DNA of 64,000 nucleotides from Methanobacteriota archaeon. GTDB lineage: Archaea > Thermoplasmatota > Thermoplasmata > SG8-5 > DAIRED01. The stretch lies in the NCBI GenBank assembly GCA_043799545.1, contig JAZDNO010000014.1, positions 22,795 through 86,794 of the forward strand. Reading direction: 5' to 3'. The position numbers and the translations under genes were made by a program. How positions within the stretch are numbered: position 1 is the stretch's first letter; the number at the start of each line of letters is the position of its first letter. Of the stretch, positions 1 through 64,000 are shown one piece after another. Below the pieces are notes generated by a model. It saw only the letters and a program-made list of their open reading frames with translations, searched no databases and was not told the origin of the DNA.

Positions 1-2553
1 TTAGGTAAAAATGAGCAGGGAAAAACAAATTTTTTAAGAGCAATAGAGTCATTTCGGAACGATTATTCATATACTGAAGAAGATTTGTGTTACCTAACAA
101 CCCATAGCGATGATAATGAAAAAATACCGATAGTAACGATATTTATTGAGCCGAATGTCGATCTGAAAAAATTACTGCAAAAATATGGAGACACAAAAGG
201 GCAGCCAAATATTTATGGTATTACTAAATATTACGATAACCATTATACATTCGAACCAGATTCATTAAAACACATAGTCGAATTAATAAAAATAGAGGAT
301 AAACCTGAACCTGAAACATTAATTGGTAAAATATTGACTGCAGATGAGATTGAGAAAAACATTGAGTGGTTGGTGAGCCTTCAGAATGTTGATGGTGGTT
401 TTTGTTTAATGCCAGGGCAACAATCACAATTACTTCAGACCTATGAAGTAGTTCAATCATTAATTGAACTCGGTGGTTTGAGTAGAATTCATAAACCTAA
501 ACTTATAAAATATATAATTAATACTCAATCCGGCACTGGTGGATTTGGTAGTGCGCCAAACCAACCATCGCAAATTAGCACGACTTATTATGCGATTAGT
601 TTGTTAAAAATGTTAAATGAGTTAAGCAGAGTTAATAAAACAAAACACATTAATTGGATTATTGAAAATAAAACACCAGATAATGGTTATTCAAACCAAC
701 CAAAGCAACCATCGAACTTAAATTCAACATATCAAGCAATTGCGTCTTTAAAACAACTTAATGCGATTAATAGAGTGAATAAAACGGAGATATTAACTTA
801 TATAAAATCAACCCAACACGCAAATGGCGGTTTTAGTCCTATAAAAGGGCAACCACCACAAATGGAATTTACTTATGCAGGCATCAGAATATATAAAATG
901 ATGATGGCAATAAATAATGTCGACGTCGATATTCAAATAAATTGGATAAAGGAATTGCAGACTCCTGACGGTGGCTTCGGCAATACCCCGAATTCGCCTT
1001 CAACGATAGGGAGCACGTTTCAAGCGATTTCAACTATACATGAATTAAATGGCGATTTATCGCTAAAATATAATAGTCTTGAAAAATATATATTGTCATT
1101 AAAAAGTGAAGATGGAGGATTCAGTTCAATTTTAAATCAACCAGTTAATGCCGAGTCGACATTTTTTGGAGTACATTTGGTAAAAGCGTATGGTAAACAT
1201 ACGGGTATTTCTGATATAATGCATACTATCTTGAATAATCTCCCACCGATTATCTATTTTTCCGATATCAACCTATTAAATGATAAAATTGATATTAACG
1301 AGTATCTAGAAAACAGTGTAGAGAATTCGACTTTTACGAATTTATTTAATCTTTCAAATTTGAATTTAGAATATTTACAATCAATCGAAGATCCTCACAA
1401 TCGAAAGCGGTTATTTCGGTCAGCGTCAACAACAATTACTGGGTTAGTAAACGATTCATGGAAACAAGAAAAAGTCAATGTTAATTTAGATATTGATGGT
1501 GATGAAATATTAATTTACATAGAAGATGACGCTGGTGCTAAGGCAGATCCACCTAGTAGGAGAAGTGACGGATTCAGATGGTTCTTATCGTTTTATATAA
1601 ATTTTATCGCTGGAACAAAGGGCGAATTAAAGAACGCTATTTTATTACTTGATAACCTGGGTTGGGTGCTTCATCCTTCTGGTCAAAGCGATTTACTAAC
1701 AACGCTAGAGAAGATATCTCTGAATAATCAAGTAGTCATAGCTACCCATTCACCATTTCTAATCAATAAAGATAAATTAGAGCAAATCCGGATTGTTGAG
1801 CGTAGAAAGAATGATGGTACAAAAATATTTGACAAATACTGGCACTCAATTTACGACTCTTTAGCAATTATTAGAGGTTCCATTGGTGCAGATATTGCCC
1901 ATTCATTGTTTGGTTGTAAGAATAATGTAGTAATGGAAGGATATTCAGATGTGCTATATCTTGAAGCTATTTTAGAATATAACGAAAAAAAGGATCCGAA
2001 AGATAAATTTAAAGAATCAATATTTTTAATAGGTGCCGGTGGCGCTGATAAAATTCCAATATTCTTGACCTTACTTAAAGCAGAAAAGTACAAATGTATT
2101 GGTATAGTTGACAATGACACCGAAGGTAATAAGGTTGTATCAGAAATAAAGCATTCGAATACAGAAATTGATGTGGACAAAGATATTTTAAAATTGAATG
2201 AAATTGATGAGCAAAGAAAAGGAATTAGCTGTGCAATTGAGGATTTGATAGATGAAAAGCTATTTTTAGATATAGTAAATAAAGCTTATGATGAATTGTT
2301 TATAGCAAAGAATATTCACCCATTGAATCAAGGAGATATTAACACTGATGGATTACTAGTAAAAAAATATATAAAAGTTTTTGAGAAGAAAAACATTGGT
2401 GCATTTGATAAAATATTGGTAGCTAAAAAATTTAAAGAATTAATTTTAAACGATCAAATATCGGAAAAAGATTTAAAAGGTACAATAACGCGTTTTAATT
2501 CATTAATTAAAGTTCTAAAAATCAAGTATAAAAAACTTGGAGTCGATTTGTAG
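1..2553 (+). CDS. OLD-family ATP-dependent nuclease (ABC ATPase + TOPRIM) with an internal six-repeat prenyltransferase-beta-like domain; 5' end outside window
   Basis: Frame is open from base 1 (LGKNEQGKTNFL = Walker A). Signature region SRRSDGFRWFLSF, Walker B region ILLLDNLG..LHP, H-loop ATHSPF, TOPRIM VVMEGYSD and IVDND. Six (Q/K)xxxGG(F/Y) repeats at ~349-1197. About 30% GC in sampled lines. Confidence 0.85.
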   Translation, partial: LGKNEQGKTNFLRAIESFRNDYSYTEEDLCYLTTHSDDNEKIPIVTIFIEPNVDLKKLLQKYGDTKGQPNIYGITKYYDNHYTFEPDSLKHIVELIKIEDKPEPETLIGKILTADEIEKNIEWLVSLQNVDGGFCLMPGQQSQLLQTYEVVQSLIELGGLSRIHKPKLIKYIINTQSGTGGFGSAPNQPSQISTTYYAISLLKMLNELSRVNKTKHINWIIENKTPDNGYSNQPKQPSNLNSTYQAIASLKQLNAINRVNKTEILTYIKSTQHANGGFSPIKGQPPQMEFTYAGIRIYKMMMAINNVDVDIQINWIKELQTPDGGFGNTPNSPSTIGSTFQAISTIHELNGDLSLKYNSLEKYILSLKSEDGGFSSILNQPVNAESTFFGVHLVKAYGKHTGISDIMHTILNNLPPIIYFSDINLLNDKIDINEYLENSVENSTFTNLFNLSNLNLEYLQSIEDPHNRKRLFRSASTTITGLVNDSWKQEKVNVNLDIDGDEILIYIEDDAGAKADPPSRRSDGFRWFLSFYINFIAGTKGELKNAILLLDNLGWVLHPSGQSDLLTTLEKISLNNQVVIATHSPFLINKDKLEQIRIVERRKNDGTKIFDKYWHSIYDSLAIIRGSIGADIAHSLFGCKNNVVMEGYSDVLYLEAILEYNEKKDPKDKFKESIFLIGAGGADKIPIFLTLLKAEKYKCIGIVDNDTEGNKVVSEIKHSNTEIDVDKDILKLNEIDEQRKGISCAIEDLIDEKLFLDIVNKAYDELFIAKNIHPLNQGDINTDGLLVKKYIKVFEKKNIGAFDKILVAKKFKELILNDQISEKDLKGTITRFNSLIKVLKIKYKKLGVDL

Positions 2554-2554
2554 T

Positions 2555-3661
2555 CTACCCTTTCCTCGTCACCAGCGTCAGCACGTCCTGGTCCATCAGC
2601 ACGTGGTTCAGCCCGACCGTCTGCCCCGGGAACTTCGAGCTGGGGCCCCAGACGTTGGCGTAGCGGAACTTGCGCTTGAAGTCGCGGTGCAGCGTGTCGC
2701 ATATCATCCCGACTGTCGAGCCTTCCTTCACAACCAGGGGGTCTTTCATGTCCGCGTCCCTGCCCTGCGGCTTCATGTAGATGCTCATGAACTTGAGCCT
2801 CTGGAACAATTCTTCCTTGAGCTCCTCGAGGCCGATGTCCTTGTCCGCGGAGATGGGAATCACATGCCACTTGGACAAGCGCTTCTCCAGGTGGTCCAGA
2901 TACTCGGCGCCCACGAGGTCGACCTTGTTGATGGCGACCAGCGCCGGCAGGTATATCCTGTTCCCCGCCAGATAATCTATCAGCTCCTCCTCGCTTATGT
3001 CCTGGCGGAATACGACGTCGGCGCTCACGAGGTTGAACTCGTTGAGGATGGCTTTGGCTCCGTCCTCGTCGAGCTTCGTCAGCTTCACCGTGCTGTTGAC
3101 GGTTATCCCGCCACGGTCCTTCTTGGCGATGGCAATGTCCGGTGGCCTGGTGTTCAACCGTACGCCGACCTGATATAGCTCCTCCACGAGGACGTCGATG
3201 TTCGTCTCGAAGACGTCCCCCATGAGCAGGACCATGTCCAGCGAGCGCACGACAGACAAAACTTCCCGTCCCCGGCCCTTGCCCTTCGACGCGCCTTTGA
3301 TGAGCCCTGGCAAGTCCAATATCTGTATCTTCGCCCCCCGGTACTCCATGAGCCCCGGCACCACGGTCAGGGTCGTGAACTGGTAAGCGGCGACCTCGCT
3401 CTTCGCGTCCGTGATGTGGTTCAAGAGGGTGCTCTTGCCCACGCTCGGAAAGCCGACGAGTCCGATGGAGGCGTTGCCCGTCTTCTTCACTCCGTAGGAG
3501 AGCCCAGTGGAGCCACCGCTGGTCTTCCGCTTTTCGGCCAGGTCCTTCAGGCGCGAAATCTTTGCCTTAAGGAGGCCGAGGTGGTGGGAAGTTGCCTTGT
3601 TCTTCTGCGTGTTGAGGATTTCCTCCTCAATCGCCTTTATCTGCTCCTCGGGAGTCGGCAT
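2555..3661 (-). CDS. DRG/OBG-family GTP-binding protein with C-terminal TGS domain
   Basis: GFPSVGKST, YQFTTL, DLPG, NKVD motifs; N-terminus MPTPEEQIKAIEEEI (ATG 3661), so the track's upstream extension is not used. Confidence 0.95.
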   Translation of the reverse strand: MPTPEEQIKAIEEEILNTQKNKATSHHLGLLKAKISRLKDLAEKRKTSGGSTGLSYGVKKTGNASIGLVGFPSVGKSTLLNHITDAKSEVAAYQFTTLTVVPGLMEYRGAKIQILDLPGLIKGASKGKGRGREVLSVVRSLDMVLLMGDVFETNIDVLVEELYQVGVRLNTRPPDIAIAKKDRGGITVNSTVKLTKLDEDGAKAILNEFNLVSADVVFRQDISEEELIDYLAGNRIYLPALVAINKVDLVGAEYLDHLEKRLSKWHVIPISADKDIGLEELKEELFQRLKFMSIYMKPQGRDADMKDPLVVKEGSTVGMICDTLHRDFKRKFRYANVWGPSSKFPGQTVGLNHVLMDQDVLTLVTRKG

Positions 3662-3764
3662 CCAAGCGCCCTTAGACGGTCGGTACGTTATCAATTTTGC
3701 TGTCCCCCGAGCGGCGTCACCTTTATTTATCGCATCCACATGCCATCGTTGCCAGGCGTCTGAA

Positions 3765-5054
3765 ATGCCGTTCACCAAAGTGATAAAGGACAGTCTCGCG
3801 GAGAGCCACGTCATAGCTGACATGCGAGACTCGCTGAGGCACTTCAGGAACCAGCAAGCCGATGCCAAACAGCTCATACTGGCCTCCCTCATTTCGGGCT
3901 TCGGGAGCGTGCTGTCGGGTTTCATCCTCGTCCTTTACGTGAATCAGTTCGCAGGGGGAACAGTGGCCTTCGGCTCGATAATGCTCGTGAGCGGCGTTGC
4001 CAACATAATGGTGCTGATGTTCAGCGGGCTGCTGGGCGACTGGGTGGGGCACAAGCCGGTGCTGCTTCTCGCGGGCGTCCTGGCGATTTGCGGGACCGCC
4101 CTCTACGCATCGTTCACCTCTCTTCAGATTTTCTTCGCCGCGGCCGCGCTGGGCGGAGCGAGCGGCGGCCTGGCGGGTCCGGCGACGAATGCGCTCCTGG
4201 CCGAGAAGAGCTCCACGAGCGAATCGAAGTACGTCTTCAGCTATGCATCGTTCGTCGGAACGCTGGCGGGGGCGGCCGGGAACCTGATAGGGGGCATGAT
4301 TCCCATGATATTCAGCAGGTTCATGGACTTCGGGCCGGTGCGGAACTATCAGATGGTGTTCTACTTCGCCGTCGTCTTCCAGGCAATCGGATGGCTATTG
4401 CTCCTGCGCGTCCCCGAGGAACCGCACTGCCACGTGGCCAGGGCCGTGACGAGCGGGGAGCGGAAGAGCGCGTGGCGTTGGATAGCGATGTTCGCTTTGC
4501 CGCAGGCCGTGATTGGATTCGGCGCCGGGTTCGTGATACCCTATTTTCAGGTTTTCTTCGAGCTGCGGTTCGGAGTGTCTGTCGAGGTGATAGCCGTGGC
4601 TTTCATGTTCAATTCGCTGGTGATGGCCGCAGCGCTCCTGCTCATCCCCAAGGCCGCCGAGCGCCTGGGCAGCATGCACGCCACCATGGCCACGCAAATA
4701 GGGGCGATTGTGCTCCTCGTAATCATCCCCTTCGTTCCGCCCCCTCACTACTGGCTATGCGTCGTCCTGTTCATCGCCAGGATGGTGCTGATGAACGTGT
4801 CCGGTCCGATAATCACGGCCTACATGATGCAGAAGGTCCCGACGCACGCGCGCGGCACAGCCACGAGCATGACGATGATAGCCTGGATTTCATCCAATTC
4901 CCTCGGGATGTTCTTCGGAGGCTTCATGTGGAACGGCGCCAGCGCTGGGTACGTCCCCCAGTTCATCATCTGCACATCCCTTTACATAGCGGCGACGTGC
5001 CTCTACGCCAGCTTCTTCCTGAAGGCGGATGACAAGGCGCCGGCTGCCAGTTAA
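3765..5054 (+). CDS. MFS transporter
   Basis: About 12 hydrophobic segments, motif A-like GLLGDWVGHK and AAERLG; start set at ATG 3765. Confidence 0.88.
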   Translation: MPFTKVIKDSLAESHVIADMRDSLRHFRNQQADAKQLILASLISGFGSVLSGFILVLYVNQFAGGTVAFGSIMLVSGVANIMVLMFSGLLGDWVGHKPVLLLAGVLAICGTALYASFTSLQIFFAAAALGGASGGLAGPATNALLAEKSSTSESKYVFSYASFVGTLAGAAGNLIGGMIPMIFSRFMDFGPVRNYQMVFYFAVVFQAIGWLLLLRVPEEPHCHVARAVTSGERKSAWRWIAMFALPQAVIGFGAGFVIPYFQVFFELRFGVSVEVIAVAFMFNSLVMAAALLLIPKAAERLGSMHATMATQIGAIVLLVIIPFVPPPHYWLCVVLFIARMVLMNVSGPIITAYMMQKVPTHARGTATSMTMIAWISSNSLGMFFGGFMWNGASAGYVPQFIICTSLYIAATCLYASFFLKADDKAPAAS

Positions 5055-5111
5055 TTATACATAAAGCTTATAATCCCCCCAACGTTAAGGGGCTTTCCCG
5101 CGAGGATTCAC

Positions 5112-5294
5112 ATGGCTGAAAAGATGAAGTACACGAGGTTCGAGAAGGCGCGCATCATAGGCGCCAGGGCGCTCCAGATAAGCATGGGGGCACCCGTTCT
5201 TATAGAGCTTGCGATAGAGATGATAGACCCTGTCAACATCGCGATGTACGAGTACCAAGAGGACGCCATCCCCATAACGGTCCGGAGGGATTAG
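5112..5294 (+). CDS. rpoK: RNA polymerase subunit K (Rpo6)
   Basis: [22 protein letters not shown] signature. Confidence 0.97.
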
Positions 5295-5300
5295 GCCGGG

Positions 5301-6500
5301 ATGTCGATAATAAATTACGCTGCAATAAGGAAGATACTGGACAGCAGGGGCCGTCCGACGGTCGAGGTGGAGCTCGCGACAGAATCCGGCTTCGGCAAGG
5401 CCGCCGCGCCGTCGGGGGCGAGCACAGGCAAGTACGAGGTATGCGCCTTTCCGAAGAAGGGCGTTGACGAGGCGATTCTCACTTTCGAAAAGGACGTAGC
5501 GCCCGAGATACTGGGTATGGACTCGGAGGACCAGCGCGGGTTCGACGAGGCGCTGATGGACATCGACGGCACAAAGAACTTTTCCAAGATTGGCGGCAAT
5601 GTTGCGGTCGCCGCATCGCTGGCCTGCGCAAAGGCGTCGGCGGACGAGCTAGGCATACCGCTTTTCAGATACGTCGGCGGTTCGCTGGTGTGCGACCTTC
5701 CGGTCCCGGCCGGCAACGTGATTGGCGGTGGGGCCCACGCGGTCGGAGGAACGAACATCCAGGAGTTCCTGGTGCTCTCGCTTTCGGACACTTTCTCCCA
5801 GGCGGCTTTCGGCAACGCTACGACGCACGCCGAGGTCAAGGCCCGTCTCTCGAAGCTCTGCCCGGGCGCGCTCGGCAAGGGCGACGAAGGCGCATGGGTG
5901 GCCCAGATTGGCGACGAGCAGGCGCTCAAGGTCATCAACGACGCGTGTAAAAAGGTCGGCGGCGACTTGGGATTCGACATCCGCCCCGGCATGGATGTAG
6001 CGGCCTCCGAGTTATTCTCCAAGGGCAAGTACCATTACGGCAAGAAGGTCCTCAGCGTCAAGCAGCAGATTGAATTCATGGCCTCTTTGGTCGAGAAGTA
6101 CGAGGTAATCTACCTGGAGGACCCTCTGGAGCAGGAGGGCTTCGAGTCTTGGGCCGAGCTCACGGACCTGGTCAGCGAGAACTGCCTCGTCATAGGCGAC
6201 GACATCTTCGTCACCAACACCGAGCGCATAGAGAGGGGCATCGAGATGGGGGCTGCCAACGCAGTGCTCATCAAGCCCAACCAGATAGGCACCCTGACGG
6301 GAACGATAGAGGCTGTGAAGATGGCCCACCTCGCAGGCTACGAGACGATAGTTTCGCACCGCAGCGGCGAGACCACCGACTCGACAATCGCTCATCTGGC
6401 CGTTGCATTCTGCTCCTTCGGCATAAAGACCGGGACCGTCGGCGGGGAGCGAATAGCCAAGCTCAACGAGCTCATCAGAATCGAAGAGATGTTGGAGTGA
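5301..6500 (+). CDS. eno: Enolase
   Basis: ILDSRGRPTVEV, PSGASTG, SHRSGET, KLNELIRIEE. Confidence 0.97.
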   Translation: MSIINYAAIRKILDSRGRPTVEVELATESGFGKAAAPSGASTGKYEVCAFPKKGVDEAILTFEKDVAPEILGMDSEDQRGFDEALMDIDGTKNFSKIGGNVAVAASLACAKASADELGIPLFRYVGGSLVCDLPVPAGNVIGGGAHAVGGTNIQEFLVLSLSDTFSQAAFGNATTHAEVKARLSKLCPGALGKGDEGAWVAQIGDEQALKVINDACKKVGGDLGFDIRPGMDVAASELFSKGKYHYGKKVLSVKQQIEFMASLVEKYEVIYLEDPLEQEGFESWAELTDLVSENCLVIGDDIFVTNTERIERGIEMGAANAVLIKPNQIGTLTGTIEAVKMAHLAGYETIVSHRSGETTDSTIAHLAVAFCSFGIKTGTVGGERIAKLNELIRIEEMLE

Positions 6501-6504
6501 TTAA

Positions 6505-7128
6505 ATGGAGAACGAGCAGCCAGCACAACCGCAGGCGGACCTCCTGATTCCGGAGGACACATACCTGACGTCGGGCGTGCACATCGGAACGCAGCAGAAG
6601 AGCGCAGACATGATGCAGTTCGTCTTCAAGGTGAGGACGGACGGGCTCTACGTCATGGACATCAGGCAGACTGACCAGCGGCTCCGCGTCGCCTCGAAGT
6701 TCCTGTCCAGGTACGACCCAGACAAGATACTCATAGTCTCGGCGAGGCAGTACGGTCAGAAGCCCGCCAAGATGTTCGCCAAGGCGATTGGCGCCAGGAT
6801 TTTCGCCGGGCGCTTCGTCCCAGGCACCATGACTAACCCCAATCTTTCAGTTTACGTGGAGCCAAGCGTGCTCCTCGTAACAGACCCTGCGGCGGACCAG
6901 CAGGCGCTGCGCGAGGCAATGAGCATCGGCGTGCCGATTGTCGGGCTGTGCGACGCGAATAACGAGACGCGGAACGTGGACCTGGTAATCCCCACAAACA
7001 ACAAGGGGCGAAAAGCGCTCGCCACGGTTTACTGGCTCCTCACCCGCGAAACGCTGAAGGCGCGCGGAGACATCAAGACGAATGAGGATTTCGCACCAAA
7101 ACTGGACGATTACGAAGCGAGCCTGTAA
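6505..7128 (+). CDS. rps2: 30S ribosomal protein uS2
   Basis: [31 protein letters not shown]. Confidence 0.97.
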
Positions 7129-7225
7129 TAGCGAGCATTAAAACATTTCCAGACTTTGCATTCCTATTCGATTAGAGGATAATTGATAAATACCGGCACA
7201 CTTATTTCCACCCGTGGTGTGGGCG

Positions 7226-10200
7226 ATGAAGAAATTTGCATCCGGTTGGTTGTGCGTAGTTGTTATCCTGAGCTCATCGTGGGTGGCACTGGATTTGGGG
7301 TTAAAGGTTAAAGCTGATGGATACGGTGACTATCCGCCGCCATTGGCAGGGGATTGGCATATCAACACCGATACCTACGTCGGTAATGAAACAATCATTC
7401 TAGACGGCAATCTTTGGGTTGAATCTGGCTCGACATTGACATTTTACAATGCGAACCTGAGAATGGACAATACGTTCAACGGCGAGCACAACATCCTTGT
7501 GAATGGTACTTTCAATATAAACAATTCGATGATAACGAGCCATGATGGCGTCAACAGATATCTATTTGAATTTCAGGGTTTCAGCGATGGATTGTTTGAA
7601 AAAGCCAACATCAGCTACTGCGGATACGACAACGACCACCGAGGATTCACGGTGTCCGTACCAGACCTTGTCGTGAAGAATTCTACTTTTGACAGGGGAT
7701 ACTTCGGTGTGACACTTCAAACTGATGGTCCGGAATTCTATAACGTGTCCATCACCAATACGGAAGGCAACGGCATGGTATTTTACGGCCCGAACAGCGT
7801 TTTCCAGGATTCTATCATACGCAATTGCACCAACGTGGGCCTGCAAATAGGCTTTAGCGATGCCACAATCACGAACGTCACGATCGAGGATTGCTGGCTT
7901 AGCAACGTCGCCGCTGCTAGCGGCAATGTGTTGTTGGTCAATTCGACATTGAGCAATGCCACTCTGTACTCGGTGCTCCTATCGACCGGTGCCCACCTCA
8001 CATACTTGAACACTACAGATACAAATAACGGATATTACTTTGACGCTGGAACCAGCATGACAAAGAAATGGTTCCTGAACGCCAAGGTGGTGAACGAATC
8101 CGGAAATCCAGTCGTGGGAGCCACGGTACGTGTCAGGGACAACGAAAACGGGACTTACGATGCCAACTTCACAACGGATGCAACAGGTTGGGCGAGATGG
8201 ATCGTGGTCAACGAGTCCTGGGAGAACGAGACAAACGCAATCATCTACACACCACATCAGATTTCGGTTTCCAATGCCACACTGTCTAAAGAGTCCATCC
8301 CCATGCAGATCATGAACCGCAGCAAAAATTTGGTAATCGATTTGGATTCTGCCCTCACTATCCATCTTCCTATCCGTATAAACTCGGACGCGGACTTCGA
8401 TGCGGCGCATGGCGTCGTCAACGAGGCGACTGGCGACGGCTCAGCTGGAAACCCGTGGATCATCGAGAACTACGACATCAACGGCACTGGATACGGATAC
8501 TGCATATATGTCGGGAACACCACTGATTATTTCGTCGTGAGAAATTGCAATTTGCACGAGTCGGGTGGAGTATCATCTTGGCCATATTATACTGGATCTG
8601 GTATCTTGGTAAATAACATACGAAATGGTGTATTATTTAACAACACATTGGCCGATAATAATAATGGCATTCATATATTCGGTTCAAATACCAATCTGAT
8701 TCAAAATAATGGAATCAATGATAACCACAATGGAATTAATGTGGAATTTTCTGCAGGTAATAGCATTCGAGACAATGTGGTTGAGAACAACGATTATGGT
8801 ATCATATTATACCATTCTACCTACAATACTTTGGCTAATAATTCGATGATTAAGGATGGAATATTCATTCGAAGCGGTGATATCGAACATTGGAACACAC
8901 ATAACATCGATAACACAAATACCGTGGATGGCCGCCCAGTTTATTATCTTAAAAATGTAACGTCGGGGAGCATACCGTCCGATGCCGGGCAAGTCATATT
9001 GGCCAACTGTTCCGGCATCAGTGTAAGCAATCTCAGTCTCCAATATGCCGACGCTGGGATTATGATTGGCTATTCAGATAACATCACAGTAAGAAATAAC
9101 ATAATTGTCGGCATCAATTGGTATTGTGACGACAGCGGAATCTTAATGGATAATACTGAGAATGTTAGCGTGGTCAACAACACGATATCTATGTATTCCT
9201 ATGGAATAACTCTTGATAGTTCAGAGTATAACGCACTAGATAGAAACACAATTATCAGTTGCATGGATGGCATTGTTATCCGAGAGGGATATAATCACAA
9301 TATTTCGAACAACTCATTATTGTCTTGTTATCAAGGCATTTTCACATATCCTGGCTGCCGATCAAACATGATCTTTTCAAATCAAATTACAAGTAATGGA
9401 TATGGAATACGGATATGGCAGGGTAACAATAACTCCATTGCGAATAATGATTTTGACCAAAATAACTATGGAATATACCTATCATTTTCATGGGATATCT
9501 GGGCGGGCAGCAACAATACGATATATCATAACAACTTCATCAGCAGCTTTACATATCACGCAGTAGATTCTACATACAACGATTGGAACTTGTCCTACCC
9601 GATTGGCGGTAACTATTGGAGCGATTATACTGGCGTCGATTTAAATGACACACCAGCGCAGAATGTTCCCCCACCAGACGGCATCGGCGACACGCCGTAC
9701 ACGAGCATCGACAGCACGACTGGAGCCCAAGATAACTACCCGCTGATGCATCCAATAGGTTATCCGATTGTCATTTCCACTCTGCCACCATCGGGAGGAA
9801 TCAACATTTCAACCGGAATGTCAGTCACCGTTATTTTCAGCCAGAGCCTGAACACTTCGGTGACGCCGGTATTGACGCAAACGGCCGGCAGCCCCGTCAC
9901 CTACGCCTTCCAGGGTTGGAGCCAGACAAACGTCGCCAACGACACGGCCACGTGGACGCATGGCAATTGGGCGCAGAACAACCTGGTTACAATCGTGGTT
10001 TCGAATTTCATGGATTTGAGCGGCGGCGCTGGGTTCAATCACGCATTTTCATTCAGGACCGCCGACACCATCAGCCCCGTCTCCAGCGTCAACACAATCG
10101 CTGGCTACTGGAAAACGACGTCTCCCATGACAATCGGGGCGTCGGCGAGCGACGGAACCGGCAGCGGCGTTGCCTATGTGGAACTATGGAGCCGGGCATC

Positions 10201-12331
10201 GAGCGACAATGCCACCTGGAGCGCTTGGACGAAGGTGGGAAACGATACGGCGTCCCCGTGGTCGTTCAGCACCAGCATTGCCAGCGGGACGTACCATCAG
10301 TTCTACTCGAGGGCCGGCGACGTCTCAGGCAATTACGAGGCCGCGCCGGGTTCCAGGGACGCCCTTTGCGGGTACGACGCCACGGCCCCAATGACAGCAG
10401 TAAATGCGATTACCCCTTCGACTGCCGCTACCATGAGCCTTTCCATCACTTATTCGAGGAGCGACTCAGCCAGCGGGGTAAAGAACGTCACCTTGTGGTA
10501 CTCTTACTCGGCGAGCGGTACAGCGTACGGCGCCTGGCAAAAGTTCGGCACTGAGAGCGTTTCCCCGGCATTCGCGGCATTTGACTTCAACTTCCCCAGC
10601 GGCGGCGGCTATTACCAGTTCGCAACCAGGGGGACGGATTTCGTGGGCAATTGGGAGAGCGCCCCTTCGGGCAACGACACCTGGGTGTTGAAACTCACTT
10701 CGGACACGACGGCGCCATCGTCGTCGGCCACAGCCTTCGCGCCCTACTGGAAAAATGCCTCCCCGACCGCGATATCAGCGACGGCGAGCGACGCGGGCAG
10801 CGGCATTGCCAACGTGACGCTCTGGTACAGGCACAGCGCCACTAACTCAACATGGACCACGTGGGCGCCGTACGGCATGGACACTGCAGCTCCATGGGAG
10901 TGGAGTTTCGACTTCTCCTACAACCAAGGATATTACCAGTTCTATACCGTCGCAATCGATAACTCGAGCAACGCTGAAGCCGTGCCAACAACGGCCGACG
11001 CCGTCTGCGCATACGATTCCGCGCGGCCAACGATAACAGACAGCAGTCTGGCCACCGGAACAACTGGAGATAGCTACCAGTTCCATACAGTCGTCGTCGA
11101 CAACCTCAATCTATCCACGGTCCGCGTGATATACTGGTTCGGCGCGGGAAGCCAGACGAACACGACCATGGCGCGCACGACTGCCAACAATTACGAATTG
11201 TCAATCGGCGTCCCCTTGACCAGCCTTGCGACGCTCCACTACCGCATCGCGGCCGTGGACCGGGCGGGCAACTGGAACACCACATCGGTCAAGGATGTGC
11301 CAATAGCCGACAACGACGCCCCCGCCGCGAACGCTGGTGCGGACCAGACCGTCGATGCAGGTACCGCAGTCATCTTCGATGGTTCTGGCTCGACTGACAA
11401 CATTGGCATCGTAAACTACACGTGGACGTTCAACGACGGGGTCGGCAACGTCGTTTTGCATGGCGTCACGCCTTCCCATAACTTCACAGGGGAAGGCAAC
11501 TACTCCGTCACCCTCACCGTCAAGGACGGTGCAGGCAACAACGACACGGACACCATGGTCGTGCTGGTCAACCCTGAGGCGCTCGACGATTCGGACGGGG
11601 ACGGCGTCCCGGACGACATCGATGCCTTCCCAGACGACCCGAACGAAACAGCAGACACGGACGGTGATGGCGTCGGAGACAACGGAGATGCTTTCCCGAC
11701 CGATTCCAGCGAGTCAGCGGACACGGACGGTGACGGAGTTGGAGACAATTCCGACGCGTTCCCGAGCAACCCGGACGAATCCATCGACACCGACAATGAC
11801 GGCATTGGTGACAACGCGGACACGGACGACGACGGCGACGGCACACTCGATACCGAGGATCCAGCCCCCCTAGATTCGACGGTCACTGGCGATGACGGCA
11901 GTGGCAATTACTGGTGGATAATAATCATCATCGCAGTCGTAGCTGTGGCGCTTGTGATGGTCATGCTCAAGATGCGAGGCAATCGAGCGCCCGAAGAACC
12001 TGTCGTGGTAGTCTCTGCGGCGGAGCCAACGAAGGCACCAGCGCCCGAACCTATTCCGACGAAAGCATCGGCTCCAGAAATCGCTCCCGCAAAAACGCCA
12101 GAGCCTGTCCAGACCAAAGCGCCGACGCAGGCACCCCCGAAGGCTGAAGAACCCAAGGCAGCTCCACCGCCTCCGATATCATCGTCGCCGATAGCAACAC
12201 CCCAGACGCCGGCCGAGCCACCGCAATTGACCAAGGAGGAGCGCCTCGCAATGTTGAAGAAAGCCTATGACGATGGCAAGATTCCCAAGGAGGCGTACGA
12301 GAGGACAAAAATGCGCCTAGAAAGTCTTTAA
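7226..12331 (+). CDS. Large cell-surface protein: signal peptide, parallel beta-helix (NosD/CASH-like) repeats, Ig-like and PKD domains, thrombospondin type-3-like repeats, TM anchor, Pro-rich linker, SHOCT-like tail
   Basis: N-terminal hydrophobic signal; NNxIxxNxxGI repeats; GGNYWSDY; PKD motif FDGSGSTD..YTWTF; DxDGDGxxD repeats; WWIIIIIAVVAVALV; terminal ERLAMLKKAYDDGKIPKEAYE. Confidence 0.85.
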   Translation: MKKFASGWLCVVVILSSSWVALDLGLKVKADGYGDYPPPLAGDWHINTDTYVGNETIILDGNLWVESGSTLTFYNANLRMDNTFNGEHNILVNGTFNINNSMITSHDGVNRYLFEFQGFSDGLFEKANISYCGYDNDHRGFTVSVPDLVVKNSTFDRGYFGVTLQTDGPEFYNVSITNTEGNGMVFYGPNSVFQDSIIRNCTNVGLQIGFSDATITNVTIEDCWLSNVAAASGNVLLVNSTLSNATLYSVLLSTGAHLTYLNTTDTNNGYYFDAGTSMTKKWFLNAKVVNESGNPVVGATVRVRDNENGTYDANFTTDATGWARWIVVNESWENETNAIIYTPHQISVSNATLSKESIPMQIMNRSKNLVIDLDSALTIHLPIRINSDADFDAAHGVVNEATGDGSAGNPWIIENYDINGTGYGYCIYVGNTTDYFVVRNCNLHESGGVSSWPYYTGSGILVNNIRNGVLFNNTLADNNNGIHIFGSNTNLIQNNGINDNHNGINVEFSAGNSIRDNVVENNDYGIILYHSTYNTLANNSMIKDGIFIRSGDIEHWNTHNIDNTNTVDGRPVYYLKNVTSGSIPSDAGQVILANCSGISVSNLSLQYADAGIMIGYSDNITVRNNIIVGINWYCDDSGILMDNTENVSVVNNTISMYSYGITLDSSEYNALDRNTIISCMDGIVIREGYNHNISNNSLLSCYQGIFTYPGCRSNMIFSNQITSNGYGIRIWQGNNNSIANNDFDQNNYGIYLSFSWDIWAGSNNTIYHNNFISSFTYHAVDSTYNDWNLSYPIGGNYWSDYTGVDLNDTPAQNVPPPDGIGDTPYTSIDSTTGAQDNYPLMHPIGYPIVISTLPPSGGINISTGMSVTVIFSQSLNTSVTPVLTQTAGSPVTYAFQGWSQTNVANDTATWTHGNWAQNNLVTIVVSNFMDLSGGAGFNHAFSFRTADTISPVSSVNTIAGYWKTTSPMTIGASASDGTGSGVAYVELWSRASSDNATWSAWTKVGNDTASPWSFSTSIASGTYHQFYSRAGDVSGNYEAAPGSRDALCGYDATAPMTAVNAITPSTAATMSLSITYSRSDSASGVKNVTLWYSYSASGTAYGAWQKFGTESVSPAFAAFDFNFPSGGGYYQFATRGTDFVGNWESAPSGNDTWVLKLTSDTTAPSSSATAFAPYWKNASPTAISATASDAGSGIANVTLWYRHSATNSTWTTWAPYGMDTAAPWEWSFDFSYNQGYYQFYTVAIDNSSNAEAVPTTADAVCAYDSARPTITDSSLATGTTGDSYQFHTVVVDNLNLSTVRVIYWFGAGSQTNTTMARTTANNYELSIGVPLTSLATLHYRIAAVDRAGNWNTTSVKDVPIADNDAPAANAGADQTVDAGTAVIFDGSGSTDNIGIVNYTWTFNDGVGNVVLHGVTPSHNFTGEGNYSVTLTVKDGAGNNDTDTMVVLVNPEALDDSDGDGVPDDIDAFPDDPNETADTDGDGVGDNGDAFPTDSSESADTDGDGVGDNSDAFPSNPDESIDTDNDGIGDNADTDDDGDGTLDTEDPAPLDSTVTGDDGSGNYWWIIIIIAVVAVALVMVMLKMRGNRAPEEPVVVVSAAEPTKAPAPEPIPTKASAPEIAPAKTPEPVQTKAPTQAPPKAEEPKAAPPPPISSSPIATPQTPAEPPQLTKEERLAMLKKAYDDGKIPKEAYERTKMRLESL
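11586..11870 (+). repeat. Intragenic thrombospondin type-3-like Ca-binding repeats (DSDGDGVPDDIDAFP / DTDGDGVGDN)
   Basis: Four to five imperfect ~23-aa units in frame within the surface protein. Confidence 0.85.
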
Positions 12332-12378
12332 GGCGGCAGCAAATTCAAAAGGCAAATCCTTTCCTTACGGTTATTCTG

Positions 12379-12393
12379 TAATAATTATTATCA
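12379..12393. promoter_or_regulatory. Fur-box-like 7-1-7 inverted repeat upstream of amrB
   Basis: TAATAAT-T-ATTATCA, one mismatch to the Fur core TGATAAT-N-ATTATCA; includes the perfect palindrome TAATAATTATTA. Confidence 0.4.
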
Positions 12394-12426
12394 TAGTAGA
12401 GCATATCCCCCATGGTGAGGGTCTAG

Positions 12427-13242
12427 ATGCGCCGTCCTATAGTCGCAGGCAAATTTTACGCTGGCAATGAAACCGCGCTCCGCGCACAGGTCGAGTGGTG
12501 CTTCAGGCACAAGGTCGGGCTAGGCAGGCTGCCCCAGGTCTCTCCGCAGAGAAAGGGCGATGTCCGCGGCTGCGTCGTGCCGCACGCTGGATTCATGTAT
12601 TCTGGCCCGGTGGCCGCCCATTCATACGCCGCCGTCGCCGAGGACGGCGTCCCGGACGTGTTCGTCGTCCTGGGGCCGAACCACACCGGCCGGGGCTCGG
12701 ATGTCTCGGTGATGGCCGACGATTTCGACACGCCGATGGGGAAGGTCGAGGTCGATAAGGAGATTGCAAAGGCGATGAGAACTGGAATCATCGCCGATGA
12801 CGCCTCCGCCCACGCCTTCGAGCACTCCATAGAGGTCCAGCTTCCTTTTATTAAACACATCGCGCCGAAAGCCAAGCTCGTCCCGGTCTGCATGATGATG
12901 CAGGACTACGAGACCGCGCGCGAGGCGGGGAAAACCATAGGGAAGGCGATATCGGGCAGGAGCGCCGTTGTTCTGGCATCCACGGATTTCTCCCACTACG
13001 TTTCTGCGGAGACGGCGAAGCGCAAGGATTCGCTAGCGATAGGGCGCATCACCGCCCTTGACCCGAAGGGGCTGCACCAGGTCGTGGAGAAGAACGGGAT
13101 TTCGATGTGCGGCTACGGACCTGTGATGGCGATGATGGAGGCGATTCAACCGAAGAGCGCACGCCTGCTCAAGTATGCTACGTCGGGCGACCTGGCCCCG
13201 ATGAAGGACGTAGTGGGGTACGCGGCGATTGCCCTGGGATAA
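12427..13242 (+). CDS. amrB: AmmeMemoRadiSam system protein B (MEMO1 family)
   Basis: MRRPIVAGKFY, PHAGFMYSG, GPNHTG, EHSIEVQLPF, STDFSHY, SMCGYGP, YATSGD. Confidence 0.95.
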   Translation: MRRPIVAGKFYAGNETALRAQVEWCFRHKVGLGRLPQVSPQRKGDVRGCVVPHAGFMYSGPVAAHSYAAVAEDGVPDVFVVLGPNHTGRGSDVSVMADDFDTPMGKVEVDKEIAKAMRTGIIADDASAHAFEHSIEVQLPFIKHIAPKAKLVPVCMMMQDYETAREAGKTIGKAISGRSAVVLASTDFSHYVSAETAKRKDSLAIGRITALDPKGLHQVVEKNGISMCGYGPVMAMMEAIQPKSARLLKYATSGDLAPMKDVVGYAAIALG

Positions 13243-13281
13243 TTTCTGCAGGAAACCGTTTCGCCTGGAACGAAGGGGTGA

Positions 13282-14625
<1,344 letters not shown>

Positions 14626-14786
14626 AAAATTAACCCCGGGGCTTCACCAAATTTTATAAACAACCCCTGTGATTACCGCTGCGTTCCGACAGAATTTGGG
14701 GATGCACTCGATGGTCGCGCGTTTGATGCTGGCTCAGCCTTCAACCGTGGCATTTTGAGGTTTCCGGATTCGAGGGAGGGGATGAT

Positions 14787-17018
14787 TTGGAGCTATCCGA
14801 GAACGCGGTCGCCGTGCTGGAGAAGAGGTACCTGATAAAGGACAAGAAGGGGAAGACCATCGAGACGCCGGACGGCATGTTCAGGCGCGTGGCCGAGAAC
14901 ATAGCCTCGGCCGAGCTAAAGCACGGCAAGTCCAAGCAGGAAGTCAAGCAGATAGAGCGCGAATTCTACGACTTCATGAAGAGCCTGGAGTTCATGCCAA
15001 ACTCCCCGACCCTTATGAACGCGGGGCGCGACATGCAGCAGCTCTCGGCGTGCTTCGTCCTGCCAATAGAGGACTCGATGGAATCCATCTTCACCTCGCT
15101 GAAGAACGCGGCGATGATTCACAAGTCGGGCGGTGGAACTGGCTTCGCCTTCTCGCGCATACGCCCCAAGGCCGACCCCGTACTCTCAACGATGGGCGTG
15201 AGCAGCGGTCCGATATCGTTCATGAAGGTCTACAACGCCGCCACGGAGGCCATCAAACAGGGGGGCACGCGCCGCGGCGCGAACATGGGAATCCTCCGCG
15301 TGGACCACCCGGACATCATGGACTTCATCAAGTGCAAGGAGGACACGACCAAGCTGACGAACTTCAACATCTCCGTCGCCCTGACGGAGGAGTACATGAA
15401 GGCCGTAATCGGGGACGAGGAGTACGAGCTTCTCAACCCGCGCACGAAGGACGTCGCCGGCAAGCTGAAGGCGAGGGACGTCTTCGACACGATATCCGAG
15501 ATGGCGTGGAGGACCGGAGAGCCGGGAATCGTCTTCCTTGACAGGATAAACAGGGACAACCCGACCCCGGCTATCGGGGAGATCGAGAGCACGAATCCGT
15601 GCGGGGAGCAGCCCCTTCTGCCATACGAATCCTGCAACCTGGGCTCAATCAACCTGGCGCTCATGGTCAAGGGCGGGGACGTGAACTGGGAGCGCCTCAA
15701 GGCTGTCACGCGCACGGCGGTGCGCTTCCTGGACGACGTCATCGACGTCAACAACTACCCCTTGCCGGAGATAGGCGAGATGTCGCTTGGCAACAGAAAA
15801 ATTGGCTTGGGAGTCATGGGATGGGCCGACATGCTGGTGCAGCTTGGCATACAATACGATTCGCCGAAGGCGCTCAAGCTGGCCGAGCGCGTAATGAAGT
15901 TCGTTCAGGACGAGGGCTGGAAGATGAGCGGGGAGCTGGCAGAGGAGAAAGGGGCGTTCCCCAACTTCGCCAAGTCCAAGTTCGCCAAAGGGCGCAAGGT
16001 CCGCAACGCCACTGTGACGACCATCGCCCCGACGGGCACGATTTCCATGATCGTGGACTGCTCCAGCGGGGTCGAGCCGAACTTCTCAGTAGCCTACCTC
16101 AAGCGCGTGATGGACGGGCGCGAGCTGCCGTATGCGAACCGCTACTTCGAGGAGCTCGTGAAGCGCAGGGGCATACACACCGCCGAGCTGATGGAGAAGG
16201 TCGCCAAGGCCGGCCACATCCAGGAGCTGGAGGAGATACCCGAGGACATCAGGAAGCTATTCCTCACGGCGCATGACATCTCCCCCGAGGGCCACATCAT
16301 GATGCAGGCGGCGTTCCAGAAGTTCACCGACAACGCCGTTTCGAAGACCGTGAACATGAGCAACGATGCGAAGGTCGCCGACGTTGCCAAGGTGTTCAAG
16401 CTCGCGTACGAGACTGGATGCAAGGGCGTCACGGTCTACAGGGACGGCAGCAGGGAAGCCCAGGTATTGTCTTCCGGCACGGCCAAAGACCAGGCTAAGG
16501 CCGTGCAGACAAGGCTGAGCCTAGGCGAAATCGACGTTGACGAGAACGGAAAGCTCAAGCCCCGAGCCCGGCCGCTGGTGACCACAGGCTCGACCGTGCG
16601 CATGACCACTGGCTGCGGTTACCTTTACGTGACGATAAACGAGGACGAGCGCGGCCTGTTCGAGATATTCGCGCGGATGGGCAAGACTGGCGGCTGCGCC
16701 GCGAGCCAGACCGAGGCGATAGGACGATTGATATCGCTCTCTCTGCGCTCCGGCATAGACCCGGTCGCCGTCGTGAAGCAGCTCAAGGGGATTCGCTGCC
16801 CGGTGCCGGCGCCGCTGTCGAAGGAGCGCTGCCTCTCGTGCCCTGACGCGGTCGGCCAGGCATTCGAGATATTCATGAAGTCCAGGGGCGAGAAAATCGT
16901 CTTCGACGTCAAGCCCTCGGACCGAGGGCTGCGTCCGGAGTGCCCGGAGTGCGGGGCGCCGATAGAGTTCGCGGAGGGCTGCGCGGTCTGCCCGGCGTGC
17001 GGGTACTCGAAGTGCTGA
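14787..17018 (+). CDS. nrdJ: Class II (adenosylcobalamin-dependent) ribonucleotide reductase with C-terminal TSCPD/Zn-ribbon region
   Basis: PNSPTLMNAG, SACFV, TNPCGEQ, CNLGS, TIAPTGTIS, CKGVTVYRDGSR; C-terminal CPECG..CPACGYSKC. No intein seen. Confidence 0.93.
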   Translation: MELSENAVAVLEKRYLIKDKKGKTIETPDGMFRRVAENIASAELKHGKSKQEVKQIEREFYDFMKSLEFMPNSPTLMNAGRDMQQLSACFVLPIEDSMESIFTSLKNAAMIHKSGGGTGFAFSRIRPKADPVLSTMGVSSGPISFMKVYNAATEAIKQGGTRRGANMGILRVDHPDIMDFIKCKEDTTKLTNFNISVALTEEYMKAVIGDEEYELLNPRTKDVAGKLKARDVFDTISEMAWRTGEPGIVFLDRINRDNPTPAIGEIESTNPCGEQPLLPYESCNLGSINLALMVKGGDVNWERLKAVTRTAVRFLDDVIDVNNYPLPEIGEMSLGNRKIGLGVMGWADMLVQLGIQYDSPKALKLAERVMKFVQDEGWKMSGELAEEKGAFPNFAKSKFAKGRKVRNATVTTIAPTGTISMIVDCSSGVEPNFSVAYLKRVMDGRELPYANRYFEELVKRRGIHTAELMEKVAKAGHIQELEEIPEDIRKLFLTAHDISPEGHIMMQAAFQKFTDNAVSKTVNMSNDAKVADVAKVFKLAYETGCKGVTVYRDGSREAQVLSSGTAKDQAKAVQTRLSLGEIDVDENGKLKPRARPLVTTGSTVRMTTGCGYLYVTINEDERGLFEIFARMGKTGGCAASQTEAIGRLISLSLRSGIDPVAVVKQLKGIRCPVPAPLSKERCLSCPDAVGQAFEIFMKSRGEKIVFDVKPSDRGLRPECPECGAPIEFAEGCAVCPACGYSKC

Positions 17019-17019
17019 T

Positions 17020-18363
17020 TCAAAGCCTCTTCATCGCCTCGCGCGCCTGGCCCGCCCGCTGGGCGTTGCCTATGCCGTCGAAAATCATCGCCGCACTGAG
17101 GAGGTACTCGTTCGCCTGCGCTTTCTTGTCGGCCTCGGCGAGCATCAGACCGCATTCGTAGCTCGCGTCGGCCAGCCTGTAGGGCATGTTCAGCTTCTCG
17201 CGGAGCGAGATAGTCTTCTCGAAGTACGCCAGCGACTCGTCGAAGCTGCCCTTGAGCCTGTAGATTATCGCGTAGGAGAGGTAGGCGCCTGACATGCCGA
17301 GGCTGTCCCCGAGCTTTTGGAATATGGCGAGCGACCTGTCACAGTACTTGACCGCCTTCTTGAAATCCTTCAGCCGCGCATAATCCTCGCCGGCGTTGAA
17401 GAGCGCCCAGCCCTCCATAACGACGTGGCCTATCTTCGAGGCAAGCGCTATGCATTTCTCGTAGTACTCGACCGATTCTTCGTATTTTTCCTGCCTCGCG
17501 AAGTTGACGCCGATGTTGTTGTAGAGGGTTGCCATCGCCTGGTAGTCTTTGAGTTCCGTCAGCAGCGTGAGGCTCTTGTTGGCGCATTCCAGGCCGCGCT
17601 CGTACTTGCCGCGCTCGTCGTAGACGTTCGCCATCGCCATGTACACCTGCGCCGACCCCTCCTTGTAGTTGTGTTTCTCGGCAAGCCAGAGGGCCTGCTC
17701 GAGCACGCCGATGGCGCGCTGGTACTCCCCCTTGCGCCAGTAGAGGTTCCCCAGCAATCTGTTCGCGTCCACCAGGAGTGGCGGCTCGCCGATATTCTCC
17801 GCCTTTCCGACCGCATCCTTGATGAGCGGCAACGCCTCGTCGTAATTCCCAGACCGGAGGTGAATTCCGCCAAGGCCGCTCTGAAGTTTAACCGCCATGC
17901 GGAGGTCGCCGATGTGGTTGGCGATTTTCAAGGCCTTCGAATAGTTCTCCACGGCGTCCCTCCACAACCCAGCGTGCCGGCTGGCCTCGCCGAGCTCGAA
18001 GAGCGCAGACATCCTCTTCCCCGCCTCCACCTTCTCGGAGGTCTGGGACTTCATCGAATGGATTGCCGTCAGTTTTTTGTAGACGGATTTGGCCTTGTCC
18101 TGGCCGAAGAACGTCATCGCCTTCGAGAGGGCGCTCGCCAGGGCTGGCAGGTCGGCGGGTCTGAGTTCGTCCGGGTCGAGCTTGAGGTCCTTACACTGCT
18201 TCTTGACGATGAAGAACCCCATCTCCCCGAGTTCCGAGAGCATTATCTTATTGATTTCCTGGCTGGTTTCAGATGGCAAGGCGCTCCTCCGTTGCGTTTG
18301 GAGCCGATATGCGGATGGAACAGCTGCCCCCTCAAATCCCTTTCGGCGGACTCGTGGGAACAC
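17020..18363 (-). CDS. TPR-repeat protein with small N-terminal helical domain; start uncertain (ATG 18243 is an alternative)
   Basis: About seven TPR-like units (LGNLYWRKGEYQRAI, NNIGVNFARQEKYEES). Confidence 0.8.
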   Translation of the reverse strand: MFPRVRRKGFEGAAVPSAYRLQTQRRSALPSETSQEINKIMLSELGEMGFFIVKKQCKDLKLDPDELRPADLPALASALSKAMTFFGQDKAKSVYKKLTAIHSMKSQTSEKVEAGKRMSALFELGEASRHAGLWRDAVENYSKALKIANHIGDLRMAVKLQSGLGGIHLRSGNYDEALPLIKDAVGKAENIGEPPLLVDANRLLGNLYWRKGEYQRAIGVLEQALWLAEKHNYKEGSAQVYMAMANVYDERGKYERGLECANKSLTLLTELKDYQAMATLYNNIGVNFARQEKYEESVEYYEKCIALASKIGHVVMEGWALFNAGEDYARLKDFKKAVKYCDRSLAIFQKLGDSLGMSGAYLSYAIIYRLKGSFDESLAYFEKTISLREKLNMPYRLADASYECGLMLAEADKKAQANEYLLSAAMIFDGIGNAQRAGQAREAMKRL

Positions 18364-18513
18364 ATGGTCTCCATGCGTGAGCGAAAATGCGAAATTGCCA
18401 TAACTGGAATCGCATCAGGCCCGCAATGGCATCATCATTCCCGGCAAATCACCGCAACCATTATATAGTACCGTCTGCTCCTCGGTTAGCCTTAACCCGA
18501 GATGCTAGGCACT

Positions 18514-18681
18514 GGGCCCGTAGCTCAGCTAGGTAGGAGGGGCCGCACGCGACCTCTCTCTAGTAAGAGCGTCTGGCTTTTAGCCGCCGGGGACAAGCTC
18601 CCATGCGGGTAAGACACCAGAATGTCCGGGGTTCGAATGACGCTGCCTCCGGGCACCGCTCCGAAATTCCCCGCGGGCCCG
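18514..18681 (+). tRNA. tRNA-Lys(UUU) with three introns (20/21, 37/38, 59/60)
   Basis: Exons 18514-18534, 18566-18582, 18616-18637 and 18668-18681 join to a 74-nt cloverleaf: acceptor GGGCCCG/CGGGCCC, D GCTC/GAGC, anticodon stem TCTGG/CCAGA with loop CT-TTT-AA, T CGGGG/CCCCG with TTCGAAT. Introns have BHB-type junctions. Confidence 0.93.
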
Positions 18682-18792
18682 CAGCCAATGATTGCATGGG
18701 CGGCAATCGCGGAGTGGGTGACAAGATGGCAAAAAACCCAGAAAACCAACAATCAGGATTCTCAGGCAATACTGCAAAGAGGAGCTGAAAGC

Positions 18793-19050
18793 ATGGACGA
18801 CTTCAACGTGCTAGAGCACGATCTAGTTCCTTCCCACATCCTTCTCTCGGAGAAGGAGGTCGCGGAAGTGCTTCAGAAGTACGGGATAGGGAAGGACCAG
18901 CTTCCCAAGATTCGGCGCACGGACCCTTGCGTGAGGGCCATAGAGGACGCCATGAACAAGGACATCGAGGAGGGCTCGATGATAAAGATAGTGCGCAACA
19001 GCCCTGTGGCAGGAATGATTGTAAGCTACCGGGTGGTCGTCAAGGGATAG
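18793..19050 (+). CDS. rpoH: RNA polymerase subunit H (Rpo5)
   Basis: FNVLEHDLVPSHILL, QLPKIRRTDP, KIVRNSPVAG..YRVV; start set at ATG 18793. Confidence 0.96.
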   Translation: MDDFNVLEHDLVPSHILLSEKEVAEVLQKYGIGKDQLPKIRRTDPCVRAIEDAMNKDIEEGSMIKIVRNSPVAGMIVSYRVVVKG

Positions 19051-19058
19051 GTGTGTAA

Positions 19059-22000
19059 ATGCGAGAGATTGTCGAGGGATTCTTCAGGGAGCGCAGCATC
19101 GTCAACCACCACATAGCATCGTTCAACGACTTTCTGCCAACGATTGAGAATATAAACAGCAGGATGCAGCTAATCGTGGACAACGTCAGGATATCCAAGA
19201 ACGAGGGGCTGCGCGGTGTCATACGGCTGGACGAGGACCGCACGGATGGAAAGATTGTTGATATACGGATTGGGCGCAAGCGCAACCCGGCAACGGGCGA
19301 GGTCGCGCCGCAGACCAAGGCCACAATCATCGTCGGAGCGCCGACGGTCAAGGAGGCCAACGGTGCGACGCACACGCTCACGCCGATGGAGGCCAGGCTC
19401 AGGAACGTGACCTACCAGGCCCCTATAAATCTGGAATGCACGATAATCGAGGACGGTTTCGAGAACGAGCCGGAGATGGTCCACATCGGCGACCTGCCGA
19501 TTATGGTCCGCTCGAGGAAGTGCAACCTCCACGAGAACAACATCGATGCGATGTTCGAGAAGCTGCCCGAGGAGCAGGTGGTCAAGCTGGGCCAGGACGA
19601 CAAGCTGGCGAAGCTCGGCGAGGACCCGTGCGACCCCGGCGGATACTTCATCGTGGGCGGCACGGAGCGCGTGCTCATCTCGCTGGAGGACCTGGCGCCG
19701 AACAGGGTCATGGTCGAATTCAACGAGCGCTACGGCACGAAGATGGAGGTCGCCAAGGTATTCTCGCAGCGCGAGGGGTACAGGGCGCTTACGCTCATGG
19801 AGAAGAAGCGCGACGGACTTCTAATGGTCTCAATAGCGGCCGCAACTGGCCAGATACCGCTGATAATCCTGATGCGCGCCCTCGGGATGGAGAGCGATGA
19901 GGACATCTACAACGCCATAGTCGCCGATGCCGCGATGGCGAACCTCGTTTATGCGAACATCGAGGAGTGCAAGAGCATCAAGAACTACCCGCCGGACGGA
20001 ATAAACAACACCGAGCAGGCGATGCTCTTCCTGGAGAAGAAGTTCGCCACCGGCCAGGCCAAAGAATACAGGGAGAAGAAGGTCGAATCGATAATCGATA
20101 AGTCCCTGCTTCCTCACCTGGGCGATTCAAAGGAGGACCGCCTGAAGAAGGCCATCTTCCTCGGGAGGATAGCAAAGAACGTCATAGAGCTCAGCCTCGG
20201 GAAGCGCAGCGAGGACGACAAGGACCACTACGCCAACAAGCGCCTGAAGCTCTCGGGCGACCTGATGGAGGACCTTTTCCGCGTCTCGTTCACGAACCTC
20301 ATGAAGGACCTGAAGTACCAGCTTGAGCGCGGCTACGCGAAGAAGAAAGGCGTCAACATCAAGTCGGCGATACGCCCTGACCTCTTGAGCCAGCGCATAC
20401 TCCACGCCCTTTCGACCGGAAACTGGGTCGGCGGGCGCACCGGAGTCTCGCAGCTTCTGGACCGCACCTCGAACGTCTCCTCGATGAGCCACCTCAGGAG
20501 AGTCACCTCGCCTTTGACACGCAGCCAGCCTCACTTCGAGGCGCGCGACCTACACCCGACGCAGTGGGGAAGGCTTTGCCCCAACGAAACGCCTGAGGGC
20601 CAGAACTGCGGGCTCATGAAGAACTGCGCCCTGCTGGTCGACGTGAGCGAGCGCTCCCACGAGGCGGAGGTCAAGCACATCCTGAACGACCTGGGTCTGA
20701 AGGAGGTCAAGACGCAGCAGATCGCCGGAACGCGCGTGTACGTGAACGGGGACCTGGTCGGAGTGCACGACCACCCCGTCGACCTGGCCGAGGAGATGAG
20801 GCAGAGGCGCAGGGCCGGCATGATATCCAACGAAATCAACGTGCGCTACGACGCGAAGATGAACGATATAATAATCAACTGCGACGAAGGACGCCTCAGG
20901 CGTCCGCTCATGGTCGTCCGCAATGCAAGGCTGGCGCTCACGCGCAAGCACGTGGACAGCCTGGTCGTCGGGAAGGTCAGGGTGGCGGACCTTGTCAAGG
21001 AAGGGCTAATAGAATGGATAGACGCGGAGGAGGAGGAGGACTCGTTCATCGCCGTCAACGCGTTCGAGACTCCGGGCGCGTGTCCGGGATGCAAGAAGCC
21101 CCTCTCGCCCACGGACGTGGCGTGGATGAACATGGGCTCGGCCGACGACGAGGTCTCCCTGAAATGCAAGTTCTGCGACAAGGAGTTTTCAACCCCCAAG
21201 CTGCTGAAGAAGGAGCACACGCACATGGAGATAGACCCCCTGCTCATACTCGGCGTCGCCTCGGGAATGGTTCCATACCCGGAGCACAACTCGTCGCCCC
21301 GCATCACGATGGGCTCCGCGATGGCAAAGCAGTCTCTAGGTGTGAGCGACTCGAACTACCGCATCAGGCCGGACACGCGCTCCCACCTGCTCCACTACCC
21401 GCAGCGCCCGCTGACGCAGACGAAGATAATGGATTTCGTGCATTACCAGCGCAGGCCCGCTGGCCAGAACTTCGTAGTGGGCGTAATCTCGTACCACGGC
21501 TACAACATGGAGGATGCCCTGATAATGAACAAGTCGTCCATAGAAAGAGGGTTGGGCCGCAGCACATTCTTCAGAACTTACAGGGCGGAGGAGCGCCGGT
21601 ACCCCGGTGGTCAGGAGGACCACTTCGAAATTCCCTCGCCCGACGTCAGGGGGGCGCGCGCAGACCTGTCGTACAACAACCTGAGCGAGGACGGGCTCAT
21701 AAGCCCGGAGGTGCATGTGAAGGGCAGCGACGTTCTCATAGGCAAGACCTCGCCGCCGCGCTTCCTCGAGGAGGACATAGATTTCCTGACGCCCCAAAAG
21801 AGGCGGGAAACATCGGTCACAGTGAGGCCCGGGGAGGAAGGCTGGGTCGACAGCGTGATGCTCACCGAGACAGAGAACGGCTCGCGGCTGGTCAAAGTCA
21901 AGGTCCGCGACCCGCGCATACCCGAACTCGGCGACAAGTTCGCATCGAGACACGGCCAGAAGGGCGTCATCGGACTCATAGAGAAGCAGGAGAACATGCC

Positions 22001-22670
22001 ATTTACCGCCGACGGCATGACCCCGGACCTGGTCATCAACCCGCACGCCATTCCGAGCCGCATGACCGTGGCGCACGTTCTCGAGATGATTGGCGGCAAG
22101 GTCGGCTCGATGGAGGGTCGCTTCATAGACGGCACGCCGTTCAGCGGGGAGCGGGAGGAGTCGCTCCGCCAGGGGCTGGAGGACGCCGGTCTGAAGCACA
22201 ACGGCAGAGAAGTCCTGTACGACGGCAAGACTGGCAAGAAGATAAAGGCCGACATCTTCGTTGGCGTCATCTACTACCAGAAGCTGCACCACATGGTCGC
22301 AGGGAAGATGCACGTCCGTTCGCGCGGTCCGGTCCAGATTCTTACGAGGCAGCCGACCGAGGGCCGTTCGAGGCAGGGAGGCCTGAGGTTCGGGGAGATG
22401 GAGCGCGACTGTCTCATCGGGCACGGCGCGGCGATGGTCATCAAGGACCGATTGCTGGACGAGTCCGATGGAACAACGCAGTTCGTGTGCGGCAACTCGG
22501 AATGCGGGCACATCGCATTCATGGACCGCCGCGGCACGGTCAGGTGCCCGGTCTGCGGCAACAACTCCAACGTCCACCCTGTCCAGACATCGTACGCGTT
22601 CAAGCTGCTGATGGACGAGCTTCTGTCGCTCGGAGTGGCCATGCGCCTGCAACTGGAGGAATTGAAATGA
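19059..22670 (+). CDS. rpoB: RNA polymerase subunit B (unsplit Rpo2)
   Basis: [47 protein letters not shown]. Confidence 0.98.
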
Positions 22671-25471
22671 ACGTCAAGGGAGTATCCAGAAGGATCCAGG
22701 GAATCAAGTTCGCAATGATATCGCCGGACGAGGCCCGCAGGATGTCGTCCATTAAAATCATCACTGCCGACACGTACGACGACGACGGTTTCCCCATCGA
22801 GATGGGCCTTATGGACCCCCACATGGGAGTCATAGAGCCAGGGCTGCGCTGCAAGACGTGCGGCGGAAAGGTCGATGACTGCCCCGGGCACTTCGGGCAC
22901 ATAGACCTGGCGATGCCAGTGATTCACGTTGGCTTCGTCAAGGACATCATGAGGGTGTTGCAGTCCACATGCGCAAACGCGAAGTGCGGGCGCATACTCC
23001 TCACCGCCGAGCAGATAACGGAGCAGGAGGACGAGCGCGTCAAGGCCAGGAAGCTCGGGAGCGACGCCATAGACATGGAGCTGCTGACCAAGCAGACGGC
23101 CAAGAACGCCTCGCTGCGCACGATTTGCCCCCACTGCGGCACAGAGCAGAAGAAGATATCGCTCGACAAGCCCACGACGTTCCGCGAGGACGGCCACAAG
23201 CTCACGCCGAAGGAAGTCCGCGAGAGGCTCGAGCGCGTGAAGGACGAGGATTTGCCAGTGCTGGGAATAAACCCCAAGGTCGCCCGCCCGGAGTGGATGG
23301 TCCTGACTGCCCTGCCGGTTCCGCCCGTAACGGTCCGCCCGTCGATAACGCTCGATTCCGGCGACAGGTCGGAAGACGATTTAACGCACAAGCTCGTCGA
23401 CGTGCTGCGCATCAACCAGCGCCTGAGGGAAAACAGGGACACCGGTGCCCCACAGCTGATAGTCGAAGACTTGTGGGAGCTCTTGCAGTACCACGTGACC
23501 ACTTATTTCGACAACCAGACCTCGGGCATCCCGCCTGCGAGGCACAGGAGCGGGCGTCCGCTCAAGACCCTCGTCCAGAGGCTCAAGGGCAAGGAGGGGA
23601 GGTTCCGCTCGAACCTGTCCGGAAAGCGCGTAAATTTCTCCGCGCGCACGGTGATATCCCCGGACCCGTACCTCTCCATAAACGAGGTCGGGATTCCGGT
23701 CGAAGCCGCGAGGGAACTGACGATACCGATACGCGTGACGCAGTTCAACATCGAGGCCTGCAAGGTGCTGGTGAAGCGCGGAACGGACCCGGTCCAACCG
23801 GACGGCAAGTACGTCCCGGGCGTCAACTACGTGCTGAGGATAGACGGTAGGCGCATCAAGGTCACGGAGAAGAACGCGGAAGTGACAGCGGACACTTTGG
23901 AAATCGGCCAGACCGTAGAGAGGCAGCTTGTAGACGGGGACATCGTGCTCTTCAACAGGCAGCCGTCGCTGCACAGGATGTCCATGATGGCCCACGAAGT
24001 TCGAATCATGGACCACAAAACGTTCCGTTTCAACCTCTGCGTCTGCCCGCCTTACAACGCGGACTTCGACGGGGACGAGATGAACCTCCACGTCCTGCAG
24101 GGCCAGGAGGCCATCGCCGAGGCGCGAATACTAATGCGCGTGCAGGAGAACATCCTGTCGCCGAGGTTCGGCGGCCCGGTCATCGGAGCCATACACGACC
24201 ACATAACAGGCGCCTTCATGCTCACCCACGGGGCCAAAACCAGCTTCACCAGGGACGAGGTGCTGCTGATACTTTCCATGGTGAGGGGCCTCGAAATCCC
24301 GAAACCGAGGAAGGGCGAGGGCGAGGCGCGCTGGTCCGGCAAGGACATCTTCAGCATGACCCTTCCGAAGGGGCTGAACATCACCTTCAAGTCGTCGGTG
24401 TGCCAGAAGTGCGACGTCTGCAAGAAGGACGACTGCGACATAGACGCCTGGGTCAGGATTGTCAACGGGAAGCTCGAGTGCGGGACGATAGACGAGAAGG
24501 GAATCGGCGCTTTCAAGGGCAAGATTCTTGACCGCATAGCCCGGGACTACGGAACCGAGGCTGCGCGGGTGTTCTTGGAGAGGGCGACGAGGATTTCCAT
24601 AGGCGCCATCATGGTGAACGGCTTCACGACGAGCATTCAGGACGAGGACATCCCGGAGGATGCCAAGACGGAAATCAGGGAGACGCTGACGGCGGCGATA
24701 GCGGAGGTCACGGACTACGTGCGCCAGTACAACGACGGCTCCCTCGAACCGATGCCAGGACGCTCGGTCGAGGAGACGCTGGAGGTCATGGCCATGAGGG
24801 CCCTGGGAAAGGCGCGTGACAAGGCCGGAAGGATTGCGGGCAAGCACCTGGGATTGGAGAACCCCGCGGTCGTCATGGCCCGCAGCGGGGCGCGCGGCTC
24901 GATGCTCAACTTATCGCAGATGGCCGGATGCATCGGCCAGCAGGCCGTTCGCGGCGAGCGCCTGGGCAGGGGATATCAGGACCGCACTCTGCCCCACTTC
25001 CCCCGCGGGGACAGGGGCGCAGACGCAAAGGGCTTCGTCAAATCCTGCTACAAATCCGGGCTCAACCCGACCGAGTACTTCTTCCACAGCATGGGGGGGC
25101 GCGAGGGGCTGGTCGACACGGCCGTCCGCACGTCCCGCTCGGGCTACATGCAGCGCAGGCTCATCAACGCCCTCGAGGACCTGAAGGTCAAGGCCGACGG
25201 CTCTGTGCGCAACACCTACGGCACTGTGATACAGTTCAAGTTCGGCGACGACGGAATCGACCCCGCGAGGAGCATCCAGGGCAAGTCGGTCGACCTCGAC
25301 GAAATAATCACCGACGTCCTGGGAAAGGAGCACCTGGACAGGCTTGGCGAGAGGGACATCAAGGAGATAGCCGGATACGGAGGCCTGGAGAAGGACGCCG
25401 AAGTCGAAGTAGAGGTCGAGGGACCGGGCGAGGATGAGATTGAGCCAGACGCCGGCGGAGGTGAGTTGTAA
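22667..25471 (+). CDS. rpoA1: RNA polymerase subunit A' (Rpo1N)
   Basis: [22 protein letters not shown], catalytic [11 protein letters not shown]; ATG 22667 overlaps the rpoB stop (ATGA). Confidence 0.98.
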
Positions 25472-26934
25472 TGGCGCGAAAGGACACGGTCAACGCGCTG
25501 ATAAAGCGCGGAATAAGCGCGAAGATATCCGAGGCGCTGGCCAACGGCGGTTTCAGCATCCCGAAGCTCAAGAAGACCCCGTTCAGCGTCATTCTGAGAT
25601 ACGTGAGCCAGGAGGACGCCGAGGAGGTCCTGAGGCGCATCGGTGCCAGGAAGATAGAGGGCGACCAGGTGCCGGCCGAAGCGCCGGAGAAGGAGAAGCC
25701 GGAGAAGGCCAAGAAGGTCGAGAAGCGCGTGCGCCGCAAGATAACGATTCCCGACAAGATACCGAAGCAGACCAAGGCCGAGGAGACGATAGCTGAGGTC
25801 GCGGGGGAGATGGACATCGAGCTCCCGCCAAAGTTGATTGGGGAGATCGCGGAGAGAGTGAAGGCTACGAAGATGACCGGGCCCGTGCTGAGGAAGGTGC
25901 TGAAGGCGGTCGACGAGCGCTTCCAGGAGCACAAGATGGACCCGCACGAATCCATAGGGATAGTCTCGGCGCAGTCCATCGGCGAGCCAGGAACGCAGAT
26001 GACGATGCGTACCTTCCACTATGCCGGAGTCGCGGAAATCAGCGTCACCCTGGGTCTGCCCCGGCTTATAGAAATCGTTGATGCCAGGCGCGAGCCGAGC
26101 ACTCCGATGATGGAGGTATTCCTCAAGGACTCCATCAAGAACGACCAGAACGCGGTCAAGAAGCTGGCTGCCCACATCGAGGCCACGAAGCTGAACAGCG
26201 TGGCGGAGGTCCAGCCGGACATCACGAGCATGCAGATAGTCGTCAGGCCGAATGCGGAGAAGATGAGCCGCAAGGGTCTGACGATAGACACGATAGTCTC
26301 AGCTCTCAAGGACGACAGGCGCGTCCGAGGCGAGGTCGACACCGAGGGAAAGACCGTGGTCGTGCGCTGCGACGACCCGACCTACAAGAAGCTCCAGCAG
26401 TTGATGGAGACTGTCAGCGACTGCAAGATTAAAGGCGTGGACAGGATAAAGCGTTGCGTCATCAAGGCCTTCCCCGGCGAGGGGTACAGGATTTACACAG
26501 AGGGCTCGAACCTCGCCGACGTCCTTATCATGGACGACGTGGATGCCAAGCGCACGACGACCAACAGCATCGTGGAGATAAGCAACGTCCTGGGCGTAGA
26601 GGCCGCGCGGTCCTCGATAATCAACGAGGCCAGCAGGACCCTGGAAGAGCAGGGGCTGACCGTGGACACGAGGCACATAATGCTCGTCGCGGACATGATG
26701 ACGAACGACGGCGACGTGAAGGCCATAGGCAGGCACGGGATATCAGGTAGGAAATCCAGCGTGCTGGCAAGGGCGGCGTTCGAGATAACGTCCACGCACC
26801 TGCTGAGGGCGGGGACGACCGGGGAGACCGACGGCCTCTCTGGTGTGGCGGAGAACATCATCGTGGGACAGCCAGTGACTGTCGGCACGGGGGCGGTAAA
26901 CCTGATTTACTCCCCGAAGAAGACCAAGAGGTGA
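25471..26934 (+). CDS. rpoA2: RNA polymerase subunit A'' (Rpo1C) with ~120-aa N-terminal extension
   Basis: [41 protein letters not shown]. Confidence 0.97.
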
Positions 26935-26938
26935 ATGC

Positions 26939-27211
26939 ATGGACATACTGAGCGCGCTGAAGTCCGCCGTGACGACCGGCAAGGTCATGTACGGCGCGGA
27001 CCAGGCGAGGAAGGCGCTGAAGGGCGGAAAGGCCAAGATGCTCGTGGTGGCGGCTAACTGCCCCGACCGGGAGATAATGGCCGAGAAGGGCGTGCGCATA
27101 CTGAAGTTCGAGGGAAGCGGCATAGACCTCGGCGCGGCGTGCGGAAAGCCTTTCAATGTCTCGGTGCTTACAATCCTCGACCCAGGCGAATCGGCGATAA
27201 TGTCGGCCTAG
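26939..27211 (+). CDS. rpl30e: 50S ribosomal protein eL30
   Basis: TGKVMYG, AANCP, DLGAACGKPF; conserved position after rpoA2. Confidence 0.95.
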   Translation: MDILSALKSAVTTGKVMYGADQARKALKGGKAKMLVVAANCPDREIMAEKGVRILKFEGSGIDLGAACGKPFNVSVLTILDPGESAIMSA

Positions 27212-27219
27212 TGAAGAAA

Positions 27220-27645
27220 ATGACCGAATACACCCTTACGCAGGACACGCTGCAGGCTATCGCGCTGTTCGAGCGCATCACGAAAATATCCGTGATTGAC
27301 TGCTTAGACACTCCTGAGAAAATCCTTTTTCTCGTGAAAGAGGGGAATGCGACCCGCGCCGTTGGCAAGGAGGGGGAGCACGTGATTCGCCTGCACGAGC
27401 GCTTCCAGAAGAACATCCAGATTGTCGAGTTCTCGCAGGACCCCATCGTATTCGTGAAGAACGTCTTCCACGGCTACAAGGTTCTAGGAGTGGATGTGGA
27501 GACGCGCGGCAAAGTGATTCACGCGACTGTGAAGGTAGACCCGCAGGAGAAGGCCAAGGCGATAGGGAAGGCGGGGCGGAATCTCCGGCTCATGCGCGAC
27601 CTCATAAACAGGCACCACAACATACAGAGCGTGAGCGTGGCTTAA
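27220..27645 (+). CDS. nusA: Archaeal NusA (KH domains)
   Basis: AVGKEG and AIGKAGRNL KH motifs; start set at ATG 27220. Confidence 0.95.
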   Translation: MTEYTLTQDTLQAIALFERITKISVIDCLDTPEKILFLVKEGNATRAVGKEGEHVIRLHERFQKNIQIVEFSQDPIVFVKNVFHGYKVLGVDVETRGKVIHATVKVDPQEKAKAIGKAGRNLRLMRDLINRHHNIQSVSVA

Positions 27646-27648
27646 GCC

Positions 27649-28956
27649 CTAATCCATCGGCTTCCCCTTCTTCTTCTTCCCGAAGCTCAGCTTCGCCGTG
27701 AGCAGCTTTTCAGTGGAAAACATCCGCGCGGCCAGGTAAAGCACGACCGCCGTGAACGCCACCTGGTAAACGATTCCCAAGGCGATGAGCCCGTACTGGT
27801 GCGTGTAAAGCGCCTTCGCCGCGAGTATCGGATAGGTGAACGGCACAGCGTACAGCGCGCCCTGGAGCGCGGCCGGCAGAACCTGTATCGGGGATATCAT
27901 GAGGACCACCGCCGGTACCATGACGGGCACGTAGAGGATTCCCATCAACGATTGTGCGCTTCTGACGTCCTGCGTGTAGGCGGCCAGCAGGACCGCGAGA
28001 GACAGGGCCGCGATGAACGAGAGGAAGAGGGAGACAATCATCAGGGCGTAGCCTGCCATGTCGGGGGCGAGCCCGATTGCGGCGAGGTCCACCGAGCCGG
28101 CGCCGGTCTGGAAGCTGCTCATGTAGTACCCGAATCCGGCGACATAGGACAGCGTTGCGATGAGCGAGACGACAACGACACCCGCAAGCTTGCCCAGCAG
28201 GATGTTGATGCGCCTGATGGGCAGCGTGAGCAACACTTCCAGGGTCTTCTGCTCCTTCTCCATCGCCACGGAAGTCGCAGCGAGCTGTCCGGCCATGATG
28301 ATGAGAAGCATGATGACTATGGGCATGGTCGTGGTTGTCGAGAGCATCGTCGTCACGACGATTTGCGGGTTCGCATCCTCGATGCTCCCATGGATCACGG
28401 ACGAGGAGTGTGCTCTGGCCGGGGACAGGAGCGCCTCGTAGCTGGAGTTCGAGTACGCTTCCTGGAGGCGCTGGGCCGTCAGGATGTCGTTGAACGCGTT
28501 CACCGCGTTCTCCACGCGCTGCGCCCCCGCCGCCTCGGATAAGCCGTAGTATGTGAGCACCTGGTAGATTTCCACCTCGGATGATCCTCCGCCTTCGATC
28601 AACTCCGTGAAGTTGGCGGGGATAACGACCAGAGTTTGGAAACCGGTGTCGATGCTCCAGCGCACGGCAGCGGTCGTCTCCTGCGGGTCTATGTATTCGA
28701 GGGTCAGGTTCGCCCGCCCCATCACGAAGTTCAGCATGCCGGACATGTTGCAGCTGCCCTCCGTCCTGTCGAGATCCATGACGGCTATCTCCATCCTGGC
28801 GAGCTGCTTCTCCTCCGCGTCTATGCCGGCGCGTATCGCGCCGCCCATCATCGGGAATATCAGCAGCGGGACGATTATCATCCCAATGACCAGCTTGGGG
28901 TCCCGGAATATCTCCCTAAGCTCCTTTACAACGATGTTCCAGAGATGGTTAGGCAC
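27649..28956 (-). CDS. ABC-2-type transporter permease (NatB-like)
   Basis: KELREIFRD, EKEQKTLEVLLTLP, GKLAG; 1+5 TM layout with large extracytoplasmic loop. Confidence 0.9.
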   Translation of the reverse strand: MPNHLWNIVVKELREIFRDPKLVIGMIIVPLLIFPMMGGAIRAGIDAEEKQLARMEIAVMDLDRTEGSCNMSGMLNFVMGRANLTLEYIDPQETTAAVRWSIDTGFQTLVVIPANFTELIEGGGSSEVEIYQVLTYYGLSEAAGAQRVENAVNAFNDILTAQRLQEAYSNSSYEALLSPARAHSSSVIHGSIEDANPQIVVTTMLSTTTTMPIVIMLLIIMAGQLAATSVAMEKEQKTLEVLLTLPIRRINILLGKLAGVVVVSLIATLSYVAGFGYYMSSFQTGAGSVDLAAIGLAPDMAGYALMIVSLFLSFIAALSLAVLLAAYTQDVRSAQSLMGILYVPVMVPAVVLMISPIQVLPAALQGALYAVPFTYPILAAKALYTHQYGLIALGIVYQVAFTAVVLYLAARMFSTEKLLTAKLSFGKKKKGKPMD

Positions 28957-29677
28957 GGCCGACCGCCCCCAGGAATACTTCCTCCAGGTTCGGGGCGGAA
29001 TGCCTTTCCTTCAGCTCCGTCGGAGTTCCGACCTCGATGATTCGCCCCTTGTCTATCAGCCCGACCCTGTCGCACAGGAATTCGACTTCCAGCAGGTTGT
29101 GGGATGAAATAATCGCGGTGCCCCCGCCTTCTCGTATCGCGCGCTTGACCTCGTGGCGGACGTAGTGGCCGTGCATCACGTCCAGGCCGGCCGTCGGCTC
29201 GTCCAGTATCGCCACGCGCGGCGAGGTCATCAGCGCCCTGCCGATTTGCAGCCTCCGCTTCATCCCCTTGCTGTACTCCTTGATTCTGGAATCGATGCGC
29301 GCGCCCAAATCCGCTATGCGCATGCCGCGTTCCACCATCAGGGCTATGTTGCCGCCGTAAAAGCCGGCCATGAACTGGAGGTATTCGCGCCCGGAGAGGT
29401 TCTCGTACGCGCCGGCGTCCTCTGGCAGGTAGGAAATTAGCCCGCGCACCGCTATCTCGTCGGTCGCGACGTCGTGGCCCATGATGGTCACCTTTCCCTC
29501 GGTGGGTTTGAGAAGCGTGGAAAGGATTCTGATGGCGGTGCTTTTGCCAGCGCCGTTCGGACCTATCAGGCCAAAAATCTCCCCATGTCGTACTGAGAGG
29601 TCTATGCCATCCAGCGCCCTGACTCCTCCCGCGTAGACTTTGACGAGCCCCTGCACGACGACGGCGTCAGAAACCAT
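28949..29677 (-). CDS. ABC transporter ATP-binding protein
   Basis: GPNGAGKST, YSKGM, ILDEPT, SSH; TTATATA box ~24 nt upstream suggests a leaderless transcript. Confidence 0.95.
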   Translation of the reverse strand: MVSDAVVVQGLVKVYAGGVRALDGIDLSVRHGEIFGLIGPNGAGKSTAIRILSTLLKPTEGKVTIMGHDVATDEIAVRGLISYLPEDAGAYENLSGREYLQFMAGFYGGNIALMVERGMRIADLGARIDSRIKEYSKGMKRRLQIGRALMTSPRVAILDEPTAGLDVMHGHYVRHEVKRAIREGGGTAIISSHNLLEVEFLCDRVGLIDKGRIIEVGTPTELKERHSAPNLEEVFLGAVGRA

Positions 29678-29734
29678 GATGTTCGATACCGACGCGTGGC
29701 TATATAACCGTGTCGCAGGAGATTCCTGGGAGGA

Positions 29735-29872
29735 CTAGGCGTACTGTTCGTAGTCGAACCTCACGCCCAAAGCGGTCAGCGCTTCGTAGAGCTTCTGGCG
29801 CACGCTCCCATCGTAATCGCGGGGGTAGATTGTTATCTTCTCGTAATCTAGCTGGCTTCGCAGGTTTTTCAT
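29735..29872 (-). CDS. Small hypothetical protein, 45 aa (MKNLRSQLDYEKITIYPRDYDGSVRQKLYEALTALGVRFDYEQYA)
   Basis: Translated by hand, below the track's length cut-off. GGAGG 6 nt before ATG, ends in TAG, fills an intergenic gap, protein-like composition. Confidence 0.65.
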   Translation of the reverse strand: MKNLRSQLDYEKITIYPRDYDGSVRQKLYEALTALGVRFDYEQYA

Positions 29873-29986
29873 TTTTCGCCTCCATGTACGATATGTTTTA
29901 GGGCATACTTATCCTTATGTAACTAAATATCAATACAGAATGTCACAAATCATGGGCTTTTTCATAACACTAAATAGCAGCAATCC

Positions 29987-30000
29987 GGAACGTGTGTTCC
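29987..30000. promoter_or_regulatory. NrpR-like operator GGAA-N6-TTCC
   Basis: GGAA-CGTGTG-TTCC in the divergent intergenic region, about 25 nt from the TTTTTATA element. Confidence 0.5.
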
Positions 30001-30057
30001 ACGACTCCATCCCCGCCCGCAACAATTTTTATAGGGAATGTCCCGCATCCCCCCCCG

Positions 30058-33033
30058 ATGGCACAACCAGGGCTCAATGGGAACGGCGACCGCGAGCCCC
30101 AGCCGAGCGCGCACCACGACCTGATGAAAATCAGGGTCAGCGAGATACTTCTCGTGTCCAGCCTCTACGACGCCTTCATCCTCGAGGAGGACGGCCTGCT
30201 GTCCGAACAGATATCTGGCGAATACCAGGAGTTCGCCCTCTCTTCCCCGCCGCGCGTGAGCCGGGTCTCGGCGGCGAAGGAGGCGCTCGTCGAGATGGGC
30301 GCGAGGCGCTTCGACATGGTAATCACGATGGCGAGGCTCTCGGACATGAGCCCGACCGAGTTCGGGGAGCGGGCCAAGGCGCTTCAGCCAGGCATCCGCG
30401 TCATCATGCTCATCACCGAGCCGGGGGACCTACCGCACTACCACATCCCGGGGAAGGGCGGGCCGATAGACAAGGTGTTCTATTGGACCGGGGACGCCGG
30501 CCTGTTCCTAGCCATAACCAAGTACGTGGAGGACATGGTCAACGCCGAGGCGGACGTGGCGAGCGGCTTTGTGAAGGTCATAATCGTAGTCGAGGACTCT
30601 CCCAGATTCTATTCCGTGTTCCTTCCCATACTATACACCGAGATAATGCGCCAGAAGAACGCCCTCCTCTCGGAAGGGCTGAACGAGGCCGACAAGACCC
30701 TGCGCAGGCGCTCGAGGCCGAAGATACTGCTGGCGGAAACGTTCGAGGAGGGCAAGGCGCTGCTGGAAAAGTACCGGGGGAACGTCCTCGGCCTCATCAC
30801 GGACGTGGACTATCCCATGGAAGGCAGGAAAACTGAAGGGGCTGGGCTCTTCCTGATTGAGATATCGGAGCCAGGGCTCCCCACGATTGTTCAGTCCTCA
30901 AAGCCGGAAAACCGCGCGAAGGCCGAAAGGCTCGGCGCCAAGTTCCTCGACAAGAACTCGGACACGCTGCTGGAGGACCTCAGGACCTTCTTCAAGGAGC
31001 GCCTCGGCTTCGGAGATTTCGTGTTCAGGATGAAGGACGGGACCGAGGTGGCCAGAGCGTACGACGTCAGGGACCTGACTGAAATCGCGGAAAGGGTTCC
31101 GGCCGAGTCCCTGAAGATGCACGGCGCCGCGAACCAGTTTTCAAACTGGCTGCTGGCAAGGGGCGAGGTCACCCTGGCGGCGAAGCTGAGGCCGAAGAAG
31201 GTCTCCGATTTCGCAAGCGACGAGGAGCTGAGGCACTTCCTGGTGGACGCGTTGCTGGAGGCGAGGCGGGAGAAGCTCCTGGGTGTGGTGATAGACTTCT
31301 CCCAGCAGACGTTCGAGTTCCGCGAGACGTTCACGCGCTTCGGAGGGGGCTCGCTCGGCGGGAAGGGACGCGGGCTGGCGTTCCTCGCGTCGCTGATACA
31401 CAAGAGCGGCGTCCGCGCCGCGAGGCCGGACTGGCGGATAAGGATACCGGACACCCTCGTGATCGGCACCGAAGAGTTCGACAGGTTCGTCTCGACGAAC
31501 GGCCTGGGTTCACTGAGGAAGACGAGGACGAAGGACCCGGAGATCGCGGCCAAGTTCCTCGCCGGCGCGATGTCCGGCGAGCTGGAATCCGCGCTCAGGA
31601 CATACGCCGCAAACGTCGATTGCCCTGTGGCCGTGAGGTCATCCAGCCTCCTCGAGGACTCCCAGAACCAGCCCTTCGCGGGGATATACTCGACCTACCT
31701 GCTGCCGAACAACCATCCCGACAGGGAGGTCCGCCTGGCCCAGCTCACGTCGGCCGTGAAGCTCGTCTACGCGTCGGCTTTCTTCAAGGCTGCGAGGGCG
31801 TACATCCAGACGACCATCGGCACAGTCGAGGAGGAGCGGATGGGGGTGGTCATCCAGAAGCTCGTCGGCAACTCCCACGGAAGCAGGTTCTACCCCCTGT
31901 TCTCCGGAGTCGCCCAATCATACAACTTTTATCCAGTGCCGCCGATGTCCAAGGACGACGGCATAGCCAGCGTCGCCCTCGGCCTGGGGCGCACGGTCGT
32001 CGAGGGCGGGAAATCGCTGTCCTTCTCTCCGAAGCATCCGGCTGCAATACCGGCGCACTCGTCCCCCGAGGAGATACTGGCGAATTCCCAGGATAAGTTC
32101 TTCGCCATAGACATGAGCCGGACAGAGTTCGACCTCACGCTGGGCGACGACGCGACCCTGACGAGGCTGGACATCTCCGACGCCGAGGGCGACGGTGTGT
32201 TGGACCAGCTCGCCAGCACATACGACACCGCGGACCACCGCTTCAGGGACGGCGTGGGGTACGACGGGCCGCGCGCCATAACGTTCGCGGGCGTGCTGAG
32301 GCACGGCCACATGCCTCTCGGGGAGATTCTGTCAGAGCTGCTGGACATGAGCAAGGACGGGATGGGCAGGCCGGTCGAGATGGAGTTCGCCGTCGCTGAA
32401 GACCCCGAGGGTTTTTTGGAGTTCCACCTCCTCCAGATTCGGCCGATGGTCTCGATGAAGGAGCGCTCGCAGGTCGTTATCGACGCCTCCGCAGAGGGCG
32501 ACCGGGTGCTGGTGGCAAGCAACAGGGCGCTCGGCAACGGTGTCCTCGACGGCATCTCCGACGTCGTGTACGTCCCGCCGTCGCTGTTCGACAGGACGAA
32601 GACGAAGGAGATTGCGGACGAGATCGGGCGCCTGAACGAGTCCATGGCGGGGAAGCCTTACGTCCTCATCGGGCCGGGGCGCTGGGGCACGCGGGACAGG
32701 TTCCTCGGGATACCAGTCGAATGGGACCAGATATCGAATGCCAGGGCGATAGTCGAGGTGGGGCTGGAAGATTTCAGGATAGACCCGTCGCACGGCTCGC
32801 ACTTCTTCCACAACATCACGGCTCTCGGCATACCTTATTTCAGCGTCCCCTACGGCTCGGAGCTGTCCAGGGTCGACTGGGGGTGGCTGGAGGGGCAGCC
32901 GGGAACGAAGGGCCGCGGTTTCGCGCGACACGCGAGGCTGGCCGGGCCGCTCGTGGTCAAGGTGGACGGGCGCAGCGGAACGGGGGTCGTGCTGAAGCCA
33001 GCCGGGAAATCGCAGGGGGCGGCCGCGCATTAG
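30058..33033 (+). CDS. PEP-synthase/PPDK-like ATP-grasp protein A with N-terminal receiver-like domains and C-terminal His motif
   Basis: ILLVSSLYDAFILEEDG, GSLGGKGRG, VAVRSSSLLED, FAGIY, GPGRWG, GSHFFHN; TTTTTATA ~26 nt before ATG 30058. Confidence 0.85.
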   Translation: MAQPGLNGNGDREPQPSAHHDLMKIRVSEILLVSSLYDAFILEEDGLLSEQISGEYQEFALSSPPRVSRVSAAKEALVEMGARRFDMVITMARLSDMSPTEFGERAKALQPGIRVIMLITEPGDLPHYHIPGKGGPIDKVFYWTGDAGLFLAITKYVEDMVNAEADVASGFVKVIIVVEDSPRFYSVFLPILYTEIMRQKNALLSEGLNEADKTLRRRSRPKILLAETFEEGKALLEKYRGNVLGLITDVDYPMEGRKTEGAGLFLIEISEPGLPTIVQSSKPENRAKAERLGAKFLDKNSDTLLEDLRTFFKERLGFGDFVFRMKDGTEVARAYDVRDLTEIAERVPAESLKMHGAANQFSNWLLARGEVTLAAKLRPKKVSDFASDEELRHFLVDALLEARREKLLGVVIDFSQQTFEFRETFTRFGGGSLGGKGRGLAFLASLIHKSGVRAARPDWRIRIPDTLVIGTEEFDRFVSTNGLGSLRKTRTKDPEIAAKFLAGAMSGELESALRTYAANVDCPVAVRSSSLLEDSQNQPFAGIYSTYLLPNNHPDREVRLAQLTSAVKLVYASAFFKAARAYIQTTIGTVEEERMGVVIQKLVGNSHGSRFYPLFSGVAQSYNFYPVPPMSKDDGIASVALGLGRTVVEGGKSLSFSPKHPAAIPAHSSPEEILANSQDKFFAIDMSRTEFDLTLGDDATLTRLDISDAEGDGVLDQLASTYDTADHRFRDGVGYDGPRAITFAGVLRHGHMPLGEILSELLDMSKDGMGRPVEMEFAVAEDPEGFLEFHLLQIRPMVSMKERSQVVIDASAEGDRVLVASNRALGNGVLDGISDVVYVPPSLFDRTKTKEIADEIGRLNESMAGKPYVLIGPGRWGTRDRFLGIPVEWDQISNARAIVEVGLEDFRIDPSHGSHFFHNITALGIPYFSVPYGSELSRVDWGWLEGQPGTKGRGFARHARLAGPLVVKVDGRSGTGVVLKPAGKSQGAAAH

Positions 33034-33868
33034 GTGCTTCTTCGTCTCCGATTTGCACGGCGAGGCCAGCAAGTACGCCGCGCTCTTCAGGGTTGCGACG
33101 GCCGAGCGCCCGGACGCGGTGCTTCTGGGGGGAGACCTGCTACGACATGGGCACGGCGCGGGTGCGGAGGCGTTTCTTCGGGACGAGCTGATTGAGCCCG
33201 CCAGGAGGCTCGCCGGCAGCGGAACGAAGCTATTCGTCATAATGGGGAACGACGACCCGCGCGTGCACGAGCGCGCCCTGCTGGAGGCGGACGCCGGGGG
33301 CGTCCTGAGCTACGTGCCGGAGAGGGCGGTCAGGCTCGGCGACCTCTACATTGCTGGCTATCCGTACGTGCCTCCGTCGCCCTTCCAGCTCAAGGACTGG
33401 GAGCGCTACGACGTCTCGCGGTTCGTGGACCCAGGATGCGTTTCGCCGGAGGAGGGGCGGCGCAGCGTCCCCGCCGACCCGGACGCCGTCAGGAGGGAGA
33501 CAATCAGGGACGATCTCGAAAGGCTGGCCGCGCTTTCGCCCCCGGAAAGGACCGTCTACCTCTTCCACGTTCCGCCGTACCGCACGAAGCTGGACCGCGC
33601 GGCCCTTGACGGCGTCTCGTACGACCACGCGCCGCTGGACGTGCACATAGGCTCCATCGCCGTCCGCGAATTCATCGAAAAAAGGTCGCCTTTCCTCACG
33701 CTGCACGGCCACGTACACGAGTCCCCAAGGCTCGCGGGGGCCTGGCGCGACATTGTCGGGCGCACGTGCGCTTTCTCGGCGGCGCACGACGGGCCCGAGC
33801 TTGCGCTCGTCAGGTTCGACACGGAAAAACTCGACGGGGCGACGAGGGAATTGCATCCTACTGGATGA
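33029..33868 (+). CDS. Calcineurin-like metallophosphoesterase; start codon non-canonical or uncertain (ATT 33029)
   Basis: SDLHG, GGDL, MGNDD, HVPP, LHGHVHE motifs. The first motif begins upstream of the track's TTG 33053. Confidence 0.85.
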   Translation: MRCFFVSDLHGEASKYAALFRVATAERPDAVLLGGDLLRHGHGAGAEAFLRDELIEPARRLAGSGTKLFVIMGNDDPRVHERALLEADAGGVLSYVPERAVRLGDLYIAGYPYVPPSPFQLKDWERYDVSRFVDPGCVSPEEGRRSVPADPDAVRRETIRDDLERLAALSPPERTVYLFHVPPYRTKLDRAALDGVSYDHAPLDVHIGSIAVREFIEKRSPFLTLHGHVHESPRLAGAWRDIVGRTCAFSAAHDGPELALVRFDTEKLDGATRELHPTG

Positions 33869-33909
33869 GCGTACCTTCGGCTCTTCGCTCCCTTTGCTCG
33901 ATAATCAAA

Positions 33910-36900
33910 TCACTCGTACTCGTCTTTTCTGTGCCTGGGGAGCTGCAGCTCCTTCGCCTTGCCATAGACGGAATCGATGTGGGTCGCCCACGAGCCCTTC
34001 TCCTGGATGTCCTTGTCTGTCACGACGTGCACATCCAGGAGCCCGTCGCACTTGTAGCCCGTCCTGACGTAGTTCTCTGCGGCAAGTTTTACGCTCCAGC
34101 CCTTCAGCCAGGCAAGCAAATCCTCCTTCTGGTCCTCCGTGCCTCGGTGATGGACTATCAGGTCTATGTCGCTTCCCAAACCGGCGGTGTATTCCTTGGA
34201 GCTGCCCACGACGTACAGCGCCACGACCCCGTACAATTGCGGGTCCAGCGCATCTGCAATCTCCTTGGCCTTCCCCATCCTCCAGGCGGAGTGGTTCGGC
34301 GGCACGGTGAAGGCCAGCGCCTCGCCGGCGTCCCCGTCCATTATTATCGAGAGCGTGCCGCCCTCCGAGATGTCGGCGACGCGGACGAGCTTGACCACGT
34401 CCGCAATCTTCTCGCATCCTGTGCAGAACTCCGACAGGTGGTTCTCGGATATCTCCAAAAGCTGCTCGTTGAATACTATACCCAGTTCGTCGGGGTACAG
34501 GGGCAGGTACTGGATGCCCGCCTCGACGAGGTCCTGGAAGAAATGGGTCCCGAACGACAGCTCGGGGACGTAGCCCCCCTTGCGCCTGGCGACCTCGATG
34601 AGGAGCGCCGTGTTGTTCAAGTCGCGGTATTGCACGGGCACGCCCAGCTTGATGTCCCCCCGGCTTCCCCACCGGCCTGGCCCCATGAGAATGAACCTGC
34701 GCTTTGGCAACCGCTGGTTCAGGTCCCCTACGGCGTGGGCTACAGCAATCATGTCCTCGCGCTTCTCCAGGGATTCGTATCCCATCGGATTCACGTACAC
34801 TATCCAATCGATGTTGTTGAGGCTTCCCGTGGTGACGTAGCGCCTGGCAGAGAATATCTGCCTGGGCATGGGAATGTCCTTCGGCACCGGGATTCTCTCG
34901 ACCCCGGAGGCCTGGCTCTGCGGCCTGCACTGCAGTATGTGGAGGCTCTTCCCGTCGTGCGCGAATTCCACGTCCACCGGCACGCCGAGCCTCTCCTTGA
35001 GCACTTCCAGCACCTTGCGTATCTGCTTCACGAACTGCGTTCTCTCAATCACACCGTTGAAAGTGACTACGAGCTCGTCGTTCTCCGCGTCGAGCATCAT
35101 GCCGGACGGAGGGATGAGCTGGCCGTCCTTGTGCACCGACGCGATTTTCGTCAGCAGCGGGTAGTCCTTGCCGTGCATGGCGAACACGTCGGCCACATCC
35201 ACGGTCTCTATCCTCAGGGTCTCGAGGTTGATCACGTCCATGCGCCTCTGGGAATAGAGGACCGCCTCGTCGACGAGTGTGTTGACCCGGAGCTCTGGCC
35301 TGTGGGGCGACAGGAGCATCGGGTAGTCGTCCGAGACCCGGTCGACCGCCCGCGTGCCCAGTCCGACCACCAGCCTCAGGATGCCGTCCTCGCGTCTAAT
35401 CCTGTGGGACCAGCGGAACTCGTTGTTGCTGAAGCCCACTCCTGCGAACGCCGGGAAATAGTATGGCCCTACCCTCGTTCCCACGACCTCCTGGATCAGG
35501 ACCCCCATGTCCTCCATGAGGTCGAGCATCCCGCGCTCGCGCCTGTACTCGATGGCGTTCGGCCCGAACGTGGACGCCCAGACTTCCGCGATGGCGTCCA
35601 TGAGGGCGTTCAGGCGCTCCTGCTCCGTGCCGATGTTGGGCAGGAATAGGCTCTTGTACTTTCCAGAGAATGCAGCCCCGAAACTGTCTTCCAGGTGGCT
35701 CGAGGAGCGTACGATGATGGGCTTGCTGTTGAACTCCCTCAGGACGTCGCGCAATTCGGCGATGGTCTCCACCGGGAACGCTGCGTTCTTGAACACCTGC
35801 TCGAGGAACGGCTGCTCCTGGCGTATCTCGTTGGGCTCCATGTACTTGATTTCCGAAACCTCGTCCAGCGCGTTGTAGTGGATGAACTCCCTCATGGTGT
35901 CCGAGCTGACGTACTTGGTGTTGGCGAACGAGATTCCGGACAAATCCGGGTCGGCCTCGATTTCCTTCCTCAGGACCTTCTGGGCCAGGATTATTCCGGA
36001 GGCCTTTCCGCCGAGCTTGCCAACACCCTGGGTTGGCCCGATGGTCTTGTCCAGTATCTCCACGAAATCCTCAACCATGATGAATCTCTTGGCGACGTTT
36101 ATGTATTCCAGCTTCTCGGTGAAGAACCTGCGGATGAGGTTGGTCCTGATGCTGACGTCGTTCTCGGGCGAGAGTATCCTCTCAGCCTCTGGAATCTTCC
36201 AGAAGTGGTTGAGGGCGTCCTTGACCTCCTTCAGGGTCGAACCCATCTTCTCCGCCGTCTGAAGAAGGGTCTTGGCATTGTTCTGTCTTAGCCAGAGGAC
36301 CAACAGCTCCATTATCTCCTGCGAGCTCAGGTTCTGCTGGGCTATCTCGAAGACCCCCTCCTGGAATTTCTCCAGCTCCTTGATGTCGCTCCTCGGGTTC
36401 GGCATGTTGATGCCGCACCATTCCTCGTCCGCCTTCGGCCCGTTAATCGGGCACAGCGACCCCACGAGCGAGTCGAAGCTCACGCTCGTCTTACGGGACA
36501 GGTGGTACATCATCTTCCTGGACACTCTGAGAAGGGTGCCCGGGTCCGTCTTGATTAGCATGTCGATTATGACTTGCCAGTCAGTCTTCGGGACCGGCGT
36601 GGGCTTGTGCGCGGCGTGATGGAACTCCGTTTTCGTTCCTGCCATGATCTCCTTCAGCTGCTTCTGGTAGCGGTTGAGCTCATCGTCGCTCCGGAATTTC
36701 TCCACGAACTTGCACAATCGCTCCGCGATGACCTTCATCAGCTTTCTCTCTTCTTTCAAGAATGGGTCATGGCCCTCGAATTTCACCTTGTCCGAATAGA
36801 ACACCTCTATCTTGCCGACTTTTGTCTCCTCCGTGCAAAGGGCGTACGTTAGGACGTATGGGCCCTCCCTGAAGTTCTGGCTCTTGAAAATGTCCCCGTT

Positions 36901-37128
36901 GACGTGAATCCTGGACGATGCAAATTCCGGAAATTGGAACGCTGGCGGAAGGATGTTGACTATGCCCGTCAGCGCGTCCTTGGGCGACAGCCGCTGCAGC
37001 TCCATTATGTCGGAGATTTCGTAGAGACAGTTTAACTCCTTGAGGCGTTCGTTCAGTTCGTGTGTCTTGCGCTCAAGCTCCTTCCTTTCGAGCTCGCCGC
37101 CGCCTTTCCCGACCTCTGTTCCATCCAT
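33910..37128 (-). CDS. PPDK-like ATP-grasp protein B with N-terminal GAF-like sensor and C-terminal nucleotidyltransferase domain
   Basis: ERLKELNCLYEIS..FLKEERKL; GKLGGKASG; VRSSSHLED; FSGKY; GPGRWG; GTHFFQD; YVVGSSKEYTAGLGSDIDL. Confidence 0.85.
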   Translation of the reverse strand: MDGTEVGKGGGELERKELERKTHELNERLKELNCLYEISDIMELQRLSPKDALTGIVNILPPAFQFPEFASSRIHVNGDIFKSQNFREGPYVLTYALCTEETKVGKIEVFYSDKVKFEGHDPFLKEERKLMKVIAERLCKFVEKFRSDDELNRYQKQLKEIMAGTKTEFHHAAHKPTPVPKTDWQVIIDMLIKTDPGTLLRVSRKMMYHLSRKTSVSFDSLVGSLCPINGPKADEEWCGINMPNPRSDIKELEKFQEGVFEIAQQNLSSQEIMELLVLWLRQNNAKTLLQTAEKMGSTLKEVKDALNHFWKIPEAERILSPENDVSIRTNLIRRFFTEKLEYINVAKRFIMVEDFVEILDKTIGPTQGVGKLGGKASGIILAQKVLRKEIEADPDLSGISFANTKYVSSDTMREFIHYNALDEVSEIKYMEPNEIRQEQPFLEQVFKNAAFPVETIAELRDVLREFNSKPIIVRSSSHLEDSFGAAFSGKYKSLFLPNIGTEQERLNALMDAIAEVWASTFGPNAIEYRRERGMLDLMEDMGVLIQEVVGTRVGPYYFPAFAGVGFSNNEFRWSHRIRREDGILRLVVGLGTRAVDRVSDDYPMLLSPHRPELRVNTLVDEAVLYSQRRMDVINLETLRIETVDVADVFAMHGKDYPLLTKIASVHKDGQLIPPSGMMLDAENDELVVTFNGVIERTQFVKQIRKVLEVLKERLGVPVDVEFAHDGKSLHILQCRPQSQASGVERIPVPKDIPMPRQIFSARRYVTTGSLNNIDWIVYVNPMGYESLEKREDMIAVAHAVGDLNQRLPKRRFILMGPGRWGSRGDIKLGVPVQYRDLNNTALLIEVARRKGGYVPELSFGTHFFQDLVEAGIQYLPLYPDELGIVFNEQLLEISENHLSEFCTGCEKIADVVKLVRVADISEGGTLSIIMDGDAGEALAFTVPPNHSAWRMGKAKEIADALDPQLYGVVALYVVGSSKEYTAGLGSDIDLIVHHRGTEDQKEDLLAWLKGWSVKLAAENYVRTGYKCDGLLDVHVVTDKDIQEKGSWATHIDSVYGKAKELQLPRHRKDEYE

Positions 37129-37134
37129 GCCGTC

Positions 37135-40134
37135 TCAGCCCTCGCAGGCCCCGCCTTTCGCTTCGCCAAAGCCAGGCGCCTTCTTAAGGATTGCCCCTCT
37201 GCCAGTCCTGCCGTCTATCCTCACCTGGACAGGCACCGGCGAGCGCGCGTGCCTCACGTCCCCTTCCTCAGCTACAACCGGAAGGTTATTGAGCCAGTTC
37301 CAGTCGAAATCCTCGGCGAAGCGGGGCTTGATTGTGAAGTAGCCCAGCTTCAGGGAGCTCATGTTCTGGAAGAAATGCGAACCCTGGGACGGGTCTATCA
37401 CCCTTCCGTCCACGGGCGTCTCGACGATGGTCTTGGAGCCGGCTATGTCGCTCCAGATTATCGGTATCCCCAGCCACGGGTCCGTCGAGCCCCACCGGCC
37501 AGGCCCTATCAGGATGTACGGACGACCCTCGTTCATCAGGGTTTTGTTGATTTTTCTTATACATGGCACGACCTGCTGCGAATTCGCCATCTCGAACGTT
37601 TCGGGCTTGACGTAGACGAAATCGACCATGCCGTCCACGATGCCGTTACCCATGACGCTGTCGCTCTGGCAGAGGGTCTGACTTTTGTCGATATCCCCAA
37701 GCTCGACCGTGACGAGGTCGCTCTTGGCCACCATGCTCCTGACCTGGAGGAACTTGAATTCATGAGGCTTCTCCCCCGTCCTGTCCAGGGTGATGGCGAA
37801 CTCAATCTCGACCGGGCATCCCAGGGAGACCTCGCCCATCCTGAGCATCAGCCCCACGATTCTCGCCAGCGGGAACGCATCCCCCTGGAGCATCGGACCG
37901 AAGTCCAGCACGCGCGCCCCGTCCCTTCCAGTGCCCGGATAGAGCCTGTCGCCCTGCGGGTCGTAGGTGGAGACCAGCTCCTCGACGACTCCGTCACGCT
38001 CGGCGTCCTCCAGCTCAAGGTTGACGAGTGTGGCCGCGTCGTCCAAGCCAGTCCTGCCGACTTGGGAGCCCAGTGCAACTCCGTAGAATACCTTCTGAGA
38101 CTGCTTCATCAGCTCGCGCACCGAGCCGTAGTGCGGAACATTGGGATGAAGGGGGCAGAAGCGGAAGGAGACTCCCCCGTCGACGATGGTCTTGCCGAGG
38201 CCCAGGGCCACGTTCGCCATGCCGTCCGTGTTTTCGCACGAGCCGAACGGCCAGTAGTCGTAGGAGCGGGCGACTCCGGATATGTCGGGGTAGAACGCGT
38301 CGCCGTGCTTCGCCCCCGCGACCTCCTGGATGACGACCGCCATGCGTTCGTCCCCGATTTTGCTCGGCGTGGCCTGGATGTAAGACCTGGCCTTCTCGAA
38401 GTACGTCGAGGCGAAAACGAACTTCACGGCGTCGCAGAGATGTTGGAAGCGGTTGTCCGTCTCGTTGGAGCTGTTGGGCAGCATCAGCGATTCATAGACC
38501 CCCGCGAAGGGCTGGAACAGCGCGTCCTCGAGAAGGCTGGACGAGCGGACGCCTATCGGGGTGCGCACGTCCTCCACGAACGAGCGGAGGTCGCCCAGCA
38601 CCGTGATGGGCAGGTCCGCCTCCAAGAAAGCCGCTGCGATGCGGTCGTCGGGCATCGAAGCCAGGTCAAGCTCGAACAGGCGGTTGCTGGCCACGAACTG
38701 CTCGAAGACACCCGTGCAAAGCACAACGGTCCGCGGAATCGAAATCCTCACGCCCGGAAATGTTTCATCGGTGACGTGTGCGGAGATTATCTTGTCCATG
38801 AACGCCAGCCCACGGGCCTTTCCGCCCAGCGCGCCCCCGCCTAGCCTGCTGAAGCGCACGAAGGGACCGTATGATTCGCGCGAGTAGTTCGCTATCGTGC
38901 CCACGTGGCTTTGGGTCTTGTGCTTGGAGATGGCCTCAAGCACGGAGCGCCTCATCGCCTCGCTGTCTTTGCCCGACTCCGAGAACCGCGCAAACTCATC
39001 CGCGAGCTCGAACTCGGTTCTTCCAACTAGCCACGAAACAATCGTCCCGTTCCGCAGGTACCGCTCAAGAACGTCCTTGGGGGCCGTCCAGATTGCCCGT
39101 TCGAGGCTCCAGACGTCTGAGGCCCGGGCTATTTGCCTTCCATCCGCGGCAACGAGGTTGAGCTCCGCCGGGCCGAGCGCCTCCCTGACGAACGCGGCGA
39201 CGTCGTGGACGAGCCTGGGCGAGTCGATGTCCGCGGTTCTCGCATTCGCTTGAGGTGGGCCGCAGGGTCCGCGGCTATTGACCAGCGAGAGTATCGGCAG
39301 ACCCTTCGCCGATTCCTCCAGCGCATCCCTCAGGGTCGTTTTCCCATTGTGGGGCTCTGTTTCGTCCAGCACCGCGCATAGTATCTTCCCGGCATGGCGC
39401 TCAGCCAGCTTCCGGGCTGCGTCGGGGCTGTCGGCCAGCAGCACCTTCGGCCTCCTCCTGACCCTCGCCATCTTCTGCGTGTGCGATATGTCGCCCTGCA
39501 GCAGGGCGTCGGTGTGCTCCCAAATCTCGTCGTAGATTGATGGAAGAATCCCTGAGAGCCTGGACAAGCTGGGTTCGTAGAGCAAGATTCCACGGACACC
39601 GAACGCTGTCGAATCCCGCTCGTAATTCTCGGCGTCCTCCACCGCTTGGACGATTGCCAGGAATACCTTCCCGTCGCCGTGCCAGGTGAAGATGCGGTCT
39701 ATATTATCGCACTCACCGGAGGCGGCCATTCGCGCCAGCTCGGGAGTGTTGTTGGCGAGGTAGACTATCCTCAGCCTCGGCGACTTTTCCCTCGCCCTCC
39801 TGGCGAGGTCCAGCAAGCCAAGGTCCCCGGGCGGGTTGAAGACCACGAGCAGGTCCACCCAGCCCCCGTCGAGAGAGGCGAGCGCCCGCTCCCCGCTCGC
39901 CACGTGCCTCGTCATAGGCACGTAGCCCAGCTCCCTCTGGCCGTAGACCTTGCGGAAAAGCTCGGAGAGCCTGCCCTCCTCCTCCAGCAGGAAGTAATCA
40001 TATGCGGTCGAGACCAGGAGGATGTTCCGGACGCACAGCTGCCCCCATGGCTCGGCCGATGGGAGGCGTTCGCCGGCGGACTTGCCAGTAATCTGGCTAA
40101 GCGCCTCGTCTATCTCCCTGTCGCGGCCCGTCAT
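37135..40134 (-). CDS. PPDK-like ATP-grasp protein C with N-terminal receiver-like domains
   Basis: ILLVSTAYDYFLLEEEG; GALGGKARG; GVRSSSLLED; FAGVY; GPGRWG; GSHFFQN; paralogue of 30058-33033. Confidence 0.85.
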   Translation of the reverse strand: MTGRDREIDEALSQITGKSAGERLPSAEPWGQLCVRNILLVSTAYDYFLLEEEGRLSELFRKVYGQRELGYVPMTRHVASGERALASLDGGWVDLLVVFNPPGDLGLLDLARRAREKSPRLRIVYLANNTPELARMAASGECDNIDRIFTWHGDGKVFLAIVQAVEDAENYERDSTAFGVRGILLYEPSLSRLSGILPSIYDEIWEHTDALLQGDISHTQKMARVRRRPKVLLADSPDAARKLAERHAGKILCAVLDETEPHNGKTTLRDALEESAKGLPILSLVNSRGPCGPPQANARTADIDSPRLVHDVAAFVREALGPAELNLVAADGRQIARASDVWSLERAIWTAPKDVLERYLRNGTIVSWLVGRTEFELADEFARFSESGKDSEAMRRSVLEAISKHKTQSHVGTIANYSRESYGPFVRFSRLGGGALGGKARGLAFMDKIISAHVTDETFPGVRISIPRTVVLCTGVFEQFVASNRLFELDLASMPDDRIAAAFLEADLPITVLGDLRSFVEDVRTPIGVRSSSLLEDALFQPFAGVYESLMLPNSSNETDNRFQHLCDAVKFVFASTYFEKARSYIQATPSKIGDERMAVVIQEVAGAKHGDAFYPDISGVARSYDYWPFGSCENTDGMANVALGLGKTIVDGGVSFRFCPLHPNVPHYGSVRELMKQSQKVFYGVALGSQVGRTGLDDAATLVNLELEDAERDGVVEELVSTYDPQGDRLYPGTGRDGARVLDFGPMLQGDAFPLARIVGLMLRMGEVSLGCPVEIEFAITLDRTGEKPHEFKFLQVRSMVAKSDLVTVELGDIDKSQTLCQSDSVMGNGIVDGMVDFVYVKPETFEMANSQQVVPCIRKINKTLMNEGRPYILIGPGRWGSTDPWLGIPIIWSDIAGSKTIVETPVDGRVIDPSQGSHFFQNMSSLKLGYFTIKPRFAEDFDWNWLNNLPVVAEEGDVRHARSPVPVQVRIDGRTGRGAILKKAPGFGEAKGGACEG

Positions 40135-40193
40135 CCCGGTTGCATCCTCCTCGCGCGAGATGCGTGGCGGGCTGTGCAGTCACGTTCTTGCCT

Positions 40194-41480
40194 TCACACC
40201 CAGCCACGCATGTGGCACGCCTCTGCTACCCTCGAAATCGCAATCATGTAAGCTGCGTCGCGCATCGAGACGCCCTTCTGCTTGGAAAGGTCGAGCACCG
40301 CGTGGAACGACTTCGTCATCTTGTCGTCCAGCTTGGCGAGGACCTCGTCCCTCGTCCAGAAGTAGTTCATGTTCGACTGGACCTGCTCGAAGTAGCTGCA
40401 GACGACCCCGCCGGAGTTCGACAGGAAGTCGGGTATCACCATGACTCCCTTGTCGTTCAAGGCCTTGTCGGCCTCCGGGGTCATCGGGCCATTCGCGCCC
40501 TCGATGATTATCTTCACGCTCGGCTTCACGAGCCCGACGTTGTCGGTGTTCACCTGGTTCTCCAGCGCCGCCGGGATGAGGATGTCGACTTCCTGCTTGA
40601 GCCAGTCGTCGCCCGGGAGGATGCTGTAACCCATCGCTTTGGCCTTGTCCCTGTCTATCGATCCGAACCTGTCGGTGATGCTCTGGAGCTCTGCGAGGTC
40701 CACGCCCTTCTCCCTGAAGAACGTGTACGCCTTCGACTCTTTCTGGTCCCAGCAGGCCGTGGCCACGACCTTGCCCCCGTACCTCGTGTAGAGGTCTATT
40801 GAGAACTGCGCCACGTTGCCGAAGCCCTGCACCGACGCCTTGGTCTTCTTGAGGTCTATGCCGCGGTCCTTGAGGGCCTCGCGGAGCTGGAACACCAGCC
40901 CGTAGCCCGTCGCCTCCTTTCTTCCGAGCGAGCCGCCCATGCCGACTGGCTTGCCGGTGATGAATCCCGGGTACTTGCCGCCAGTGATGGCCTCGTATTC
41001 GTCCAGGATCCAGAGCATGTGCTGCGCGTTAGTCATGACGTCCGGCGCCGGCACGTCCTTCACGGGGCCGACGTTGTTCACGACCTGCCTGACCCAGCCC
41101 CTGCAGATTGCCTCCTGCTCCCTCATGGAGATGTTGTGCGGGTCGCATATGACCCCGCCCTTGCCTCCGCCGAGCGGTATGTCTGCGACGGCGCACTTCC
41201 AGGTCATCCACATCGACAGCGCCTTGACCGTGTCGACGGTCTCCTGGGGGTGGAACCGGATCCCTCCTTTGCACGGCCCGCGGGCGTCGTTGTGCTGCAT
41301 CCTGAAGCCCTTGAAGACCTTGAAACTCCCGTCGTCCATCTTGACGGGTATGAGGAAGTGGTACTCCCTCTGGGGCTCCCTCAGGAGCTGGCGGGTCGCG
41401 TCGTCGAGATCGAGCATCCCCGCTACACGGTCAAACTGGTCCTGCGCCATCTTGAAGGCATTGAAGCCCTTTTCAGCCAT
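40194..41480 (-). CDS. Glu/Leu/Phe/Val dehydrogenase (probable glutamate dehydrogenase)
   Basis: KGGIRFHP, WKCA..PLGGGKGG, VPAPDV, TGKP, GRKEATG, QGFGNV, EGANGP. Confidence 0.93.
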   Translation of the reverse strand: MAEKGFNAFKMAQDQFDRVAGMLDLDDATRQLLREPQREYHFLIPVKMDDGSFKVFKGFRMQHNDARGPCKGGIRFHPQETVDTVKALSMWMTWKCAVADIPLGGGKGGVICDPHNISMREQEAICRGWVRQVVNNVGPVKDVPAPDVMTNAQHMLWILDEYEAITGGKYPGFITGKPVGMGGSLGRKEATGYGLVFQLREALKDRGIDLKKTKASVQGFGNVAQFSIDLYTRYGGKVVATACWDQKESKAYTFFREKGVDLAELQSITDRFGSIDRDKAKAMGYSILPGDDWLKQEVDILIPAALENQVNTDNVGLVKPSVKIIIEGANGPMTPEADKALNDKGVMVIPDFLSNSGGVVCSYFEQVQSNMNYFWTRDEVLAKLDDKMTKSFHAVLDLSKQKGVSMRDAAYMIAISRVAEACHMRGWV

Positions 41481-41636
41481 TTACCATCGCCTCTGGTCTT
41501 TTACCCCCCTGGGGGCATCGCGGGTAATGAGGAGGCGAGTATTAAAGCTTGGGAGAATCGCCTGTCCCAATAGGGTACGCTGGAACGGGACGCATTTATA
41601 TGTATTCGAGGGAAAACGGAGACAAACGGAAAGACT

Positions 41637-42470
41637 TCAGAGGCTCTTCCGTTCCGCAGAGTCTCTCCCCGCCTCGGCGAGCTTCCTCCCGACCTCCCTC
41701 ATGTCGATGGATTCCATGGTTTTCCAGAACCATTTCTCGGCCTCCTTGCGCCTCCTGGCCAAATCCTTCGCATCCTTGACGAAAAGGAGCTTCTCAAGGC
41801 GTTTGAAAACCTTCGGCGGCAAGTCGTAGTAGGCGTACCTGGTGTGGAAGTTGAACCTCTGGGGGCAATGCTTGATTCGGAGCGCCTCGACCAGGGGCCT
41901 CATCGTCATGCCGTTGTAGAACGCCAGCGCCTCCAGGTCGTTCCCGCGCTCCAGCTCCTTCAGCACCTCCACCTGGAAGAGCCGGACCATGGTTTTAATG
42001 GCCTCGATGCGGCCCTCTATCTTCTTGATGGATTTTTCGGGGCTCTCGCTGTCGTCGGAGATGATTCCGTCCTTGTCCATGCGCACAACCGGCGGGCCGT
42101 GGATGGAGTACTCGAGGAATCGGTTCTTGGCCGAGAGCTTCTCCACGGCCATGTCGACAAAGAGGAACCTGCTCGCGCCCTTGAGCCAGATGAAGACCTG
42201 CGAGTGGCCGTGCCACGTAGGCTCGGGTATGCGGTATTTGTCGGATATTCCGAAGCGTTTCTCGAGGGCGCCCTCGACAGCTTTGAAGACCGCCTCGACG
42301 CCATCGTCCCTGCATATCACGCATAGGTCTACGTCTGAGAACTCGTCCACGCGTCCGAAGCTGGCTGCGCCCTGCTCCCACATCGCGCGGGCGGCGTCGA
42401 GGAGGCGCAGCGCATCCGTCAATGTCTCCACAACGGCCTCTCTGGTCACCTTCTCCGTGCTATTTTTCAT
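41637..42470 (-). CDS. Pol-beta-superfamily nucleotidyltransferase with helical C-terminal domain
   Basis: WEQGAASFGRVDEFSDVDLCV (G-x..DxD); start set at ATG 42470. Confidence 0.75.
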   Translation of the reverse strand: MKNSTEKVTREAVVETLTDALRLLDAARAMWEQGAASFGRVDEFSDVDLCVICRDDGVEAVFKAVEGALEKRFGISDKYRIPEPTWHGHSQVFIWLKGASRFLFVDMAVEKLSAKNRFLEYSIHGPPVVRMDKDGIISDDSESPEKSIKKIEGRIEAIKTMVRLFQVEVLKELERGNDLEALAFYNGMTMRPLVEALRIKHCPQRFNFHTRYAYYDLPPKVFKRLEKLLFVKDAKDLARRRKEAEKWFWKTMESIDMREVGRKLAEAGRDSAERKSL

Positions 42471-42562
42471 TGTCACGCGCCTCCGGAACGAACCCTGACT
42501 GGGCATGGAAAAAGACGTATATTAAAATGATGAAAAATGAAAAGGGTTTTGCCTCTCAGGGC

Positions 42563-43969
<1,407 letters not shown>

Positions 43970-44118
43970 CGGACACGACCCGGAAAGCGCTCCGGGTATT
44001 TTAATCTAGAGTCTCCGCCTAGGGCTTTCCAGATTCCCCGATTATTCCGTCCAAACCTATAAATCGAACCTGATGTTGTCCCATATGTCACATCATACTA
44101 TAACAGGAGGGCAAGACA

Positions 44119-44652
44119 ATGGCCGAAAACGCAACTAAAGGTAAAAAAGAGGCTTACAGCGGCGACGTGCTGAAGGCGCTTCTGCATGACCCCACGAGGA
44201 GCGTCGTGGACATCGCCAAGGAGATGAAGAGCTACAGGCAGAAGGTCTGGCGCAAGAAGAAGGCCCTCGAGGACGGCAACGTCGTCTGGGGATACACCGC
44301 CGTCGTGGACGAGAGCAAGCTAGGCCACGTGATGTACTTCATGCTGATGAAGATGAAGCCCATGGACAAGGAGCTGGCGAACCTCGTCATTGAGCGCCAG
44401 AAGCGCAGCGAGTACCAGAAGCAGCAGGTGCGGCTCATCACGCTCCTGTACGTGAACGGGACGTACGACTGGCTAGTGATGTTCTCCGCGCCCAACCACG
44501 CAATAGCCAGACGATACTACGACTCAGTCCGCCTCAACTACGAGAAATACCTGCTCGAGAAGCCGATACTCATCGATGTCAACTTCCAGGTCATCCGCGA
44601 GGGGAAGGTCAACCCGGAGATCGAGCGCCTGCACGAGTTCGAGCCGCTCTGA
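44119..44652 (+). CDS. Lrp/AsnC-family transcriptional regulator
   Basis: N-terminal HTH (RSVVDIAKEM..VWRKKKALE..GYTAVVD), C-terminal RAM-like domain (GTYDWLV); divergent from gdhA. Confidence 0.88.
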   Translation: MAENATKGKKEAYSGDVLKALLHDPTRSVVDIAKEMKSYRQKVWRKKKALEDGNVVWGYTAVVDESKLGHVMYFMLMKMKPMDKELANLVIERQKRSEYQKQQVRLITLLYVNGTYDWLVMFSAPNHAIARRYYDSVRLNYEKYLLEKPILIDVNFQVIREGKVNPEIERLHEFEPL

Positions 44653-44662
44653 GATGTTTGCG

Positions 44663-45805
44663 ATGGAAATCGACCTTTCCGAGCTCGACGGGAAATCCTA
44701 CGAGTGCCTGGACGGATGCGGCCTATGCTGCCTCTGCCAGCCCGAAGTGTCCGAGAATGAGCTGAGGCTTTTCCAGGGCAATCCGTCCATAGCCAGAGGA
44801 TTGACGAACGAGCATTTCGACGGGCGCAGGACGCAGCTTCCGAGCGCAATCAGGCTCCAGGCGGGGCACGGCGCCTGCCACTTCCTCATGCGGCGTCGGT
44901 GCCAGATTCACGACATCCGCCCCAGGTTCTGCCGCCAGTTTCCCGTGCACGTGCACGTCTCGTGGCGCGTCCAGCTGAACGGCAACCTGTCGTGCCGGGG
45001 CATCGCCCCCGGGGGGACTTCGCTCAGGGCGTTCGGCCAGAATATTATCTCTGCGTATCCCGAGGGTTTGCTGGCCGCGGAACTCGAGGGGTCCCGCAGG
45101 CGCTTCGCGGACTTCGAGCGCAGGGCGAAGGACGCCGACGTCTGGCAGGACTGGAAGAGGCTGGCAAGGGCCGGCACCGCCGTCGTGCCGCTCCTGTGCG
45201 CTCCCGGTGGAGTGGGGAAGCTCCTGTCCTTCGCAGACGAGCAGCCCCATGTGGCCGGGATGCCGCTGGAGAAGCTGGTCACTGTGCTTGAGACTACCGC
45301 CGAGCCTGAAGACCTCGACGAGATTGCGAGGGAGGGCAACTGCGACGCCTTCGCGCTGGATAACGTCGCTTGGCTGCCGGTGTACATCGCCCCGAATTTC
45401 ACGTGGAACCTGTTCCAGTACACAGGCGGAAAGCTACACTGGATGAAGCTGGAGGAGGACGGCGGGTTGGAGACGAAGGGCGAGCTGAACCCGAAAAGCA
45501 TCCGTCTTCTGGAGCGTAATCCTGAGGCGCTGGCCGTCTTCGCCTCCTACGCGCGCACGCTCGCCTCGCGCGACCATTTCCTAGGCTACACCGCCTACTT
45601 GTGCGCGGACCAGGGCTACGAGGACGACCTGATGACCGTGTACGCCGGCGTGCTGGGAACGGCGATGCTGGACTTGTGGTGGCGTGCTTCCCTGATCGGG
45701 TCGATAACGGGAAAGACGGAGATAGACGGGGCGCTAGCGCGCGAGGGGATAATAGCGTACGACATGGACTGCCTGGATGCACCGACGATTGGGGCGTTCA
45801 TTTAA
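44663..45805 (+). CDS. YkgJ/UPF0153-like cysteine-cluster protein with long C-terminal domain
   Basis: CLDGCGLCC, CHFL..RCQIHDIRPRFC; start set at ATG 44663. Confidence 0.8.
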   Translation: MEIDLSELDGKSYECLDGCGLCCLCQPEVSENELRLFQGNPSIARGLTNEHFDGRRTQLPSAIRLQAGHGACHFLMRRRCQIHDIRPRFCRQFPVHVHVSWRVQLNGNLSCRGIAPGGTSLRAFGQNIISAYPEGLLAAELEGSRRRFADFERRAKDADVWQDWKRLARAGTAVVPLLCAPGGVGKLLSFADEQPHVAGMPLEKLVTVLETTAEPEDLDEIAREGNCDAFALDNVAWLPVYIAPNFTWNLFQYTGGKLHWMKLEEDGGLETKGELNPKSIRLLERNPEALAVFASYARTLASRDHFLGYTAYLCADQGYEDDLMTVYAGVLGTAMLDLWWRASLIGSITGKTEIDGALAREGIIAYDMDCLDAPTIGAFI

Positions 45806-46694
45806 CTGGCTTGCGTCTTCGTTTTTTTCTGCTACATCTTAAGCATAGCTGATGAACACCTGATTTTTCTCCATCACTGAAATATTTATCTTTTATCATC
45901 GCACCGCATATAAAACATGGAATCATATTGTTCACTTTGGTCCACTGTTTGGTTTCACGTACTTTTTTATCAGGGACTGGTCGCTTAATGTCTGGAGCCA
46001 ATTCCTTATACCGTTCATCGTGCGATAAATGAATTTTAGCGTGACATTTATCACACACAATTACGACTTCATTTTTTAGATAAGATACATGATGTTTAAT
46101 CACCTTTTTGGGTAATTCAATTCCGAATCTCTGTTTTACTTCTTCATTGGCTGCCTCAACAATGCGCTCGCCACATGCCTTACAGATGGGTGATTCATTT
46201 ATCAATTTGGCTAAATAGATTCGTTTGGATTTTTGTTCACATTCGTTTGAGCAATACATACCGTCTCCCTGAAAATCCTTTTTACAGAAATGGCAGTATC
46301 CCTCTCCATCCAGAAAGCCAGTTTCGTAATCGAAATTTCCTAGCGCAAATGTACTCTCATCATCTCTCAAATAGATACTTATGGGGCATCCAGCTTTGTG
46401 TAGCATCAAAATTTCTTTATTGATTAATCGCCTTTGCTTCCATAAAGGTAATGTTGTCTGCCACTGCCAATAAAAGCGAGGTATTCCCTCTAATCTTGGA
46501 AATTCCTTAGTCCCTCGCATATCTGCGAAAAAATGGATTTCCAGGTAATTATGATAAAAAAGATTGCGTTTCTGTTTCGCTTCCATGTAGCCGTGCTGAA
46601 TTAGAATTTCTCCGTATTTTAATAATAACCCGTACACACTATCTTGAATTCTCCTTCCCAATTCATCTTCTGGTTTCATTAAGCCGATATTCAT
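45798..46694 (-). CDS. HNH endonuclease-like protein with extra Zn-binding motifs; AT-rich
   Basis: CKACG..HHVSY..VCDKCHAKIH; additional CHFC..YCSNEC and CFIC..CLRC; about 30-35% GC in sampled lines. Confidence 0.75.
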   Translation of the reverse strand: MNIGLMKPEDELGRRIQDSVYGLLLKYGEILIQHGYMEAKQKRNLFYHNYLEIHFFADMRGTKEFPRLEGIPRFYWQWQTTLPLWKQRRLINKEILMLHKAGCPISIYLRDDESTFALGNFDYETGFLDGEGYCHFCKKDFQGDGMYCSNECEQKSKRIYLAKLINESPICKACGERIVEAANEEVKQRFGIELPKKVIKHHVSYLKNEVVIVCDKCHAKIHLSHDERYKELAPDIKRPVPDKKVRETKQWTKVNNMIPCFICGAMIKDKYFSDGEKSGVHQLCLRCSRKKRRRKPVK

Positions 46695-46807
46695 CTAGCC
46701 TCATAATAAATATGCTCTAAAAGAAATTACACTCTTCTAAACCTCGTTTATCCCGCCTGCGCGTAATCTCCCACCAGCGACACACAATTTGTGGGGCGAT
46801 CGCCTAG

Positions 46808-47731
46808 TCATCCGACCTGTAATACGAGGTTCTCCATCGTCTCCACGACCCTGTATCCGGCCCTCTCGTACAAACGCTTCGCGGGATTCTTTGAATGCGT
46901 CGAGATGTAGGCCACCCTCGCCCCCTCCCCGAAACCCCATGCCAGGTTGTCGTCGAGCAGGGCGCGCCCGATTCCCTTTCCCCGTGCCTCCGTCGAAACT
47001 ATGAGCCCCCGGTTCCTGAGCTGTAGTTCGCCCGCAACGTTCTCCACGATGGCGCTCCTGGAGAATCCCAGGACCCGCTCCCCGTCGAGGGCGAGCGAGT
47101 AGCACTGCGCCCTCGCGTCCGCCATCGCGGCCAGCATCTCATTCTTCCGCTCTGCAAGGTCGATTTTCCGACCCCCCGAATCGTCTATCGCGACGTCCGC
47201 GACCCTGTCGAAATATTCCGATTCCTGAATGCGGCGCACCCTGGCGGTTCTGCACCCTTTCGGCTCGGCGGCCAGCGTAACGAATTCCGCGCCATGCCTC
47301 ATCAGATAGCCGCCGGGAAAATCCGCATCAGGCTCGAAACCGTTGGCTTTGAAAAACGCGTTGTAGCCCGGGCAGAACGGCACGGGCTCGCATTCGAGCC
47401 TCCACCTTCCCCGCTTCCGCAGCCTCGCAACAGTTTCTTTCAGGAGGGAGGTTCCGAGCCCCTTCCGCTGCCGCTCCGGCGCCACCCAGAGGCGCACTAT
47501 CGCGCGCTCCAGCTCGGGGACGAGAGACGTCAAAGCGGCGCCGTCGGCGTTTCCTCCGCTGACAACTGCGAGAACGAAACCTTTTTGCTGGAACGGGTCG
47601 TCGAGGTATTTCGCATTGAACTGGTCAGGGGTCTTCAGGGTTTCCCACGGCCTCTCTGAAGCAGCAGCCTTCCACAATCTGTAGAGCCTTTCCACATCGC
47701 CCGAGAACTCCTGGATGTCGGGCTCGCTCAC
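46808..47731 (-). CDS. Tandem GNAT-domain acetyltransferase
   Basis: Two AcCoA motifs (RQRKGLG, ARGKGIG), NPAKRLYERAGY; GTG 47731 with GGGGGAG upstream, overlapping the upstream stop. Confidence 0.88.
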   Translation of the reverse strand: MSEPDIQEFSGDVERLYRLWKAAASERPWETLKTPDQFNAKYLDDPFQQKGFVLAVVSGGNADGAALTSLVPELERAIVRLWVAPERQRKGLGTSLLKETVARLRKRGRWRLECEPVPFCPGYNAFFKANGFEPDADFPGGYLMRHGAEFVTLAAEPKGCRTARVRRIQESEYFDRVADVAIDDSGGRKIDLAERKNEMLAAMADARAQCYSLALDGERVLGFSRSAIVENVAGELQLRNRGLIVSTEARGKGIGRALLDDNLAWGFGEGARVAYISTHSKNPAKRLYERAGYRVVETMENLVLQVG

Positions 47732-48537
47732 TGTGCGTACTCCCCCGCCAGCAGCTTCATGATGTACTTCTGCAGCTGCTTGGATATGGCCAGGTCGCCG
47801 TTCCAGTCCTTCAGGTCGCCCTCGTTCTGAGCCTCCATCTCGAGGATGCATTTTGACATCTGCTTGTTCAGTCCCTCGGGGTCGCTGCCGCTGATTATCG
47901 CCGCCAAGCTGGTCCATTTGCCCTTGAAGACGATGATTCTCAGCTCGCCGAGCTTTATCTCCTCGACGTTGCCCTCCTTGTCGTCCGAGGGAAAGGCGTC
48001 CTTGACGAACTCCTGGACAGCCATCAGCATCCCGCTGAGGATGTCTGTGTCCACCAGTGGCTTCAACCGCCTGGTGAAGTGCTTTATCAGCCGCCCGTCG
48101 TTGTACATGAGGAACAGGTCGTCGACGACCGTGACCGCGCTGTCCTTCTTCTCCTCCTTCGCATGCGTGGCGGTCGTAGATTTCTTCACGTCCCCCTCCT
48201 CAGGATAAACCCGGCAAGTGGGGCAGTACCACTTCTGCTGCTCGTAGGAGTAGATCATCCCGACGCGCTGGCACTTCGGGCACGGCGTGTCTATCGTAGG
48301 CCCCTCCATTGTCTTGTAAGTGTGGCAATTGGCGCAGAACCATGCCTGGTACTGCGCGATGTAATCCATCTTCTTGCTGCAAACGGGGCAGGTGTCGGTG
48401 GAGAAAATCTGGGGGGCCGGCTTTCCGAACACGCCGTTTTCACCCGCATAGGACTTGTCGATGTGGCAGTACCAACGCTGGTACTCCGGCACCCAGGTCA
48501 GGTACTTCCCGCACTTCGCGCAGACATATTCTAGCAT
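47728..48537 (-). CDS. Protein with three Zn-ribbon-like repeats and a C-terminal longin/roadblock-like domain
   Basis: CxxC-x13-14-W(Y/F)C repeats; DDLFLMYNDGRLI..DILSGMLMAVQEFVKDAF; start set at ATG 48537. Confidence 0.7.
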   Translation of the reverse strand: MLEYVCAKCGKYLTWVPEYQRWYCHIDKSYAGENGVFGKPAPQIFSTDTCPVCSKKMDYIAQYQAWFCANCHTYKTMEGPTIDTPCPKCQRVGMIYSYEQQKWYCPTCRVYPEEGDVKKSTTATHAKEEKKDSAVTVVDDLFLMYNDGRLIKHFTRRLKPLVDTDILSGMLMAVQEFVKDAFPSDDKEGNVEEIKLGELRIIVFKGKWTSLAAIISGSDPEGLNKQMSKCILEMEAQNEGDLKDWNGDLAISKQLQKYIMKLLAGEYAQ

Positions 48538-48622
48538 GTTAGTGAGACCGTATCCGCGTACGAGAATAAGGTACTTGCGGCAATCAATAGAAATATAAAC
48601 ATTGCTCTCCATTCCTTAGGTA

Positions 48623-49372
48623 ATGGGTGTTTGGGAAATCGAGCTGGGTCGTAAACTGGAGGATGAGGTTGATGTATCGGAATTTCCAGAGTTCCTGAGG
48701 CAACGGTTCTCCGATGAGATTGCGAGGGTATTGACACGGGTCTTGCAGCAAAACTTCAAAGGGGCGGGTTATACCGTTTCATCCGATTCGAAGCATACCT
48801 TCAAAAATAAAACTGGGTGGCCGGATCCCAGCCATACCCTGAAGGACAATGTCGTTCACTTGGAGAAGGGAACTGTGTATGGCACGAGTGCGAGGTTGTA
48901 CTGGCGGAAAGGCGACCTGGATTACCTCCAAGTCGAAGTCATGGAGTCAAGCGAACAACTGAGCCGGTTCCAGGGCTTTTGTGCTTTTCTGACGATTATT
49001 CTCTTTTATGCCCTCACCATAATCTACAATGGATACTGGCTTGTTGCCCTGATCATGGCGTTTGTGTGCTTCCTCCTGGTTGTGGTTGTGGCAATCGCAC
49101 CAGCCATCATAGGTTTTTATCTTGGGGCGCTAATCGGCACGGGACTCTACCGATGCTTCGTCCGGGGCGAGGTAAAGGAGACGAATGAGGACCAGCGGAA
49201 GTACACCATGTTGACCATCCAGACCCTCGCAAATGGATTGACGGAGCATTATCGGAAAAATATGGAGTCTTTGGTTAAAACGCCGTACCCACTGACCTTG
49301 AGCCCGATGGAAACGCCCTCCGGGAAGGAGGATGGGTCGGAATGGTGGTTGCACCTCCATTTACCCCACTGA
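48623..49372 (+). CDS. Hypothetical membrane protein
   Basis: 249-aa ORF with 2-3 hydrophobic segments; lower GC than neighbours. Confidence 0.65.
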   Translation: MGVWEIELGRKLEDEVDVSEFPEFLRQRFSDEIARVLTRVLQQNFKGAGYTVSSDSKHTFKNKTGWPDPSHTLKDNVVHLEKGTVYGTSARLYWRKGDLDYLQVEVMESSEQLSRFQGFCAFLTIILFYALTIIYNGYWLVALIMAFVCFLLVVVVAIAPAIIGFYLGALIGTGLYRCFVRGEVKETNEDQRKYTMLTIQTLANGLTEHYRKNMESLVKTPYPLTLSPMETPSGKEDGSEWWLHLHLPH

Positions 49373-49412
49373 CGCCCGAAAGTTTAATTCCGCCCGTCAC
49401 GTTGCCGGGGGC

Positions 49413-50732
49413 ATGAGGGCTTTGGTCGTAGGGGGCGGGGCCAGGGAGCACTGCATCGCGGAGGCGCTCGCCAAGGACGGGTCGGAAATATTCTGCGCGA
49501 TGAAGAACCGGAACCCGGGGCTGGCGCGGCTGTCCAGGGACGTTCTGTACGCGTCCGAGACGGACGTCGCCAGGATAGTCGAGTACGCGAAATCCAAGTC
49601 GGTGAAAATGGCCGTTGTTGGGCCGGAGGCCCCGCTGGAGAAGGGGCTCGTTGACGAGCTGTCCAAGGCGGGAATTTCTTCGGTCGGACCGACCAAGTCC
49701 TGCGCCCGCCTCGAGACATCCAAATCTTTCACGCGCGGCCTGTTGGACAAGCACCACATCCCCGGCAACCCGGAGTACAGGGTTTTCCGTTCCCCGGAGG
49801 GGCTGGGAGATTTCATCCGGGACCTTGGGGAGTACGTGGTCAAGGACGAGGGGCTCTGCGGGGGCAAGGGGGTGCGGCTCAGCGGGGAGCACCTGGTAAC
49901 TGCCGAAGACGGGGTGAAATACGCAGAGGAATGCATAAAGAGGAGCGGCGCAGTCGTCGTCGAGGAGAAGTTCGTCGGCGAAGAATTCTCAATGCAGTGC
50001 CTCTGCGACGGGCGGACGGTGGTTGGCTCGCCGCTGGCGCAGGACCACAAGCGCGCCTTCGAGGGGGACACCGGCCCCAACACCGGCGGGATGGGCTCGT
50101 ACTCGGACGCGGACCACCTTCTTCCTTTTCTGACCCATAATGAATACGATGAAGCGCTGGCCATCACCCAAAAAGTCTGCGACGCCCTACGCAAGGAGTG
50201 CGGGGAGCCTTACAAGGGCGTGATGTACGGGGGGTTCATAGCCACCGCGAACGGCGTTCGTCTCATCGAGTACAACGCCCGCTACGCGGACCCGGAGGTC
50301 ATGAACGTCCTTCCCTTGCTGGAATCCAGCCCCGTCGAGCTTTTCCAAGCGGTAGTCGATGGCAAGTTGCGCGAGGGAATGGGCGCGTACGCCCGCAAGG
50401 CCACGGTGTGCAAGTACGTAGTCCCGCGGGGCTACGGGACGAAATCCGAGGTTGGGGCTCCGATAACGGTTGACGAGGAAGCCCTCCTTGCCACCGGGGC
50501 GCTGCTCTACTACGCTTCCGTCAACGAGGATGATGGGTGCGTCCTCACCACAACGTCGCGCTCGCTGGCTGTCGTCGGCATAGACGACACAATCGCAGGC
50601 GCGGAGAAGGTTTGCGAGGCGGGGCTCGCCCACGTCAAGGGTGACGTCTACGTCCGACACGACATAGGCACACGCGATGCGTTAAATCGCAAGCTGGACA
50701 GGATGGCGTCCCTGCGGAGGGGAAAGGCTTAA
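49413..50732 (+). CDS. purD: Phosphoribosylamine-glycine ligase
   Basis: VGGGAREH, VGPEAPL, LETSKSF, GGKGV, QDHKR, GPNTGGMG, EYNARYADPE. Confidence 0.97.
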   Translation: MRALVVGGGAREHCIAEALAKDGSEIFCAMKNRNPGLARLSRDVLYASETDVARIVEYAKSKSVKMAVVGPEAPLEKGLVDELSKAGISSVGPTKSCARLETSKSFTRGLLDKHHIPGNPEYRVFRSPEGLGDFIRDLGEYVVKDEGLCGGKGVRLSGEHLVTAEDGVKYAEECIKRSGAVVVEEKFVGEEFSMQCLCDGRTVVGSPLAQDHKRAFEGDTGPNTGGMGSYSDADHLLPFLTHNEYDEALAITQKVCDALRKECGEPYKGVMYGGFIATANGVRLIEYNARYADPEVMNVLPLLESSPVELFQAVVDGKLREGMGAYARKATVCKYVVPRGYGTKSEVGAPITVDEEALLATGALLYYASVNEDDGCVLTTTSRSLAVVGIDDTIAGAEKVCEAGLAHVKGDVYVRHDIGTRDALNRKLDRMASLRRGKA

Positions 50733-50757
50733 TTACCCGCCAGGGAATCGATTATCG

Positions 50758-51297
50758 ATGAACGACCTCATCGGCGCAATCCTCGACACGGGGATGGACA
50801 TAGGCACGCGCAGCTCTTTGAAGGCGGTGCTGCTGAAGCTCGGTTTCGACATCAATCTGGTTGACCAGATATACGTCAAGATGAAGAACGACGCCCACGC
50901 CGCCGAGTTCGCCAGGACGGCATTCACCGAACGGGCGGTCTTCATGCCGCATTGTATGAGGTCATCGGAGAAGTGCAAGGCCCCGATGACGGACGAGGGA
51001 TACCAGTGCCTCAAATGCGGGGCGTGCCGCATAGGTAAGATAAAATCCGAGGCCGAGAGGCTTGGTTACGGAGGCTTCTACATCGTTCCGGGAGGGAGCA
51101 TGGTCTTCAAGATTATGGCCAGGAGGAAGTACAAGGCAATAATCGGCGTCGCCTGCTACTACGAGCTTGCGGATTCGATGGAGAAGGCCAGCCTTTTCAG
51201 AATCCCCGCCCAGGGCGTCCCCCTCGGACGGGACGGGTGCAAGGACACCCTGGTCGAAGTAGAGCCGGTCGTCGATAAGATGTCAAAGCGCAGATAG
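50758..51297 (+). CDS. DUF116-family protein
   Basis: PHCMR..C..C..CGAC, VPGGS, GVAC, GCKDT. Confidence 0.85.
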   Translation: MNDLIGAILDTGMDIGTRSSLKAVLLKLGFDINLVDQIYVKMKNDAHAAEFARTAFTERAVFMPHCMRSSEKCKAPMTDEGYQCLKCGACRIGKIKSEAERLGYGGFYIVPGGSMVFKIMARRKYKAIIGVACYYELADSMEKASLFRIPAQGVPLGRDGCKDTLVEVEPVVDKMSKRR

Positions 51298-51332
51298 GAA
51301 TCTTTTTTATGCCGGAGCCCATCCGAGGAGCG

Positions 51333-52343
51333 ATGAGCATCTACGACACGCAGAAAAGGCTGAAGGCCGTGAAGCACTCTACAATCATCTGGTTGGCGCT
51401 GGTCTTCCTGACGGACATCTCCCTGGCGATAGGCATGGTCTATTCGCCGGACGGGACTGTGGCGCTGGCGCTGGTCGTGGTGATGGCGTTTTTCACGCTC
51501 ATAATCCCCTACATGTTCGGCGAAAAGAACGTCAAGAAGATGGCGGCCGCAGGGCTGGTGGTCATCCTGGTGGTCGGGTTGCTCGAAGGCGTGATATATC
51601 TCAACGCGCTCTACAGCGTGAACCCCGAGGCCACGCGCTCCGGCGACTCGATCCTGACCGAAGGGCTCGTCACCCCGTATCAGGATGTAAGCGCGACTAA
51701 TTTCACATACACCGTGGTCTACAGCGGAAATTTGCCCGATTCGCTGGCCGACGTGAGGCTAAACGTATCCGACATAGCCGGCGGGGATGTTGAGCTAAAC
51801 GCGACAATGCATCTCGCACCGGGCGAGAACGCGAGCGCATCGTCGAGGAGATACATCTACCAGGCGGAACTGCCCGGCTCGATGTACCAGTACCGCTTCG
51901 AGACGTTCGACAACAGCGGCAACTACACGACCACCAGCTCCGCGCTGGGCCCAATCAACGCCCCCATGGGCCAGTTCATAGCCCCGATTTGCCTGTACGC
52001 CGTGATGACCATGTTCCTCCAGGCGGGGATGCTCTTCTTCATAGGCCTGCTGATGTACTGGTGGCTCAGGAAGGGGAAGGAGGAGCGCGCGAAGTGGAAG
52101 ACCGAGCTGGGCGAATCCAAGCCTCCGAAGGGCGCGGACTTCAAGTGCACGGATTGCGGCGCATTCGTCAGCGACGACGACAAGTTCTGCCCGAAATGCG
52201 GGGTGAAGTTCGACGACTCTGACTCAGATAGAAAGGGAGACGACAAAGGCGACGAGAAGCAGCCGGAGAAAGAGCTGGGCGAATCCAAGCCAGTAGAGTA
52301 CGAGAAATCTGTCGAAAGACCTGAAGAGGGCAAAAAGCCTTGA
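51333..52343 (+). CDS. Membrane protein with extracellular domain and cytoplasmic Zn-ribbon
   Basis: Three N-terminal TMs, one C-terminal TM, CTDCG..CPKCG; GAGGAG before ATG 51333. Confidence 0.75.
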   Translation: MSIYDTQKRLKAVKHSTIIWLALVFLTDISLAIGMVYSPDGTVALALVVVMAFFTLIIPYMFGEKNVKKMAAAGLVVILVVGLLEGVIYLNALYSVNPEATRSGDSILTEGLVTPYQDVSATNFTYTVVYSGNLPDSLADVRLNVSDIAGGDVELNATMHLAPGENASASSRRYIYQAELPGSMYQYRFETFDNSGNYTTTSSALGPINAPMGQFIAPICLYAVMTMFLQAGMLFFIGLLMYWWLRKGKEERAKWKTELGESKPPKGADFKCTDCGAFVSDDDKFCPKCGVKFDDSDSDRKGDDKGDEKQPEKELGESKPVEYEKSVERPEEGKKP

Positions 52344-53260
52344 CCGAGGAGAAATTTTTCAGGACATATTACGTCTGGCCGAGGTTTCCATCCGTATCCA
52401 TCTCGGGCAGTGTATGCGCCCTCGACTGCCTCCATTGCGGGAAAGAATACCTGAAGTTCATGACGCCGGCGGCGACCCCCGCTGCGCTTGAGGAGGTGGG
52501 GCGGCGCCTGGTGAACGACAAGGCTGGAGAGGGCATGCTCATCTCCGGCGGCTGCGATAAGAAGGGGCGCATGCTGAACCTGCCCAAGTTTCTTCCGGCG
52601 CTGGAAAAACTACATGACATGGGGTTGATAATAAAGCTGCACACTGGCTTGGTCGATGAGAAGCTGGCCCGTGGAATCGCCGAGGCCGGGGTGGACATAA
52701 CCTCGATGGAATTCGTCGGCTCGCGTGAGTCGGCCAGAGAGATATTCGGCATCAACGCGGGTCCTGAGGATTACGCGGAAACATTCGCCCACCTGCGCGA
52801 CGCAGGCGTGCCGCACATCGCACCCCACGTGGCCGTGGGGCTCCACCGCGGCGAGTTGTTGGGGGAGTTCGAGGCGCTCGACTCGCTGCGGAAAACGGTC
52901 GAGCCATCGACGATCGCGCTCATCGCCTTCAGGCCGACGAAGGGAACGAAGCTTGAATGCTGCAAACCGCCCAGCGCTGAGGCCATGGAGCGAGTCGCAA
53001 GCCATGCGAGGAAACTCTTCCCCGAAACAAAAATCATCCTCGGGGCGCTCAGGCCCAGAGGGACTGGCGCTGAGTCGGGAAAAGCGGTCAGGGAGGGGCT
53101 GGAGATGGCCGCGCTGCGCGGTGGGATATCCGGGGCGGAGGTGCCATCCGCTGCCATGCTGGCAGAAATCCGGGCAATGGAATACAAAATCAAGCGCATC
53201 GAGGCTTTCGGCGTTTTGCCCGAGGAGTACGAAGAGCGCGTGAAGTGGAAGTGGGAGTAG
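52340..53260 (+). CDS. Radical SAM protein (biotin-synthase-related group)
   Basis: CALDCLHC (CxxxCxxC), ISGGC, KLHTG, PHVAVGL. Confidence 0.85.
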   Translation: MTEEKFFRTYYVWPRFPSVSISGSVCALDCLHCGKEYLKFMTPAATPAALEEVGRRLVNDKAGEGMLISGGCDKKGRMLNLPKFLPALEKLHDMGLIIKLHTGLVDEKLARGIAEAGVDITSMEFVGSRESAREIFGINAGPEDYAETFAHLRDAGVPHIAPHVAVGLHRGELLGEFEALDSLRKTVEPSTIALIAFRPTKGTKLECCKPPSAEAMERVASHARKLFPETKIILGALRPRGTGAESGKAVREGLEMAALRGGISGAEVPSAAMLAEIRAMEYKIKRIEAFGVLPEEYEERVKWKWE

Positions 53261-53297
53261 CGGGAAACCCCATATACCCCGTCTGCGATTAACCGTC

Positions 53298-53696
53298 ATG
53301 CACGACGAAGACCCATTGAAGATTATCGAGAGGTTCCACGGCCATCTCGGACCGTACGTTGCCATAGGCTACAGGATGGGGGCGCTCGCCCGCGAGAGGC
53401 TGGGCGCTGGCAAGATGCGCGCCGTCTTCCTCTCCAAGATTCAGCCGCCGGTCTCCTGCGCCGTCGACGGCATCCAGCTTTCCTCCGGTTGCACGATGGG
53501 CAAGGGGCAGATTACAGTGGACGACCAGGGGCTCGTGGCCGCGGACTTCACCGTTGGAGAAAGAAAAATCCGCATCAGGCTGAAGGACGCCGTCAAGGCC
53601 AGGGTCGACGCTGGGATGAGCCACGAGACTGAGCGGGCGTACGCCGCCGAGATGATGGCCGCGCCCGAGGAAGAGCTGTTCGAGGTCATCCCTTGA
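53298..53696 (+). CDS. FmdE-family protein
   Basis: RFHGHLGP..IGYRMG, CAVDGIQLSSGCTMGKG. Confidence 0.88.
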   Translation: MHDEDPLKIIERFHGHLGPYVAIGYRMGALARERLGAGKMRAVFLSKIQPPVSCAVDGIQLSSGCTMGKGQITVDDQGLVAADFTVGERKIRIRLKDAVKARVDAGMSHETERAYAAEMMAAPEEELFEVIP

Positions 53697-54199
53697 TGGA
53701 GTGGCTATCTTCGAAGGTCGCGATGGCCGTCGCAGTGCTGGTCATCACTGGCTCGGTGCTTGGGTATTACGCCTATCAGCGCTCGTCGTCGTACGAGGGG
53801 GAGGTCGCAGAGGTCGCCCGCTCGATGGCGCGCTGGATCGAATCGTTTTCCGCGGCCAATGGCGAGATACGCTCCAACATCACCTTCGACGGATGGGGGA
53901 ACCTTAAGCTCCCCGAGTCGATCAACGGCAATCCGGTGAGCGTCAATTTGAGCCGCAACAATGTCATCGTGACTTGTGGCAAGTACGTCGTTTTGGAGGA
54001 GCACACCGTTCCGACGATTCATTTATGGGAACCCCAGAACCGTTCGATGAACACGTCCGCCATCGCCCTCATGGATATAGTCAATCCCTGGACGGGGAAC
54101 GTGTCCAGTCCCGGGAAATTAGTGCTCGAACGCCATTCGATAATCGTCTCGGGGGCCGAGCAGCTCTTCACCTTCTGCTACCGCGCCGAAGATGCCTGA
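53693..54199 (+). CDS. Hypothetical protein with N-terminal membrane anchor
   Basis: Overlaps the upstream stop; N-terminal hydrophobic helix. Confidence 0.7.
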   Translation: MMEWLSSKVAMAVAVLVITGSVLGYYAYQRSSSYEGEVAEVARSMARWIESFSAANGEIRSNITFDGWGNLKLPESINGNPVSVNLSRNNVIVTCGKYVVLEEHTVPTIHLWEPQNRSMNTSAIALMDIVNPWTGNVSSPGKLVLERHSIIVSGAEQLFTFCYRAEDA

Positions 54200-54201
54200 G
54201 C

Positions 54202-54747
54202 TTATCCGCCCATCAGCCTCACGAATGCGTCCCCTATCGCCGCGAACAGGATGCCGACGAGTATCGCCCTGCACATTCCGGCCAGTATGTTGGTGGCGAA
54301 GAACCATTTGTTCTCGAATATCTTGCCGTCCCTGTTGAGGAATGAGAAAAGGTAGAGTGGAATCGTATCGGCCATCAGCGGTATCGAAAGGATGATGTAT
54401 AGGCCGAGATAACCGAGCTTCTGGACCAGCCAGCTCGATTTGTCCATCAGGGACTGGAACCATTTCCACTTGAGCCACCGCCTCACGTCGTCCTCGAGCT
54501 TCACCCCGATGGTGAACACTATCTGGCCGCCGGTGGCCTTTCCCAGGCCCATCACCACGGCCAGAATCATGAAGCTCTGGAAGACCGGCAGCCCGAAGAG
54601 CTGGAAATGTCCGGCCGCCAACCCTATGAGGCCCAGCTCCACGGGAATCGGCAAAATGACGGCAGCCAGGATGCAGTAAACGTAGAACAGCAGGACGTAT
54701 GTCCACGGATTTGACGCCGCGTCCGACAGCGCCCCCATCGGGTCCAT
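54202..54747 (-). CDS. DedA/VTT-like membrane protein
   Basis: ILPIPVE, GKATG..G, LSIPLMAD; TGATG-coupled to taw1. Confidence 0.7.
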   Translation of the reverse strand: MDPMGALSDAASNPWTYVLLFYVYCILAAVILPIPVELGLIGLAAGHFQLFGLPVFQSFMILAVVMGLGKATGGQIVFTIGVKLEDDVRRWLKWKWFQSLMDKSSWLVQKLGYLGLYIILSIPLMADTIPLYLFSFLNRDGKIFENKWFFATNILAGMCRAILVGILFAAIGDAFVRLMGG

Positions 54748-55688
54748 CAGCCATCCCCCTTCATCGCCAGCCGCTTGCCCTTCGGCCCCACCACAGCCAC
54801 CCTGCTTCCCGGGCTCTCGCCCAGGACATCGAAGCCCAGCTCCCCGCAGAGCTTTCCCGAGAAGTCGCGGACCTCGTCCATGGACGGCATGTTGGAGTTG
54901 TGCATCCTCTCGCGCGAATAGCCGACGAACACATACCCTTTCGGCTCGATGAAATCGGGCTCGGCCAGCTCGTCCAGCCGCGCGTATTCGGCCTCCCAGC
55001 CGAGGTTCCAATCCTTCACGAGCGTGTGGCGGATGACCTTGCGCGTGCCGAGCGACGGGAAGAGCTCCAGCGTCTCCCTGAGGTCCTTCCAGCCGGTCTT
55101 CGTGGTTGGCGCGCAGACCTTCCTGTAAATCTCCTCGTTCGGCGCGGCCACCGTGACGTAGAGTTGCGTCGGCAGGTGGCTCAGCCTTGCCAACGCCTTG
55201 GGGTTCGTGCCGTTCGTCACGAGGAAAGTGGTCATCCCCCGAGATTTACAGAGGCCAATGAAATCCCCCAGCCTCTCGTAGAGAGTCGGCTCGCCCGAAA
55301 GGGAAATCGCCACCTGGTTCGGCTCGCAGGCCTCGCGCCACATCTCCGGCTTGCACCTTTCGTCCCCCTTGAAGCCGGATATCAGCTTCCTCTGCGCCTC
55401 CATGCATCCGTCGAGTATGAGCTCGGGCTCGTCCCCCCCTTCGAGCTTGTCCACAGTGAATCCCTGGAAGCGCCAGCAGAACAGGCATGCCTGGTTGCAC
55501 TGGTTGACCGTCGGCGTCATCTGGAGGCATCGGTGGCATTCGATTCCGTAGAATTTTTCCTTGTAGCACTCGCGCCCACGCAGCAATTTCTCGCCGAGCC
55601 AGTGGCACAGCTTCACTCCGCTGTGGTCTCCCACTACGCGGTATCCCTGCCTCGCGAGGATTTCCCTCAACTCGTCCCGGACAGGCAC
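54747..55688 (-). CDS. taw1: 4-demethylwyosine synthase (TYW1/Taw1, radical SAM)
   Basis: HSGVKLCHW, FYGIECHRC, CNQACLFCWR, SLSGEPTLY, VTNGT, EPKGY. Confidence 0.95.
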   Translation of the reverse strand: MPVRDELREILARQGYRVVGDHSGVKLCHWLGEKLLRGRECYKEKFYGIECHRCLQMTPTVNQCNQACLFCWRFQGFTVDKLEGGDEPELILDGCMEAQRKLISGFKGDERCKPEMWREACEPNQVAISLSGEPTLYERLGDFIGLCKSRGMTTFLVTNGTNPKALARLSHLPTQLYVTVAAPNEEIYRKVCAPTTKTGWKDLRETLELFPSLGTRKVIRHTLVKDWNLGWEAEYARLDELAEPDFIEPKGYVFVGYSRERMHNSNMPSMDEVRDFSGKLCGELGFDVLGESPGSRVAVVGPKGKRLAMKGDG

Positions 55689-57104
55689 CTAAAACTCCCC
55701 CAGGCTGCGCTGCGCCCTCCTCTCCGGTTTCGGAACCGCCCCGGGCCCGGCATTGGCCAGCGTTTTGTCCGGCTTGTCGTCCAGGGCGGCGAGCCTGCGC
55801 CCTTCCTCGAGAACGCGGGCGACCTCGTCCGAGTCAATCTTCACATCGAGAAGATAGGCTATCTCCTCCTCGGAGAGCGACAGGGACGTGAGCAGGTTGC
55901 GCCTGAGCTCCGCCGACTCTTTCCCGCCGAAGATTCCCGCGTACAGCGGCATGCTCTCGGAAAGAACCTCGCCCGAGGAACTGTGGGTGTAGAACGCTAG
56001 CTTCAGGCTCAGCGACCTCCGCACCGCGCGCTTGCCCTTGCTCGAGCCCATCATCCTTATCCAGAACGGGAACTCGTACCTGAACCCCACCCTGAGGGGG
56101 GCCCTGCGGGACTGCGCGACCCCTGCGGTCATCATGTCCGTGCCGTAAGACCAGAATCCGTAATATTTCATCCTTTCGGCCCTGCTGATGAATACGTCCG
56201 CCCGTGCCAGGGCATGGTAAGCGCTGTCCAAATCGGCCGGCGATTCGAATGCGATGGCCACATTGTGCTCCATCCAGGTCAGGAAATCAGAAGGCTCCTC
56301 GTCGATGTCCATCGTCGCCTGCCTGGCCCGCTTGAAATCCTTCGCCGAGAAGACCTTGCGCACGGCGTCAAAGGGCGAGAGCTGCACGTCCCTGGCGCCT
56401 ATCGCCGCGAGAGCGTTCTCCCCCACCTCCCCGGGATTTCCGTTCAGGACCGTCTGGAGGTCGTTGACCGCCGAGCGCATGTCCCCTCCCGACCGGTCGG
56501 CTATCGAATCCAGCACCGCCTTCGGCGCCGCGACCTTCTCGAGCGCGCAAATCTCCCCGAGCCTCCTGACAATCGACGGCTGCCTCGGCGCATCGAATTT
56601 CAGGACCAGGCAAAGCGAATCCAGAGACGACGCCTTGCGCCTGAGCTCGTAGTAATCGTTCGCCACGAGGATGACCGGCTGCTTCGTTTCGCGGATTAGC
56701 TCGATTATCGCCCTGTATCCGCCTTGATCCTGCCGCCCGGCGACGTTGTCCGCCTCGTCGAGGATTATCAGCTTGCGCTCGCCCAACGCCGCGGATTTGA
56801 ATTCGCCGTCGCGCGTGAACGTCTCGTAGACTGAGCCGCGCGTCGCCACGTCTTTTATGGCGGCCGTATTGCGCTGGTCCGAGGCGTTCAGCTCGATGAT
56901 GCTCCACCCCCTTTCCAGAGCGAGGGCGTGCGCCGCGGTGGTTTTCCCTATGCCCGGGCGTCCGACTAGGAGGGCCGCTCTTTTTTTCATCGTCGGGGTT
57001 CCCCAGTTTTCGGCCCAGTCGGCGAGCGCCTTGATTGACGCCACGTTTCCAACTATGTCGGCGAGTCGTTTCGGCCTGTACTTCTCGGCCCAATCCAAAC
57101 CCAT
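55689..57104 (-). CDS. rfcL: Replication factor C large subunit
   Basis: WAEKYRP, GRPGIGKTT, ELNASDQR, ILDEAD, GDMRSAVNDLQ. Confidence 0.95.
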   Translation of the reverse strand: MGLDWAEKYRPKRLADIVGNVASIKALADWAENWGTPTMKKRAALLVGRPGIGKTTAAHALALERGWSIIELNASDQRNTAAIKDVATRGSVYETFTRDGEFKSAALGERKLIILDEADNVAGRQDQGGYRAIIELIRETKQPVILVANDYYELRRKASSLDSLCLVLKFDAPRQPSIVRRLGEICALEKVAAPKAVLDSIADRSGGDMRSAVNDLQTVLNGNPGEVGENALAAIGARDVQLSPFDAVRKVFSAKDFKRARQATMDIDEEPSDFLTWMEHNVAIAFESPADLDSAYHALARADVFISRAERMKYYGFWSYGTDMMTAGVAQSRRAPLRVGFRYEFPFWIRMMGSSKGKRAVRRSLSLKLAFYTHSSSGEVLSESMPLYAGIFGGKESAELRRNLLTSLSLSEEEIAYLLDVKIDSDEVARVLEEGRRLAALDDKPDKTLANAGPGAVPKPERRAQRSLGEF

Positions 57105-57241
57105 GGAAGGATGTATGACTCATGCCTGTTAATATCTTTTCCCGGGACAGCCAGCGGTCCTCCCGAAGGAGCCTTTATATAGGAGTTATGGTTTAGGGGA
57201 CTTCCCCAGTTTATATGTACTGGTTGATTGGAGGTTCCAGT

Positions 57242-57850
57242 TTGGCTGACGAGCAGAAGAAACCTGTCGAGGGCAAGGCGAAGCCCGTGAAGGCTGACAA
57301 GGCCGACAAGGGCGATAAGGCAGCGAAGGACAAGCCCCAGAAGGCCCCAGCTTCCCTCAAAAAGATGGAAGAGGATTTCAAGTACATAGTCAGGATTCGC
57401 CAGACCGACATCGACGGGAAGAAGCCCGCGATAATAGGTCTGTCCAGCATCAAGGGGGTCGGCATGAGGATAGCCGAGCTTGTTATTCGGGAGATAGACT
57501 TCCCGAGGAACGAGAAGATCGGCCGCATGAAGGATCCCCAGATAGAGCAGGTCGAGAAGATAATCGCAGGCCTTTCGGAGACACTTCCGGAATGGATGGT
57601 CAACCGCCAGCACGACTTCGAGACGGGGGAGAGCGTCCACCTCCTCGGAAGCGACATGGACACCTTCAAGCGCGACGACATCAACAGGATGAAGATGATT
57701 AGGTGCTACAAGGGAATCAGGCACGAGCAGGGCGGAAAGGTCCGCGGCCAGCGCACCCGTTCCAACGGCCGCACCGGCTTGACGCTCGGAGTGGTCAATG
57801 GAGAGGTAGGCGCCAAGGCCGCCGCCCCCGAAAAGGAAGAAAAGAAATAG
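57242..57850 (+). CDS. rps13: 30S ribosomal protein uS13
   Basis: IKGVG, WMVNRQHD, IRCYKGIRH, GQRTRSNGR; TTG 57242 follows GGAGG. Confidence 0.96.
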   Translation: MADEQKKPVEGKAKPVKADKADKGDKAAKDKPQKAPASLKKMEEDFKYIVRIRQTDIDGKKPAIIGLSSIKGVGMRIAELVIREIDFPRNEKIGRMKDPQIEQVEKIIAGLSETLPEWMVNRQHDFETGESVHLLGSDMDTFKRDDINRMKMIRCYKGIRHEQGGKVRGQRTRSNGRTGLTLGVVNGEVGAKAAAPEKEEKK

Positions 57851-57861
57851 GGGGATAGAAA

Positions 57862-58533
57862 ATGGGCGATCCTAAGTTTGCCAGGAGAAAGTTCGACACG
57901 CCTTCCCACCCGTGGGAGGGGGAGCGCATCGAGGCTGAGAACGAGCTTCTGAAGAAGTACGGCTTGAAGAACAAGCGCGAGGTCTGGAAGGGGCGTTCGA
58001 CGCTGAGGCACTTCAGGCAGAGGGCGCGCGTGCTGCAGGGGCAGGTCCGTTACAAGGACGCCCAGGCCGAGCGAGAGATGAAGGAACTAATAGACAGCCT
58101 TCTGCGCCTGGGTCTCCTGAAGCCCGAGCAGGCGACGCTCGACGACGTCCTGGCGATGAGCCTCGACGACATCCTGAGCCGGAGGCTCCAGACAATCACC
58201 TACATCAAAGGATACACGCGGACGCCGAACCAGGCGAGGCAGTTCATCACCCACGGCCACATATCGATAGGCGACCGCAAGGTCACAATCCCTGGATACC
58301 TCGTTCCGAAGGACGAGGAGGAGAAGGTCGTCTACAACCCGCGCTCGCCGATTGCCAACGACCTGCACCCGGCAAGGCCGAGGGACGAGAACGCCCCGCC
58401 GCTGCCGTCCCGCGAGGAACCGGTAGCTGAGCCGGAGCCCCAGGCAGAGCCTCAACCGGCAACTCCGCCAGCCGCCGCCCAACCCGCAGCACCGCCGACG
58501 GCCCAACCTGAAACCAAGGAGGCAGCCAAATGA
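57862..58533 (+). CDS. rps4: 30S ribosomal protein uS4 with Pro/Ala/Gln-rich tail
   Basis: [36 protein letters not shown]. Confidence 0.97.
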
Positions 58534-58913
58534 CGAAAATCGGAGTCGCCCACATCTACGCATCCTATAACAATATCATCATCACTGTGACAGACCAGAC
58601 CGGCGCGGAGACGATCACGAAGTGCACCGGCGGCATGGTCGTCAAGACGCAGAAGGACCAGGCCAGCCCGTACGCCGCCATGAAGGCGGCCGAGAAGATA
58701 GCCGAGACCATCAAGGAGAAGGGTTTCGACACCCTGAACATCAAGGTCAGGGCGCAGGGGGGCAACAAGGAGCCGATGCCGGGGCCAGGAGCCCAGGCGG
58801 CCATCAGGTCCCTCGCGAGGGCAGGAGTCAGGATCGGTCGCATCGAAGACGTAACCCCGCTGCCGCACGACGGCACTAAAAAGAAAGGGGGGAGGCGCGG
58901 GCGGCGCGTCTAA
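58530..58913 (+). CDS. rps11: 30S ribosomal protein uS11
   Basis: [33 protein letters not shown]. Confidence 0.98.
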
Positions 58914-58922
58914 GGTGTGTGC

Positions 58923-59762
58923 ATGAAAATTGAAAAAATAAAGATTGACGAACACGGAGCCAGGGCCGTCCTGTCTGACGTCACGCCGTCGTTCATGAAC
59001 GCGCTGAGGCGCGCACTCATGGCCGAGGTTCCGAAGATGGCGATAAGCGACGTGGAGTTCCACCTGGGCGCCATCAGCGACGAGGAGGGCAAGGCGTTCG
59101 AGAGCACGGCTCCGCTGTTCGACGAGATGATTGCCCACAGGCTCTCGCTCGTCCCGATACCGACGGACCTCTCGCTCTTCACCTTCCGCAGCGAATGCTC
59201 ATGCAAAGGCGAGGGCTGCCCAACCTGCACTATAATGTATTCGCTCAACAAGAAGGGCCCGGCAGTCGTTTACTCCGGGGACCTCGAACCACTGGGGGAC
59301 GACAAGTTCCGCGTGAAGGACCCCCTGATTCCGCTGACCAAGCTCGCGGACGGCGAAGCGTTGCTGATATACGGCACGGCAACCCTCGGACGGGGGCGCG
59401 AGCACGCGAAGTGGCAGGCCACCCAGGCGGTCGGCTACAACTATTATCCGTCCATCGCTATAAGCAAGAAGTGCGACGGGTGCGGGGACTGCATCAAGCG
59501 CTGCCCGCGCGAAGTTCTGGCCAAGAAGGACGGGAAGGCCGTCGTCGAGAAGCTCGAGGATTGCACCCTTTGCAAGACGTGCGTCGAGGTCTGCCCGCAG
59601 AAGGCGGTCACTCTTTCGGAGGACTCGACGAAGGTAATCTTCAAGTTCGAAACGGACGGGTCGGTCCCGCCGAAGGACGCGCTGCTGTTTGCGCTCAAGT
59701 ACCTTGAGGATGCGTTCGGAACGCTGCGCGATGCAGTGGGCGATATGGAAGACGCCGCCTAA
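58923..59762 (+). CDS. rpoD: RNA polymerase subunit D (Rpo3) with ferredoxin-like domain
   Basis: NALRRALM, DEMIAHRLSLVP, HAKWQ, two CxxCxxCxxxCP motifs; start at ATG 58923. Confidence 0.96.
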   Translation: MKIEKIKIDEHGARAVLSDVTPSFMNALRRALMAEVPKMAISDVEFHLGAISDEEGKAFESTAPLFDEMIAHRLSLVPIPTDLSLFTFRSECSCKGEGCPTCTIMYSLNKKGPAVVYSGDLEPLGDDKFRVKDPLIPLTKLADGEALLIYGTATLGRGREHAKWQATQAVGYNYYPSIAISKKCDGCGDCIKRCPREVLAKKDGKAVVEKLEDCTLCKTCVEVCPQKAVTLSEDSTKVIFKFETDGSVPPKDALLFALKYLEDAFGTLRDAVGDMEDAA

Positions 59763-59864
59763 CTTGCTGAAATTGCTCAGGGTTCCGGCGTAATATTATC
59801 AAGCCATCTCTCATCGGACGTCGGCAGATTTTATATGGGGGTAGGCATTCACCCAACCACCCAT

Positions 59865-59948
59865 GCGGGGGTAGCTAAGCCTGGTCAACGGCGCTAGATT
59901 GAGGGTCTAGTCCTTAGTGGTCCAAGGGTTCAAATCCCTTCTCCCGCA
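59865..59948 (+). tRNA. tRNA-Leu(GAG)
   Basis: Acceptor GCGGGGG/CTCCCGC, anticodon arm CTAGA-TT-GAG-GG-TCTAG, long variable arm, TTCAAAT loop; no intron. Confidence 0.95.
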
Positions 59949-60097
59949 TAAATTTTCTATAGATGCAAAGGGAGAAGGGATAGCCCTAACGGTTTCCGTC
60001 ATTTACTCAGTGAGGAGTTAGGGCGTATCTGGCTTGAGCTCATGTACTAAGCTGAATCTCAAGCCAATGTGTTTGTTTTCGTTGTAAGCAAAACATT
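59934..60097. repeat. Four contiguous inverted repeats directly after tRNA-Leu
   Basis: ATCCCTTCTCCC/GGGAGAAGGGAT (59934-45/59970-81), GCCCTAAC/GTTAGGGC (59983-90/60017-24), TGGCTTGAG/CTCAAGCCA (60030-38/60058-66), imperfect AATGTGTTTGTTT/AAGCAAAACATT (60066-97). Confidence 0.75.
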
Positions 60098-60130
60098 TTT
60101 ACTACGCTCGCGAATTCCCCTCCGGTATTC

Positions 60131-60454
60131 ATGACCGACTACGACATCAAGAAGGGCCATTTCGCGAACGTGGAGGGTGCCAAGCTCGAAGCTCTGGCAA
60201 AGGAGGTATTCGGGAACGCTAGGGCGCTCCCCGACGGAGCCGTCGTCTTCTCATTCGGGGCCATCGAGGAAGGTCGGGCGCAGGCGAAGTCCCCCAAGTC
60301 TCTTGAGGCCACGACGAAGATGAAGCTGGTCGAGGACTCGCTCGCTCTGGAATCCATCCGGCGCTGGAACCAGTTTCTGGAAAGTGCCACCGGGTTCAAC
60401 ACAAAGGAGAGGAAAGCAAGGCTCAACAAAAAGGCGAAGGATGGAAAGCTTTAA
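60131..60454 (+). CDS. Small conserved archaeal protein (DUF5611-like)
   Basis: YDIKKGH, SFGAI, RRWNQFLESATGFNTKER. Confidence 0.75.
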   Translation: MTDYDIKKGHFANVEGAKLEALAKEVFGNARALPDGAVVFSFGAIEEGRAQAKSPKSLEATTKMKLVEDSLALESIRRWNQFLESATGFNTKERKARLNKKAKDGKL

Positions 60455-60531
60455 ATGGTTATTTAGCTTATCGGTATATAACAACTGCGGGCCAGCAAAA
60501 GTCCGCGGATAAACTATTCGGAGGAAAGTTG

Positions 60532-61227
60532 ATGACAGAGCAGAATGAGATGAAACTGACCACGGCGGAGCCGGCGGCGTTTGGCCTTTTGGGACTCGCC
60601 ATCGTGACCCTAGTCGCCGGGGCGGTTAAATTGGGATGGGTGGATGGGGACTACAACAGCTACTTCATCGTGCCCTGGGCTTTCATGCTGGGCGCAATCC
60701 CGCAGCTGATAACGTCGTTCATGGAATTCAGGCGCAACAACGTTTTCGGCGCGACTGCGTTCGGGGCATACGGTATGTTCTGGCTCGGCCTCGGGCTGAC
60801 CTACATGTGGGCGTTCGACAACAACCTGGCAAACACGAACTATCTGGACCACCTCGGGTTCGCCTTCGTGGGGTACCTGATTTTCAACACCTACATGATG
60901 ATTGGTTCGATGACCCTCAACAAGGGTCTCTTCGCGGTATTCGCGTTCATCGAACTGCTGTTCATCGGCCTTATAATGAGCATCTTCTTCGCGGACACCT
61001 GGGCAGACTGGGGCAAGTTCGCGGGATGGGCCGAACTCGGCGTGTCGATCTCCGCCTTCTACGTCTCGGCGGCGGTCGTGCTTAACCAGACCACATGCTA
61101 CCAGGTCCTTCCGCTGGGAAAGCCGTTTCTGAAGCCGAAGCAGCTCTGCACACTGCCAGATGAGGCGACGCCCTCAATCAAAACAGCGCCGAGCGACGAG
61201 CAAATCGAAACGCCATCACCGAAGTGA
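60532..61227 (+). CDS. Acetate uptake transporter (GPR1/FUN34/SatP family)
   Basis: AEPAAFGLLG, NNVFGATAFGAYGMFW, six TMs; GGAGG before ATG 60532. Confidence 0.9.
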   Translation: MTEQNEMKLTTAEPAAFGLLGLAIVTLVAGAVKLGWVDGDYNSYFIVPWAFMLGAIPQLITSFMEFRRNNVFGATAFGAYGMFWLGLGLTYMWAFDNNLANTNYLDHLGFAFVGYLIFNTYMMIGSMTLNKGLFAVFAFIELLFIGLIMSIFFADTWADWGKFAGWAELGVSISAFYVSAAVVLNQTTCYQVLPLGKPFLKPKQLCTLPDEATPSIKTAPSDEQIETPSPK

Positions 61228-61301
61228 TTCCGCCAGCTTAAATCCCTTTACCTTTCCATATTTTAGACAACATTGAATACCATTACGGCGTTTCACCCCT
61301 C

Positions 61302-62609
61302 ATGCCCGAGTTCAAGGTAATCCACGACACGGTCCACGGCAGCGTGAAGGTGGACGGGGTCGTCCGCGACCTAATGGAGACCTACGATTTCCAGCGTCTC
61401 GGCGGGGTCAGGCAGCTGGGCCTTGCATACCTGGTTTTTCCAGGCGCCAACCACACCCGATTCGAGCATTCCATCGGCACTTCGCACGTCGCCGGGGAGA
61501 TGGCCAAGGCGCTGGGGCTCTCTTCCGAGGAGCGCACCCTGGTCCGGTGTGCGGCCCTGCTCCACGACGTTGGGCATGGCCCCTTCTCCCACACGCTCGA
61601 GGCGACGCTCCACCGCAAGCTCGGCGTCGATCACATGGAGCTGACTAAGCAGATAGTCCGAGGCGAGACGAGCATGGTCGGCCCCGCCGCAAGGAAAGTG
61701 CTTCCAAAGGGGCAATCGATATGCGAAGTTCTGGAGAGGCACGGCGTGGCGTCCGACGAGGTCGCGGAGCTTGTGCACGGTAAACCGTACCCGTCACTCT
61801 CCCAGCTGCCGTTCAAAAGCGGAAGCCGTCCGATGTTCGGCGGGCGGAGGTACCTCTGCGACATGGTGCACAGCGCGTTCGACGCCGACCAGATAGACTA
61901 CCTGCTGAGGGACGCGCACTACACAGGAGTCGCCCACGGCGGCATAGACGTCGACCGCCTGGTCAACACCCTCGCCCTCCACAAGGGGCAGATGGTCGTC
62001 CACGAGAAGGGGGTCAGCGCGGTCGAAGGAATGCTGGTCGCTAGAGCCCTGATGTTCACGTCAGTGTACTTCCACAAGACCGTCAGGATTGCAGAGCTCA
62101 TGATATCCCGGGCCGTCGAGGCGGCGCTGGGGGAGGACATGCCGGAAGTGCAGGGCATGGTGGACTGGGAGCTGATGGCGTGGCTCGGGGAGCAGGGGGA
62201 GTATCAGAGGAACATCGCGCAGATGCTCAAGTACCGGGCGCTTTTCAAGAAGGCCTACGGCGTGACTCTCATCGACCTCGACCCCGAGAGGCGGGAGCGC
62301 CTCGCCGAACTCGGTGACTATGCGAAGCTCAGGAGGGTCGAGGACGCGATATGCGACAGGGCCGGGGCGCCGCGCGGCTCGGTGATGATAGACCTCCCGC
62401 ATCCCGACCTGCTGCTCTCCGAGCCCAGGATAGGAAAGGCGGACGTGCGCGTCCTTACGCCGAAGGGAATCAAGAGCTTCTCGTCCCTGACTCCGTTCGG
62501 AAGGGCAATACGCGACAGACACGTTTCGAACTGGGTCATAATGGTCGCTGCGGACAGGAGGCATCTGGCCAGCGTGCAGAAGGTCGCGGAGCGCGTCCTG
62601 TTCAGCTGA
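61302..62609 (+). CDS. HD-domain phosphohydrolase (SAMHD1/YdhJ-like)
   Basis: IHDTVHG, FQRL..QLG..FPGANHTRFEHSIG, LLHDVGHGPFSH, DADQIDYLLRD, YFHKT. Confidence 0.92.
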   Translation: MPEFKVIHDTVHGSVKVDGVVRDLMETYDFQRLGGVRQLGLAYLVFPGANHTRFEHSIGTSHVAGEMAKALGLSSEERTLVRCAALLHDVGHGPFSHTLEATLHRKLGVDHMELTKQIVRGETSMVGPAARKVLPKGQSICEVLERHGVASDEVAELVHGKPYPSLSQLPFKSGSRPMFGGRRYLCDMVHSAFDADQIDYLLRDAHYTGVAHGGIDVDRLVNTLALHKGQMVVHEKGVSAVEGMLVARALMFTSVYFHKTVRIAELMISRAVEAALGEDMPEVQGMVDWELMAWLGEQGEYQRNIAQMLKYRALFKKAYGVTLIDLDPERRERLAELGDYAKLRRVEDAICDRAGAPRGSVMIDLPHPDLLLSEPRIGKADVRVLTPKGIKSFSSLTPFGRAIRDRHVSNWVIMVAADRRHLASVQKVAERVLFS

Positions 62610-62703
62610 GACCAGTCAGGGCTGAGCGAGCGGGATGCGTCCGAAGTGTTAAAAACGATGAATGGTTAGGGTACTTGCCCCTTGGATGGGAGCGGTGATT
62701 CAG

Positions 62704-64000
62704 ATGGAAAAAATCGAGGCTTTCGACTACGAAAAGGCTTACAAGTCGTGGAAGTGGGACATTCCCGAGCATTACAACATGGGCTACGACTGCTGCGACA
62801 AGCACGCCGAGGGCCGGAACCGCAACAAGGTGGCGCTGTACTGGGAGAACGAGGCCGGGGACGCGAGGAAATACACGTTCCGCGAGTTCCGGAACATGAG
62901 CAACCAGTTCGGCAACGCGCTTCGGGATATGGGAATGAAGAAGGGAGACCGGTTCATCATACGCCTCCCGAACATCCCAGAGTTCCAGACCACGTTCCTG
63001 GGGGGGATGAAAATCGGCGCGGTCCCGATAGCCATCAGCGCAATGTTCACGGCCAAGGAAATCGCCTACCGCATCAACGACAGCGAGGCCAAGGCCATCG
63101 TGACCACAGAAGACGGGCTGCCGTCAATCGAGGAAGCGATGAAGACCTCTCCGGCGCTCAAGCACGTCATCGTTGTTAACGGGAAACCGGGCAGCCATCT
63201 CCAATACGGCAAGCTGATGGCCGGTGCGTCCAAAGCCCTGCTTCTCGAGAAGACCCGCTCGGACGACATGGCGTTCTTCTGCTACACCTCGGGCACTACG
63301 GGCAACCCCAAGGGGGCCGTACACAGGCACAGCTGGGCGATGGCCAACGACCCCGGCTTCAAATTCTGGCAGGGGTACCGGGAAGACGACGTGGTCGCCC
63401 ACACCGGCAACCTCAACTGGATTTTCCCGCTCGGGAACGGCTTCCTGTACGCTTGGCGCCACGGGGCCTCCGTCCTGCTCTACGACGGCCGTTTCGACGC
63501 CGAGAAGCGGTTCTCGCTACTGGAAAAGTACGAGGTTACCAATCTAGCTACCGTGCCGACTGCGCTCAGGATGATGCTGTCCGTGCCGGACGCCGAGAAG
63601 CGCCATCCATTGAAGTGCGTCAGGCGCATCATAAGCGCGGGCGAGCCCCTTAATCCCGAGGTGATACAGCTTTGGAAAAAGCGCTTCGGGCAGGAGATAC
63701 ACGAAGGCATCGGGATGACGGAGGTAATGGTCTACCTCTCGAACATAGACGGCATGCCCCTCAGGCCTGGCTCGTGCGGGAAACCGCAGCCGGGCCACAT
63801 CTGCGCCATCGTCGACGAGACGGGCAAGGTGCTCGGGCCCAACCAGCCCGGAAACCTCGCCGTCAGGAAGGGAGACCCGGGGCTCTTCACGGAGTACTGG
63901 AACAAGCCCGACAAGACGGCCGAGTGCTATGCGGGCGACTGGTTCCTCAGCGGCGACACGCTTTTCACGGACGAGGACGGTTACTTCTGGTTCCAGGGGC
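62704..64000 (+). CDS. AMP-forming acyl-CoA synthetase (acetate/medium-chain type); 3' end outside window
   Basis: Translated by hand (absent from track because it has no stop in the window): WDIPEHYNMG, YTSGTTGNPKG, SAGEPLNP, EGIGMTE, GSCGKP, SGD. Confidence 0.92.
   Translation, partial: MEKIEAFDYEKAYKSWKWDIPEHYNMGYDCCDKHAEGRNRNKVALYWENEAGDARKYTFREFRNMSNQFGNALRDMGMKKGDRFIIRLPNIPEFQTTFLGGMKIGAVPIAISAMFTAKEIAYRINDSEAKAIVTTEDGLPSIEEAMKTSPALKHVIVVNGKPGSHLQYGKLMAGASKALLLEKTRSDDMAFFCYTSGTTGNPKGAVHRHSWAMANDPGFKFWQGYREDDVVAHTGNLNWIFPLGNGFLYAWRHGASVLLYDGRFDAEKRFSLLEKYEVTNLATVPTALRMMLSVPDAEKRHPLKCVRRIISAGEPLNPEVIQLWKKRFGQEIHEGIGMTEVMVYLSNIDGMPLRPGSCGKPQPGHICAIVDETGKVLGPNQPGNLAVRKGDPGLFTEYWNKPDKTAECYAGDWFLSGDTLFTDEDGYFWFQG

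Follow-up and report, generated by a model that had tools for sequence, protein, structure and literature searches.

What does a barrel of the prenyltransferase type do inside the ATPase of an OLD-family nuclease, and how did the gene that encodes it come to lie in the genome of an uncultured Thermoplasmata-type archaeon? Several anti-phage systems (P2 Old, Gabija, PARIS and the Septu/retron effectors) are built around OLD-type ATPase-nucleases, and the way in which these enzymes detect infection is under active study. To our knowledge, no OLD-type nuclease has been characterized as a defence enzyme in archaea. The gene considered here (the OLD-toroid gene) is a rare archaeal design and a variant of the known OLD family. 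PADLOC, NCBIfam and the searchable literature yielded no catalogued system or description of this architecture, in agreement with the initial annotation of this DNA, which named no described OLD protein of this kind. Likewise, no literature linking OLD/TOPRIM proteins or anti-phage defence with a prenyltransferase or an alpha/alpha toroid was found, and the OLD survey in the Cran1 paper (PMC12796447) makes no mention of the toroid; an earlier mention in the 2020 classification of ABC ATPases (Krishnan et al., NAR) is possible.

Domain architecture and insertion site

The window, that is, the whole stretch of 64,000 nucleotides analysed, cuts the OLD-toroid gene. Frame 1 is open from its first base and holds the last 850 codons (the 3' part) of an 879-codon gene, whose ATG lies at L002:11914, 87 nt before window base 1. 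The features of the gene and its immediate flanks are given in Table 1.

Table 1. Coordinates of the OLD-toroid gene, its parts and its adjoining features (window positions unless preceded by L002).
Feature	Position (nt)	Strand	Residues and remarks
AT-rich 62-bp upstream spacer of OLD-toroid gene	L002:11852-11913		just before the window
OLD-toroid CDS	1-2553	+	residues 30-879 and stop; first 29 codons before the window
ABC ATPase N-terminal lobe	1-267	+	residues 1-118
Walker A GKNEQGKT	4-27	+	residues 31-38; K37
Short linker	268-339	+	residues 119-142; low-confidence model, pLDDT <50 at 124-138
Six ~48-aa prenyltransferase-beta-type repeats	340-1206	+	residues 143-431; closed alpha6/alpha6 toroid
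ABC ATPase C-terminal lobe	1207-1833	+	residues 432-640
LPPIIYFSD strand motif	1240-1266	+
ABC signature RSDGFRW	1561-1581	+	C-terminal lobe
Walker B D580	1651-1653	+
D-loop H587	1672-1674	+
H-loop THSPF, H612	1747-1749	+	C-terminal lobe
TOPRIM nuclease domain	1906-2238	+	residues 665-775
TOPRIM EGYSD	1936-1950		E675 at 1936-1938; D679 at 1948-1950
TOPRIM DND	2110-2118	+	D733xD735
C-terminal helical region	2239-2553	+	residues 776-879; starts with E776-D777 (invariant); invariant K833
OLD-toroid stop codon TAG	2551-2553
DRG/Obg-type GTPase gene (host flank)	2555-3925	-	convergent to OLD-toroid gene

Judged by its sequence, the gene encodes an OLD-family ABC ATPase and TOPRIM nuclease in which the family motifs are all intact. 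The Pfam models Prenyltrans (E 7e-43), AAA_21 (1.5e-7) and OLD-like_TOPRIM (1.8e-6; 28.8 bits, cut-off 23.2) all match above their curated cut-offs, well outside what chance would give, and no NCBIfam model reaches its own. The best PADLOC model is Old (1e-19), whose match spans just profile positions 281-478 of 578; PtuA and GajA come next. The sequence matches in the PDB include Ts OLD (6p74, chain 6p74_A) and PtuA. The ATPase-TOPRIM identity proposed in the initial annotation is therefore upheld by the Pfam and PADLOC matches, and each motif that it listed was found where it had been placed. Across 24 homologues, G31 and N33-N39 do not vary, and neither do K37, S551/G553, D580, H587 (D580+7), H612, E675, D679, D733, D735, E776, D777 and K833. 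The latter set matches the residues that were mutated in P2 and Ts OLD (PMC7049728), with K37, D299, H306 and H332 as the P2 Old equivalents (PMC7049728). Both the ABC ATPase motifs and the two-metal TOPRIM acids that serve as criteria of the OLD family are present, and E776-D777 are candidate second-metal ligands. Asn581, which follows the Walker B Asp, was considered as the mark of a dead ATPase and dropped, as OLD enzymes do not rely on the canonical Asp-Glu pair.

The repeats, first placed at about nt 349-1197 as six units of ~48 aa, are present and their limits were refined to nt 340-1206. AlphaFold2 models residues 143-431 as a closed 12-helix alpha/alpha toroid with a pLDDT of ~90. Its top match in VIA-align is the RabGGTase beta subunit (Z 35.5, rmsd 2.0 Å, 281 residues aligned), for which Foldseek gives a TM of 0.80-0.82. 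The proposal of a prenyltransferase-beta-like barrel inside the ATPase thus agrees with the model. The barrel consists of three two-repeat (AB) super-units with pseudo-threefold symmetry. As tandem repeats at the DNA level were not found in the gene, the toroid repeats must be old and diverged.

The toroid is complete, but to judge from its residues it looks non-catalytic, as had been claimed along with the lack of a DxC zinc-ligand motif. DxC is absent at the equivalent position from every repeat: D238/C240 of RabGGTB align to N268/N270. The sole Cys of the toroid, C164, lies just after a GGF loop and is not conserved in homologues. The Asp/Cys/His zinc triad is absent from the toroid and the DxDD motif from residues 143-431, and the NCBIfam cyclase models score far under their cut-offs. 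Also, no match to the PPTA alpha subunit (PF01239) above cut-off was detected in the genome (94% complete). Conserved toroid positions all belong to the structural repeat consensus, with no asymmetric site among them.

The toroid lies between the N-terminal lobe and the LPxFxYF strand, where toroid-free relatives of ~670 aa carry a helical insert of ~100 aa. In Ts OLD, the same site, between beta8 and beta9, holds a four-helix dimerization domain (PMC7049728). The site is the topological equivalent of the Rad50/SMC coiled-coil apex. Homologues keep stalk helices on either side of the repeats, and the model of a 2-repeat homologue shows its repeats flanked by a helical stalk on each side, whereas the copy studied here keeps short linkers only; residues 119-142 are what is left of the helix on the N side of the helical insert, a helix that the homologues retain.

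Acquisition of the gene and its homologue family

Composition and context indicate that the gene was recently acquired horizontally as a single-gene cassette. The insertion spans 2.7 kb, contains this gene alone and has a GC content of ~32%, against ~60% for the genome; GC along the gene is uniformly low (0.27-0.35), with flanks at ~0.6. The convergent housekeeping genes NMD3 and DRG on its two sides lie only 4 bp from each other in a same-genus genome, with which both flanks are syntenic. The OLD-toroid gene was found in none of the 40 relatives searched, the same-genus genome included. Since the DRG stop lies 1 nt from the OLD-toroid stop, it marks the right edge of the insertion. On the other side, a TATA-like TTTATAT stands ~25 nt before the ATG in the AT-rich upstream region brought with the gene. 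The initial annotation had suggested a look at the upstream contig for partner genes, and it had named chimeric assembly at the junctions as a possible objection. The recovered sequence shows the gene alone between NMD3 and DRG with no dedicated partner, and a chimera is unlikely given the recurring architecture, the uniformly low GC and the syntenic flanks. The surrounding genes (MCM, NMD3, DRG and ribosomal protein S2) are of the information-processing kind. The neighbouring MCM gene contains an in-frame TAG.

The architecture is not unique to the source genome. About 25 homologues share it, distributed patchily over diverse archaeal metagenome bins, and the search suggested earlier for the same domain order elsewhere recovered it in 24 independent clusters (90% identity) from other assemblies. 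Outside archaea, members of this small family have so far turned up on just a few short contigs placed in bacterial bins. The source copy is a singleton cluster on a long branch with its stalk lost; it may work differently from the others or be decaying. Repeat number per homologue is 2, 4 or 6, interleaved on the tree and changing in steps of one AB unit (two repeats, 96 aa), so that closure of the barrel is not shared throughout the family. AB units of homologues are 50-95% identical, and collapse of such units by the assembler is a possible source of the 2- and 4-repeat forms. Pairwise identity is 43-52% in the toroid against 52-61% in the enzyme domains; the conservation of the toroid is lower by a moderate margin only, which gives no clear sign of an arms race.

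Homologues have defence-type neighbourhoods with genes of restriction, toxin-antitoxin, abortive-infection and integrase type. Found there were an MmeI-type methylase with PLD-SNF2, EVE, GmrSD and NYN; DpnI with a UvrD-like gene and toxin-antitoxin pairs; type IIG restriction-modification; HepT/MNT with PIN; transposase and integrase genes; and AIPR with HNH. The ORFs directly up- and downstream of homologues are mutually unrelated, and no conserved partner gene was seen among them: PLDc_2, DUF6602 and ORFs of unidentified type each occur once only. The UvrD-like gene lies near one homologue only, on the opposite strand ~1.4 kb upstream of the OLD gene and with an RNase III gene between.

Comparison with known nucleases and toroids

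By architecture and motifs, the protein is likened to Class 1 OLD (P2 Old; Thermus scotoductus OLD, PDB 6P74; Vibrio cholerae OLD). Like these, it joins an ABC ATPase at the N-terminus and a TOPRIM at the C-terminus in one polypeptide, carries the unusual motif set of Walker A Lys, Walker B acid, D-loop His at +7, H-loop His and two-metal TOPRIM acids, has an insert between the ATPase lobes, and stands alone, with no conserved partner such as a UvrD/GajB helicase, a retron or AriB. In contrast to the four-helix dimerization domain of Class 1, its insert is a six-hairpin toroid of 290 aa. It is also ~350 aa longer, continues for ~100 aa of helical region after the TOPRIM where the Class 1 C-terminus is short, and has an archaeal host. 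The nearest sequence relatives are the toroid-free OLD proteins of ~670 aa (e.g. P0067, P0069-P0075; Thermococci, ANME-1 and others, in archaea and bacteria), which are 36-46% identical over both ATPase lobes, the TOPRIM and the C-terminal helices. They have the helical insert only, compared with stalk, toroid and stalk in the toroid family, whose clade nests within them (SH-aLRT 95).

Gabija GajA (Class 2 OLD), PARIS AriA/AriB and Septu/retron PtuA are similarly anti-phage nucleases (TOPRIM or HNH) under the control of an ABC ATPase, and in them an insertion or coiled coil of the ATPase contributes to regulation and to assembly. However, they need partners (the GajB helicase, AriB, and PtuB or a retron) and have no alpha/alpha toroid, while the toroid family has no conserved partner; downstream of the OLD-toroid gene, the convergent DRG GTPase gene stands in place of a GajB UvrD-like helicase gene.

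With the beta subunits of RabGGTase, GGTase-I and FTase, the barrel shares an alpha6/alpha6 toroid of ~48-aa GGF repeats. It differs from them in its lack of a Zn triad and of an alpha subunit, in its identity of only ~17%, in being embedded in another enzyme, and in being a near-symmetrical triplication of a two-repeat unit. Squalene-hopene and oxidosqualene cyclases have two toroids and DxDD, or an equivalent, as proton-donor motif, unlike the single toroid here.

Proposed function and alternative explanations

We consider it probable that the gene encodes a foreign stand-alone OLD nuclease, most likely directed against viruses or mobile DNA, in which the non-catalytic toroid would serve as a binding module that gates the nuclease. 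Single-gene horizontal acquisition, the patchy distribution and the defence-island and mobile-element neighbourhoods of homologues support the defence role indirectly. Against it, no relative was found on viral contigs with two peptide patterns as query, and Cran1 provides a precedent for an archaeal OLD clade that is not a defence gene (PMC12796447). The toroid would bind a protein tail or hydrophobic ligand, and its occupancy or release would change the engagement of the two ATPase lobes or heads. This change could license the TOPRIM to cut nucleic acid, by DNA nicking or tRNA cleavage as in characterized OLD/PARIS enzymes. A precedent comes from Gabija, where an ATPase insertion region is discussed as controlling the TOPRIM conformation (PMC12796447). 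More speculatively, the toroid may be a repeat-built pattern-recognition module at the ABC ATPase apex, much as LRR/TPR repeats act as sensors in STAND NTPases. Capture of the tail of a viral protein, or of an isoprenoid-type ligand, would switch the OLD nuclease on, and gain, loss and homogenization of the 96-aa two-repeat units would adjust the specificity; this form of the idea is tentative and, on balance, doubtful. Since the homologues with just 2 or 4 repeats are unable to form a closed barrel from a single chain, a ligand site in a central cavity is not the constant function of the family.

Scaffolding or oligomerization by the barrel is as compatible with the data as the sensing of a ligand or viral protein. 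In its specific form, this explanation makes the toroid a structural module that stands in for the helical dimerization domain, or enlarges it, and sets the quaternary structure required by the ABC heads, with the barrel of 2- and 4-repeat forms perhaps completed between chains. Activation would be sensed elsewhere; the signal could be, for example, nucleotide levels or DNA ends, as it is in GajA and P2 Old. The toroid does sit exactly at the dimerization-domain site, is a pseudo-threefold barrel of three AB units whose conserved residues are all structural, and varies in repeat number in steps of one AB unit; further, with the helical stalk lost in the present copy, something else must join the subunits. 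However, ordinary relatives dimerize with a helical insert of ~100 aa, so that a barrel of 290 aa would be a costly replacement. Moreover, the stalk is present besides the toroid in other members, and the dimers or tetramers of known OLD assemblies do not fit a six-hairpin ring built from 2-repeat chains (PMC7049728, PMC12796447). We rate that specific form as unlikely. An active toroid, which would make the protein a bifunctional modifier-nuclease performing prenyl transfer or terpene cyclization, is suggested by the strong Pfam matches to Prenyltrans and SQHop_cyclase, and by a conserved T-Y/F at the start of each inner helix that may form a ring of aromatic residues as in the isoprenoid funnel of prenyltransferases. 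The missing zinc triad, DxDD motif and alpha subunit, the single non-conserved Cys and the lack of position-specific conserved polar residues make it extremely improbable, and the nearest toroid sequences outside the family belong to large PKD- or collagen-repeat proteins, not to enzymes.

A housekeeping or chromatin-related role resembling that of Cran1, an ATPase-nickase of Class 5 OLD in Sulfolobales, would fit the existence of a non-defence archaeal OLD (PMC12796447) and the position of the gene among MCM, NMD3, DRG and ribosomal protein S2. But Cran1 is vertically inherited, essential, linked to the cell cycle and devoid of a toroid, while the OLD-toroid gene is a foreign singleton with foreign GC that was not found in the same-genus genome or in 39 other relatives searched and interrupts a site otherwise of 4 bp. 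Its homologues are patchy in archaeal lineages, sit in defence islands or mobile elements, and include some frameshifted copies, so such a role is very unlikely. We attach just as little probability to an assembly or binning artefact or a decaying, functionless pseudogene. The source is a metagenome-assembled genome, the gene is a long-branch singleton without its stalk, other family copies are frameshifted and the MCM neighbour has the in-frame TAG noted above. Nevertheless, the 879-codon ORF is intact with every catalytic residue conserved, the insertion has clean borders with two intact syntenic genes, is enclosed in an 86.8-kb contig and brings its own AT-rich upstream region with the TATA-like motif, and the architecture recurs in independent assemblies.

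The OLD-toroid gene offers a natural case of a large, well-folded binding-type domain placed exactly at the regulatory or dimerization insert of the ATPase, carried in a single-gene cassette that is easily moved and tested. Were the toroid the receptor of the trigger, it would represent a new class of sensor for OLD/ABC-type immunity, and would also suggest what the many prenyltransferase-like repeat proteins of archaea that lack catalysis are used for. The natural series of 2, 4 and 6 repeats among the homologues constitutes a ready-made set of deletion variants.

Architecture of the OLD-toroid protein

The gene at the left edge of the window had been read as encoding an OLD-family ATPase-TOPRIM nuclease, an identity borne out by Pfam matches in its 879-aa product to AAA_21 (1.5e-7) and OLD-like_TOPRIM (1.8e-6), which, like those to Prenyltrans (7e-43) and SQHop_cyclase_N, exceed curated cut-offs. 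Among PADLOC models, Old scores best (1e-19), ahead of those for PtuA and GajA, with these matches confined to the C-terminal ATPase lobe and TOPRIM domain; no NCBIfam model attains its cut-off. In an alignment of 24 homologues (A1), Walker A GKNEQGKT (K37), signature residues S551/G553, Walker B D580, H587 seven residues beyond it and H-loop H612 are invariant, as are TOPRIM residues E675, D679, D733xD735, E776-D777 and K833. The same set in Thermus scotoductus (Ts) OLD and P2 Old comprises the Walker A Lys, Walker B acid, D-loop His at +7, H-loop His and metal A/metal B acids (PMC7049728), and thus both the ATPase and the nuclease look intact.

The six ~48-aa repeats (GGF...TY.A type) between the ATPase lobes form an alpha/alpha barrel, as the initial annotation proposed. 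An AlphaFold2 model (mean pLDDT 79.8) places 12 helices there at pLDDT ~90, the top Foldseek match of this toroid is RabGGTase/GGTase-III beta (TM 0.80–0.82 on target, E 1e-16), and VIA-align superimposes model residues 138-429 on residues 15-304 of RabGGTase beta, essentially the whole subunit (Z 35.5, rmsd 2.0 Å over 281 residues). Also as noted initially, no repeat carries DxC at the equivalent position; RabGGTB zinc ligands D238/C240 align with N268/N270 (HMMER alignment), and the sole toroid Cys (C164) is not conserved in homologues. The toroid contains no DxDD motif, and the host genome (2.06 Mb, 94% complete) lacks both a PPTA alpha subunit scoring above cut-off and any further Prenyltrans domain. 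On this evidence, the toroid is not a prenyltransferase. Its conserved columns are all repeat-consensus positions alternating between odd and even repeats (W/F, D/N, S/G, G/N, S/P), which indicates that three two-repeat (AB) units are arrayed with pseudo-threefold symmetry; column by column, they include no asymmetric active-site-like cluster. The nearest toroid sequences outside the family belong to large PKD- or collagen-repeat proteins, not enzymes. A separate, unrelated family of ~1,040-aa proteins from Promethearchaeota/Asgard bins (P0050-P0058) also joins an alpha/alpha toroid to an ABC ATPase, its Prenyltrans repeats filling the N-terminal two thirds and its ABC_tran ATPase domain lying at the C-terminus.

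The closest repeat-less relatives are ~670-aa OLD proteins (36–46% identity across both ATPase lobes and the TOPRIM domain), which carry, between the N-lobe and the LPxFxYF strand, a ~100-aa helical segment where the OLD-toroid protein has its toroid. This segment is the counterpart of the four-helix dimerization domain between beta8 and beta9 of Ts OLD (PMC7049728). Other toroid-bearing members retain helices on either side of the repeats in A1, and the predicted model of the two-repeat homologue P0016 has two hairpins between helix 120-148 and helices 232-316, which argues that the toroid was grafted into the helical insert. The window's copy is atypical, having lost the ~60-aa helical segment following the toroid, and has a long branch on the tree. 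By established topology, the toroid would correspond in position to the apex of the coiled coil in Rad50/SMC-type ABC ATPases.

A rare family with variable repeat number

A search of 5.8 billion clusters yielded 24 proteins that share this domain order (33–47% BLASTP identity to the OLD-toroid protein). Bins of Woesearchaeota, Thermoplasmata and Thorarchaeota supply the best-annotated members, and species-representative genomes extend the family to Archaeoglobales, Methanophagales, Thermoplasmatales and, on a few short contigs, to bacterial bins. The family is real, rare (~25 clusters at 90% identity) and, save for those contigs, archaeal so far. The initial annotation knew of no OLD protein with this architecture, and in the sources covered none came to light: neither PADLOC nor NCBIfam has a model for it, and among papers open to full-text search none ties OLD proteins or anti-phage defence to a toroid of this kind. 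Source-database entries name these proteins as hypothetical, as AAA ATPases or as prenyltransferase-repeat proteins. A tree of the C-terminal 440 residues groups the toroid-bearing proteins into what is essentially a single clade within the ~670-aa group (SH-aLRT 95), with some fragments and the full-length, toroid-less P0067 nested inside.

Members have six, four or two repeats (~940, 845 and 750 aa), a variation seen across P0003-P0025 and loci L003, L005, L007, L009 and L010. These forms are interleaved among close relatives, and the 96-aa AB units within one protein are 50–95% identical in many homologues (92–95% in P0009 and P0012), which suggests that whole AB units have repeatedly been added to or lost from the toroid. 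The variation may reflect fast AB-unit gain and loss or gene conversion, or alternatively assembler collapse of similar repeats in the short forms; the window's AB units, only 30–35% mutually identical, are not at risk of collapse.

Homologue neighbourhoods include an MmeI-type methylase with a PLD-SNF2 helicase, EVE, GmrSD, NYN and an overlapping PLD gene; DpnI with a UvrD-like gene, RNase III and three toxin-antitoxin pairs; a type IIG restriction-modification gene; HepT/MNT and PIN; a transposase and integrase; and AIPR with HNH. Comparison of adjacent genes revealed no conserved partner. Several copies are split or frameshifted (among them L029, L020, and P0026 plus the gene that follows it; 333+528 aa, 700 aa up to a stop, and 617+310 aa overlapping), through either gene decay or sequencing error. 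These features are in keeping with an accessory defence gene.

Insertion locus and host

The host is an uncultured Thermoplasmata-type archaeon, and named relatives of its MCM are Thermoplasmata/Thermoplasmatota bins. Recovered upstream DNA shows that only 29 codons are missing from the window. The gene lies among those for MCM, DUF424, NMD3, a DRG GTPase, enolase and ribosomal protein S2, and its GC content is 0.27–0.35 throughout versus 0.53–0.64 in both flanks. A search of 40 related genomes, drawn from the same genus, order and class, did not find it; two of them have a distant OLD only. In G001, a genome of the same genus, the stop codons of the convergent NMD3 and DRG genes are 4 bp apart, versus 2,703 bp in the host, made up of an AT-rich spacer of 62 bp, the gene and 1 bp. 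The spacer contains a TATA-like TTTATAT ~25 nt upstream of the ATG, which, by the archaeal promoter consensus, would fit a leaderless transcript. The imperfect direct repeat at the insertion edges may be a target-site duplication, microhomology or chance; its left copy resembles the ancestral 4-bp spacer plus old DRG stop codon of G001.

Coordinates of the gene and of features at its locus and in homologues
Feature	Coordinates	Strand	Remark
Window	contig C27: 22795-86794
OLD-toroid gene, full	L002:11914-14553	+	879 codons, ATG start
Gene within window	window 1-2553	+	frame 1 open from first base
Toroid	residues 143-431
AGTCT(C)A, left	L002:11852-11858
AGTCT(C)A, right	L002:14552-14557 (window 2552-2557)
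Broken family copy	L029:8001-10500
Broken family copy	L020:6440-8963
MCM in-frame TAG	L002:9022-9024		~2.98 kb upstream of window base 1, same contig
Low-GC patch	L002:7501-8500		~4 kb upstream of window; GC 0.40–0.45 vs ~0.6
249-aa ORF in patch	L002:7527-8276	–	no Pfam match
1,705-aa ORF	window 7214-12331	+	downstream of ribosomal protein S2 gene

Elsewhere at the locus, the in-frame TAG in the MCM replicative helicase gene directly follows an eight-G run, with an identical reading frame on both sides; in an MCM of 96% identity recovered from another sample the codon is CAG (Gln), and the TAG could be a sequencing error, population variant or read-through. The low-GC patch may be another small foreign insertion.

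Proposed role and alternatives

The best-supported reading, which we consider probable, is a stand-alone OLD-type defence nuclease. The non-catalytic toroid, at a regulatory or dimerization insert, would serve as a binding module setting the engagement of the ATPase heads, which in turn would govern the TOPRIM nuclease. In Gabija, an ATPase insertion region is described as keeping the TOPRIM domain closed until ATP drops (PMC12796447). An appreciable though smaller chance belongs to a toroid that only builds an oligomer. A single two- or four-repeat chain is unable to close the barrel, which weakens the case for the central cavity as a constant functional site and leaves room for scaffolding or oligomerisation.

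The other explanations fare poorly. A housekeeping role is improbable, as the accessory-gene pattern is unlike that of Cran1, the vertically inherited, essential Class 5 OLD of Sulfolobales (PMC12796447). An artefact or pseudogene is about equally hard to credit: the insertion lies between two stop codons and spares both flanking genes, which makes an assembly chimera unlikely. Least plausible of all is an active prenyl or terpene enzyme, given asparagines at the zinc-ligand positions and the missing DxC, DxDD and PPTA alpha subunit. For the favoured defence nuclease, whose function is predicted, the protein is directly testable. Candidate substrates could be DNA, nicked as by Class 1 OLD, or tRNA, a reported target of AriB and, in a 2026 preprint, of P2 Old.

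Follow-up and report, generated by a model that had tools for sequence, protein, structure and literature searches.

Can a euryarchaeal cell build a lysine tRNA from a gene that is cut into four exons, and with which splicing endonuclease would it do so? Both questions are raised by a locus in the 64,000-nucleotide stretch of Thermoplasmatota DNA analysed here (the window). In a tRNAscan-SE 2.0 census of 217 archaeal genomes, all 16 three-intron tRNA genes belonged to Thermoproteales and none was found in 144 Euryarchaeota, while three Methanomassiliicoccales genomes contributed 13 canonical and 6 non-canonical introns as well as one two-intron gene (PMC8450103, Suppl. Table S7). We infer that this two-intron gene is the form of the present tRNA-Lys that carries the D-loop and T-loop introns. 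Apart from the clade totals of that table, no description of the gene was found in the literature on Methanomassiliicoccales and Thermoplasmata tRNA introns. For relaxed introns, in turn, Kaneta et al. (2018; PMC5829648) report removal only by those enzymes of the (alpha-beta)2 and epsilon2 types that bear specificity loops, and Cluster II Euryarchaeota have been described as exclusively alpha'2 (PMC5829648).

In this work, we examine the locus, its orthologues and the splicing enzymes encoded in the same genome. The locus is a real multi-intron lysine tRNA gene, apparently an indispensable one, and it is almost certainly functional. Our reading, which we consider very probable, is that it specifies a working tRNA-Lys(UUU) whose three introns are cut by a single EndA and whose exons are joined by RtcB, in a layout inherited from an ancestor. 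The gene is usual for its clade and nothing particular to this one genome; genes of this kind were already known, and it is the lineage that is new.

Architecture of the interrupted gene

The gene occupies positions 18514-18681, and its features are collected in Table 1. Removal of the three introns leaves a 74-nt tRNA-Lys(UUU), called by ARAGORN as tRNA-Lys(ttt), with a complete cloverleaf in which the 7-bp acceptor stem, the 4-bp D stem and the 5-bp anticodon and T stems are all paired. The original prediction, made from the DNA letters of the window, had placed the three introns at these same positions and is confirmed by the joined product. The boundary of the D-loop intron can be written as 20/21, 21/22 or 22/23 with the product unchanged, and it is BHB geometry that picks 20/21. 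The same three introns were recovered de novo, at C27:41308-41475 in contig coordinates, by a whole-genome scan for BHB and cloverleaf structure, which was anchored on the T arm, the acceptor stem, U8 and A14, enumerated BHB-compatible excisions and tested the products for a cloverleaf and with ARAGORN.

Table 1. Features of the interrupted tRNA-Lys(UUU) gene and its flanks, numbered from the first letter of the window.
Feature	Position	Strand	Description
TATA-like box TTATATA	18461..18467	+	about 47-53 nt upstream of the tRNA 5' end; read from sequence
Exon 1	18514..18534	+	21 nt; acceptor 5' strand, U8, A9, D-stem 5' strand, D-loop to U20; same in the congeneric species
Intron 1	18535..18565	+	31 nt; D-loop, 20/21; relaxed HBh' motif
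Exon 2	18566..18582	+	17 nt; A21, D-stem 3' strand, G26, anticodon-stem 5' strand, C32-A37 including anticodon UUU
Intron 2	18583..18615	+	33 nt; canonical 37/38; H 3/4
Exon 3	18616..18637	+	22 nt; A38, anticodon-stem 3' strand, variable loop, T-stem 5' strand, T-loop U54-A59
Intron 3	18638..18667	+	30 nt; T-loop, 59/60; strict hBHBh'
Exon 4	18668..18681	+	14 nt; U60, T-stem 3' strand, acceptor 3' strand, discriminator G73; CCA not encoded
rpoH (RNA polymerase subunit H)	18793..19050	+	112 nt downstream of the tRNA; first gene of the RNA polymerase operon; ATG 18793 after AGGAG

As had been anticipated, standard callers overlook the gene. ARAGORN makes no tRNA call on the unspliced 168-mer and misses the gene with or without its intron option, and the Rfam tRNA covariance model fails to find it even at E <= 10, in the window and in the whole genome alike. 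The space is instead filled by an open reading frame at 18622-19050 (142 aa), of which residues 61-139 match Pfam Rpb5_C (5.5e-26). This is a 5'-extended version of rpoH that overlaps exons 3 and 4, which bears out the earlier suspicion that the tRNA gene underlies spurious ORFs. An essential tRNA is invisible to ARAGORN and Rfam in well above 100 Thermoplasmata genomes. Since both tools miss it and an extended rpoH frame stands in its place, the tRNA complements and completeness estimates of these metagenome-assembled genomes (MAGs) are understated.

Downstream, rpoH is followed by a 1203-aa ORF from 19059 in the rpoB position. No oligo-T tract or terminator was found between the tRNA 3' end and rpoH (18682-18792); the tRNA and the RNA polymerase operon may share one transcript, or transcription of the tRNA may continue into the operon. 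On the upstream side, the orthologues inspected likewise carry a TATA-like box, at about -45 to -55 with similar spacing, and the TTATATA box probably acts as the promoter of the tRNA gene, as judged from its sequence and position. A 383-aa ORF at 17317-18468 (+), which ends at the box, has no Pfam match at E <= 0.001. As a separate observation, RNA-library contigs of close relatives from two studies start inside the tRNA gene, reach 18708/18709 and then diverge.

Splice motifs of the three introns

The introns were assessed with one geometry, namely a 4-bp helix H flanked by 3-nt bulges and cleaved after bulge nucleotide 2. By this measure, the T-loop intron is a strict hBHBh' element, in which H (UUCG:CGAA) stacks on G53:C61 and 3-nt bulges stand on both sides; its BHB and the cloverleaf frame are retained in the minimum free energy (MFE) fold of the precursor. 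The anticodon intron pairs C32:G, U33:A and U34:A and then meets a U35-U mismatch, which leaves three of the four pairs of H. Its outer helix h is the anticodon stem, its h' has 2 bp with an inner hairpin beyond, and the MFE fold favours a register shifted by one. Outside the genus, most anticodon introns have all four pairs of H, and the U-U weakening is genus-specific.

The D-loop intron has a full helix H (CUAG:CUAG), a 5' bulge made of G19-U20-A and a 7-bp h' (GGAGGGG/CCUCUCU, two of the pairs being G-U). It lacks a contiguous outer helix: the unpaired A14 and G15 face the 3' splice site. Because these two nucleotides stand between H and the D stem, the 3' cut falls within an internal loop, and the intron belongs to the HBh' class, a recognised relaxed form of the BHB. 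The UUCG:CGAA helix with its closing G53:C61, the CUAG:CUAG helix with its GGAGGGG/CCUCUCU stem and open exon-side loop, and the U-U mismatch had been listed in the original prediction, and each is found in the sequence. No two of the three motifs overlap, and splicing therefore need not follow a fixed order.

These motifs are strongly conserved. Among 112 unique orthologues of the D-loop intron, H is complete in 106, h' has at least 2 bp in all 112, and a contiguous outer helix occurs in none. The T-loop intron retains a complete H in 82 of 86 orthologues and a stacked T stem in 86/86, and the anticodon intron shows H 4/4 in 31 of 44. When introns were shuffled, a complete H together with an h' of at least 2 bp arose in just 1.5-3% of trials (1.5% for the D-loop comparison). 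RNAalifold returned the D-loop motif as the consensus of 34 orthologous segments, with compensatory changes on both sides at all 5 h' pairs, and the T-loop motif as the consensus of 35 segments. Intron position and H sequence are the same throughout.

The ends of the introns carry the palindromes CTAG and CGAA, which were considered as target-site duplications and rejected, as they are explained by pairing with the palindromic loop sequence. Moreover, the end of the T-loop intron, CGAAAA|T, does not copy TTCGAAT.

Function and constraint

The host assembly comprises 2.06 Mb in 31 contigs at 58% GC and is 94% complete. Searches with ARAGORN (introns allowed), Rfam, blastn of the exons and two de novo scans found no second tRNA-Lys(UUU) in this 94%-complete genome, so an intact copy that would make the locus a pseudogene was sought and did not turn up. 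The one candidate, at C10:187582-187613, proved to be a 33-nt similarity inside an AbrB-like coding gene and was discarded as a chance match. A tRNA-Lys(CUU) lies on contig C1. In the long ORFs of this genome, AAA accounts for 10.3 per 1000 codons.

Selection on the gene is visible in a comparison with a congeneric genome (G001/L002), against which the exons differ at 0/74 positions and the introns at 16/94; the changes in intron 1 leave the intron helix paired. It is highly improbable that the gene is a decaying pseudogene, or that its inserts are mobile hairpin cassettes, with AAA decoded by another tRNA. Such a reading could appeal to the richness of the genome in hairpin cassettes and partial tRNA copies beside tRNA genes. 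It could also appeal to an incomplete tRNA inventory, in which ARAGORN, Rfam and two BHB-aware scans, one of them relaxed, failed to find Ala-CGC, Arg-GCG, Arg-UCG and Ser-CGA. These four isoacceptors may lie in the absent ~6% of the assembly or be disrupted beyond the reach of the scan anchors. Moreover, the contigs of four metatranscriptome runs contain no spliced joints and only the unspliced sequence of relatives, in data that rarely capture a 74-nt mature tRNA; the search of sequencing runs had returned only libraries in which these organisms hold a small share. Against decay or cassettes stand the invariance of the exons while the introns drift, the recurrence of the same four exons and splice motifs in more than 100 species, the frequent AAA codons with no other tRNA-Lys(UUU) found to read them, and the unlikeness of the Lys introns to the cassettes.

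Phylogenetic distribution and origin

The 5' half interrupted in the D-loop was found, by exact sequence pattern, in at least 119 species genomes. Among the matches listed, all that are labelled are Thermoplasmata, Methanomassiliicoccales or Thermoplasmatota-type MAGs, in agreement with the Thermoplasmatota-like character first attributed to the window. Within the class, 67 of 301 sampled genomes, spread over 26 genera, carry the interrupted pattern, and other families have uninterrupted 5' halves (f9, 36/36; f20, 33/33; f12, 7/7; f16, 4/5; f21, 3/3). The 112 unique D-loop-interrupted genes comprise about 37 with D-loop, anticodon and T-loop introns (D+A+T), 48 with D-loop and T-loop introns, 9 with D-loop and anticodon introns and 16 with the D-loop intron only. 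Versions with only the T-loop intron and versions free of introns also occur.

To trace this history, we used a FastTree phylogeny of the adjacent RpoB from 110 non-redundant genomes, a single-gene, midpoint-rooted tree whose carriers were chosen by sequence pattern. The minimum numbers of state changes on it are 4 for the D-loop intron, 4 for the anticodon intron and 6 for the T-loop intron, with 95, 36 and 77 carriers, respectively. The host and its congener fall in a three-intron clade (support 95) that holds 28 three-intron genomes, and D+A+T is common to the neighbouring families. Inside this clade, one sub-clade has secondarily lost the T-loop intron, and the sister lineage has lost the anticodon intron. 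With so few changes and a well-supported D+A+T clade, the triple-intron state is ancestral here: the layout goes back to the common forebear of a large Thermoplasmata clade and is not a recent gain.

The suggestion that the three introns were acquired recently in this lineage, for example by intron transposition, is accordingly very unlikely. It draws on the strong divergence of intron sequences between families, and it is opposed by the tree, by the shared D+A+T state of host, congener and neighbouring families, and by the identity of position and H sequence throughout. Recent gain was one of the two explanations offered by the original prediction and is not upheld. Nor is the gene a singularity, since in the clade this one gene routinely has the triple-intron form, an outcome of the kind that the prediction itself had named as refuting it. 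As the relatives show every combination from 0 to 3 introns with few transitions between them, they provide a natural system for dating the gain and loss of tRNA introns outside TACK and DPANN.

Compared with the three-intron genes of Thermoproteales, the present gene shares the presence of up to three BHB-type introns, the mixture of canonical and non-canonical positions and the failure of simple callers. It differs in having a Thermoplasmata euryarchaeon as host and in being the one three-intron gene of its genome. A further difference is that Thermoproteales possess an (alpha-beta)2 EndA with a CSL, whereas the enzyme here is a fused, alpha'2-like EndA without a CSL.

The splicing endonuclease and the D-loop intron

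The EndA gene (P0001) lies outside the window, on contig C1 at ~19.5-20.6 kb (-), and encodes 364 aa (in a 364-371-aa frame) arranged N-C-N-C. All profile matches fall in this one frame (PF01974, 92 and 67 bits; PF02778, 56 and 53 bits). No other PF01974 or PF02778 match occurs in the genome, which thus has a single EndA and lacks a separate gene for a beta subunit. The Tyr-His-Lys triad (FRVY...THARY...VRK) is located in the C-terminal repeat, where it aligns to the catalytic residues of 5x89, 1a79 and 3p1z_B. In the N-terminal, presumably structural, repeat, His and Lys are kept and Leu replaces Tyr (FRVL against FRVY, compared by eye). Among PDB structures, the best match is the artificial beta-alpha fusion of the M. 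kandleri enzyme (5x89, 1.3e-40 over the full length), followed by A. fulgidus alpha'2 (3.7e-27); M. jannaschii alpha4 and A. pernix alpha are matched as well. The RtcB ligase is also encoded in the genome (601 bits).

None of the known specificity loops is present. The Lys-bearing L1/L2 (CSL) insert in the N-terminal part of the catalytic unit is absent, with gaps opposite the 10-residue insert of A. pernix 3p1z_B (the DVEKPRGADFEG region, with K44) and a gap-free alignment to M. jannaschii 1a79 at this place. The L3 insert near the C-terminus is absent too, as the catalytic unit has no insertion relative to 1a79 and is shorter at two points, by 2 residues and by 1. The lack of any insertion relative to the strict M. 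jannaschii enzyme means that L1, L2 and L3 are all missing. In addition, an Arg occupies the position of the cation-pi Trp of (alpha-beta)2 enzymes. From its sequence, we classify EndA as a fused two-repeat, alpha'2-like enzyme, which is predicted to form a homodimer. With the A. fulgidus and T. acidophilum alpha'2 enzymes (PDB 1r0v, 2gjw, 2ohc) it shares a structural N-repeat and a catalytic C-repeat, the lack of a specificity loop and the Arg at the Trp position; it differs in being ~60-75 residues longer and in having a complete N-terminal repeat. The classification of endA subunits called for in the original prediction thus gives a single fused alpha'2-like protein, which is not any known broad-specificity type. 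Of the proposed broad-specificity endonuclease, the functional part may hold, in that a relaxed D-loop motif must still be cut; a known broad-specificity architecture would not be the means, as the sole EndA has no known specificity loop. The original prediction also proposed that interruption of the D- and T-loops may shield the gene from integrating elements, an idea for which this genome offers n = 1.

Maturation of the tRNA may be envisaged as follows. A precursor of at least 168 nt would be transcribed, its cloverleaf stems would form, and each intron would offer its own local BHB-type motif. The single EndA, a putative dimer, would cut after the second nucleotide of each 3-nt bulge. The sites presented to it would be a strict BHB in the T-loop, a BHB weakened by one U-U in the anticodon loop and a relaxed HBh' in the D-loop, where the 3' cut would have to be made in an internal loop closed by the D stem alone, two nucleotides away. 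RtcB would then join the four exons, the ends would be trimmed and CCA would be added.

The T-loop site should pose little difficulty. The same 59/60 position is interrupted in pre-tRNAs of ARMAN-2 (Ca. Micrarchaeum), whose introns are cut by the epsilon2 EndA (PMC3239211) and served as an hBH mini-helix in PMC5829648. There the motif is a relaxed hBH that needs the ASL loop, whereas the intron here is a strict BHB with both 3-nt bulges and should suit any EndA type. The D-loop site is a different matter. In vitro, the alpha'2 enzyme of A. fulgidus did not clearly remove either a D-loop intron of the HBh' type at 20b/21 or a 59/60 mini-helix of the hBH type (PMC5829648). The closest precedent is the 20b/21 intron of M. 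kandleri, which is spliced in vivo with a loop-less EndA (PMC5829648). The pre-tRNA-Glu(UUC) of M. kandleri shares with the present gene the D-loop position class, the HBh' motif, an EndA without L1, L2 or L3 and an additional canonical intron (PMC5829648). The two cases differ in that the M. kandleri enzyme is a two-gene (alpha-beta)2 heterotetramer, whereas the enzyme here is a natural single-chain protein with two repeats, in that the present gene has a third, T-loop intron, and in that its D-loop intron is conserved class-wide rather than in one species.

We hold it probable, by a modest measure, that the two-repeat EndA, in its long and loop-less form, cuts the relaxed HBh' of the D-loop natively and unaided, including the 3' site in a 2x3 internal loop. 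EndA would here read the conserved H, the 3-nt 5' bulge and h', which are the features that it recognises, and M. kandleri provides a loop-less enzyme that succeeds in vivo. The other possibility, which we regard as rather unlikely, is that EndA alone does not process this intron and is helped by an accessory factor (an RNA chaperone, a tRNA-binding protein, a modification or a second nuclease), or that the intron is cut last, after the tRNA body has folded. It is favoured by the lack of a contiguous outer helix in every D-loop intron compared and of any known specificity loop in EndA, and by the poor in vitro activity on such a motif of the loop-less A. fulgidus and fused M. kandleri enzymes, for which the authors invoke cofactors or modifications (PMC5829648).

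The D-loop motif is not confined to this gene. In a genome-wide census, the non-canonical introns found are the D-loop and T-loop introns of Lys-UUU and the D-loop introns of the initiator tRNA-Met and tRNA-Arg(CCG). The initiator gene, C24:15642-15763 (-), has a 47-nt intron with H TAGG:CCTA and AAA bulges, and the Arg gene, C30:75687-75791 (-), a 31-nt intron after nt 17. Both are relaxed HBh' introns like Lys intron 1, with H 4/4, an h' of 4 and 6 bp, respectively, and no outer helix, so the cell must process this motif in any event. ARAGORN miscalls the first as Met with an odd intron and the second as Leu(gag).

Across the class, EndA occurs in a long form of 358-395 aa (with one 461-aa frame) and a short, Thermoplasma-like form of 292-321 aa. 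The long form is present in all four interrupted-Lys lineages examined (f1, f3, f17, f26). It is also found in f9, where tRNA-Lys is intron-free, and in f5 and f18/g37, where the 5' half is uninterrupted and the T-loop intron is kept. The short form (292-299 aa in other families of the class) was met only with an uninterrupted tRNA-Lys, in the two families examined (f16, f20). A role for long versus short architecture as an intron switch was therefore rejected, as there is no clean correlation (n = 10): the long form also accompanies uninterrupted tRNA-Lys, and architecture alone does not explain the introns.

The field ties multi-intron and relaxed-motif tRNA genes to EndA with a lysine loop, and in the present case the relaxed D-loop intron runs through the class while the enzyme beside it is alpha'2-like and loop-less. 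How that enzyme handles the motif is the testable point. If EndA does cleave it unaided, the requirement for an L1, L2 or L3 loop for relaxed or non-canonical introns and multi-intron tRNAs would be wrong for Cluster II Euryarchaeota, and the determinant would lie elsewhere, for example in the complete N-terminal repeat or in D-stem stacking. The series of orthologues with 0, 1, 2 and 3 introns and with long or short EndA would then allow this determinant to be mapped. With at least three tRNAs of this genome carrying a relaxed D-loop intron beside a loop-less EndA, the loop rule is open to a direct in vitro test.

Other features of the tRNA set

Canonical introns were found in the genes for Trp (103 nt), Tyr, Ser-GGA, Ser-UGA, one Met-CAU and Lys-UUU, and Lys-UUU is the sole multi-intron gene found in the genome by ARAGORN, Rfam and the BHB-aware scans. 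The scans also returned long "three-intron" calls on C22, C24, C25 and C5, which were dismissed as false positives, being implausible and duplicating the anticodons of intact genes.

A hairpin cassette whose end copies the 3' end of the tRNA itself lies 80-150 nt downstream of at least 12 intact tRNA genes, and at least 4 intact genes have a copy of their own first ~18-21 nt located 100-140 nt upstream. The breakpoints of these cassettes and partial copies fall in the T-loop and the D-loop. Examples are found at C6:45447-45756 (tRNA-Thr-CGT), on C10 (Thr-UGU, Ser-GCU and Cys), at C2:13715-13936 (Gln-CUG) and at C26:2937-3145 (Asn-GUU), and the cassettes of Thr-CGU, Thr-UGU and Asn-GUU are 86-100% alike. 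A common origin of the Lys introns with the cassettes or partial copies was considered and set aside, as blastn-short found no similarity between them.

Finally, a class-II tRNA with a 16-nt variable arm and the anticodon GAA (Phe) lies at C24:88554-88640 (+) and scores 56.7 bits with Rfam. It closely resembles tRNA-Leu(GAG) at C25:30497-30582, and a normal class-I tRNA-Phe(GAA) is present on C10. It may be a tRNA of the Leu or Ser type that reads Phe codons, or a mutated copy.
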